From assembly GCA_013239625.1 (NCBI GenBank), contig MU053645.1, positions 1,046,274 to 1,110,273 of the forward strand: a DNA stretch of 64,000 bases, in the 5' to 3' direction. The translations under genes were made by a program, and so were the position numbers. The notes under the pieces were generated by a model that worked only from the letters and a program-made list of their open reading frames with translations, was not told where the DNA came from and made no database searches. Within the stretch, counting starts at the first letter, position 1. Every line of letters starts with the position of its first letter. This document shows positions 1-64,000 of this stretch, in pieces. The DNA comes from Lama guanicoe (lineage: Eukaryota).

Positions 1-164
1 ATAAGTGTGTGTGTATGTCTGTAAACCAAGTTTGTAGGGTATTTTTCTTCTTTTTCCATTTGGGAAAAATAATCAAGAACCTCTGAACACAAACTTGCCA
101 TTCTTCAACTTTTGCCTAACCTTTGCCTTGGAACTAGCCAAATATTTTCCCAACTTTAGTGAGT

Positions 165-545
165 TTTAATTAACATATAACATTGCATAATTTAAAGTGT
201 ACAATGCGTTGATTTGATACATTTATAGATTGCAAAATGATGACCATCACAGTATTAGTTACCACATCTTCATCATGTTTATAGTAAACAATTCATTTTT
301 GTGGTGAGAATATTTAATACCTACTCTCTTTGTAACACTGAAGTATATGACATGGTATTATTAGCTATAATCACCATTGTATACATTAGACCTCCAAATT
401 TGTTAATCTTATAACTGGGAGTTTGTGCCCCTTGACCAGTATCTACCTACTTCCTGTACCCCTCAACCCCTAGTAAGCACCACTCTACTCTGTTTCTCTG
501 ACTGTGTCCTTTATCAATTCCACATAAATGATAGCATAGGGTATA
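165..545 (-). mobile_element. Old L1 (L1MA/L1MB-type) 3'UTR fragment
   Basis: Typical antisense L1M 3' end text (aaagtgtacaa...gatttgatacat...gtggtgagaatatttaa...attccacataaatga); boundaries approximate. Confidence 0.75.
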
Positions 546-1049
546 AAATATTTTAAATAGGCTTTAATAATTGACAGCAAAAACATGAAACATATTTTAA
601 GAGGAGCAAGAAGAAAGAAAGATTAAACTTACTCAATAGGAAATTTCCCTAGGTTGTGGAAGATCTTAAATAAAAATAAATGTATGAGATGAAATTATCA
701 TGATCATAAACATATATCTATTAAACAAAAACTTAAAAAGAAAGTTTACATGAGTTAGATCAGTGATTCTAAAGCATGGTCTATGTGCTGAACAAGCGTT
801 GAAGCCAGGTTCATTAAGGCAGCTTGTTGTGACTTTGCTACTGCAAAGTTATGGCGGCTGTGACAGACGTGTGGCCAGAAAAGCACTCACTCATCTAAGT
901 CTAAGAGTGGCAGAACAGGCCCTTCAATATCAAGCTAAATCAAAAGCAGAGGTGGTACTAGTCTACTATAATTCAAAAGAGAAATCAGCCAATTTAAAAA
1001 AAAAAACTGGTATATCTTGAGCACCAACTTGCATTCTTACCACTTCACC

Positions 1050-1715
1050 ATTAATTCAACAAGTAACTAAGTTATGATGATGTACCCTGCACTGTTTTAG
1101 GCCTCTCCAGAGGTAAGAGAGTGAAAAATCCAGATCTGATCCCTGTCCTCATAGAGCTAACATTCCAGAAGGCAAAATAAATAACATTACATAAATAAAT
1201 AGTGCAGTATGTCAGATGGTGATATGTGCTAACTAGAAACATAAAGCAAGGAAAGAAGATACGTACACATAGGATGTATGCACGGGGGGGTAGTGATACA
1301 ATTTTGAGTAACACAGCTCAAGAGTCTCTGAGAATTTGATCTTGGAGCAAAGGCTTGAAGGAATGGAGGTAGCAAAGAGTGCAGGTATCTAAGGGAAAAG
1401 ATTCCAAACCAAGTGGGGTATAAGCCAGGCACCATGGGGAAAGGGAGGAAGGTGGAAGATAGAGATCTTGTCCAATGGGAACTTACTCTCTGGTTGAGTA
1501 GGGGGAAAAATAAACATCCACAACTAAATGTTACCATAGGACCCTGCGCTTACCACTTGGTGCTTTTCACATAGTGTTTTACCTGGGCAGTTACTTTCCT
1601 ATCTTTCCCCCACTAGACTGGGAACTTCATGAGGCAGTAGTTGTGGTTTATCCATTTTTTTGTGTCTTCATTGTTAAGCACAACATGACACAGTAGATGC
1701 TCAATAAACTGATGA
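1050..1715. mobile_element. L2 LINE fragments in both orientations
   Basis: attcaacaagtaactaag...atccctgtcctcatagagctaacattc (antisense L2 3' end) and ccactagactgggaacttcatgaggcag...tagatgctcaataaa (sense L2 3' end). Confidence 0.65.
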
Positions 1716-3069
1716 GCATGACTCAGTTAAAGGAAAAATACTTAAGTGCTTAAGGAAGGAGTGTCTTTCAAGCTATAAAATTCCCAAGGAGTTCAGAAAA
1801 TGAAAAAAAAATAGTAAGTGAGAGCTGGAATTGTCAAGATACACATTATAGAGGAAACTACACTTCAGATTATTGATGGGAATGGGTTTGAATTGAGATG
1901 GAAGAAATAATTCATTTAGCATCACAAAGTTGGCAAACTTATTTTATAACAAGCTAGAGAGGTCTCAGAACAGTGTTCTATTTCTCAGATGTAACACTGA
2001 AGAACTAGTGACTGTGAGATAAAGTTCATCTTACATGGTGAATTTAAAGCCTGAAAAATCGAGTCCTCCGTAAGTATACTCCACTAAGAATCCAGATTTC
2101 CTAAATTCCTTTAGTACTAAAAGTTATTGGTTAGTCAATCCTTCCAGGATCGTATTTCTCCCTGTATAAGTTCTGTGAAATCAGTGAGGCTAGAGAAACC
2201 TAATGACAAACTTTAATCAAAACTTTAATTCCAAAATTTAAACTGATAGAATCCTGATTCAGTGAATTTCAAAGGCAGGCAGTTCTCAGGGCACTAAAAC
2301 ACTAGGAAAGAACTTTATCAAGTGCCTTTCTAGTATCATCATCATTTTATTTAGTTATTACCTGGTCGGGGCGCAGATTTATATTCCAGCCCCTTCTATG
2401 CTTAAATATAAAAATTCTTCCTGCCAATTTTGCCGATTTCTATTTACCAGCCATTGATTTTTCAAGTGTGTTTCTAAATGGAGCTTGAAATTAACATTCC
2501 TTTCCTTTTATTCACTTTCCTCTATCCCAGCAGCATCAATAACCAGTCTGAGAAGTGGACCTGATTTCTGGGTAGAAGTTGAGTGTTGCCATTGGAACTA
2601 TCCTGCTCTGGCATTCACAGCAAGCTTAGTGAAAATCAGATTATGCTGGTGAGGAGAGAAAAAGATGTTCCACACATTTTACCCTAACTCAAAATCCTAA
2701 ACTTCAGAGAAAGAGTTAAAATTTTAAACATACTTTAGAGGTCTGCTGATAGACAAAATAAAGATTGGGAAAGAACTTTGAATTAGAAGTGGAACTGAAG
2801 GAATGACATTTAAGTCTGTATATTTGGACTCCAGCTAACTTGAAAGTAGTGATGATAATCATTATTATATCAATAAAGAGTTTTTAAGAGTATCTAAAAT
2901 TATAGGGGGAAACTACTTAAAATATGATTTTCAAGCCTCCTCATACATACCAGAAGGACTCATTCGTCAGTATCAAAAAAATTTTCTACTTGCCAAATCA
3001 AACTTTATAATCTTTGTTTGAAATATTCACTGTCCCTCCCTACAGGAATACACCTTTATCGTATTGTCT

Positions 3070-3380
3070 TCTGTCCTGGACATATGCCTTGCTTTGACCA
3101 ATGCAACATGGGTGGAAGTGAGGTGTGCTGCTTCCCAGAACTTTTAAGAACAATCAAGCCATCTAACACCTTGCTCTTTTCCCTCAAATTAAAATGTCAA
3201 TGTCCCAGATAGGTTCTGTTCTTTTAGCCTAGACCCCAGAGTGAGGGAAAAAATGGAGCAGAGCTGCAGTCAACCTGTAGGAAACTCCCAAGTGATAAAT
3301 GGATGTTTCCTTTTTCAGCCGCCAAGATTTGGGGCTTGCTCACTACTGCAGCATGACTTAACTGAAGCTAACGAATGTAA
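3070..3380 (+). mobile_element. MaLR LTR fragment (MLT1I/J-like)
   Basis: ttgctttgaccaatg...ggaagtgaggtgtgctgcttcc...aagatttggggcttgctcactactgcagcatgactt resembles old MLT1 LTRs. Confidence 0.6.
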
Positions 3381-3980
3381 CTTCCATGAGGCAAAATAGT
3401 ATATGTGCTTGAAGGTAATGAGACTTTATTAAAAACCATATATTTATGTATATAAGTGTCTATACACATATACACATTTTGAAATTTCTTACTCTGAAGT
3501 CACATCTATATATATTGCTCTAGTATCTTTGGTTGCTTGGATATGAATTTGTCTGTATGTTGGCTTTATGGTATATCTGTTTTGGTGTCAAAATGTCTAA
3601 CATGTTTAATAATTTTTATTTTTCAGCTGAACTTCCATAGAGATGTGAGTATATTTTCTACATAAGACACGAAGAGACCATTAGTTTTAATGGCCTCCTC
3701 TTTCATGATTTCACAGATGTTTCGGTCTGAGTACTAAAAGAGTCACCATTTCCAAACCAGTTTTTACATCCATTTATTAGCTCCAGGTCTCTCAAATTCA
3801 AGGATAAGGCTATAATCTCTTCTATATGACCTGAAGTTTAGGTTATTCATGAATTATCTGCAAGACCCTAGGCCAGCCAGCACAGATTTTCTGATAGCTC
3901 TTCATAAATGATACACTGTTTTTCTGGCTCTGGGAATCATGTAGGAAATAGATTTTTCTGTTCCTTTCCCTTTAAAGAGT

Positions 3981-4482
3981 TGTCGACTGAAATAAATGCA
4001 CAGCTTAAAAGCTGAGAATTATGTTTTATTTGGTGGCCATTTCTGAGGACTTGAACCCCTTCAAGCCCAGGATGACACTCTCTCAGATCATTCTGAGGGA
4101 CTGCTCCAAAGAGGCAGGGGAGGAGCCAGGATCTATAGGAGTTTTACAACAAAGACTAGGTAGTCAGAACATTAAAAGGTTACTTGTTAACTGAAGAAAA
4201 CCAGACATCTCAAGTTAGAGAATTTAGCTCTTTTCTCTGTATGGGAGGAAGCAAATATTTGGGCTCACTGAATTCATTCCTTTGACAAGCCCCTAGCTAT
4301 CCAGGGCCAGTATCCTGTCCTTTCTTATTCTGAGTCCCCTCAGGGTGCCCCACTGTGAGTGGCTGCAGAGGCTGGGCTGCAGGCTTGTCTTCACTGGGGG
4401 GTGGCAGCAGCCGCTGATGACTTACTTAATGGCTTCAGCATTCTTTGTTTACTGATGTGGTTTGTAGTATTTTTTGTTCATG
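3981..4482 (-). mobile_element. Solo ERV1-like LTR, family A copy 1 (lineage-specific)
   Basis: Homologous along its length to 59304-60261 and 60658-61133; minus strand has AATAAA near the 3' end and finishes in ...GTCGACA; 4-bp flanks GAGT/GAGC. Confidence 0.85.
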
Positions 4483-5403
4483 GAGCTTTTGATTTAAATA
4501 ATAGGCCAGAGGCACATTTCCCACACAGCTAATGAAGCTTAGGTTTCAAGGCCTCACCTCATGGTCCAAGGAATGGCCCTAGAAATGTGTCCACATGATC
4601 ATGGATTTTGGTGAAATCAAGAAGATAATTTTTTAGGAGAACTTTCTAAATTGCCTAAGTTTTCAGATCCCAGAAAATTTGAAGTTACTCACTTTGCCAA
4701 CCTGTGAAGCATGAAATTCCAGCCCCTAAAGTAAGGTATGTTTTGAACCCAGGTCCTTCTCATTCTATGCAGCTTCAAGGATCACTCACCACTTTAGCTG
4801 TGGTTTCTTCTTCATTTCCAACATCTAGAGCTACCCCTTTTTTCATACTTTGCTATAATACATTCGAAAATCTATTTTATCTAGCATTTTGTTTGTTGGT
4901 AATAGTAGAGTATTTCCTCTTTGCTCGGTCTGCCATCTTGACCAGAAGTTATTCATGACACTAAGTTATACAGGACTTCTCAACAGCAGATACAATTTTA
5001 AAATGGTCTGAATGCCTACCTCAGTTCTTTCAGAGACTAGACATGTGGGGAATACAACGTAAGACAAAACCATGATTTCTGCCCTTAAAGAACTTATAAT
5101 TTAATTGAGACTGTGAGTTTAACTTCCACAAAATAGTTTAAAATAATTTAAAGTGTACAAAAGTGTTCCTTCAAGATGGTAATTGCCATAAAAGTCAGGA
5201 AGTTCTGATGTATAATGGGGATTAACTAGAAGAGAAGGAATCATTCACCCCAATATTTTGTTAATATCTAAGCTGTCTCATTTTGCATTCTAATCGCCTT
5301 TGTGGGTCTTATTTGGAATCCTTCCAAGGCCTTCCTGGCCCTTTTACACAGGGGAGTTTAGAATTAGGTACATCACACTAATGAAAGGTATAGAATTTTT
5401 TCA

Positions 5404-5441
5404 NNNNNNNNNNNNNNNNNNNNNNNNNNNNNNNNNNNNNN
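5404..5441. other. Assembly gap (N run) next to a poly-T/poly-A tract
   Basis: Run of N. Confidence 0.99.
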
Positions 5442-7575
5442 AGAATTTTTTAAAAAAAAAAAAACAGAAGGGCTATAATCACTTAGGATTTTAAAATAAT
5501 GGAAAATGTTATTTAGAGCCAAATCATGCATGGTAAGGATAAAAAATGATGTCAGAGTTGGAAAGGATCTTAAAGGTCAACAAGACAATCCTTTTATTTT
5601 ATAGATGAAGAAATAAAGGACAAAGGAAACTAAATGGCAGTACCTGGTTCTGTATTTCTACTTTTGCGTCCCAGATTTGTTTTATAAAGTGACAGCAGAA
5701 AAATATATCACTTGAAAAAATGGAAGCAACTATCTATTTTAAAACAGTTGGAAAGGCAACTTCATTATAAAAGAAAAAATTAGTAGACAACTTGAGTGTA
5801 AAATATTTCTAAACAAACTGACTTTTTGAGTCAATAAATAGTCTGATTTAGTGAGATTTATATGAATACGGACATACTTTTACAGGGGATTTTTACATAC
5901 TCAAACTTTTCCAAATCCTATTTGTTTCCATTTTGAGCATTTCAGAATTTATATGACTGGTTGTTTAGTTTGATTTCCCCCCCTATATGTTTATCTTTTT
6001 GGAGGATCTGAAATTGCTGTCCAGAGTCTCAGGAGAAGTTCACAAAGGGGCTGGTTACACAATTTGGGGTAATTTCACAGTTAGAGTATTTTCACAGCAA
6101 ACTCAGGACCTTGGTGTCATTTATATAAAAAGGAAGAGTTCCATAAGGCATACAAATGGCTTCCATACTTACAACTGGCAATTTGGAAACGACAGAAAAC
6201 AAAATAAAAAAGACAAGTTTTCCTGAAGACAATTTTCTCTCTTAGGACGAGCGAATACAACCATTTCAGGAGATCCAATAAAACAAGGTCTCCTGAGAAA
6301 AATCACAGAGAAAGAAAAAAATAATGCCATCCTGACAATTTTCCTTAATACTATAAGAGAAAGTTACAACGAATGCAGGATACAGTGGGGAGATGTGTAG
6401 GACGGCAAGTAAAGGGAGGTAGGAGTTAAGAGCACACTTTCGAGTCAGCCAAAACAGGGACTGAATTTCAGTTGCCACATTTATGATGTGGCCTTGAGCC
6501 AGTTACTTAAGTTCCCTGATTCTCAGCACCCTCATCTGTAAATTTATACTCTCTATTTTGTAATAATCCAGTTGAGGTGCTTAATATGGCATCTGGCACA
6601 TAATAAACACTCAATACATGCTAGTCATTTCTGTTACTGACAGTTAAACACAAATATAAGAATACATTCCAAAGCCATATACTAACCTCACCACCATGTC
6701 TTTTCACAGTCATGAGTCATCAGAAATCTTTTCTATTTTTAAAGTGGGCTTTCTTAATATTACCTGTCAAGGAGTTGTTATGCTAAAATGAGATAATGCA
6801 TATAATGCAATGCTTAGCCCCGCACAGGGCACTTTGTAAGCCCTGGAGAAGTAGCCACTGTTCTGAGTCATAGAACTGACTGCTTGCTCCAGGCTCATTT
6901 GATCTGTAGCCTTATTAAGGGAAGTGACTGTCAAATGGCTGTAAGGGCAATAGCTTATTCTAGTGATAATCAAAAGACAACAGCCCAGGGGTATGTGTTA
7001 CCAAGGGGTCTCCATGGGATGCATGTAAGAAACAGAGGCTCTATTTAATAAGCCCATCCAAACAGAGAAACATTAACCAAAAACAGTAGTCATACTATAC
7101 CCATGAAACAGATGTCTTTCCAAAAACTATCAGAAATGGGCCACAGGGTAGTAGTCATGGACTAGATCTTAAAGAAATGATATTGGAAGGGTGGGAAGTA
7201 AACTTCATCAATACAATTTGCTTCTTCTTTTCTGTCTTTGAATGTCTGTATCTGACTGACACTCCTGTAGCTTTATTGATAAAGTTTTTCTCTAGCTCCT
7301 TCTGGATGAAAGTGGTCACTAATTTAACTCAGTATAGTTTGGTTAGAACACTCCCAAAAGTGCAAAAGACACCTCTCTCCAAAAAAGAATTCTATAGGGA
7401 ATCATGAAGTGGCAGAGGAATTTCAGGGAAAAATTATTTTAAAAGGAAGAGGTTTTTTACTAAAATGCATTTCATAGTAGTTTCTCAGAGCCTTGAGTGA
7501 ACGATACTAAAGATACACAAGATAACCCCTCACACACTAACAAATAAAGCAACAACTTGCATTAAAAAACCCTTT

Positions 7576-8280
7576 AGCCACTGTGGAAAACAGTGTGGAG
7601 ATTCCTCAAAAGACTAGGAATAGACTTACTGTATGTATGACCCAGGAATCCCACTCCTGGGCTTGTACCCAGAAGGAACCCTACTTCAGGATGACACCTG
7701 CACCCCAATGTTCACAGCAGCACTATTTACAATAGCCAAAACATGGAAACAGCCTAAATGTCCATCAACAGGTGACTGGATAAAGAAGATGTGGTATATT
7801 TATACAATGGAATACTACTCAGCCATAAAAACCGACAACATAATGCCATTTGCAGCAACATGGATGCTCCTGGAGAATGTCATTCTAAGTGAAGTAAGCC
7901 AGAAAGAGAAAGAAAAATACCATATGAGATCGCTCATATGTGGAATCTAAAAAACAAAAACAAACAAACAAACAAAAACAAAGCATAAATACAGGACAGA
8001 AATAGACTCACAGACAGAGAATACAGACTTGTGGTTACCAGGGGGGTAGAGGGTGGGAAAGGATAGACTGGGATTTCAAAATTGTAGAATAGATAAACAA
8101 GATTACACTGTATAGCACAGGGAAATATACACAAAATGTTATGATAAATGACAGAGAAAAAAATGTGACAATGAGTGTGTATATGTCCATGAATGACTGA
8201 AAAATTGTGAACACTGGAATTTGACACAACATTGTAAAATGATTATAAATCAATAAAAAAAAAAGAAAGAAAAAAAAAAA
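7576..8280 (+). mobile_element. Young 5'-truncated L1: ORF2 C-terminus, 3'UTR and poly(A)
   Basis: ORF 7633-7950 is the L1 ORF2p C-terminus (YDPGIPLLG...[13 protein letters not shown]...SLICGI*); AATAAA plus A-tail; near-identical flanks AAAAAACCCTTTA (7564-7576) / AAAAAACCTTTA (8275-8286) at a TT/AAAA site. Confidence 0.95.
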
Positions 8281-10466
8281 CCTTTAATAACTGGCCAGAA
8301 AATTATATGGGGGTCCAAGAAAAGATGATATTTTTCTCGAAGCCAACAGTGTTACACAAGACAGGGTATTTGATATTTTAAAAAATGAAGGAATATTTGA
8401 TGTTAAACGTATTTTCAGAAAGACAGGAAGATCATTTAAGGTGCCTTTAGACATCAAAGTTAATACAGAAGGGTAATGAAATAAGTCTGAACCTAGTGAG
8501 TTTGCTTTCCTGCCTGAGAAAGCATGGGATAATGATTTGATTGGAGACTTTTTAAGGCAATGGATATATGTAGTATTCAGAAATGTGCAAGGTTGACTTC
8601 TGTATTTGGCAACAAAAAATGATTTGTGTAAAAATTAATTAGTGTAATTTACAGATGACTGTAATCCCTTCCCTCTGCAAAGATTAGCTAGAAAGGTACA
8701 GCTTCACAGGAGATCTTGGATTATGCAAATTCCTGCCACCAAAGAAGCAGCATTTATGTTTTTTGAGGGATCAGACAAATGACAATTATATACATGAGAT
8801 GATGTCACAATGTCAGATATCCCACTGGGGCAAGTTATCAAGTTCTTTACTGCAGTCAATTGCTGTTGTTGCAACTATCTCTGGCACTAGATTTTTAAAC
8901 TAAATGAAAAGGAAGAAATGGGTCCATTGTTTTCCCCAGTTCTCTGTAGAGTAGACACAGGTAATTTAATACCCTAAGGAAGGGAAGTATCCCTAAAGGG
9001 TAATCTACCCAGCAGAAGAGTTAGTATCTCTCAGAATATGTGTCCACATATAGAATTGCAGAGCTTTGCAACGAGAGGGCAGTCCAATACCCCACTACTG
9101 GTACGTCTAGGATATCTTCTCCTCAATCTCACAATGTAACTAAAATATATACTCTTACAACTGGCTTATTCCACTTGTATCCAGGAGGAGAATAACTTAA
9201 TACAATGAATATACTCAGAGCCTCACTGAAAACACTTTCTAAGCAGGTCTACTTGAAGTAGCCTCCTGATGGGTCTCCCTACCCTTGGGCTTGTCTATCT
9301 TCAATCCATTTTTTACACTGCAACAGAGTGATTTTCCATCAGTGGCTCCCTAGTACCTTTAAGGATACGTCCGAACTTTTAAATGTGACATAAACAGCCC
9401 TCTGTTAGAAGTCCCAGCTTATCTTCCAGGTTAATCTCTTCACATTCCTTTCCACAAATGTTGTAATTCTACCTCCTAAATATATTTCAAATCTATACCC
9501 GTGATTTGGTCCACATGTTCATTGTGCTCACTGTGGGCCTTTATTACTTCTTCACTAGATTGCTGAAATAATCTAACTGGTCTTCCTTCCTCCAGTCTCT
9601 ACCATCTCCAATTCAGGGGTCATACTATAAAGAGTGCATCTGAAATATAAATTATCTACCTCCCCTGGTTAAAAGCCACTCACAGCACCCTATTTCCTAC
9701 ACTAGTGAGGACAAGCTCTCCTTTGCTTGGTTCACAGGGCCCCTCTTGTGCATCATATGGGCTTCATTGACCTCTCCAGTCTCATTCTCTCACCATTCAC
9801 ATACCCATGCTCCAGCGATGCTGATTGTTACACTTCCCAGCACCCACCATAGTTCCTGTAGGTATGGTACAAGTTTTAAACAAACACAAAGGAGGATAAG
9901 GAGCAATCTTTCTTGCTGGTAACTTAAATAACCAAGACTTGGGGAAATAGAAGAGGCAGTCAGATGCTACTTGCTCTACTTTATTCCTTACACATCATTA
10001 GCCTCACGTCTACCTCGCTGTTTTCCAGTTTTTAGTTCCCCACCTCCAAATGACATTTTTATCTGGGTTTTTTTGTTTGCATAGTTATACACTTCTGAAA
10101 GCACATATAAAGGTTGGAAGTTGATCATATCATTGGTTTCTAGACTCTTCTTTAGTGAATACAAAGTTTACAGAGGGTGAGAAACGTTTACTACATACTG
10201 TATCAGATAGCCTCAACCCAGTCTCCAAGCACATAGCCATGTTCAGGAAATATACACTCTTTTTTGGCCCAAATTTTAAAATTATCTTCCACTAGCTCAA
10301 TTAAAATACACTTACAGGCATTCAAATCCTATTAACATTTGCTCTGAGTCCAAAGAAACAAGATAAATTAACTCTCAACTAGGTATAAATTGATTAGCTA
10401 TTATTTTCTTCTAAAACCACAAAATCAGGTTCTCTATGCCGTACGGCCTCTAGTATCACTTAATAC

Positions 10467-11055
10467 AGAGGATCAGCTAAGTTCTACTGTAAATGTACAA
10501 AGAGTAAATATTTTAGGCTTTTGTGGGTCATAAAGTCTCTGCCATAACTACCTACCTTTGCCACTGTAATGCAAAAGAAGCCCTAGAAATATGTAAATGA
10601 ATGAACAAAGCCATGTTCCAATAAAACTTTATTCACAAACAGAGGCTGCTATGGATTAAATGTCTTGTTTCCTCCCTAAAATTCATATGTTGAAATCAAT
10701 TTCCCCAACATGATGGTATTTGGGGGTGAGGCTTTCAGGAGGTGTTAAGTCATGTGGGTGGAACTTTCATGATTGAGATTAGTGCCCTTATAAATCAGGC
10801 TCCAGAGAACTCCCTTTCCCCTTTAGCATGTGAGGCCACAGGAGAAAGACTGCCATTTCTGAAACAGGAAGGGGGCTCTCACCAGACACTGATTCTTCCA
10901 GTGTGTGACCGTGGACTTCCCAACCTCCAGAATCGTGAAAAGTAAATTTCTGTTGTTTATGAGCAACCTGATCTATGGCATTCTGTTACAGCAGCTTGAA
11001 CAGACTTAGAGGTGGATGTCAAATTTGGTTTGTGGACCATAGTTGGCTGACCTCA
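10467..11055 (+). mobile_element. MER58A-like hAT MITE interrupted by an MLT1A-like LTR (10647-11008)
   Basis: MER58 text (gtaaatattttaggcttt...ccaataaaactttatt) resumes after the LTR (atttggtttgtggaccatagtt); the LTR starts TGCTATGG and has 5-bp flanks GAGGC/GAGGT. Confidence 0.8.
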
Positions 11056-12441
11056 AAATATTTTGACTGTGATTGACATTAATAAATAAATTTTATTCAT
11101 GGTCCAGTATGTATTTACACACACATATATAAAACAAAATTTAGCAAAGACAAAATTATCCTTACTATATGCAATGTACCCCCAATATCTTCCATCTGCT
11201 TCCATTTTATTTATTTAAAATGCTAGTTTTAACCTACTAAATTGATTCTACAACTCACTAATGAGCTGTGACCTGTAACTTACAAAAACACTATTCCCAT
11301 GGATTTCATTGTTCTATTTCTTGTTTGAGTCACAGATTAGAAGTATTTAAGTAACTAGCATTCGAATACTCATTCCTTCATTAATTCAGCACCCTGAGTC
11401 TCATGGAAAAGCATCATTATAACTAATAGATTCAACTGTGTGGCCACTGGAGAAGGAAGACTTCTGCCAATGCAGGTTCTGAATTCAAGTGAGTGAAATT
11501 CCTGAGGCACTTTGAATCAGTACTCAAATGTGCCACCTTGAATGTTCTGGCTTTGCATCTTCTCCCAACTTAGAGCAGTTTCTCTGCCACTTTCCTCCTG
11601 CACTGCTGTCTTAGGATATTCCAGATGTTCCAGAAACATGGTGAATCTCCTTAAAGTTTCAGAGCTCAGGAGCAAAGAATGTGAGACCTAATAATTGTTT
11701 CTGAGTGAAGACTATCTTTAGCCTGAGGGACTCTCTTTCTGCTTGGCCTCTAAAGTTAATCGATTAATCTATAAAATTGAAAGGAAAAGAAAAGCACACT
11801 GTGGGAATCCAAAGGCTCTTTTTAACACAGCCCAGAGGCTAAGTGAATGCCAGTTAGCAGGGCAATGTCCAGAAACCAAGGAAGGTAACAGGTTGCTTGG
11901 TTTACATTCCCTCTGCATTTTGACAAGAGTTCCATATCAAGCTTCTCCCAATGTGTGGGAGCCCTTAGGAGCCTAAAAGCTAAAGAAAGTCATATACTAT
12001 TCAAGGAGGATGGCTTCCATATTAAGACAAGTCTGGCCACTCAGAGTGAGAAAATGGCTAAAACAATGATCATTTCAAGTTTTAAGTTAGAATTGAAGTG
12101 GTCAATGTTATTCAACTTCAAATATTAACTGTACTCTTCTCGACTGAGGAATTGAACTCAGGGACCAAAGATGCCTCTGAAATAGTATTTAAGCTTAAAT
12201 CATTTAAATAATAAATGCGGTGATAGAAGCTATGTCTTAGTTCTATAAATCAGTTTCCAATTAGCTGGACCAAGTGGCAAAGGAAAACTATTCTTCACAG
12301 CTTAGACGGATACTTCGGGAATTAACAACTTTTCCAGGAGCTTTTGTCCACAGCCAAGCTGTTAGATAGTGAAACAATTTCACAGAACACAGAGCCAATG
12401 TTTTCTGAGAAGAGTCACTGCATTTACCCTGTGTTTTTTCT

Positions 12442-12850
12442 TTTTTTAATTGAAGTATAGTTGAGTTACAATATTGTGTTAATTTCTGGTGTACAGCATA
12501 GTGATTCAGTTAAACAGATATAGATATATATTCTTTTTCATTTTTTTCTTTTTCATTATAGGTCATTACTTCCCTGTGCTATACAGTAGGACCTTGTTGT
12601 TTATTTTATATATAGTAGTTAGTATCTGCAAATCCCAAACTCCCAATTTATCCCTCCACACTCTCCCTTTCCCCACTGGTAACCACAAGTTTGTTTTCCA
12701 TGTCTGTAAGTCTGTTTCAGTTTTATAAATAAGTTCATTTGTCTCATTTTTTTAAATTCCACATATAAGTAATATCTAATGGTATTTTTTTACTCTTTCT
12801 GGCTTACTCCACTTAGTATGACAATCTCAGGTCCATCCATGTTGCTGCAA
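12442..12850 (-). mobile_element. L1 3' end (artiodactyl-type), antisense
   Basis: ttttttaattgaagtatagttga...ccctgtgctatacagtaggacc...tccatccatgttgctgcaa. Confidence 0.9.
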
Positions 12851-13689
12851 TTGATTTATCGCTATAATTTATCATTGGAAGCTTTTGAGGAAGAGAGAAA
12901 TGAAAAAGATATTGGGAGTTGCAAATTTCTAATTTATCATCTCTTCTGAAAAGTCCTGCCTTAAGTACCAGAAATAAATAATGGTATTTGTTACCCTTCA
13001 GAATACTGCAATAAATCTAAATAATTATCCCCTTTTTCTATCCTGTCCTAAAAGAAAAAATTTTTTACAGAAATTTATAGGTGATTCAATGATTCACATT
13101 TCTCAACTAGGGAATAGAAGATTTGATCTCTTTCGCCTTCCTTTCTGCCTAGACCAGTGGGTGGCAGTGATCTGAGCAAATGTACTCTGTCTCACAGATT
13201 CAAATTTCCCTTGACTGGGCTGTTCCAAGTTCCAGCCTGGGGAACAGAGAATTAATAAGCCTATTTGGTTCTCATGCCCAACTACACCCTCCAGCCACCT
13301 AGCCTTTATACTATTACAGGTGTTATTTCTATCTCCATCTTCCAACATTGTGTTTTATTTATCACTTGCTTTAGAACTCAAGCAGGGAAAAGATGTGGCT
13401 ATGGGATTTATTAGGCCCCATACAGCCCCCCTAACACTTTCCTATCTGATCTTCCTGTTTCTAGGCATAGTGTCCTACAATCCGCCCTCCACAATGCTAC
13501 TAGAATAATCTTCCTAACACTCATCTGACCTTGTCACTACCTTGCTCAAAATATTAAGATGATTTCTCTTACATGTAAGAAAGCATACTCTAAGTAAATG
13601 AGATCATATTATTATTATAGGAATAAAGATAAACAGTTTTATTTTAAACAATAAACTATTAGTAAAGTTTAGAACTGTATTATTAGTAA

Positions 13690-14068
13690 CTGGGTTAGTT
13701 TTCTAGACTGCCATAACAAGGTAACACAGACTAGATGGCTTGAACAATAGAAATCTATTTTCTCACAGCTCTGGAAGATAGAAGTTCCAGATCAAGGTTT
13801 AGGCAAGACTGGTTTCTGCTAAGGGCCCCTCTCCTTGGCTTTTAGATGGCTGTCTTCATCATGTGTTGTCACTTGGTCCTCCCTCTGTGTCTGTCTCCTA
13901 ATCTCCTCTTCTCATAAGGACAGATAGGATTAGGGGCTCATCCTAATGATTTCTTATTGCCTTAATTACTTCTTTAAAGGCCCTCTGAATTCAGTCACAA
14001 TTGGAGATACCAGGGGTCAGATATACAACATACGAATTTGGAGGAAGACATGATTTAGCTGGTAACAA
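13690..14068 (-). mobile_element. MaLR LTR (MLT1A/B-like)
   Basis: ttagttttctagactgccataacaa...tctcacagctctggaa...ataggattagggg...gaatttggaggaagaca. Confidence 0.8.
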
Positions 14069-17000
14069 TAATCGACAACTTGTTTAATACAAGCAGGTCA
14101 CAAATTGTGATTCACCAATGCCTTGAGATAAAGTATAGATCTTTAATATAACATAAAAAGGGCTACTGTGTTCAAGTCTATGTCAGTCTTGCCAGCAACA
14201 GCGTTCATCTCTTCTTTTCCTTACACCACTAAATTTCAGCTTCATCAAATGACATTCAAATTGTACCTTGCTGTTTCCTGCTGCAGAACATTTATATAGG
14301 CTGTTCTATGCCTGGAATGCCCTCCTTTCCTTTGCCTAACAAACTTTTATCTATCCTTTACACCCAGCTCAAACTTCATTTCTTCTCTGACTATCCTTCT
14401 CCGTGTTTTTATGTTTGACCGAACCTACCCTCATTTTTTTTTTTTTACTATGTCTGTCTCTTCTACTATATAAAGAGCTCTTTGAGGGCACTGATTGTAT
14501 CCTATTTTTATTTGTACTTTATGTTCCCAGTGATCCCAAATGTCTGGCACATATCAAGCACCCAATAAATATTTGTTAATAACCAGACAAATAATCCGGT
14601 TATTAAAGGAAAAGTAGCCTTGTGTAGGGGTCACTCTTAGCCTTAGGAGACTCAATGATACAAAGGGCAGCCAACATGATTTTCCATGAAGCATTTTTGG
14701 AACCTTTGTCAGTTAGAATACTAACAAGACAAACCACTGATCTGCCCAGCATTCGCACTTTGTCAAGGGAGGGGATTTTAGCATTTCTTTCTAAACTTTT
14801 TAGGTGTTTTAGGAATCCAGGTAATATAGTTAAGAGTAAGGCTCTGAAAATAAAGGTGGAAGCTACTAGGCAGAAGTCTATGTCAAGGTTTGCCAGCCTG
14901 AGATTATGTGCACCAAGGTCAAAGTCCAAGGTGAGGGAAAGAAAAGGAGGAAATGAGACAGCTGGAGTCTGAGTAGCAGGGCACCTGGGAAGACCATTTA
15001 GGGGCCTTAAGTCCTTGGCTGCAGTTGGTAGTAGTCTCATATCATCTGTAACCTGGATTCCAATTTAACTAATTCCCTCTCACTTGGCCAATCTGGTCTC
15101 ACACTGAGATTTTTCTCTGGTCATATACCATTTTTTCTAGATGCTCTATGAAGGCAAGAATAATATTTTACACATCTTTGGTGTATTATATACCACAGAG
15201 AGATCCAATTCAGATGAGCAAGGGGAATCATCGTTAATTAATTATGTTCGAAGGAATATCATATGGCATGCAAAGGACAAAGGTAGATACAAAGAAATAG
15301 AAAGAAAAAGTAGAAAAATCAACTGAGCAAGCGAAAATAATAATAGTGGAGTTTGCCCCACCATATCCACTTTACACTGAGATACAGCCAGAGGGTAGAT
15401 AGTTTCCTCACCATGAGCTATTTCTTTATATTCATTACAGAATTATAGGACAAATACTGCCTGTCTTCAGCCTCCATCTCTGATAAATGGGTCAGCTCCG
15501 TTGGCTATAGTTAGTGACAGTCCTTGGTCTTGACAGCTTGACTTAATTAATCTATTTAATTTACTGATCAAGCGGACAGCAAAAGAACATTCTCCATTAA
15601 ATGGGTTTTTTATCATCTGGAGTTATAGAACTAAATGTCTTTTTAAAATCTGAAATTTAGTTAGCACATGACATGCTGTCTGTCTTAGAAACTACTTGCA
15701 AAGAGGAAATGAAAAGATTAAAAATGGCTCTGTGGCTTTAAGTAATGACCAAGAGGTCAGGCTGCAAAATTGAACTGTAATCTGCCTGTCCACTTCACTG
15801 AAACTGCAGCGCAAAGCAATATTACCTCCAAGTAGTTTTAGGCTGATGCCTGAAGTTACAGTCATTAAACTATATTACATATGTTGTGCAGAGCAGGCAG
15901 GTGATAGGCTGCGATTTTCTGAGGCCCATTATGTTCATTATAGAGAAGGTGGTTACCTTTACACCACTTAGAATAAATCCCCTTCCTAGCCAGATCGAAT
16001 AACTTGTTTCTCCCTGAATTACAGCTCCATGGCCAGCTTCCTAATACCAGTCTGTGATAATCACAGTACCTGTCACTAATTGGGACTCGGGGACTGCACT
16101 AGGAACTTCCACGTGTTTCTCATTTAATCTGTGCCTCAGTCCTGTCAGGAAAGTCTCATTATCCTAAGGACTTTTTGCAGCTGAGGAGATGGAGGCTTAG
16201 AGACCCTAATAGGTAGGGCTGGAGTTTGAACCTAGGTCTGTGTGGTTCCAAAGCCTATGCTCTTCGTTTTACGCCTTGCTGCCCAACTCTGACCCTGCTT
16301 TAAGCACGTAATTTAGCACTTGAGGAGAGGTGTCTTTGTGTCAGTTTCAGGTTGTTTCATGTCTCTTCCGGCAAGCTAAAAGTCTTTACCCTCTCCCTTT
16401 CCTCTTGGCCTTCACACGGCCAGAAGATTCCTAGGTAAATAAATGCCCAGGAATAAAGGCACCCATGGATATTTCGGTAGAACAGCTAGAAACAATGAAG
16501 TCTTTAAGGTTGACACAGCATTCAATATGGAGGGAAAAACATATTAAGTGATGTGGTACACACCCTAGTAGCCTCATTAGAAATAAATTTAAAAGCCATT
16601 TGAACAAAACCTCAATGGGAGAAGAGCTGAATAGGGTAGGTCAATCAAGCCATTATCTGTATAAATTTAGTACCGTTTCAGAGTCTCCACAATGTGGGAA
16701 ACACATCAATCTCTAGTCTTCCTTGCAATCCCATTTTTATTTATTTCTAGCCAGCTGTCTAGCTAAAGAATGACTCTTCCTATTCAAAGGCTAAATGAAA
16801 GGTCATTGGCGCTTGACAATATTTTCAGATCCTTTGGGGGAAAACTTGGCTTTTGCTCTGGTCTCTATATGTAATACTACCTCATTCATATTATTCCGAT
16901 TTGAGAATTTTCTTATAAACTATTCTTTGAAACGCAGTCGTCTTTTATTTCAGACCAGACACATGCTTCACACTAAACCAAAACCAAATAGATGAATGAA

Positions 17001-17756
17001 GGTGGCATGGATGGTGGTTTAATTTTTTTTTCTAAGTTTACGTTTCTCTTGATCTATGAATTCTTTGGAAGAGGTAAGAGCTCCTAAAAGCTTAAGATAA
17101 ATGAATTTCAGTTTTGTTATCTTTGAATGACTAGTTTGACCGAAATACGGAAGTTGGATTTTGTTTTGAAACAAATTTGTTCACAGGTTTATTTGTGTTT
17201 AACTTTGCCTCGGTTTATAGTTCCCTAAGAAAATTAGCAATCAGTTCTAAATTAAGAAATGGTGAAGTTCATGCCAATAGGAGCTCTACAGTTGTGGTCA
17301 AGCCCCTCTCTGCTGGAAATCCTGTAAAGCCTGTGCTGTACGTACCTCCCAAAAATTCTTAATAAACTTGAGTTACTATCATTTAAAACTTTCTTCTGAG
17401 CATCTACCATGTACAAAGAAATCACCAAGTAACTATAGTCTCTACCCTCAAAGAATCCCAAACCTTGGACATTATTATTTACCAGTTAAATCTAGGAGCA
17501 TTTTGATTTATATTTTCATCATAGTATCAATACATGCCTTTATAATCATTGTTACTAACTTTATTAAAGTCCAGATTCTTCCTGTAGTCTTAGGACCTGA
17601 ATTAGGAAAGATTATGGGTACGGGTTGAATAAAAAACTTCAAGAATATTGCCTCCTGCAATATAAAGGTGACAGTATTCTGAATATAGTGCCCCTGATTT
17701 TCCCCTAACACTACAGGATTTTAAAAATTAGCTAAAAGAAAGAGTATTTGCTGATT

Positions 17757-18068
17757 ACACACAGACCTGAGATACTCTGGGTTCAGTTCTAGATCACCCC
17801 AATAAAGTGAATATTGCAACAGAGCATATCACACAATTGTTTGGGTTTCCCAGTGCATATAAAGTTATGTTTACACTGTACTATAGTCTGTTAAGTGTGA
17901 AATAGCATTGTTTTAAAATGTACATATGTGAATTTTAAAATTATGCTGTTAGAAAAATGGCACTAATAGGCTTGCCTGATGCAGGGTTGCTACAAACCCT
18001 CAATCTGTAGAAAACGCATTATCTGTGAAGTATGATACAGCGAATCTCAGTAAAATAAGGTATATTGT
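17757..18068. mobile_element. Internally deleted Tigger1 derivative (MITE, Tigger1a-like)
   Basis: Both Tigger1 ends are joined within about 310 bp: gagatactctgggttcagttctagatcacc...ttcccagtgcatataaagttatg and gcagggttgctacaaaccctcaat...aaaataaggtat. Confidence 0.75.
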
Positions 18069-20647
18069 TACACATGACTGAATGACAGCTATCGGCAGCA
18101 GGTACTGTAGGGACAAAAACATACATTCAGGGAGGAGAAAGCAATGGCATTCCACGAGAAAGCCCTGATTAACCTGAAGAACGTGAGGACTTAGAGCTAC
18201 TACCCAGGCAATAAATAGTGTTCTATGAGCCATCCAATCCCCACTTGTTCTCAGCTCTAAAATTGTGCCCTGAAGACTGCTGGAAGAATACAAGAATCCT
18301 TCATGAAAAAATCCATGCTGGCCCCTTATCAAAATATTTTTAATAGGGCCACTCAACACTAGTTTCCAGCAAGAAAATGTGAGCAAAATTTAATAAAGAA
18401 ACAGGTCTCACTTTATTGGAATCCTATAGAAGTAGTTCCAGTCTTCCCATTAATTCTAGGGTGAGAATTTTCTTTGTGGAGGGCCAGATTTGGGATAATA
18501 TGTACACTATGGGAGATGATTTGTTGCATCTGTGAACTAAACAATGTTTGAGAATTCCTAACCTGCTGTGATCTGGTACATCTTTATAACACTTCACCCT
18601 CCAGGCCTTGGATAGAAAGGATAAAGACATTTACACACAGAAAGTAAGGTCATTTTTCAACACCCTGCAACCCGCAAGTATAACCTTTTAACTCTTAAAC
18701 CTATTTGCCCCAACCTGTCTGACTTTCTCTTACTCATGACCTTTTCAAACATTCAATAAAGAACTAGCTTGTCAAGTACTTGGGAGTCAGGTTGGGGGTA
18801 GGAGTTCTAGTCTCCAAAGGCCAAATGAGTGTTTGCTCAGTTACCTGTAAGATAACCAGTATTTTTTTTTTTTAAGTTTTGAGGAGTGCCGAAGTGAACA
18901 ATATAGACTTGTCATGCGTAGAAGTTCTAAAAAGTAATATGTATTATAGGAATTTTCTCAGCCTGTCTTATAAACAGTGCAAGATAGTCACCTTCCCTCA
19001 AACAGAGAAAGCAAAGTTTGAGGGCAGAGGTGAAAACCTGACAGAATGGTTTTGAAGCCACTGGAATAGTTAAAAGCAGATTTGTATTGAAATCTCACTT
19101 TTTGATTAGAGTAACTTAAACCAAAGATAACGTTTTTATATCATACTGCAGAAACCGTTTCCTATACAAATGTTATCTGTGAATCAAAGCTACTAAAATC
19201 TTTTATTTTTGATAAACTAGAAAATGCCTACATTAATTTAGCTTTTGAAGATAAGCTTTATAAAGGCCAAAAATAGTTACCAATTTCTATGAGCTGAAAC
19301 AGTGTGTGAGTGCCCACTACCATTATGTGTAAGACACTAGTACTAAGCATGGCCGGAGTGGAGGTGAAGAAGTATAAGAAATTATTCCAAGATTAAGTGT
19401 GCATACTCTCTAAAGATACAAGAATCCACAACAATGAATGTGAAAGCCTTTAAAGGCATTTTCATCATTCATGACCTTTCAAGGTCATGTAGAAAATAAT
19501 TCTTTATCAAGTCATTCCCTTTTGGCTAGAGACTAATTTTTGTCATCCATTTTTCATGTGAGCTTCTGGGGAATTTGTTCTGATTTGTTCTCCTGTTGTG
19601 AATGTGAATGTTGTCTTGTTGACATATCAAATACACAGCTGAGTTTCAGCTTTTAGAAGGCTTTGGGCTTTGAGATAATAAATATTTGAATTGCAGGTAA
19701 CTGAAATTTTCTATGTCTCAAACATTTTACAATCTCTAGTCTAGAGAATGTTCCCAAAAGAAAAAGACATCCCAAATCATCTGGTTCCACCTTCCTGGAC
19801 TACCATATACCGTTGTTTTGCTGCTCCAAATTGTGTTAATGACCGTGTGGTGGAGGAAGGGAAGCAGCAGCAGTTGTAAGAGTAATTCCGGCTACTCTAT
19901 ATTGAATACTCACTCTGTGCCAGGCACTGAGTCAGATATTTAACAAATGTTATTCCATTTAACTGATACCACAAATCCCTGTGGTCAAATACTACAGCTG
20001 TCCTCATTTTCAATGACTGAGCCTTACCACAGTTAAGGAATTTAATCAGGGTACCATAGCTGGTAGTTAGCAGAGCTGAGAATGGTTTTCAGGCTATCTG
20101 ATTCTAAAACTTGTGCTATTAACCACGTGCTCAAGGATACAGGCTCTTTAATAAATTCTATGAGACACTTTGCAAGGAGAAATCTAGGCTTTTGTCCCTC
20201 GCTTTGGCTTAACCTCTGCCATACTAACCTTTTAGCTCTTTCCATTGTGAATCACAATTTTCTCATCATGCATCAGCCTTGGTTTCTAGCCCACTCTGTT
20301 CCAGATTGCCATTCTCTCTCTCCATCCTTTCCCCTTGGATTACATATTCTTGATCTCTAATCCACTTGAGTAAATAGTTGCCAACTTCAGCTAAGCTTAG
20401 TCTGACTCAGTAGCCCCAAGCTCTGCCACCCCATCTACCACACTGGAATCCCACATCCTGTCTTGTTTTATGGACCCCTGTATGGACCTCAGTCTTAGGA
20501 CCTCCACTGATGAGTTAAGAAGATGGAGATTTACTTACAGCTCAGGACAGTGGTCAATTCCTTAGTTAGCCCAGAGTGAATAGACATAGTGGCATGAGGA
20601 ACAGAGAATCTATGATTCTAGAGTCACTTATAAAAGCCTCCTATATA

Positions 20648-21648
20648 TGGTAGTCCCCCCTTATCAGTTGTTTTGCTTTCTGCAGTTTCAATTACCCACA
20701 GTTCCCTTCATCCAAAAATATTATATGAAAAATTCCAGAAAAATTTCGTAAGTTTTAAATTGCACACCATTATGAATAGTGTGATGAACTCTCATGCCAT
20801 GCAACTCCATCCCATCCTGGACATGAATTATCCCTTTGTCCAGCATAACATGCCCATGAATCACTTAGCAGCCATGAAGGTTATCAGAGAAACTATCCTG
20901 CTATCTCAGTGCTTGTGCTCAAGTAACCCTTATGTTACTTAATAATGGCCCCAAAGTGCAAGAGTCATGATGCCGGCAATTTGGATGCCAAAGAGAAGCC
21001 GTCGAAGTGCTTCTGTACAGGAAGCATGAAAAAGTAAATATTCTCAACTTCATAAGGAAAGAAAAAAATATATGCTGAGATTTCTAAGATCTATGGTAAG
21101 AAGGAATATTCTGTGAGATTGTGAAGGAGAAAGAAATTCATGGTACTTTTGCTATCACACCTCAAACTGCAAAAGGTATGGTCACAGTGCATGATTAAGT
21201 GCTTAGTTAAGATGGAAAAGACATTAAATTTGTGAGTGGAAGACATGAACAGAAAACGTGTTCCCACTGACAGCAACATGTTGTGCCAGAAAGCATGGAA
21301 ACTGTATAAAGATTTCAGCACGGAATCCCCTGAGATAAGTGACATCAAGCCATTTACTGCAAGTAAGGGATGGTTATATCGATTCAGGAATAGGTTGGGA
21401 CTGAAAAATACAGAAAATATTGAAGAGGCTACAACTGACAATGAAGAAGCCACTGCCTCACTTCCGGCAGAGCTGAACAAGGTGATTAAGGAGAGAGACC
21501 ACATTCATATAACTTTTATTATAGTATATCATTGTAATTGTTTAATTGTATTATTAATTATTATTGCTAATCTCTTACTGTGCCTAATTTCTAATTTAAA
21601 CTTTATCATAGGAATGTGTGTATAGGAAAAAATATAGTGTATGTGTAC

Positions 21649-21683
<35 letters not shown>

Positions 21684-21762
21684 GGGCTTGGTACTATCCA
21701 AGGTTTTAGGCATCCACTGGGGGTCTTGAAATGTATTTCCTGCCAATAAGAGGGGACGACTG
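20648..21762 (+). mobile_element. Tigger7/MER44-like DNA transposon with degenerate CENP-B-type transposase fragment
   Basis: Terminal inverted repeats GTAGTCCCCCCTTAT / ATAAGAGGGGACGAC with TA on both sides; ORF 21236-21625 contains PFTASKGWLYRFRNR (pogo/CENP-B HTH motif). Confidence 0.88.
21652..21680. repeat. (TG)n microsatellite inside the Tigger element
   Basis: About 14 uninterrupted TG units. Confidence 0.95.
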
Positions 21763-23494
21763 TACCTCATTCACAAAAGATTCTGGCTCTTCTAGAAAGA
21801 CATGATGATTTGCCATTAAGGAACAATATTAATAGAATGGATACTTTTGAATCTGATGCAACTGAAAGTGCTGGTCAGGAAGGAATCAGTGTTCCTTTCT
21901 GTTGATTACCCACACCAATGCAAGGGAAAAATAGCCCAGGTCAGAAAATTATTATCTTGTGACTCCCCACAGGCCTCGACCCTATCATGTGACTTCTGGC
22001 TCTCTGGCACTGACTCTCAGTTTCTTTCTTATTTATCCTCTTTTAAATATTGCTTTAACAAACGTCCTCATACATTTTTCAAACATTCTATTGCCTACTT
22101 TTATACCACAGTGTCCTCAAAGGCAAAAACATTTTCTCTCTTTTGTAAGCAGCCCCCATTCCAGGTTTTCTGCATACAGTGGGTGCTCGACACATGCTGT
22201 TTACTGAATGTACTCCTACTGCACAGTGTCCTTGGGCTGTTAGGATTCCATATTTATACACAGGAAGTCAACATAAAAAGGCAGACAGTTTCTCTGAATC
22301 CTTTCCCAAATCGCCTGTGTAGAATTACGCTGCGCTTTTTTTGTGTGTGCTTATGTGGTTAAACCTAGATGGTGACTCATGAAACAATGTCACATTTCAG
22401 ACTTAGGAATGATTATGAATTATCCCTGGGCATTGGTTTGAAAGGCAAACTGAAAGTTTTGAATGAGTCTTTTCTTTCTCATCACTTAATGACACTTGTT
22501 TAAAAGAAAATCGGGGCTGCCCTATGACCTACACAGCTGTTTCTGAAAACCTGAATGTAATCAAGCAGAAGCTCTGAGTTAGGTAACTGCAGTCCACATA
22601 CAAGTCACTAACATGAAGGATTTAAATCAACTAGTTCCTGATATATTAAAGACTATTTATCCACTTTTAAAAATTGAGAACATATTAAAGATTAAAGACA
22701 GCTCTGGCAATTTCATGTCGTCCAGATGATCCTTCCTAAAACATCATTTAATTGTACCATTCTCATGCTCAAGGCTTTTCTGAAGCTCATCCCTGCCTAA
22801 GAGATGAATTCAGATTCCTCTGCCTCCCTACTTAATTCACATTCCAGTGCCATCTGTCTCACTATGTTCTTTCCACTACCTTGCAACACAAATCCTCTGG
22901 TCCAGCTAAGCCATGCCCTTCAACGCTCCCTCGCAACACAGTGTATAATGCGCCAAAGAGTTTACTCAGGTTTTACACACTGTCAACATCTCTTCCCCCA
23001 TATAATTGCCACATTCTTTTTCATCAGTCCTTGTGGGCTCAGCTCAAATCCCACTTTCCTCCATGATGCTTCTCCTTATAGCTGCCCACTATAACGACCG
23101 ACTGTCCCTACTAAGGACTGCATCCCTCGGCACTTCGAATCTTTACTCAAAGTCACTCTGCACTAATCACCTAAGATGCTTCCTCTGATACCAGCTGGTA
23201 CCATCCGTGTAATATATGATCGTATCTTTATTTTTGATATTTTACAATATTATGTACACAGTATTTGTCACACCACTGAAAATGTCAGCTTTTCAAGAAC
23301 AAGAATGATGATCCATTTTTCTTAATATTCTCCAAATTACCTAGCATCATGCAGCTTGACAAAGAGTAAGCACTCAATAAATACCTGACTTGAATTACAT
23401 TCCAAAGAAAAGGCAGTTATTAAATGTATCTGTTAAGTGCCTACAAGCAGATGTGAAACCAAAGGGAATTTTAATTCTCCATAAGGGAGTTAGC

Positions 23495-23931
23495 TGTAGC
23501 AGATGCTGTTAGCGCCCTGACCAGATGCCCCTTACGGGGCCAGTGCACCCATCACCTAACTTCTATAAGGGTTGGTTGCTAATGGCTGTAAAGCTGCACC
23601 CTTCCCAGGACCCACCTGACTATGCCAGGGAGATTATGCCTCTCATCCCGGAGGCAACTCATAGCCAATGACTGACAGATGCAGGGGTACAAAAGTCCAT
23701 TCTCCTTTACCTCCGGGCAGGACAAACTCTGTTAGGTAATTCATGTTCCAAACACCTCAGATCAGACTATACTTCTCCTAGAAGCCACACACTTAACTTA
23801 GCTTCTTCTGCTGCCATCTCGTGCTTTCCTTACTCCCTTACGCATTTTTCTTGAGCTCACTCCCCCAATAAACCATTTGCACAAGAATCCTAATCTCAGG
23901 CTTAGCTTCTAGGAAACACCATCTGAGATAC
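23495..23931 (+). mobile_element. ERVL LTR (LTR16-like)
   Basis: Starts TGTAGCAGATGCTG; ends aataaaccatttgcacaagaatcc...tctcaggct...cttctaggaaac, typical of LTR16 3' ends. Confidence 0.75.
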
Positions 23932-23976
23932 AAGTATTTCTAAAATAGACAAGTTGTAGATGTTTATAACTACTTC

Positions 23977-24632
23977 TGTTAGAGCAGGCAGATAGCTAGA
24001 TATGAGCAAAAAAAAGGGGGACCCAGACCAAATGGCAGGAATTGGGCAGAAAGGAGGGGCACAAGCCAAATGCAGGAAACCACACATCATGTAAGCACCA
24101 GGGGTCACTGGGCAGAGAAAGAAAAGCAGGAACCTTTAGGCTGATAAGGGGTCACACCTTTTGGGGTGATGAGTGACCTGGAGACCAACAAAGAAAGGTG
24201 AGAAATAGCAGGAATTTCCAGTGTCAGAATGTAACCTTTTGCTCATTATATCCTCATTTTGATAAAATTAACCTTGCAGATTAGAAGCACCCATCGGGCA
24301 CAAATGCCATAACAACTCCGATCCATAAGAAATAAGGACAAAAATCCCTCTTCCCTTTGGGAAGGTGGAGTTGGGATCATAATCAGGGAATACGACCTCA
24401 AACCCTTCCCTCCCCAATGAATATTCTGCCCATTTTTACACCCTGTGTAACTAACTTGCCAAAGAAACACAGGGCAGCCACTCACCTGACCCTGCCTGCT
24501 CTCCTTTTGAGAGTGTACTATCTATCCTTTAATAAATCCTCACTTTACTTTCCTTAACCACTACGTCTTGTCTCTGAATTCTTTCTGGGACGGGACAAGA
24601 ACCTGGAACACCGGTTGCATCCACTGGAAACA
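23977..24632 (+). mobile_element. Solo ERV1-like LTR, family C (lineage-specific)
   Basis: TG...CA termini, perfect 4-bp TSD CTTC (23973-23976 / 24633-24636), AATAAA at 24531. Confidence 0.9.
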
Positions 24633-26211
24633 CTTCTAAGTAGCAGAAAATCTCTGTCAAGTTTTGTTACCAGGGAATATAACATCAACAAAACATGACT
24701 GTCCTTTCCGACAGCCACACACAATTTGAGGCTGCCTGGCAGTCAGTAATGTAAGTGGTATGTGTGAGATGGAAGTGAGCTCAAGGAGAATCCAGCCCTG
24801 TGGTTCTCAACCTCCGCTCTCCATCTCAGCACAGATAAGGAACCGCCCCACCATGCTCTCAAGGCAGTAGTACCTTTGAACTTCAAAGACATCAGAGCAC
24901 TGTGTTAGATCTTGGTTAGGAGGTTGGAAAAGCCTCCAAGTTGATTCTGATAAATAACCCCACTCCTAACTATGATCTAGTTCAAATTCATAATTTTTTA
25001 CAAATCAGGAAATGCAAGAAGCATAAAGGTAAATTCTCCAAGATCACAGAACTTACTCTGTGGCAGAGGGGGAACCAGAACTCCTATCTCCACATACATA
25101 GTACAAGAAAAGGTAAATGGAAATACCTTTCCAAGCCTACATGGTAAAGGCGAGATTACAGCTCAAACTAAGCAGAGAAAATGACCATGTTAAATTTTAT
25201 GTGGAGTTACGACATCCCACACACATTCCTCAGGAAGACCAAACTCCAAACTAGCTCCAACTTGTTATGTTCTTTTCTTTCACCTGTATATAAACACTAC
25301 TACTACTAATAATAATAGTGAAAAAATCACAAACCAGTATACAAGTTGCAGTATTCATTTTTAAACATAGCCTAGAGATCACTGTGGTTGTTTCTTGGTG
25401 TCTATAACAAATACCATCAAACAGAATGGGTCACCCCATTAACCTCTCTCAGCTGACTCCCTAATGTCGGTGCTTGAAAAATAAGAACAAACTCTTGATG
25501 TAATCACTACCAAAAGGAAGCCAAACATAACTGCTACTACAATGTTACAGCTGGCTGTGGGAAATGAGATTGAAGTCAGTGGACCTTAAGGCAAGTTCTT
25601 CTGTTTTGAAACTGCGGTTAAGGGTTGCACCTACAGAACGGCTTTTTCTAATGCACTGCTAGCCTATCAGGTAAGACTTCACGTGGGACAGATGAGGGGG
25701 AGAAGAAAAGCTTCAGTTTTAATAATGCCTTTCTATCAGTGGTGCCAGTGTTAGCTGCATAAATTTCTACGATACACAAGTAGGAGACGTAAGATTTTTT
25801 TACCTTAATACTTAGAGCCTATAGTTTGCCTAGCCCTATACAAAGTGCTGGGGGACTATGGTTTTTTTTTTGTTTGTTTAAGTAGAAGGCATAGATAGAA
25901 ATTTCAAATGCCAATGAAATGACATTTCAAAAACACATCAACCAACCCAAAAGAACAATATGACCTACCTGGGACATAAACTGAAGACATAAATTTGGCC
26001 ATACAGGGTTGAGCCAGGTTGCTGAGATTTAAACACTTAGGTCAGACTTTCTCTTTTCCCTCTAAGACCAGTTTACAGAATCTGTTTAAGCTGGAAATAT
26101 TTTTTTCAAGGAGAATAGCATATCAAACATACTTATTTCACGAAACACCTAAATAGCTTTAAGACAATCACTTACCCTCTCTGTATCTCAGATTCAGTAG
26201 TTACTAACAGA

Positions 26212-26370
26212 TTTTTTTTAATTAAAGAAAAAAAATTTTTTTAATTTTTTTTAAGGGGAAGGTAATTAGGTTTACTTATTTATTTATTTTTAGGGGAGGT
26301 ACTGGGGATCAAACCCAGGATCTTGTGTATGCTAAGCATGCAGTCTACCACTTGAGCTATACCCTCCCCC
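26212..26370 (-). mobile_element. tRNA-derived SINE, camelid Vic-1-like
   Basis: Minus strand reads GGGGGAGGGTATAGCTCAAGTGGTAG (A box)...GGGTTTGATCCCCAG (B box)...AAATAAATAA...CCTAATTACC plus A-rich tail. Confidence 0.88.
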
Positions 26371-29300
26371 AACTACACAGGTTTTTGAGTCAGTATTCAA
26401 TCAAACCTCAAAGTCAAACTACAACTCAATCCATCAATAATGAAAACAGATATATTAGAAAGTGATTTTTAGGCTTTTAGAAAAGTACATTTCTAAATGG
26501 AGGGAGTTTTATTAGGCGAATGTAATCTATGATCATTCTAACAATATGCTTTAAAAAAAAAAGTACTCATAAACAATGACAGGGATTGATTTTCTACCGA
26601 ATTTTCCCTTTTCAGGAGTAAATACTAGGGACCTCTCTTAAGGAGACTGAAGATAAGCTCATCTTTCATGTTCTGAAAAGATAAGAAAAGAACAAGAGGA
26701 TACATGATTCAAAAGGAGTAAGTAGAAGCACCAAAGAAGAGGCTTGGAGGGGTGAGTTGGTAGCAGAAACTACCTTTGACCATTTGTGGCTTGATTTCAA
26801 GCCCATCTAAGCCCACAAATACACTTACAGTGAGCAGGAAGAGCCCAGGTTGCATTACCCCCATATGTTGTAGACCGAAGAGCAAAACTGTTACTAATCA
26901 ACATGAAATTCTACCAAAGTTTTGCATTCTTTATATTTTTATTCATCAGTAAGCCCTGTAAAGTGTTTGTTTATATCAGAGGCTATGAATGAGACTAACA
27001 GCTCTCAATCACTACAAGTGAACCATTTGTATGTGTGTAAAATATTTATAACTGATTTCCTCTTATCTCCCCCATACAGCTTTGGGGCCATTTTTCTCTA
27101 ATGTTCAGTGGTGGGTTCAGGGAATGCAAATTGACTTTAATGTTATTATGTATCATAATACATCCTCCAAAACCCAACAGAAGCCATTTTTCAATTATTT
27201 GTTGTTATAGATGATTCATCACTGTATGTAGTTAAGAGATAAACAAAACCATAGGCCCTACCAACATCTAAAAACTTTACAAAGCCAATAGCAATGTAGA
27301 CAAAGAGCCAATGGACAAGTTAGAAAATACAGTATTAAAACCATTCCAGAGATAAACAACCACTGTGGGCAAGGATTCTGAAGAGAATAGGTAAGAGAGT
27401 GAGTAACCATGGGTGCTCCACTGTCTCTCATTCCATCAAATCAGGAAGATTTTATAGAAGAGGTTTTCAGCAATATACTGAATGACAAGGAGAGATAGCA
27501 TGACAAATAGAAGAAAACAGATGGAAAAATTTTGCATCAAGATATGATCAGAGCAATGCAAGTGAACACAGCTACAACTACTCAAGAGCTGTGCTTGGCA
27601 TTAGGAAGTAGTTAGAATGCATCCTAAATGACTATTCAGTTTCCAAGATAATGCCTAAATCTACTTTAGTTGCTGTCACCAAGTATTAGTGGTTCCTTTG
27701 TTTGGGGAAGAAAAGCAGACTTCGAGGCTCAGATGAAAAGACTTGTAGATTATGAATAAAGAAAACCAACTAGATTACCAAGACAAACCAACCAACAAAC
27801 AAAAGAAAAACAATTAATATATTTGTGTAATATTAAAGAGAGCAAAGAACAAAGAGGAACCCATTTTCAAAGAAAGAATGCAGTGTTGATTCTTAACTTT
27901 ACAAATTTCTTCTCAGTTTTCTGTTGATTTGGCTCTCCCAATATTAGTTTATCCGCACTAGGTAAGTCAAGCCCCAGTCTTTAAAAACCTGACTTACAAC
28001 CTTTTTGACTAACAGAAGTCTCTAAGATCCAACTAACTTTCCCAAATAGTCCTTAACGAACTCTTGCTGTCCTCTTGGCATAACTAGCTCAAGCCTCTCC
28101 TAGGGCAAACCTCCCCAAAGGGACTCTTTCTCCTATAACACAGGCTTCTGGTGGCACAATATGTATCTTGGCTGTTTCTAATTAACCCAGCCAGTCTGGC
28201 TTTGAATGGATGACTCAAAAGGCTGACGCGCACACGCGTGTGTGTGTGTTTAAAAGAACCAAATGATTTTACACCAAATTCAGATCCAATAAACTTAAAC
28301 AATTTCATAAAATGATTATAATTTAAACATGAAAAGATTTCTTTGTGCCCCTCCCCTCTGAAAATTGCTTTCACCATTCAAAAATGAACAGTATTTATGG
28401 TGCTTATTAAAATGCAAGTGAGTGGAGGAAGTCAGATAACAATGAACAATATACTGAAATGATAGAAAAAAAATTGTGCAGGAGTAATCCTGTGCTCAAA
28501 GAATAGATGATATATATTTTTTCCATACAAATTACCATTCTTACAATTCTAGACTCTTATATTAAAAGCCCCTCAATGGGAAATTTCTGAGATTCAGAAG
28601 AATATAAATGGAACAAGATGAAATTGTCTGGGGAGCCAAAATGAACGTTTCAACTGATGTTGAGCCCACATATATAAAGAGATGCACCTTTAAAGCAGTG
28701 AAAGCGAAAGCAGAGTCAGATTAGCAAAAACAGAAACCAGACTGAGGTGAAAATGAATTATTTCTATGTTTCAAGGGGAAAACAGTATCTTTTTGTGAAC
28801 CTCAAGAAGAAATTCTTCCAGGAGAATTCATTTCAAACTGAAATGTTCCAGATTAAGGTTTCACTGTAGTCAGAACACCTAAAGAACAGGAGCTGTAACC
28901 TACTCCTATGAAAGAAGCAATTTATTTCATGAAAATCTCCATAAAGTACGGGGAAGAAAGCGATCCATCCTCTATATCAAATTCTCAAAAGAAAATGTGC
29001 CACCTCCTCAGAAAAAGTTTCCTTTTATTTCTTTTCCCAATCTCCCTGCTCAGAAAGACATACCAAGAAGAACAGAGTCTCAAAGCTTTAGAGAAAAACC
29101 AGTGTGAAAGTACACAAAACAAAATATTCCACAATGAACAACTGGGGCTTGAAACATCAGATATTAGCTACCTTTAAATGGTATTTTTTGAAAACTTCAC
29201 AATGATTAATCTGAGGCAAATGGAGCTGCGTAGACATGTTTAATGTTTTAGTTTCTAGAAACCAAAGGAATCACTCAAATGCTATGGTGAAAATACATTT

Positions 29301-29742
29301 ATCCTCAAAATTCCTTTTGTCTGGGAGGAATACATATCTGTTGGTTTTTAAATTAATATGACAAGTGTGTTTCTAAAACAGTATGGCGCCAAGGCTATAA
29401 GAGATGAGGTCTACTTGCTGATGTATTGTATATAAATTTCAAACAACACCAAACACAGCCGACAGACTCCTATACAGGCAGACAGAAAAAGAGGTACTCG
29501 AAGAAAAAATGAAAAATTGCTCTCTTTTGACTGCATAGCTAACTGCATGCCAGAGTCATGTTTACATGAGACTAATAGACTTCTGTGAGCTTCAGTTTCA
29601 CATAAGCAGAATAGTAAGAAGAGATCAGAAAATTTGGATGGATAAATATACAGATATATTTATAAATATATCTTTAAAATATAGGAACAAAATGGAATAT
29701 TTTAATTAGATAGCACATGAAGAAAGGTACCTGCAATGGATT

Positions 29743-29907
29743 TTTTAAACTGAGGTATAGTTGACATAACATTGTATTAGTCTCAGGGGTACAACATAAT
29801 GACTCGATATTTGTATGTATTGCAAAGTGATCACCACAATAAGTTCAGTTAACATTTGTCACCATACAGTTACAATTTTCTTTCTTGTGCCGAGAATGTT
29901 CAAGATC
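29743..29907 (-). mobile_element. Short 5'-truncated L1 3' end
   Basis: L1 3' terminus text; TSD TGCAATGGATT at 29732-29742 and 29910-29920. Confidence 0.85.
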
Positions 29908-30117
29908 CTTGCAATGGATTCTGATGCAAAGTTGTTTAAAAAAAAAAAAAAGAAAAATTTTGGATTCCAAGCTAAGAGAAGCAAAGCCAATTATAAAGTA
30001 AAAATCCTAAGGTCTATAAATGAGATCAAGAATCCAAATAAATGCTAATATTTCAGAATGAGTGGTAATGACACCTAGAGTTCATTTCATTTAAAAACCT
30101 AGAACCAAGAGATAGTA

Positions 30118-30370
30118 AGAGGCAGTATAATTTTGAAACTAGAAGCAGATTCTGGAGTTGGATCACCTATGTGTGAATCCCTGCCCATATTAGCTGTGTG
30201 AGCTTGGGCAAGTTACTTATCCTCTCTGTACCTTAGTTTCTTTATCTGTAAAATGAGGATCATAATGATGTTCTACCTCATAGAGTTATTGTGAGGATTA
30301 AAGAATTTAATGTGCACAGAGGACTTAGAAAAGAATCTGACACATAATGAGCATTTGATAATTATTAGCT
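30118..30370 (+). mobile_element. MIR SINE, near full length
   Basis: MIR core: tagctgtgtgagcttgggcaagttactt...ttatctgtaaaatgaggat...gttattgtgaggattaaa. Other MIR pieces lie at about 6415-6630, 16040-16270, 19880-20130, 31810-32000, 32920-33160, 48320-48890, 50430-50670, 54630-54870, 56330-56550 and 58330-58500. Confidence 0.85.
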
Positions 30371-32012
30371 GGCTAGTTTTAAAATACTGTATTTACTAAG
30401 AATCCTTAAACTAGCTATTTAAATAGAAATTTCCATTTTTGAAAAAGAAAAAATATCATCAATAAGCTACTCCTGCCGTAAAAGGCTACTAGTCAAATCA
30501 CATGACATAATGAAAGACATTCCCACCTATAGCTTTCATTAACTGCAGACAGAATATCTAGTAAAAAAAAAAACAGTTAAAATTGTTTAATAACTATCTT
30601 CAAAATCAGTTCAAAGTGTTATGTAACTTTTCTAGGATAGTCACAGCAAGTAGGTATGCAAATAAATTAAAAAACGAGAAGGCCAAAAGAAGTGGAGGTA
30701 CTGCTTCATCTCTGCATCAGCTTTGGTAGTTTATGGAATGGAATGTGGAACAAAAAAAAACAAATAAATAAATAAAGTGGTCTGAATGCTGTTGTTGTAG
30801 GCAAAAACTTTGTAATAATTATAAGGAACCACCATGTTTTAAATACCTATGAAAGGTCCAAGAGATATAAAAATGCTATTAGATTCTCCCCTTGTCCTCA
30901 AGAGAAAAGCAGCCTACAGGTGGAGAGAAAACACATCCATACACACATAACAGCCCTCATGAGCAGTGCAGAGCTAACGGAACTTAAGTTACTACAAGAG
31001 TGTTGTCGTTATCAGCAATAGAAGTGGCTTTCATTCAACTCCATGTGACATTTTAACAGACTATAAGGGAATGTGTACATATTTTTCCCCCTGTCCTCTT
31101 TATTATACATCTTCAAGGTAATATTAGATCCATTTGATAGAAGGGAGTGAGATTCAGAGAGATTAAGTAAGTTGATCATCGGCACCTAAATAATAAATGG
31201 AAGAGCTGAAATACGGAATCTGACTCTGCATTATAACATTATGGATGGCCGTATACGTTAACGAGAATGAAACTGATGGCTAAATTGTTCTGGGAGAAGT
31301 TATCTGTAGGATGCATGACAAAAGCACTAAAAACCTATACAACTCTCTTGGGGGCAGAAGACTGTAGCATCTCTGATTTACTTCCCAGTGAAAACAACAG
31401 TGGTGAGTAAAAAACCCTGCTGCTACCCCCTGGTAAGATAGTGATGGGGATGACATGACACAGAACATTTTAACAGATACCATTCCACATGTGACAGTGA
31501 TGTACTTCCTCAACACTGACCTTTCCTTTTTCTCTTCCCTTCTTTGAGGATGGCAGGTGGGAACAGTTGAGTTTTACATACCTGCAGGTCTAATGTGCGG
31601 TGTTCATGAATTGCTGAATACAAACAACAGGCCTCTGAATGTGAGCTACTCCAGCCTTTGCCCATTTTGTCCCCTCACTACCCTATCGTCTTGCACTCAG
31701 CAGTGTCCGCTCACAGCCAGGAGTTGGAATAACTACTGAACAGTCTCCAAGTACAGAGGGTCTCTTCTACCATTCTGATATCAGGAGACAGGACTAGTTC
31801 ACACAAGTAGTGAAAAGAACACAGGAAACTGGGGTAAAGAAAGACCTGAGTTTGAATCCAAGCTGCACTCTGAACTAGCTGTATAAACCTTATATAAACA
31901 GGTTATTTAACTTCTATGAGCTTCTGTTTTCACATCTACAAATCAGAAATAATATTTGCCTCACAGGGTTGTCCTGAGCATTGAACAGAATGCTATATTA
32001 AATACCTGTCTA

Positions 32013-32302
32013 TCCATAGAACACAAACTTGTGGTTGCCAAGGGGGAGGGGAGGTGGGAAGGGACAGACTGGGAGTTCAAAATTTATAGATACTGACAGG
32101 CATATGCAGAATAGATAAACAAGACTATACTGGATAGCACAGGGAAATATATACAGGATCCTGTGGTAGCTCACAGCAAAAAAAAAAAAAATGTGACAAT
32201 GAATATATGTATGTTCATGTATAACTGAAAAATTGTGCTCTACACTGGAATTTGACACAACATTGTAAAATGACTATAGCTCAATAAAAAAAAAGTTTAA
32301 AA
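32013..32302 (+). mobile_element. Young L1 3'UTR fragment inserted in a MIR
   Basis: Same 3'UTR family as 7576-8280; TSD AAATACCTGTCTA (32000-32012) / AAATACCTATCTA (32303-32315). Confidence 0.92.
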
Positions 32303-34579
32303 AAATACCTATCTACAAAGTAGTCTAAAAGAGCTGATTCACTGTCCCATCTTCTTTATGGTTAGACCATATGACAGCAGTCATTTTAATCACATGGAGT
32401 TGTATTTCCAGAGCATGACTTCACCATATCTTCTCCAAAAAGTTATACATTAAAATCTCATATTCTGTTGCTGTTCTAATGAGTGGCGCATTGAACGGAA
32501 GAAGCAAATCACATCTTAGACATGGATAAAACTTCAAATCAAATTATTTCTTCGATAACAAAAGGCTTCACCACCAAATGCAAACAAATATTTGGTCTTG
32601 TAATCATTGTCTTGTTTTTGTTCAGTTCTAGATATTCAGCTTCTCCACAAGAAATTCACAGGTTGTCATATTAATTGTTTTCAGAAGAGACATAATGCAA
32701 TTGGTGATCTGAATACATAAGAACTGAAGACAAATTAATTGGGAAACTTGGGACCTTGTTAAAATGAGTTTGTGTGTAACTTCTTTCTGACTTCTGACCA
32801 GGAAACTTTTGTCACCAATACTTTTTACTTAGGGACTAGTGTTCGCCCTGAAAATCAATTAAGCTTATCTATTAAAACAAACTACTTAATGAAACAGAAT
32901 CATCTGATTTAACAAACATGTGTCAGTTATCATGTTAGGTTGTTTTTTACATATGATAACTTATTTCTTATTTAATCCTCAGAAAAATGAATGAGGTAAA
33001 AACTACTCCTAATAATTTTTCCTGATTTTCCTAAAGAGGAAACTAAATTTAAGAAAAGCTATTTGCTCATAGACATATAGTGAGTTTTGGGCAGTGAAAA
33101 AATTTAAACCTAGCGATTCAGACTTCAAATATAGCATCCTTTATATTCCACCACTACTGCTGTGAAAATCAGAAATGCTGTACGGGGTCAGACCTATGAT
33201 TTATCCAGCTTTCAATGCCAGTGCTGGGAGTCACAGTACAACATGGAGGCAAGTGTAAAAAGCTGGTACTCTAGTACAAGGATCACTCCCTGGCTCCTAA
33301 GTCAGAAGGCACACCTGATTCAGCATTTGAGACAAGACAGTGAATTAAATCAGGCAAGCACACACAAGTCTGAAAACACAGGACAAATTATGACAGGCTT
33401 GACAAAGCCAAGATATGGGAACAAGAAAGGCTTAATCCTAGAGACGAGGTAAATATTCAGGAATCTGGAAATTCATAGGAAGCAAAGGGCCAGGCTCAAT
33501 CATCAGGAGAACAAACATATGGCATCAATAAGAAGGTATGTTCAAAACCAATGCAGCCCATTTCCTACCCAGGTAGCTTCTTAAAAACTAACCAAGATAA
33601 CAGACAATTGTTCAAAGAGCCTAATAAATATTTCTCTCTCCTATTGATCCTAAATGACAGATTGAAAGCTTCAAAGCATATTCCATTTTTCATTTCTAAT
33701 ACCAAGCAAACTCTTCTTTATCTAAAGAACATACGGTGAAAAACCAATCAAATATTTAGACTTAAATTGGTTGCATAAGGACCACATGCGGAAATAATTT
33801 TAAAATAATACATACGTGTATAGGAAACTTTGAAGCGTTTTTGGAAAAAATCACAAAGCTTGCATTTATACCCAGAGACAATTAGGCAAAAAGCATTTCA
33901 GGATGCTGGGGAGTATCAGCCCTTAAGAAAAAGGGACTTGTTTTGAAAGGAATAATAGCTAAAAGCCTTCAGCTCGGATTGAGAGCAAAATGACATCATA
34001 TAAACAACGTAAATCACAAAACACTTATTGCTTAATGTCATCATATGGAAGCACATTTTGCTGAGGTAAATATAACGAATGGGAACGCTTCATTCTATCC
34101 TGAAGTCCATGTGTTACAGGGACAACAGGCACTGGGAGAGTGTTGGCTACCTATCCATGGATTCATGGATGTACTAATCAGTGAATCTCAACAGAGCTCA
34201 ATTTGCCCATTTCTCAGAGCCACGTCTTTGAAGTTAAATTGATAAAATAAAAGTACCATGTCTTTTTGTCCATGTCATAATCAAAGATGCCTCACAACCT
34301 CACTTGATATTAAAAATATGGCTAGGTTAGGTGGGCCAACTTAACCAAATGCTTTTATACCTCAAAACCACATTTATTTTAGACTTTGTTTAGAATAGCA
34401 CACCCTAAATACCAACTCCTGACCCAGGCTGTATTCCACTTGGGCTCTGAGCATGCTTAAACTGTCTTTTCCATATGCAAGTCAGCATGGCTCTTGAGTT
34501 ATAAACAACAACAATAACAATAAGCATAACAGCTACTACTTACTGAGCACTTCTGTATGTCAAGCACTGTGCTACACAC

Positions 34580-34698
34580 TTTTTTTTATTGAAGTATAGT
34601 CAGTTACAATGTGTCAAATTTCTGGTGTACAGCATAATGTCCCAATTATACATATACATATACACACACATGTTTTCATATTCTTTTTCATTAAAGGT
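34580..34698 (-). mobile_element. Short L1 3' end, antisense
   Basis: ttttttattgaagtatagtcagttacaatgtg...tctggtgtacagcataa. Confidence 0.8.
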
Positions 34699-35473
34699 AT
34701 ATAGAAACAAAGGCAGAGTCCGTGCTTCTGACAAAGGTCAACCCCTCCATTTGTACTCCGGATTCCACCTCCTCCTATTTTCTCTTCCTTTACTTCTCCT
34801 TCTCTAATGGGCCATTTCTACTGGTATATAAACATGTGCTAGATTTTTCCATATTTTAAAAGAGAGATCCTTCCTTAATGACACATTCAACTACCATCCT
34901 CATTATCTACTCTTCTTCATAACCAAACTTCTAAAAAGGGTCAAGTTCAATGGATATTTTGGGCCTCATTTTACATAGTTGACCACTTCCACTTCCTTGA
35001 AACACTCTCCCGTCTTAACTACCATGAGAGGTAGGTTTCCTTCCTTTGTTTTTGCCATACCTCTTAGTCCACTTTGCTGGTTCCTCATTATCCATGCCCC
35101 AGGGACTGATCCTCGGCCCCCATTCCATCTCTTTCTAAATTCTCTCTCATGGTTACCTTATCTAGTGTCATAATCTTAAAAATCAGTATATTGACTGCTC
35201 TCAAGTATATATCCCAGGTCCATAATTCTGTGAGCCCCAGACTCATAGAAAAACTGCCTAATTTGACCCTTTTAAATTCATATTCCTAGGCGGCCTTATT
35301 TCACCTTGATTTATAATATATCTCTGTACTTATTAGATTTTTTCGATGGGTAGCTACCTACTTCCTTAGGGAAAATAGCCTTCAATGACAATCTCCCTGT
35401 GATTCAGTTAACCTTCTGTGATATACATTACTACATATGTGGAAAGTTAAGCTCAGAAAGGTAATTTGTTTAA

Positions 35474-35697
35474 AGGGAGTTCGAGATTTGCAGATATACA
35501 CTACTATATATAAAATAGATAAACAACAAGTTTATACTGTATAGCACAGGGAACTATATTTAATATCTTTAAGTGATGTATAATGAAAAAAATATGAGAA
35601 GGAATATATATATGAATACGTATAACTGAAACATTATGTTGTACAGCACAAATTAACACACTGTAAACTGACTATATTTCAATTAAAATAAATAAAA
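35474..35697 (+). mobile_element. L1 3'UTR fragment within a MIR
   Basis: gggagttcgagatttgcagata...tatagcacagggaactatatt...ctgtaaactgactata plus A-rich tail. Confidence 0.85.
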
Positions 35698-36934
35698 TCA
35701 TAGACCTAGTTAAGTGTTGGACTTAGAACCTAATCCAACTCTTCATGATTCCGGAGACCAACGATTTAACCACCAGGCATTCAATCTTGTCAAGTTTGTT
35801 AACTGACAAGATTAAAACTGCTCATCATACATTTCCTTATCACCACACCTCAGACTATATCAAATCATGACCAAGCTTTTATGGTACAAAGATGACTTTG
35901 CCTTAGGATTATAAATCATTAGCAGTTACTTTCAGTTTTTAAGCCACATTTCTTTGTAAGCATTGTGAGAGAGATGAGGCACTATCAGTAGGGCAGAAAC
36001 TCAGGAATTCTTCCTCTAATAACAGAAACAGAAAGCAGGTATACATCTAGTCACTTTTTTGGGGGGTCTTCATTGAAACTATTTTGGTAAAATAACCTCC
36101 AGGATAAAGAGCACAGATTGTAGTAATGAACTAGAATTGTACTATAGTCCATGTGAAAGTCAAATCCATGGCTCTAGCCAAAGTAAATTAGAGAAAAGAT
36201 ATATGAGTCATATAGTATACTCAAAAAAGCTTTTTTTTTTTCCTAAGCAGGCCATGTGTCAAAATACTGCAAGACGAAAAGCGGAGAGACTCTAGGGCAT
36301 TGGCTACAGGGAACCATTAAGATTTATCTTTAAACATGAAATCTAACTAGCATGGGACTAAATTTTAAGAGGTTTCCTAAAACAGGATTGGTGCCCCCAT
36401 AATGTATATATGCTGGATTGACTCTATTTATTCTATTAATTGCTCAGTTAAAAACATATATGATGTCAGTAGAGGAAGAAAGGGAACAGTCTAGGAACCC
36501 AAACAATGGGGAAGAAATGGAATATGAGGAGGGAGGGAAGTGGTCCAGAATTAAACAGAAGGACATGAAGCAGAGGACACGGGAGACATTAAGCATTAGC
36601 TCTGGGATTAGAAAGCTGAATATAAGAGCATTTACAAAACTGCTTACATGGACTTACACTACCTTAAGTAACAGAACTCAGTAATACTTTTATTCTAATA
36701 GAAACATATTACATGTGCAAAGCAAGATGTATTCATGTGAGTTAGAAATCATGATGAAATTTTTAAATAGCATGACTAGGCTCTTCAGCTGTCTCTGATA
36801 AAATTTACATAATGTCTTTTGCGTCTTTCGAAGGGCACTGGCTCTCACTCAGCGTTTCCAGGCGCATGTCTCCTATGTCATCTACATACTTTTTACCCAA
36901 GTTTTTCCACATATGGTTACTTGGTTCTTTGCAG

Positions 36935-37166
36935 GGGACCACGAGCCAAAGGATGCAGACAGCCTCAAGAAGCTGGAAAAGGCAAAGAAACAAATTCTCC
37001 CCTAGTGCCTCTCAGAAGGAAAACAGCCCTATCCACACCTTGTTTTATCCCAGGAAGTCTCATTTTGGGCTTCTGGCTTCAACAACTGTAAGATAATAAA
37101 TGCGTGTTGTTTTAAGCCACCAAGTTTGCTGTAATCTGTTTACAACAGCAATAGGAAATGAATATA
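36935..37166 (+). mobile_element. MaLR LTR 3' half (MLT1B/C-like)
   Basis: cacgagccaaaggatgcag...gaagctggaaaaggcaa...aactgtaagataataaat...ttttaagccaccaagttt...acagcaataggaaatgaata. Confidence 0.85.
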
Positions 37167-37519
37167 CCCCCTTTCCCATTTCTTTGACTTCTAAGCTCTT
37201 TCTCTTTCTCCATTACTGATCTCATGAATTCGTGTCAATGAGAATATCAGCAACTCAATCACTCACCTTGGTTTTCAAGTATAGGCTGCCAAGACCAAGG
37301 AATGTCTTCATCTTCACACACTATCCTCCCTCACCTCGTGCCATTTAGTCTCAACAATCCAAAGATCTGATGGAATTAATTTGTAGCCTCGTGACATCTG
37401 TCCCTTTCATTTATAACATATTCCAACTTCATTACCCTCTAATAATAAACTTTTTGATAATTCTTCCATCATCACCCTCCCTCAGTTGTCTTTCTTTTTG
37501 TAAACCTGTATGGAGATAA

Positions 37520-38007
37520 ATTTCCATTGACAGATAATTGGATAAAGACGACTACTCAGCCATAAAAAAGAATGAAATAATGCCATTTGCAGCAACATGG
37601 ATGGACCTGGAGATTATCATATTAAGTGAAGTAAGTCAGACAAAGACAAATATCAGATCATATCACTTACTTATGGAGTCTAGAAAATGATACAAATGAA
37701 GTTATTTACTTAACAGAAACAGACTCAGGGACATAGAAAACAAACTTATGGTTACCAAAGAGAAGAGGTGGGTGCAAGGAGGGATAAATTAAGAGTTTGA
37801 GATTAATAGATACAAACTACTAAATACAAACTAGATAAACAAGGTCCTACTATAAAGCACAGGGAACTACATTCAATATCTTGTAATAAACTAATAATGG
37901 AAAAGAATCTGAAAAAAAATGTAACTGATCACTATGTTGTACACCAGAAACTAACACAACATTGTAAATCAACTATACTTCAATAAATTTTTTTAAAAAG
38001 AAAAAAA
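37520..38007 (+). mobile_element. L1 ORF2 end plus 3'UTR (older artiodactyl-type)
   Basis: actactcagccataaaaaagaatgaaataatgccatttgcagcaacatggatggacc...aactatacttcaataaa plus A tail. Confidence 0.9.
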
Positions 38008-41000
38008 GTTTATTATTCTCTAATAATAAAAGAAAGGCACGTAGGAATCCAAAGCTCTTCCTCTATGTTAAGTCTCTTTGTAAAATAATGTGGCATGTGT
38101 CAACAACTCAGTCAAGTACCAGTGATTGGCTAAACCATATGCCTGCCATTTTGCTTAACTCTAAGGGTGACAGAAAATAAAGTAGGGTCATTGTCTCTTC
38201 CCTGTGCAAGTTTGCAATCCTGTTAGGGAAACAAAATCAACATCTATTAAAGAATTAGAAACTAGAGCAACACAATATATGATCTAAAATAATAAGAGCT
38301 AAATCCTATTCTTCTTGTTCAATATTGTATACAGTTCAGAGAAAGGTGAGATCAATGAAGCCCAGAGTATATGGAGAAAGCTTGTTAAATAGGTGTCCAG
38401 ATAAGAAAGTCACTTTTTTTGCCATTGACTTCAGCGTAAGTACTGAAGATGAAGATGTCTATAAACTTTCCTTCCCAGGTCAGGGTCAGCTCATCAGAGT
38501 CACACTGCTTACCCTGCTATTCAGAGTAGAGTCCTTACTCCTGAAACCCATGCCAGAGAGACAGCTAGGATAATGGAATAAAAGAGATGGAAAAAATAGA
38601 AAGAGGCAGTAGGTGAAAACAAAACAGAGTCTAAATAAAGCAAGGCTAGAAACAGAAAGAAAAAAGTAGCATCCACCAACCTTCAAAATGACAATTATAG
38701 GTTCCTCGTCAAAGTTCACAGAACTCAGGATAAGACAGCTTTGAGAACTAAGCCTAACATGTCCCCAAATGCTGCATCAATGGCATGAAGACACCGCAGC
38801 AGTTTCCTTTCCCTCTCTTTCTCCTGCCCACCAGGAGCTTAAGGACACCTCTAGAAGATGTATTCCAGATTGCTGGCAGCAGAAGTCAGTGACATCAGGC
38901 TCTTTTCTCCAAACCAGGAATGCTATACCAAAGAGAATAATAATGAAAAGAAGCTGAATCTGGCTCTATTATGACAGAAATAACAAAGTGACTACATTCT
39001 AAGTGGCAGCCTGTAATACAAAGATCTGGGGGAAAAACAACTCTGGCCCAAAGGACATGGCATATGGTAGACATTCAATATATGCTTGTTGAATGAATGC
39101 TCAAATGAGTGATTGTAAAGTACAATCTAAGCCTGAGACTATGGAGACTTCCAAGTATGATATTTCTAACATTATGAACTTGCTTTCAAAGACTGTTCAA
39201 AAGGACATTGAGTCCCACAAAGAATATTCTTAGGCTTCTGGTCTTTGCCTATCCCTACGGTCTCCTCTGCTACCACTCTCCCACTTGCTCACCAGGCTCC
39301 ACTGACCTTCTTTCCAATCCCCAGACATCCACTGCTTCTTCTCATCTCAGGGAAGTTGCACATGCTCTTTTCTCTGTCCAGAATATAATCCCTTCTCCTC
39401 ACCCCACCACCACTAACTGACTCCCACTCATCCTTGAGGTCCCTGGAGTTTTCAATCTCCTGTCTGAAGCCAGCTATAAAAGTATGAACCAGCATGTAAT
39501 TTAAAACATTCATGCAATTAAGAAAAACAGGTGATGTCAGGAGAGTACAATAATAGTATGTTCTTAGTGTCACTGTCACAGTTGGAAGCATAAGCTGAAC
39601 AGACCATGAGTCTTACCCACTGTATTAATTCTTCATTTCTTTGTGCCTAGTGTAGCTTAGTAACAACAAAAGATACAATAAAGGTAAGTGAAACAGAGTT
39701 GAGAACTAGGCATTCTCTGTTTTCTATTCTACAGTCCAAGAATCAGTCCCACTCTTCCCTATACATTCCCCGCCGAAACAGGACATTTCCCACCACTACA
39801 CTATCAACCTCCTCTCTATATCCTGGCCCCATTCAAAACTCAGAAAAAGGAACCTGCGAAAGTAATGGAAAATATAACTAAAATCCTGGAAGAATTGGGC
39901 AATGATTATAATTTTGTTTCTGTCTTCCAGTGTCTTCCAAGACAAATGAACCTACAGGCCACCTACCATCAGAATCCATCCCAAGGACCCTCCCCATCTA
40001 TGTGCCTTCACAAAACAGAGTTTACTCGAAGTAGTGGCATAAATGCTGATGCTTTTGTTAAGACAAGAAAAAAGCACCAACTTACTTGCCTTCATTCTCC
40101 ACTAAGACCCCACCAGAAATTCATTCCTTGGCAATACTCTTGTGGTCACAGTGGGAATGACGGCATGTCTCCACGGACATCATGATGCACAGCGACTCTT
40201 TTTGCTGTGTGACAGGGAAGGTCTACAGGTCAATTAGTATTTTTTGTGGTCCAGACCCAAGCATGATAATGAGATGCTAATATACCATAGGTAAATTTCT
40301 AGTTTATGTCATTGATAGAATTATAGATACTGTCATATTGTAAATACTAATAATATCAGGGCCTAGTATGCAGATGACCAAGGGGGTCTCCAGGGGGTCT
40401 AGGAGCACAGTCTGAAAACTATTGAATGTAGCACATTTTGTCATTCTGGTTTCCTTCTTCAGAGGGTGCTGTTTGATGAATAGTATGTTTGCCTCCTAAA
40501 ATGAAGTTCAAAGCCCTTAGGTGCAAGTTAAGTTTCTCAGCTGCCATTTGCATTGCCCTTCCTGCCAGCATAATAAACTGCAATTTTCCTTTTCAAACTC
40601 ATTAACCTACCAGAGATAAGAGACATCTCTTATTAATGCCATTGCAGAACTGACAGAAATGGGGACCAGAAAGGCACCGAGATTATATCTAGGCACAGGG
40701 CTCAGGTTCCCTCAACAAATGGCATTCAGTGTCTCAGTTATCAGATCCTTCACCGCCTGTCTGCTCCTCATTCACCACTGTAATCAGAGAGAGCAGACCT
40801 GTGAAGCTACCAGACAAGGCCATCATTCTTCCACTACCCCACCCCCACCATGGGGCCCCGATACTACTCCGTTCTGAGTCACTAATAATGATTCATTCTT
40901 AATAAACGTGGAAACCCACGTTCCAGGTTAACAGATGAAAGTCTATTATCCCTTATTTCCAAAACCAACTGCTTCACCTGTGTTCTCTATCCATGACTCC

Positions 41001-41584
41001 TTGCCACCTCCCAGACTTTGCTCCCTCAATGACCTGCTTTCTTTTTACTGACTCTTTTGCCAGTGTTTTTCAAACATGTGTTGCCCCTCACCCCCTAAGA
41101 CAAAAGGAGGGAAAAAACACATTTGGCTTGATTATGCTGCCATTTCAGAAACCAATGATTTTTCTCCTTCCATTCAATGCCAAACTTGTGACAAAATTTT
41201 ATCCCAACACCTCCATTTTCTCAGCAGCGCTTCGCTCCTTAATCTCTTATCATCTGGTTTCCATGATCACCAAAATACTGCAATTATTCTCTCAAAGGTC
41301 ACCTATGTCCTGCTTTTTTCACTGTCTTTATTCTTGAACTCTGTAGTTTTCCTGGAGGTTGACCATCCCTCCTTCTTGACTCGTTTCTTCCTTGTTTTTT
41401 GTTTGTTTTGGTAACTATCCAACTCTGGTTTTCTTCTTCCTATTCTAACCAGTTATTAACTGTCTCTCCGCTAATTCTTTATCTCATCCACGCAGGTGGG
41501 TATTAACTAAAGTTCTGTCTTCAGTCCTCTGCCCTTTTTGTCTCTAGCATTTTCTCCCTGAGGACTGGGAAAATTTGATATCAA

Positions 41585-42345
41585 GCCAGAGTGACAAATT
41601 CAAGTGCTTACAAGGACCAGGCAGGTAATGTAAGTGAAGAAAAAGATGGATGGGTGTCAGATACAACTGGGGAGTGTCGGATGCTGGGGGTAAACTATTG
41701 AGTTAGCTTATATTTCTAAAGGGAAAGATGCTGCTCAGTCCCAGCCAATGTATGCCATGTGGTCTGAATGTGCCAGCTCTTCCAATTTTTCATCAGAAGT
41801 CTGAAGTCTAGATCTTTCTGTTAATTCTCAAAATTTTTAAATGTTAATCACCAATTCAGCTTTTTTTTTTTTTTAATGATGTAGGTTGTTTCAGTTAGGA
41901 TTGGCTAGGTTCTACTGTTTCTACACATGACCCCAGAATCTTAGCTTACAACAAAAGATGGTTCCTTACCCACGTTCCAACCCCATCACAGGTCAATTGT
42001 ATCTCTGCTCCACATCATGTTTAGCCTAGGACTCAGGTGGACAAAGCTACTTCTATCTAGAATATTGATGATCTCATGACAGAAGAAAAAGAAAACGTGG
42101 TGAATCATGCACTGAAATTATGCACTTAAATCATGCCTTAAATCTCCTCTCAAAAATACTATACATCATCTCTGCTCACCTTTCATTTGCCAAAACAAGT
42201 CAAATGACCTAGGCTGACTTCAATGAAAAGGGGGAGTATAATCAGCTCTCAGAGAGAAGTACCAAGTATTTGTGAACAGTAACATAATCTACTATACTGG
42301 CAAACACAACTATCAGTGGTCCATTATCAGTTTGCAACCTCTAAT
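41585..42345. mobile_element. MER45-like hAT element interrupted by an MLT1K-like LTR (about 41885-42295, minus)
   Basis: gtgacaaattcaagtgcttacaaggaccaggcagg...; LTR text tcagttaggattggctagg...gccaaaacaagtca...gtgaacagtaa; hAT end cagtttgcaacctct. Confidence 0.6.
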
Positions 42346-43166
42346 TTTCAAGAAAGAGCAGGGAACAAGAGACTCAAGAAATCCCATTTGTCATCACCAC
42401 TCAGGAACTATATGGTACCCTGGGCGAGTCACTTCACCAATTGGTCTCATCTGTAAAATGAGGAACTTAGAGTAGATGATTTTTAAGGTCTCCTTACAGA
42501 CCTACTATACTGAGTGTGTGAACAGCTCTGCAAAGATAGAAGACTACTGAGACTAAACCTCACAAACTACTTTCATCCAAGTCCCAGTCCTACATTTTCT
42601 AAAAGTAGCTGCACATTTTTACTTAAATGTCTAACCACTAGCATCTAGCAAGTCCTAATCCAAACTGCTCTTCACTCAAACATTGATTTTCTTATTTGTA
42701 AATGATTCTACTATCAAAACAATCCAACTAATGTTTGGAATCATCCTTATCTCTTGTATTTCTCTAGTCTCCCATCTCCAGCCAGTCACACATCTCTAGC
42801 AATATGGTCTTCTTGCTATTTCTTTCACCTATTCCTTCCTTTCCACTCTACTGGCTATCAATATTATCCATGCTCCTTATCTACTCATACCTTCATAGCT
42901 CTTGGCTCTTGGCTCTTGCCACTCTTATTTCTGAAGCTTTAGTGTTATCATGTAATCATCTACCTAGCCCATCCACATAACTCCCACAATCTCACCCCTA
43001 CTCAAAGCCTTCAATAACTCCTTGCTGCCTCCAAAGGAAGGTCAAAACTCCTTCACCTGCCATTCAGGTTGCCTTCAACAACTGACTGTATAAACTTAAT
43101 ATGTTTAATGAAAGGATACCCAACACTGCTAATTATTAGAGAAATGCAAATCAAAACCACAATGAG

Positions 43167-44360
43167 GGGGACGAAGCAAGATGTTGGAGTAGAAGGATGC
43201 TTGTAGCTCACCCTCTCCCACAAATACACCAAAACTCACATCTACGGACCCACTCAGCCAACCAGAGCACCTGAAGAACTCTGACAGATCATCGCCCTCT
43301 TCAAAAGATAAAGACGCCAAAAATCTGGTAGGAGAAAAGGAAAAAAGAAAGAACAAAAGGCAAAGCAGCGCGGGACGGGTCCCGCGGGGAGGGAGCGGCA
43401 AAGGAGGACTGGCGCTCGCTCGCTGGGTCTCCCCTCTCCAACCGAGAGGCCAGCGGGAAGGAGGGGGAGCCCCGAGGCTCAGATCTACCCCAAGCACCCG
43501 TTGACCGATAGAACTGAGTTAAACGGGCACAAAGGGTCACCGCGACATCCAGTCCTGAGAAGCGAGCCGGCAGCTGGGATAGGGACAGGCCGCTCAACCC
43601 AGGCGGAGGACGGGGGCGGCTGCACTGAGGCAGGGGGCTGCGTGCCATGGCTGGGAGGGGATACGGAGCAGAGCCACCTCAGTCCCCCATAAATTGCGGG
43701 AAAAGTGAAGCAACATGGCTGGTGTGCCCTGGGGGTAGGGGCACCATAGCTTTTGTCTCCTCAGACCTGCACCACCATTACTGGCGCTTCTCCCGAGGAG
43801 AGAGTCGGGGCGCAGCCACAGCTGCCATCTCCTCCCGTGTGCAGCGCCCAGGCGGGGGCGGGGCCGAGACCTGAATCCACACCCGGGCCCTCTGCATCCT
43901 CCTAGGCAGGACTGAGACTTGTTTACTGCCCGAGGGAGATAGGATCTTTCTGCCCTGGCACCTCAGAGAACTTGCGCCGCCAAGACAAACAAGGAGCTGA
44001 GATTTGGCACCCAGCAGACGCGGGGCCGTTCCGTGGTCTTCCCCGAGCCCTTCGAACACCAACCCGAGGCGGAGCGGGGAGCGGCACAGAGCAGCAGAGC
44101 GACCCGCGACGGGAGAGGGTGGGCACGATCCGCCCACCTGCCTCGCGAAGCGCAGCATCTGACTGGGACATCGGGAAGGGGAGTGACCCACCCGCCCACC
44201 AGAACAGAGCTCAGCACCTGACCCAGTGCTGGGAGGGGGCGCGATCTGCCTGCCGACAGCCACTGGGAGCAGCACAGATGAGGGCGCCAACAGAGGGCCT
44301 CTGGAAACAGCAAGCTGAGTTCGCGAAACGGGGCAAAGACACAAAGGCCTGTCGATAAAA
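43167..44360 (+). promoter_or_regulatory. L1 5'UTR internal promoter / only CpG island in the window
   Basis: High GC and many intact CpGs, GC boxes (gggggcggggcc at about 43854). Confidence 0.75.
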
Positions 44361-44361
44361 A

Positions 44362-44740
44362 CATCAAGTACAGGACGCTCACATGGTCCCAAACAGGAAG
44401 AACCCAAATAGACCCACACCAAGACATATCATAATCAAGATGGCCAGAGTCAAGGATAAATAAATGATTCTAAAGGCAGGAAGAGAAAAGCAAAGAGTGA
44501 GTTACAAGGGAACCCCCATAAGGAGCTCTCAGCTCTCTACACAAACACCATAGGCCTGAAGGGAGTGGCAAGATATATTCAAAGCCCTGAATGAAAAAAA
44601 GATGCAGCCTAGGATACTCTATCCAGCAAGGCTATCCTTTAGGATAGGAGGAGAGATAAAGAACTTCACAGGCAAGAAAAAACTACAAGAGTTTAGCAAC
44701 ACTGAACCTGCTAAAAGAAATATTGACGGGTCTACTCTAA
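44362..44740 (+). pseudogene. L1 ORF1p C-terminal remnant (end of RRM plus CTD), with stops
   Basis: Translates HQVQDAHMVPNRKNPNRPTPRHIIIKMARVKDK*MILKAGREKQRVSYKGTPIR...WQDIFKAL...MQPRILYPARLSF. Confidence 0.92.
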
Positions 44741-44871
44741 ATAGAAAAGAAGCAGGATGCTACAAAAATGAGAAACTCATAACTGGAAAGGAGATAACTG
44801 CCATGAATTACAAAAAGAATAAACACAAAACTGTAAAAGAAGACATCTAAATCATTAAGAGTGGGAGAGGG

Positions 44872-45328
44872 TAAAGAAGATGTGGTATATTTATACAATG
44901 GAATACTATTCAGCCATAAAAACCAACAACATAACGCCATTTGCAGCAACATGGATGTTNNNNNNNNNNNNNNNNNNNNNNNNNNNNNNNNNNNNNNNNN
45001 NNNNNNNNNNNNNNNNNNNNNAAAAAAAAAAAAAAGCATAAATACAAAACAGAAATAGACTCATAGACATAGAATACAAACTTGTGGTTGCCAAGGGGGT
45101 GGAGGGTGGGAAGGGATAGATGGGTTTTAAAATTGTAGAATAGATAAACAAGATTATACTGTAAAGCACAGGGAAATATACACAAGATCTTATGGTAGCT
45201 CACAGAGAAAAAACTGTGACAATGAATATATATATGTTCATGTATAACTGAAAAATTGTGCTCTATACTGAAATTTGACACAACATTGTAAAATGATTAT
45301 AAATCAATAAAAAATGTTTAAAAAAAAA
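44872..45328 (+). mobile_element. Youngest nested 5'-truncated L1 (contains N gap 44960-45021)
   Basis: Perfect 15-bp TSD AAGAGTGGGAGAGGG (44857-44871 / 45329-45343) at a TT/AAGA site; AATAAA plus poly(A). Confidence 0.9.
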
Positions 45329-47469
45329 AAGAGTGGGAGAGGGAAGCAAGGAAAGCCACTGTGGAAAACAGTATGGAGATTCCTCAAAAGACTAGGAATA
45401 GACTTACCATATGACCCAGGAATCCCATTCCTGGGCATATATCCAGAAGGAACCCTACTTCAAAATGACACCTGCACCCCTATGTTCATAGCAGCATTAT
45501 TTACAATAGCCAAGACATGGAAACACCTTAAATGTCCATCAACAGATGACTGAGTAAAGAAGATGTGGTATATTTATACGATGGAATACTATTCAGCCAT
45601 AAAAACTGACAACATAACGCTGTCTGCAGCAACATGGATGTTCCTGGAGAATGTCATTCTAAGTGAAGTAAGCCAGAAAGAGAAAGAAAAATACCATATG
45701 TGATCACTCATATGAGGAAACAAAAACAAAAACAAAACAAACAAAGAAAACACATAAACACAAAACAGAAACAGAATCATAGACATAGAATACAATCTTG
45801 TGGTTGCCAAGGGGGCAGGGGGTGGGAAGGGACATACTGGGATTTTAAAATGCAGAATAGATAAACAAGATTATACTGTATAGCACAGGGAAATATATAC
45901 AAGATCTTGTGGTAGCCCATAGCAGAAAAAAAATATGACAATGAATATATATATGTTCGAGTATAACTGAAAATTTGTGCTCTATACTAGAATTTGACAC
46001 AACATTGTAAAATGACTATAACTAAATAAAAAATTGTAAAAAAACAAAAAACAAAAAAACAAAAAAACCCACAATGAGATATCACCTCACCCTTGTCAGG
46101 ATAAATACCATCAAAAAATCTGTAAATAACAACTGTTGGAGAGGATGTTGGAAGAAAAGGGAAGGAACCCTTGTATGCTGTTGGTAGGAATGTAAATTGG
46201 TGCAGCCACTATGGAAAACAATATGGAGGGTCCTCAAAAAACTAAAAATAGAACTGTCATATGATTAGCAATTCTGCTCCTGGATATGGATCTGTTAAAA
46301 AATATGAAAACACTAATTCAAAAAGATGCATGCACCCCAATGTTCACATCAGTAGTATTTACAATACCTAAGACATGGAAGCAACCCATGTGCCCATCAA
46401 CAGACGACTGGAATAAGAAGTCGTATATATACAATGGAATATTAGCCATAAAAAGAATGAAATACTGCAATTTGCAGCAACACAGATGGACCTAGAGAAT
46501 ATTACACTTAGTGAAGTAATTCAGACAAAGATAGATACTGTTCATCACTTACATGTGGAATCTACAAAAATAAAATAAATGAATGTATATGCAAATCAGA
46601 AACAAACTCACAGACATAGCAAAAACACCAGGGGTTACCAAAGGGGAAGGGAAGGGGGGAGGGGCAAGATAGGGTTATGGGATTAACAGATACTAACTAC
46701 TACATATAAAATAGATAAGCAACAGGGATATATTGTATAATACAAGGAATTATATCCATTATCTTGTAATAACCTATAATGGAATATAATCTGCAAAAAT
46801 ACTGTATCACTATGCTGTACACCTCAACCTAACATAGTGTTATAAATCACACTAGACTTCAACCAAAAACACAACATGGGCTGTTCAATTTCCCTGAGCC
46901 TAAGTGTTCCTGTTTGTGAAATGGACATAACAGTTTACCCTACATACTTCAGAATGTTGTGAGCGTATCATATGAAAAAATGTTGATATGAAATATAAAG
47001 AATGCAAAATAAACTATTGCTTAAACAACCCAGAGCTCCTACCACTTCAAATGCAAATTATTTAATGGAGTTTTATATCACCAAAATTAAGTTTCAGGAA
47101 TGATTTTTCCTAAAGGGGAACCATCTAATGATTTGTTTGCGGAGTCAGAGGTTGGAATAAATAACCTGTCTCAAAGGCCCATTCCAACTCTGAAAGTTAG
47201 TTGGCACCTCTTAACAACTGCTTACATTAGAAACTGAGGGTAAAAGTAATTAAGTTACAGAAATAAAGGCAATGCCTAGTAGTTAATACCATGTGTTCTG
47301 GAGTCAGCCAACCTGGGTCCAAATCTTGACTCTCCCAGTTAATAGCTGTGTGAACACAGAAAACTTAATTAATGTATAAATGCCATTACCATCTAAAATC
47401 TGTTTTGTTCATAAAGAGAAAAAAAATGAAAGGTACCCAAAAACCCATCAATACACACTTTCTGAAAAA

Positions 47470-47770
47470 GAATAAAAAGTGTGATGTACTGACATAGAAA
47501 GAATTCCAAGACATGTTGTTATGTGAAAGGGGAGACAGATCAATATTTACAGTAGAATCCAACTTTTGGACATATATGGGGAAAAACCTAGAAGGATGTA
47601 CAATAAAGAGATTACAGTGGTTATCTCTGAGGTTGGTATTGGCAGGGTAGGCATGTGGATTAAGTGACAGGGATTTTCACTTCTCTACTTATACACTGCT
47701 GTGTTAATTTTATTTTTTTTTTTTACAAGTTTGCATTATTTTACATTGAGCACTTTCCAAGGGAAAAAAA
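47470..47770 (+). mobile_element. Ancient L1ME-like 3' fragment
   Basis: tgtactgacatagaaagaattccaagacatgttgtt...cagtggttatctctg...gggattttcactt. Confidence 0.55.
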
Positions 47771-50236
47771 AAACCCATTTAGAGATGTTTGTTCTAATTT
47801 GAAGCCAAGGGTCTTACTATTTCCGAATAAAAATAAACCCTATTACAAAGCATCACCACAGCCCTGCAAATGTAGATGTCAAACTGGCCTGAGCACTTTC
47901 CTGGAAACATCAGTTAGCAGGAAAGTGACCTTACCCAGGAATGTGAAGGAGTTGTGATCATTTATTTGCCCCTGGTGAGTAGGTAGGTTGATTTGTAGCC
48001 AGAATCTGCAGAACAGTTGGGTGGGACCAGGAGAGGATTAAAAGAAAACAAAATAAGAATGGCAGAAGGATCTTTTAGAGCCTGGTAAAATCCTCACTCT
48101 TTGCAGATGGTGTAGCTCAAAGCCACACATCCCTTGGGGGAACTGTGGGAACCCGAGAACTATGCTTTCATCTGGGAACATAATGCCCCATCTACTCCTA
48201 CATGTAACCATCTTCCTACATCTCTGGATCTTTTGCCATGAAACCAATATCATCTTAACTTGTGTTTGTTAGAGTCTTTCTGCCAGTCTCACCAGTATTC
48301 TGTTTTGAGATGTAAGAGCAGTCAACATTTACAGAGTATTACCATAGACAAGGCACTGGGTTAAACCCTTTACATGGATTCTCTCTCTTAATCCTCTCAA
48401 TAGCCATATGCAGAAGGTAAAATCATTTTTATTTTACAGCTGAAGACCTAAGCCTCACAGAGGTCATCTCAGTGATAAATAGTGGAGTCAGCTGCCACGT
48501 AATAGGTAGCATCGTCCAAAAGGACTGAATTGAATGTTGGTGAAATTTTAGTGTAGAAATATCTGGATCATGGGACTCACTCTGGGACACTGCACTGGGG
48601 GGCAATAAGCACCCATGGAGCCTGAAGCAACACTGAGTATCCGGGATGAAGGTAGCAAAACATGTGGTAGTGATGGAAGTAATTTTAAAAAATCACAGTC
48701 TAATAATAATAGCCAATATTTATTAAGTGTTCATTACTTACTAAACAAATCATATGCAACATCTCATTAAATTCTCCCAAATAGTCAGGTGATGAAATAG
48801 CTCAGAAAGCTAATGTGCTTCATCCAAGTTAGCAAGTGATAGAGCCAAGATTCAAACTCCGAATATGCTTGATTCCAGAATGCCTCATCTCTATGCATAT
48901 TTTGTCTTCCATCATTGTCATTAACTCCCTAATATTCAGCATCTTAGCAATATTCAGACTATCTCATCTTTCATTGCACAGGACAGGTTTTACCATTAGT
49001 TGCTAAGAGTATAAATGTTCCACTTCTCAGAACCACACCATTTTTCTCAGAGCCTGCCCTATTTTCCAGCTAAGGACCCAGTTTTCAGGATAGATTCTAG
49101 CAAAGTACAGATTGTTAACGAATCCAAACACCATTCCACAGTCTATTTTGATGGAAGCAAGCAGTCAAAACTGAAAGGGAATGAAATTGAACTCTGTGGG
49201 TCTGGATTTGACCCAAGGTGATCTTCCCTTCTTAAGCACCATAAGCCACTGCAGCTAAGACATTTAGAGGCAACCTTGCCAAGATGCTGCACAACAACTT
49301 ACTGAGACCCACAGTCCTCCTCTGGAGCCCGTTTACAGAAAACCCCAAAATGGCCCTTCCCAGCTGGATAATTGTATTTTTAAGCCAGTAGTTAATCTAG
49401 CCAACAGATTAAGTCGTCTGCAGGAAGTGTATTGCCAACAGAGTTTAACTGGTATGCTTATAAGAGGCAAACAATTTGAGCACTCTGAAATGTTCCTAAT
49501 CAAGGTGTCCCTTTCCTGACAATTCCACTGCAATGAGTCTTTCTGAGCACTCAGGAGCTATTCAGCAGCTGGTTTACTACCAATGTCTTTCCAGTTCCCT
49601 ACCCGCTCAGGAATACCGTCCTTAGGAAGCCACCCCCAACATCAGCAACAGCTGCTGCCAAAACTTAAAATAAGCCACTTGTTTTAATGTACTGGCCAGA
49701 GAGGACGGTTTCCAAGAGTGCTGTAAAGTCAGCCCTGTGACAAGTGTTGTACCATAAAGCAAGGAGAGGCCATTTCATGTCTTTTTCAAAATTCTTTTCA
49801 TTCCAGCTTTCTCAAACAGATAACCTGACTCACAAATTTCAAATGAAAACCGTTGCTTAGAAGTGCAGTCCAGTGTCTAGAGCAAAGATAACCCATTGTC
49901 ACCGTGCAAGGATATAGCTGGTCCCATTGACCTTTGGCAGAAAAATAGTGGCAGGAGACCCAGTACAAGCCAGCGCAGAAGCCATTTGTCTCTGAAACTG
50001 GGAAGTTGCATTGAAACTGTTTCCAAATGCATTTGCAACAGGAATGAATTCTGATCTATGCACTCAGGTCTAAGTAGCTTTGATACAACAAAGGACTCTT
50101 GCTTCAGAGAATGAGACATCCAGATGGTTGTGCATCACCTTAGTGCTTTAAAAAATGTCCTCTCCAGAATGTCCTCCTTACTCTACCATTTCCTAAGACT
50201 CAGCAGCAGTCTTAAAGGCTGAAAAATATGTAACAC

Positions 50237-50430
50237 AGTGACTCTCAGACTTTGTGACACAGTAGAATCACTTGAGGGAGCTTTGAAAACTGCCAATGTT
50301 CAGTCCACTCCTCAGACTAACTGAACCAGAATCTCAGAGGAGTTGTGCCTGGTCATCACTATTAAAAATAAAACAAAACAAACAAAAAAACCTAGTGATT
50401 CTAATGTGCACTCAGGGTTGAGAATGACAA
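50237..50430. mobile_element. MER5-like hAT MITE
   Basis: cagtgactctcagacttt...agaatcac...gtgattctaatgtgcac...ggttgagaa. Confidence 0.75.
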
Positions 50431-53400
50431 GTGTGGCTGTCGGCATAGGTGTCTGGGTTTAAAAATATTTGAACTAGAATTTTCATTTCAATACTTGCCA
50501 TCTGTGTGACTCTGAGCAAATCAGTCCACCTCTTGGAGTCTCAGTTTCTTCATCTAGAAAGTGAGTATAATAGCATTTACCAAGTTACGTTATTTTGAGA
50601 ACTGACAGAGATAATATTTGTCCTATGCTTAGCACAAAGTAGGTTTGCAGTAAACGTTAGCCATTATTGTTATCAACAGCAGTTACGGGAAAATTTAAGA
50701 ACCATTCCTAGTCTAAGATTACACAGTTTTAAGTGTTATAAAGAACTTTAGAGATCATTCCATTTAGTCCATAGGGATGAAATGCCACACACTTCATAAA
50801 AACATTTACTAATCCAGACACTGCTTTAATTCAGACTCCAAATCCAGTACTCTTTCCACTGTACTCATTTTGTTTCATTTTAACAAATGTATTGAACACT
50901 GACTATCCAAAACTAAGGTAGGTTCTTAGTACAGAAAGATAAATCCAATCAAATTGAACATACCCTTGAGAGTTTCCATCAAGTGGAGAAGTACAATGTA
51001 TAAACAATTAATTACAACAATAGAATATGTATTTTTATTGACTCAGTGAGTTTAAGTTTCTACGACCTCATGGAATATGTGATGAACTCAGTTTGAGTGG
51101 ATTGATGAAAACTTAACCAAGAGAGCTATGTCTGAAAATGTGTCAAAAAATAAACAGGAGTTTTACAGGTCAAAAAGGAGGTATGGAACAGATATTTCAG
51201 GCTCAGAGAACAGCTGGTGAAAAGGCACTCTATCTGCATGCCTTTCAGCTCCATCTTCCTGCAATTCCTAGAACAGTTTTCTGTAGCATTCATTTGTCAA
51301 ATAATAATGTTTTGTCTCATGACACCCATTATAGCCTTGAACTATTTATCTCCTATGTTACCTAATTTTTCATGTCTTGTCACCCCAACTCAAATTTACG
51401 CTCAAAGGAAGAAGAACCAGTCTAATAGATCACCGTATCTTCCACCGTGCTTTGCACATGATCTTAAATAGAGTGGCTACTTAATGAATACCTTTTGATT
51501 TGTTGATATAAGGGGAGAAAAGCATAATCATCTTCAACATATCTTAAATTCACTACTCATTATCAGAACGACCTGGGAAATAAGGTGTGTTCACTCTCTC
51601 TTCCCAATTGTTTACGTCAAGACAAGTCCTTTGAGCTCCTTCTGCAAGCCCATTAATGAAGAATAGTATGGTATACTAAGGTTAGCCAATGCCCATATGG
51701 TACCAGCTCTTTGAATATTTCAATACCGTATCCTCTTTTTACTGACTAAATTCCCAAGGATTTCAAACTTCAGCCTGGGTAGTCATTGCTGAAAACAGCT
51801 GATCATAACAAGGCTGGACCAGTTACTCTGGATCCCTGCACTTGTCAAACATGCACTTGGCATTCTGATGTAATTGCAAAGAATGGATAAACTATGATAC
51901 CATTCTTTAGTGGCATCCTAAAGAGATCTTCTGGGTGGCTGGCCTGGGGAAGCAGAATAATCTAATGCTTAAGCAGGATGGAAAATTTCTTACATTTCTT
52001 ATAAACAGGGGGCAGGGTTTGAACAGAATGAACAATCAAGCTGAGCAGAGGGAATTTCTCCCACTTAGAAACACTTCAAATGTTGACTTGAAGAGTGGAA
52101 AAAATACGTTCTTACCCAGACAAATCTTAGACTCCATTGTGTAAAATTGAGAAACCCAAGTAGTGAGAGGCTGGCAAATCTAGGGTGGGAGAAGGAAAAA
52201 AGGATATCCTAACATATTTATCCTCCTGCAAGGAGAGCTTGTTCTGTGTTTAACAAATGCATTACCTCCATTATTCTTTTCTTTCTTACTCCCAACCAGT
52301 AGCCAACTCTTCCTACCCACCCATCATCGTCCTTTATCACACATATTTGTAAATAATCCGACCTTCTTACAGACATACTGAGAAAATTAAATGAGATAAT
52401 GTCCAAAACCAAACAGAGCTTACTGCACTGTAGGTGTCCCCTTGCAACCTTATATTATATGTAAAAAGATCTTTCACGGGGTGACCATCCTTTCCCTGGC
52501 AAAGTTCAGACCAAATCATGTAGAAATGAGAGAGATGGGACAGTCAAACAGAAACACCTAAGGTTTGCTATCCTAGAAAACGGTGATTGTAATGTCAAAC
52601 TTTTGATTGGCCACTCTAATAGAAAATGAATACATAATACAACAGATAATCCAAACAGAACAGATATGGGAACGGCTGAGCAAATTATGCTAGATAAACA
52701 AGAAGGAATATCAAGCAGTCATTAGAAGTTAGAATCCTGAGTAGTATGGACCAATATGGAAAAATATTGATGGTTTCATGGAAAAAGTAAAACACAGAAC
52801 AATGACTGAAATGATATACAGTTACGTAGACATGCACAACAATGAAAATAATCATGTTAGCTGGGTAGATTATAGTCACATAACATTTATTAATTATATT
52901 AGCAGGAGAAATGGTAACTACAAAAAACAAAAAGGACAAATCAATTTTATCTAGCTTTATAACATATGACACGATAACTTTTCTTTGGAAGTCAATTAAT
53001 TTTTCTGATGCCGTTTCCTCAGGTTGATATTAATAGGAGTTTGCATTTTCTGAGCCGTCTTTAAGGTATGGTCGGAAGGGTAGGTAGGACTGCAAAGTAA
53101 TTCTGGAGCATTCTAGGCTGCAGGGGGAAGCTATTTGAAAGAAAGTATTTTTTTGTAAAATCTATTGGGAGAAAAATTTGAAGACACATTATTCAATGGT
53201 TATAAAGATACATTTTTAAATGGCCTATATGTGAGTGGGTGGAAATGAAAATTTAGAAGAGCAAATGATAAAGAAAGGGTTGAATAGCTGTGTTTTGAGT
53301 ACCAATTACATGAAACTGAATTCAACTATTTCTAGAAATGAAAACATAAAACAGAATTGTTCCTTTCCCCTCTGAATCAACCTTCAGCTGCTAGCAAATC

Positions 53401-54661
53401 ACAAACTATTACCATGACCAAACCATGTCAGACAATGAATGCAGATGGAAGCTTGCTCTTCTAGGCTATGAAAATACATATAACTTTATCCTGATTCACA
53501 AATATTTATGGCATCTCTGAAGTTCCAGCAAGATATTATGGGTACCACCTGCCCTCTTCCTGTGACATAGGAACAAAAAACAAAACAAAAAACTCAACTG
53601 AATGTTCAAATCATTGAGGAAGCAGACTATTAAGAGGGCATGGAACATTTATGTGAATAATGGGTATAATTTAATGATACCAAACAGTCCTCTTAATGAC
53701 AACTTAAACTTACTCAGCACCTTATTCAGCAATAATTTCACACAGTCCCAGTAGCAATCAGAGCCCAAATCCCTGGAGATAATTATTTCATCAAAGTGAC
53801 TCTAAATTTCACTCCTGCCACCAAGTGTTGCCTATTTCCAGAGCCATTTGCTGATCATTCTGGTGGGATTTGACCAGATAATGCTATCAGAATAAAGCAA
53901 CAATGCATTTTCCTGCACTAGGCCTAAAAATCCCACAGCGAGATGCTGCCATCCTAATGGACTTCCATAGTACTTCTGGATACACCACTGGAGTGGACAG
54001 TTGTTCACTTGAGATGCACAGTTACCTAAGAACAGATTAGCTGGTCAGTGGGTTCTCTGGGCATTTTGACAAAAGCTGTTGTTGTCTTTCTTCCTCCCTG
54101 ATGTCCTCACATTGGCCCTCAGTTTCTCAGAGTTCCCCTCGACAGCATCCTTCCAGATCAGGCCCTCCTTAAACAATACTTGATGTTCTGTAACTTCTGC
54201 TCTCTCCTCTACTCATCAAAACTGACCTGGGCTCCCCTCTTTTAGAGGCCTGCTTTTGGCCAGGAAATAGTCGATTAACAGATGCAGATAAACCAGTGCC
54301 TCACAACTTTTGCAACTGTGAGCATCCTTCTTAAATGTCAAAAAAGTTGATCTTTTATTATCTGCTGATGAAAATGTAAAGACTACCTAATGACAGAAAA
54401 TATTACAAATTCAATAATTATCTGAATTAATTTGCATTTTACTAATCAAATCAGCATCTACATACATTGGAAAATAACTGTACATATATATGTGCTATTT
54501 TTCACTGATTCCATCTGCAGACACTAGTGTGCACACGGTGTCCTGGATCCTTTGTGACAGCTTTACAGCGCATCACAGGTCTGCAGTCGAGAGGTTAGCA
54601 ACCACTAATATGAACGAGGCACTATTAATTGTTTTTGCTTCATGCCTGTCATGGTAGAGTG

Positions 54662-54742
54662 ACATAATCTTATTTATAGCATCATGAAGTGGATACTATC
54701 TATACATAATCTTATTTATAGCATCATGAAGTGGATACTATC
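54662..54742. repeat. Perfect 39-bp tandem duplication (period 42)
   Basis: ACATAATCTTATTTATAGCATCATGAAGTGGATACTATC at 54662-54700 and 54704-54742, separated by TAT. Confidence 0.97.
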
Positions 54743-55221
54743 ATCATCCCCCACTGTGTGGGTAAGGAATGGAGTCCAGAAAAGTTGCATTAGTTCAGCA
54801 CAGTTACACAATTAGGCAAGTGGCAAACTCAAAATTACAAAGTCTATGCACTTAATCTGCAAAGTCATATTGCCTCCCATTAAGTATTCTTGTGGTAAAT
54901 ATGTTTCTACTTATCATTTCCTTAATTAAGTTAAATGTCACATAAAGTATTTAAGAGAGGATGCTAATGATGGGGGAATTACTTGGAGGTAAATCCCTAA
55001 AAGCACACCTGTGTGCCAAACTACTCCTGCTCAAGAATATGATCAAGACATAGTATGGGGAAACTGCTTTGAAAAATAAAAACTTGGAGATGTGCATGTT
55101 TAGATGTTTTCAATGGATGAAAATAGAAATACTAGATTTTGTTTTGATAAACAGTAAAAAGCAGTCTTGCTCAAGAGAAAATGAGCTTATACAAGAGTTG
55201 ATCCAGGTGATCACAGCTTGT

Positions 55222-55422
55222 CAGTGGTTCTCAACGTGGTCTTTGGACCAGCACCTGGGAATTTGTCAGAAATGCAAATTCTTAGCTTCTGCAACCCCTA
55301 CCCCTACAACACCCACCCTACTTCCTAAACCAGAAGCTCTGACAATGGGGCCTAGAAATCCATGTTTTCACAAGGCTTCTAAGTGATTCTGATGCACACT
55401 GAAGCAAGTTAGAGAAGCACTG
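55222..55422. mobile_element. MER5A-like hAT MITE
   Basis: cagtggttctcaa...agaaatgcaaattc...gtgattctgatgcacac...gagaagcactg with CAGTG/CACTG termini. Confidence 0.8.
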
Positions 55423-55534
55423 AACTATATAGTTACTTACCAGAGTGGCAGAGCTAGGTGAAAGGTATGAATATACTCCTAACAAAGGCAAGATTCTGGC
55501 TGGGGAAAGACTGACTCAGGTATATCAAGACTAG

Positions 55535-55782
55535 TATACTGTAGTGATTAATAGTACATGCTTTGGAGTCATAGAGACCTGAATTTGAGACCTAGCTTAC
55601 AAGCTGTGTAATCCTGAGCAAGTAACTTAACTTCTCTGAATCTCAGTTCTCTCATCTGTAAAATGACAGTAACAATAATACCTCCTTCAGAGAGTTGTGA
55701 TGAGGATTAAATGAATTAATCCATGGAAAACATTTAGAACATGTGTGATATATAATGAATGTGCACTAAAGGTAAGCTGTAA
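55535..55782 (+). mobile_element. MIR SINE
   Basis: ctttggagtca...ctgagcaagtaacttaacttctctgaatctcagttctctcatctgtaaaatg...gttgtgatgaggattaaatga. Confidence 0.85.
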
Positions 55783-57348
55783 TTAAGTGGGTGTTATCTG
55801 TCTTGAGTTGGAGCCAGCTTTGTCTAGTGGCATGGAGGTGTTGCCGTTATGTCCATGAAAGGAGACTTTAAGCTGCCTCTCTAGAGTGATGACAAAGAAT
55901 GGATAAGGTCTGAGTGAGACTGAGGAGGGGCACTATTAAAGACACTCAAGTGAGAGATGTTATATTTATAAGCACCCAAACACGTGGTTGAAAAAGGTGA
56001 CTTCCGGCAATCGTGGTGAAAAAAGCTAGAAATGGGCTTACAATGAGCTAAGTGGTCAAAAAGAAGTTTGCAAATCTAAAAATACCTGTGCTTGTAATCC
56101 TCAGGGCACTTTAAACTGACCAGCTGTTCTCCAGTTTAGTAATACGTGTAATAACCCTCACACTGACTCTGGCGATACAGGTGCAGGTCCTCTTAACGGA
56201 AAGACAGACTCCTAAATGCTGCCGAGTCTTGGCTGATCCATTACTCAGTTATAGAATTTTGAAATTTTGGGAATGTCATTTTCTGTTTAGGAGTCAAGGT
56301 TTGACTTTAAATATTTTAAATCCAAATTATGGGCTCTAGCATTAAACAGACCAGCATTCATATCCCAGATCTGCCTCTGACTAGGTCTGTGAACTTGGAA
56401 TTTACTTAACCTCTATCCTTCAGTTCCCTGAGTTCTAAAATGGAGACTCACTCAACTTATTCTGCAAGGTTGTTGTTGGGCTAAAAAGTAACAGGGCAAA
56501 GCGTTTAGCACAGTGGCTGGCTCACAGAGAGCACACACAAAGCGCTGACTGCTTTTGTTTTGGGGCTATCTCATAATGGACACGTTGTCAAATTATCTTA
56601 GTATTTTAATAGCTTCTTTGGACAGAAAACATCACCGGCCAGATTGTACTTTTGTCTTAGTGCAATAATTTTAATTTTGGAGAAGGCTAAGTAGCAATAC
56701 CGAATTCTATAACCCGAGGCTTTGCTATCTAGTGTAGCACCCTGAATTACTGTTCTAATAAAGAATGATTCTGCCTCTTAAAGTCCTTGCATTGAACAAC
56801 AGAAATGCTGATTGGAATTCTACAAAAAGGGGGCTCCCCAAAGGAAAGAAGTTTATGAAACGCTGGATTAAGTAAAATTAAATTCCTTTACCATTAAATT
56901 TCTCAAAGTTTTCATTATCCTAACATGTGTGGCAAATTTCCTGGAGGGAACAATACTATGGAGCATTTCCCAATGGATCTGACCATGTAACACCTTTTCT
57001 GGAAAAAAAAAAAAAAAAAAACGTACAGAAATTAGTATTGCACAGAACATACTTTGGGAAATACTGTCCTGATCATTCTAAACCTTTCAGTGATGGGGGG
57101 TGGGGTGGGAAGGGAGGCAGAGCACTCACAAGTCAGCATTCCCTCTTTATAACATAAGTCAAACTGCCTTGTACCAAGTCATAGAGAAGTCCAACTCCTC
57201 TGGACATACTGTAAATCTGTTGTAGCAAGTATTACTTTGATGGCTGAAGAGATCATTATAACTTAGGTAGCAGCATTTGGTCTTTACGAAAAGTAAGAGA
57301 TTTAAATTATCTGTAGGGGAGAGAAGACATGGGAAGAACCACCCCCTT

Positions 57349-57819
57349 TGTAACGGAAACGACAGGCCAGTCAAGAAACACGCACCACTTGGAGGGTTGG
57401 AGTACTCAGATGTATTACGCCGGGGGCTCAGAGGGGCTTCTGCTCTGAAGCTCTGAGCACCTCCAAGATGTGCACATGAGGTTTTATAGGGTAAAGTACA
57501 AGCTTGGGGTATTCGGCCAATAGGCATGGAACAGCTTTAGCAACATTATCATCACAAAAGTGGAGGTGGAGGTGGGGAGGCAGCAAACCAACATTCCAAA
57601 GCCAGATATGTATCTTTGAAAACCCAAACCCAGCTGGAAAAAAACATAGACAGCAAACCAACACTAATTAATTTAGATTTACAAGTTAGTCCAGCAGAAC
57701 TCAGATCAGTATTCCAATACTTAGATTTGTGAGTTATCTTGTTAGACCAGCCCAGCCTCCCCTTCACATTCCTAGACTTGTGAGTTATCTTGTTAGACCA
57801 CCCCGGCTTTTCCTTCACA
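57349..57819 (-). mobile_element. Solo ERV LTR, family B copy 1 (471 bp, young)
   Basis: TG...CA termini, perfect TSD CCTT (57345-57348 / 57820-57823); minus-strand TATAAAA at about 57482-57488 with a CCAAT nearby; highly similar to 59610-60080. Confidence 0.92.
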
Positions 57820-59303
57820 CCTTCTCCCAAGCTTTTACCTTCCTCGCTCTACCCTAAGCATTGGCGACCTTTGTACCAATTTCTTCCCCCTGTGTCTCTG
57901 CCTAGGACAGGGAAGGAGGAGACACACCATGACTGGGTTCTGTGTGCAAGCTTTTCCACTGGAAGGATGGGAGAACTTTTCTTCTATCACTGGGCAATGT
58001 GTAAATCAGGGCCCCGGTGACCTTCTTTACTCTTTGGCCAGCCCTCTTTTCTTCAGCTGCTCAGCCCTTCTAGAAAGGTCCAGCGCCTCTCTAGACCCTC
58101 CCTCCCCTGTTTGCATTATTACTTGCTTATTATTGCCCATAACATCTATAGCAGTGCCTCAGTTCAATTTTCTCTTTTCTCAGGGCAAAGGCACCAAAGA
58201 ACTTATTCCTGAAAAATTATAAAAATATTAAACAAAAAAAATTTCCCCACAGTAACTTTGGTTTGAATATCACCTTTGTTTACATCTCTCAGAGGACTCC
58301 AGGACACTCATTTCCTAGTTGCTGCCTTACAGAATCCCTATGAAACAGCCAGGGTAGGTACACTTACCCTTCTTTCACAGACAGGGAAAATCAAACACCA
58401 AAGTGTGAAGTAAGCTTCCCGAAGTGATTCAGCCAGTTAGTGTCAGGGATGGAATTAGAAACTGGGTCTCCTGATTCCTGGTCTCGGGTTCTCCCTGCAT
58501 ATGCCATAAGGACCAGTCTTGTTCTACTGGAAGTGACATCCCTGGCTGAGGTCAGCGGCACAGAGAAAAGTAGTTCAGTCAAATGCCTTCCCTGGCATGG
58601 TTCTCATACAGGACAGACTTCGTCATTAGTCTCTTTGTTGGAAATATTTGCCTGGATTTTGAAACCACCATGGGAACTTCAGATTGTTGTCTGTTTCAAC
58701 ATAATACTTAAGTCAGTCAGGAGCTGGAGATGACATGGTCTTCTTGTCAGGAGGGACAAGGCTCAAGGAGGTTCCATACATACAGCGGTGATTTGTTCAC
58801 ACAAATTATTCATACACACTGCTAAGTTCCCGCCACAATAGCAGAAGTTCATTTGAGTCCCCAGTGCAACCAGACTAATTTTATAGCAGACAGACTTATA
58901 AAAACCCCATCACCTAATGGTTCACAAAGAGAGAATTCACACTCCTGGAGAGAGACTGCAATAACAGAACAGGTCCTCAAGGCGGGGCCCTAAAAAGCCA
59001 CAGTTGTTCCCTTTTCTAATAACCCAATCCATCACATTTTATTGCTAAGATTTGTACGATGTGAAAGAAAAAACACAATGCAATAATAGCTTGAGATTTT
59101 GAGGAATTAAGATTTACTGGTGAGGCAAAAAAGCAGCTATGAAATCAAAAAGGAGGGCGGAAGAGGTCTTTCTTCAGACATTATTTTTTTTTCCTTCCGT
59201 GAAAACAAATGACTTCTTCTCAGCCCTCTTCGGCAATGAGGCTGCTGAAACTGGCTCTTTCTCAGAGATGACTTGCTCCTAAACCTAGTTCTGGGGTCAA
59301 AAC

Positions 59304-60261
59304 TGTGAATGAAAAATACTGCAAGCCATATCAGTAAACAAAGAATGCTGAAGCCATCAAGTCATCAGAGGCTGCTACCATCCACCAGTGAAGACAAGCC
59401 TGCAGCCCAGCCTCTGCAGCCACTCACATTGGTGCCCCCTGAGGGGACTCAGAATAAGAAAGGACAGGATACTGGCCCTGGATAGCTAGGTGCTTGCCAA
59501 AGGAATGATTTCAATGGCCTTTGCTCCTCCCCATACATAGAAAAGAGCTAAATTCTTTAATTTGAGATTCCTGATTTTCTTTAGTTAGCAAGTAATCTTT
59601 TAATGTTCTTGTTACGGAAACGACAGGCCAGTCAAGAAACAAGCACCACTCGGAGGGTTGTAGCACTCAGATGTGTTACGCTGGCGGGCTCAAGAGGGGC
59701 TTCTGCTCCGAAGCTCTGAGCTCCTCCAAGACATGCGCATGAGGTTTTATAGGGTAAAGTACAAGCTTGGGGTATTCGGCCAATAGGCATGGAACAGCTT
59801 TAGCAGCATTATCATCACAAAAGTGGAGGTGGGGAGGCAGCAAACCAACATTCCAAAGCCAGATATGTATCTTTGAAAACCCAGCTGGCTAGCAAAAAAA
59901 CGTGAACAGCAAACCAACACTAATTAACCTAGATTTACAAGTTAGTCCAGCAGAACTCAGATCAGTATTCCAATACTTAGATTTGTGAGTTATCTTGTTA
60001 GCCCAGCCCAGCCCAGCCTCTCCTTCACATTCCTAGACTTGTGAGTTACCTTGTTAGCCCAGCCCGGGTTTTCCTTCACATTCTGACTACTTGGTCTTTG
60101 TTGTAAAGCTCCTATAAATCCTGGCTCCTCCCCTACCTCTTAGGAGCAGTCCCTCAGAGAAATCTGAGAGGCTGACATCCCAGGCGGAGTCCTCAGAATT
60201 GTCCACCAAGTAAAAATATTAACTCTCAACTTTTAGGCTGTGCATTTTATTTCAGTCGACA
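59304..60261 (+). mobile_element. Solo LTR family A copy 2, interrupted by a family B LTR
   Basis: TGTGAA...GTCGACA termini, perfect TSD AAAC (59300-59303 / 60262-60265). Confidence 0.92.
59610..60080 (-). mobile_element. Solo LTR family B copy 2 (471 bp), nested in family A copy 2
   Basis: TG...CA termini, perfect TSD TTCT (59606-59609 / 60081-60084); the host LTR reads continuously once it is removed. Confidence 0.93.
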
Positions 60262-60657
60262 AAACAAACCTATTTTTACTCAACTACATCAGGTCAGAGT
60301 AAGTGCTATGCAGCCCTCATGTAAGCCAGTCTGAGGAAGGTAAAAAAGAATGTATTTTCCTCTCTACCTAACATGATCCAGGCAGAATCCTGAAACAGTT
60401 GACTCTAAAGGGAAACTCCCAAATCCCCTCCCACAAAACCATTTTATACTTTCCTACGAGATGGGTGGGTTGATTTGGAAGGAAGAGCTAATGGGAAAAC
60501 AAAAGCCATTGTTTCCATCAAGTCTATGATTCTACAGCCAGCAACATCTGAAAGTCCATAAAGGAATGCCCCTACAGCAGAGACAGAGTCCTCATCCAGG
60601 AAATGCTAAAAAAAAAAATACAAAGGAAGCAATGAGGAAGGGGCACATAATTAAAGA

Positions 60658-61133
60658 TGTCAACTGAAATAAAATCACATAACCCAAAAGTAGAGAGTTA
60701 TGTTTTATTTCAAACCCCTTCGAGCCCAGGATGACGGCCTCCCAGATTGCTCTGAGGGACTGCTCCAAAAGGTAGGGGAGGAGCCAGGATAATAAAGGAC
60801 TTTTACAATAAAGACCAGGTAGTGAGAACATTAAATATTACTGTTAAAGAAAACCAGACATCTCAAATTAAAGAATGTAGCGCTTTTCTGTGTATGGGAA
60901 GGAGCAAACATTTGGGCTCATTGAATTCATTTCTTTGACAAGCACCTAGCTATCCAGGGCCAGTATTCTGTCCTTTCTTATTCTGAGTCCCCTCAGGGTG
61001 CACCATTATGAGTGGCTGCAGAGGCTGGGCTGCAGGCTTTGTCTTCACTGTGGGTGGGTGGTGGCAGCCTGATGATTTGATGGCTTCAGCATTCTTTGTT
61101 TACTGATATGGTTTTCAGTATTCTCTGTTCACA
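60658..61133 (-). mobile_element. Solo LTR family A copy 3
   Basis: Collinear with 3981-4482; flanks AAGA/CAGA. Confidence 0.9.
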
Positions 61134-63916
61134 CAGAGAAACTACTCTTAAACCTCAAGTAAAAGCATTTTATTTCAAGTGGCCTTTGTCTGTTTTGCAC
61201 TATAAGAGAGAATAAGCATTAATTCTTATCACTGGGGAAATCTTTAGCACTATCAACACTTACATCCACCTATTCCCTCATGGAAATACTACCTACAAAT
61301 AGACACATATTTATGAAAACCCAAAAGTCTGATATCAAGGACAGCGTGAATCCCTCCACACACATCAAAACATAGAGCTTGCTCTTTTTTGAAAGTGTTC
61401 TCCACGTGAGCTTGCCTATTTCCATAATATCACGTACAAATCCCTCTATCCCTAAGAGGCAGGCATCCAAAATATTTATCACATTAGGAACCCTGTCACC
61501 TGTCTTCCTCCCTGAGGAGTCACTGGGTAGGCAATCAACAAAATGAGTCAGTGGTAGAGACAGGAGTTCTGCTTATCTAATTAAGCACCACCACCGAACT
61601 TGTTGAAAAGGGGTGTGAAAGGGAAAGGGGGGAGGCTTGCAACAGGAGAATGCTGAGGTTTGCGCTCAAAAGCCACTATCTTGTCATCACAAGAAGTTTA
61701 CTTAATGATAGCTCCCTCCCCTGAACTCCAGCACCACATAAACACTGTGCCACATTTCCAGCTTCTCTGTGTTAGAGTGTGTTTTCTGAAGATGTCAGGG
61801 ACTTTCCTGTGATCTCCAGTACAAAATGGCAAACTGCCGAAAAGCATGGACTGTTTTTCTACATTTCCCAATATCCCCTATACTGCTTGTGATAAGAGAA
61901 GTGGGAAGGAAACACCACGTAATAGCATATTCCTCCTCTAATATTCTTGAGTGTGGAAATGAAGTCAATACATTTAGACTAGGTAGGACTTTCTTGAACA
62001 CAGTCGGCTCTGGTATGCGCATAAATTAGTCAATGGCTGATGGCCCACCACACACTTTTAACAGAGCCCCTGAGACGTTCCCCCACCACCTCCCATACTG
62101 AAATCTAATTGCCAGCTCCAAGGCAAATGCTCCCATTGTTAATAAATGGTAACAGCAAGGAGTGGTGACAAGAACACTGAGCTGAGAAACAGCAGATTTA
62201 CCTTAGAGTTGCAGTTGTCACATTGACCAGTTGGGTGGTGCTTGTGGTAAGCCACTGAGCCTGGGTTTCCTCATCTGTATAATGTTGGTGGTGAAGGAGG
62301 GTGATTAATACCTGCTGTTTTGAAAATCCAGATATAGGATATCATTTTCTCTCTATTCCAATTCAACAGTCACTGATCTAATTTGTGTTGTTACTAAGAG
62401 ATTTTGGTTGGAAAAACTATCATTTTTACCATCCAGCTGTGCCTCCTACCCAAATAGCATTCATAGACCCTCAACAGCAGCTAATTAGCTTCTATAGGTT
62501 AGGGTTTTCAAATTAGACCCAATTATCATGACAGCATTACCAACATCGATTGTCTACTTTGAGTAGACTACAAAGAAGTATACAATTTCTGTCTATAACA
62601 CACCTACCTTTCACTACAGAATGCTTACGTATTCAACATTTACTGACCACATATTATGTTGTAGCCCCTGTACTATACAATACACTGGTGAATATAATGG
62701 TCAAGAGGACTGGCACAGATCTGCCCTGCTGTCCTCCTGAAGTCAGAGTCTAGAGGCAGAAAAGCAGATTCTCAGCCTCTCAGTAGGCCTTATGGATGAA
62801 ACATACCACTTGGTTCACTCCCAATCTGAATTAACAATAAAAAGCAAATCTACATATGAAAATGAGGGCAGCCCATAGCCTGAACCACTCAAGAAGGTGG
62901 CCTTAACAGGGGTCACTCCCATCGTCATCACCTCAGTTCCCCAGCTGGTAGGTGTGAAATGTAAAATATGACTTCCAATCATCCTGAATAAAGGATCAAG
63001 GTCTTAACACCCACATTTAATGGGATAATGAGCTTTCAAAATTGTAATGAATTCTGACCGGGAGAAATAATATGAGCCTGGTTTAGTGACAGTTACTTTA
63101 TGGTCTTGCTTCTCTTGAGTATTTATTAGAGCAAATTCGCCTCACTGATGGATGGAAAACAATTTAAAAGGTTCTGATACTTTAACAAAGTCTCTTAAAA
63201 TTTTTATTTTCTCTCTGCAAGCATTTAGAGGTATCCTCTAAAAAGATTAAAACAAAATGAAGATTAAGCAAGCTGATCACCAGGGCCATGCCCCCAGACC
63301 ACCAATTTTAATCTAATAACTCCAGGGCTCTTATCCTCCACAGCTATCAGCCACTCTTTTGTTTTCACTGCTGTATTTCCCTTCAGCCCAGCCCCATGAT
63401 CCACTGTCTATATATCTTTGACCTGTATCTCCATTATGCCACTAAAAATGCCCAAGAAAGTGCTCTGAAAGCTATAAAATACTCTAACCATGTTAGCAGT
63501 GTGTTCCTTTCTGCAACGAAAATGTGCTTAGTGCCTACTCTATGCGGGCGACCCTGGGAATCAGATCCTCACATCACCTTTTACAAATGGCTGCCTTTCC
63601 CTCCTAGGTACCCAGCTGCTCCTCTGTACCCCTTGTGTCCTGTTGTCATTTTCTATAAGGCCAAGGAGGAGGAAGGATAATACATGTGGCCCTCAATTTC
63701 CTCTGTGAAGAAGCCTAAGACTTCTTCTTACTCCACTGTCCAAAGACTCTGAATATATTATACATACCACTGAATTAGGAGCCTGGGTTTCTAAGTTCCA
63801 GCTGCCACACAGCTGGAGCCAGAGACTCTCCCCTCCTGGTCCCAGACTCTTCCTCTGCCAAGTGAGCTGATCTCAAATGCCTATTCCCATTCTGCTACTG
63901 AAGACCTCTATGATAC

Positions 63917-64000
63917 GGGGGGTGGGAAGGGACAGACTGGGATTTCAAAATGTAGAAGAGATAAACAAGATTATACTGTATAGCACAGGGAAATATATAC
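63917..64000 (+). mobile_element. Young L1 3'UTR fragment running off the window
   Basis: gggggtgggaagggacagactgggatttcaaaatgtag...tatagcacagggaaatatatac, same family as 7576-8280. Confidence 0.9.

Follow-up and report, generated by a model that had tools for sequence, protein, structure and literature searches.

At positions 43167-46064 of the 64,000-nt Lama guanicoe window (the whole stretch of DNA that was analyzed) lies a dead L1 copy that retains both of its ends and has lost most of both ORFs; the element, its parts, and the L1 copies at 7576 and 32015 described below all read on the forward (+) strand. It spans 2,898 bp, 472 bp of which are a nested insert plus one copy of that insert's target-site duplication (TSD), leaving 2,426 bp net, in line with the ~2.4 kb given in an earlier note on this DNA. 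An outer TSD bounds the whole (43153-43166 and 46065-46078); the earlier note described it as a 14-bp repeat, which holds with one mismatch (13 of 14 positions identical, the final 10 exact). The element sits within ORF2 of an older L1, whose frame is broken at the left TSD copy and picks up again at the right one, leaving ORFs at 43018-43206 and 46026-46187 on either side. The TSD, A-tail, L1 5'UTR, and homology to ORF1 and ORF2 are those of an L1 insertion made by target-primed reverse transcription (TPRT). Named relatives of its sequences come from Camelus dromedarius, C. ferus, and Vicugna pacos, consistent with the camelid attribution made earlier. We identified a 5'UTR, the C-terminal part of ORF1, the inter-ORF spacer, the end of ORF2, the 3'UTR, and an A-tail, confirming the description of a copy with both ends kept and both ORF cores lost. 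This doubly deleted, dead camelid L1 copy is real.

The element opens with a GC-rich L1 5'UTR of ~1.2 kb (43167-44368) that contains three ~60-bp internal repeats (repeat family D9) and a degenerate YY1-like motif at 43177-43183, with the motif taken as written in PMC2912911. That a CpG-rich 5'UTR is retained was borne out: the segment 43168-44350 holds 71 CpG dinucleotides, with an observed/expected ratio of 0.63 versus 0.00 to 0.17 in seven other measured segments. An antisense frame runs without a stop across the junction between 5'UTR and ORF1 (junction 1), and searching 1.84 billion representative proteins with this frame yielded 10 matches, all of them antisense readings of related L1 5'UTRs that are colinear with that of the element except in repeat number. 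Two of the 10 (P0045 and P0049) extend past junction 1, and both run on as unbroken 5'UTR. Public camelid gene models also contain antisense L1 5'UTR sequence (P0044, P0046, and P0048, comprising dromedary cylicin-1, an alpaca hypothetical protein, and a wild-camel hypothetical protein); these reflect either annotation artifacts or antisense exon capture.

The ORF1 remnant (44365-44740) corresponds to residues 175 to 300 of the 300-residue ORF1 protein P0004, with 98 of 116 residues identical, and carries three stops, one 3-nt net gap, and one frameshift near its end. It comprises the second half of the RRM and the C-terminal domain: positions 42 to 95 of the 98-position Pfam RRM model are present and the first 41 are gone, and a dsRBD-like domain is present, but the trimerization domain (P0004 residues 90 to 131) is absent along with the rest of residues 1 to 174. 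Thus, the element does enter ORF1 midway, lacking the N terminus and coiled coil, as had been proposed. The jump itself stands, but its position, formerly given as about 44361, is best placed at 44365-44368, since the ORF1 match begins at 44365 and the 5'UTR match stops at 44368. The 4 nt shared by 5'UTR and ORF1 are CAAG; four more matching bases lie upstream if one base is gapped, for an imperfect overlap of 8/9 nt. The loss at junction 1 amounts to 174 codons plus probably ~20 nt of 5'UTR, which otherwise appears complete to ~20 nt short of the missing ORF1 start. None of the 10 antisense-protein matches contains junction 1, which is a very weak test, and a further protein search with the antisense frame spanning the junction gave no match. 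RNA folding at junction 1 was unremarkable (z = 0.68).

Discounting the nested insert, 141 nt of inter-ORF spacer are retained: a first part (44741-44871) that ends in the left TSD of the insert, followed by the right TSD of the insert (45329-45343) and 10 further spacer bases leading into junction 2 (segment 45329-45355). The ORF2 tail begins at 45354, where a second jump into the end of ORF2 had been placed, and extends to 45720; its length, put at the last 100 or so codons in the earlier note, is refined to ~122 C-terminal codons, with three premature stops. It is followed by the 3'UTR (45721-46064), with an A-rich tract, poly(A) signal, and degenerate A-tail, so that 676 nt lie between junction 2 and the element's 3' end. 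We delimited junction 2 against the old flanking L1 (46185-46222) and a truncated L1 at 7576: the AG at 45354-45355 is common to ORF2, and since the old L1 gives CAG on the ORF2 side where the element reads AAG, the overlap is at least AG. A protein search with the spacer frame, together with contig and literature searches, found no unbroken camelid spacer for this junction. With the insert discounted, the frame of a spacer ATG at 44803 continues across junction 2 into that of the ORF2 tail (segments 44803-44850 and 45344-45720), but a stop at 44848 closes it; such an in-frame join is expected by chance 1 time in 3. RNA folding at the old-L1 stand-in for junction 2 was likewise unremarkable (z = -0.98); the 97 nt downstream form a stable fold (z = -3.09) and the break itself carries a small hairpin, which provides a weak lead only. 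The ORF2 tail differs from the 7576 copy at 15 of 103 residues and the ORF1 remnant from P0004 at 14 of 111 codons (five codons around the gap were skipped); the two remnants have decayed similarly, with no sign of selection on either.

The insert within the spacer (44872-45328) is a 5'-truncated L1 consisting of the end of ORF2, 3'UTR, and A-tail, and is interrupted by a 62-N gap (44960-45021). Its status as a nested insert was confirmed by a perfect 15-bp TSD of its own (44857-44871 and 45329-45343). In 259 columns of 3'UTR, it shows 5 private changes and the host element 12. Of 11 informative columns, 8 place the host alongside the copy at 32015 and the insert alongside that at 7576, in a count that omits the old L1 and a partial copy at 63918. 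This separate subfamily grouping and the fewer private changes indicate that the insert is an L1 in its own right and younger than its host. We rejected a tandem duplication as its source, given an 8.6% difference, the other subfamily, and its own TSD; the ORF2 tail, having no TSD of its own, was likewise rejected as a separate insertion. The 32015 copy (32015-32305) is a truncated L1 with a marker of the older subfamily, a 22-nt 3'UTR segment that is common to the old L1 and missing in the younger copies.

The copy at 7576-8280 is younger and 5'-truncated and has a TSD of its own; its 5' end, directly after that TSD, is the same ORF2 base as that at junction 2. It is not a truncated sister of the element, since the 8 of 11 informative columns assign it to the other, younger subfamily. 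Under an exponential length model, and given the four young truncated copies that the window contains, the probability that one would fall within one base of junction 2 is 0.55 to 0.65%, for a single event noticed post hoc. The shared base hints at a site in L1 RNA or cDNA where stops or breaks recur, rather than at common descent.

Elsewhere in the window, a direct repeat pair of ~475 bp (57348-57819 and 59609-60080; 90.8% identical) is LTR-like, and its second copy appears to split an LTR-like element (59304-59609 and 60081-60262) related to 3972-4480 and 60651-61133. When 36 long ORFs from the rest of the window were compared with domain models, the sole above-cutoff match was a Tc5 transposase DNA-binding domain at 21236-21622 (+), which represents a Tigger-like DNA transposon fossil.

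We favor, at roughly even confidence, a one-off origin in which the element is the private product of a microhomology-guided jump or deletion. An L1 of an older camelid subfamily inserted by TPRT into ORF2 of the still older L1; reverse transcription would have covered ~700 nt from the tail and then dropped off in the usual truncation zone. For human L1, the median truncation point is 5.52 kb and the median length is 503 bp (10.1101/2024.08.27.596794), and junction 2, 676 nt from the 3' end, lies near it. The cDNA could then have moved to the spacer, which lies farther up in the L1 RNA, and re-paired with it through the AG overlap, creating junction 2, and template switching is reported to give same-orientation, multipiece insertions with TSD and microhomology (PMC11702581). 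Junction 1 may have formed via the CAAG microhomology, either by a second jump or by DNA deletion in the parent or in the copy itself. The product encodes no protein, and the younger L1 nested inside it later. The short overlaps at both joins, and the independent truncated copy at the same ORF2 base, suggest such an origin from sequence comparison. Several considerations run against it: that the joins are private is an assumption, any one-off mechanism should seldom produce two large losses in a single copy, the encounter of such a copy in a scan would be accounted for by a family, and AG closes both overlaps, as in splice junctions.

That last feature is what makes a spliced integrant resembling the SpIREs worth weighing, though we consider it unlikely: one or both gaps would be introns removed from an L1 RNA that was then copied in trans, and independent copies should recur at the same bases. 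RNAs spliced between 5'UTR and ORF1 are known to be mobilized in trans (PMC5860796), and the element, like a SpIRE, is bounded by a TSD and has both L1 ends. AG closes each join, the 5' side reading MAG, and the start shared with the 7576 copy marks that ORF2 base as special; an acceptor alone, however, does not account for a 5'-truncated copy beginning there. As for the GT..AG borders of an intron, AG is present at both 3' breakpoints (CAAG in ORF1 and CAG in the ORF2 of the old L1), but AG is also predicted by microhomology, and the acceptor at junction 1 would be an AAG in purine-rich ORF1, with what we judge a better CAG five bases downstream. On the donor side, the triplet after junction 1 in P0045 and P0049 back-translates only to ACT, AGA, CGA, GCT, GGA, or TGA, so GT is impossible there; since both proteins differ from the element by ~1 base per triplet just upstream of the junction, its own subfamily could have had GT, and splicing at junction 1 is weakened rather than eliminated. 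Far less probable than either reading is an artifact of short-read assembly, whether through collapse of a full-length L1 or through the joining of two copies. A 62-N gap does lie inside the element, but N runs occur in the window only there and at 5404-5441, and the gap, where the 7576 copy predicts ~80 bases, is bridged by both the 15-bp and the 14-bp TSDs. Overlaps of <10 nt are far below assembler word lengths and cannot drive repeat collapse. Because both junctions lie in N-free sequence and have overlaps of this size, the collapse of a full-length L1, raised as a caveat in the earlier note, is unlikely.

A family of gene-less L1s that propagated itself appears doubtful to us, at about the level of splicing. 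Here, two successive losses would have stripped ORF1 and ORF2 from a master with an intact promoter and 3' end, which would have been copied in trans; in a variant, junction 1 alone would be common to a small ORF1-less lineage that retained ORF2. In favor of a family, the overall shape suits a non-autonomous derivative, as the earlier note proposed, the 5'UTR is whole and colinear with its relatives, unlike those of human SpIREs, and could be re-transcribed, and two losses should be easier to gather stepwise in a lineage. The copy that shares the junction-2 base, however, belongs to the other subfamily and is no clonal sister, and the ORF-less bipartite LINEs reported in PMC5786205 come only from the RTE, Ingi, Vingi, and R2 clades. 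Neither junction turned up a second time, a very weak test given that the collections searched yielded no camelid L1 DNA. The junction-2 motif occurred at nine loci in metagenome contigs, all nine with matches of only 19 to 31 nt and no L1 around them; P0004 gave 6 pattern matches in viral contigs and 121 in genome contigs, none of which was confirmed, and a conserved 3'UTR motif gave 0 in both. The plasmid collection yielded no match, and the best ESM Atlas value (0.77) was uninformative. In a sequencing-run index, 20 of the 24 listed runs contain part of the 5' half of the element (best share, 0.48), which fits ordinary related L1 copies and carries no weight here. Only as a tentative possibility might camelids once have carried a ~2.4-kb protein-less L1 derivative that propagated itself, had its own intact Pol II promoter, and was mobilized in trans; it is similarly speculative that ORF1 and ORF2 were lost stepwise at a point where L1 RNA breaks repeatedly, namely the ORF2 base at which the 7576 copy also starts.

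The one-off origin that we favor has its closest counterparts in template-switched L1 insertions (PMC11702581, PMC2912911), which share one TSD, an A-tail, same-orientation pieces, and microhomology of 2 to 5 nt at the joins. The cited cases are mostly inversions or switches between transcripts, whereas here each join removes a large stretch of L1 itself, and the copy still has its true 5' end. SpIREs (Larson 2018, PMC5860796) are also TSD-bounded, with both ends and a join of 5'UTR to ORF1, and need help in trans; however, their donors lie near the start of the 5'UTR and leave a crippled promoter, whereas the 5'UTR of our element is whole, ORF2 was lost too, and a GT donor at junction 1 is not supported. 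HAL1 elements (PMC5753468, PMC5786205) are likewise derived from L1, lack most of ORF2, and keep the promoter, but they encode ORF1p; our element has lost the start of ORF1, the coiled coil, and half of the RRM, and with residues 1 to 174 of 300 missing we rejected its identification as a HAL1. The bipartite ORF-less LINEs RIME, NARTc, Bov-A, and RTESINE (PMC5786205) similarly consist of LINE 5' and 3' ends with the coding core deleted, and our element, too, has both ends and no coding capacity. They form multicopy families of the RTE, Ingi, Vingi, and R2 types, whereas the element is an L1 made up of three pieces, with a single known copy. In the open literature that we searched, no camelid element of this kind is described, though one may be listed in Repbase, Dfam, subscription journals, or the PMC8605555 supplements.

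Taken as a single copy, the element is an unexceptional, well-preserved relic of L1 copying gone wrong. Were it a member of a family, the L1 cis-preference would be beatable by a long L1-derived RNA that encodes no protein at all, in a lineage for which the one transposable-element survey consulted (PMC8605555) gives old MIR SINEs only; such a family would also give the L1 clade a counterpart to the bipartite LINE parasites described to date in other clades. If L1 truncations do spike at one ORF2 base, as the shared start of the 7576 copy hints, that base would offer a direct handle on where and why L1 reverse transcription stops.
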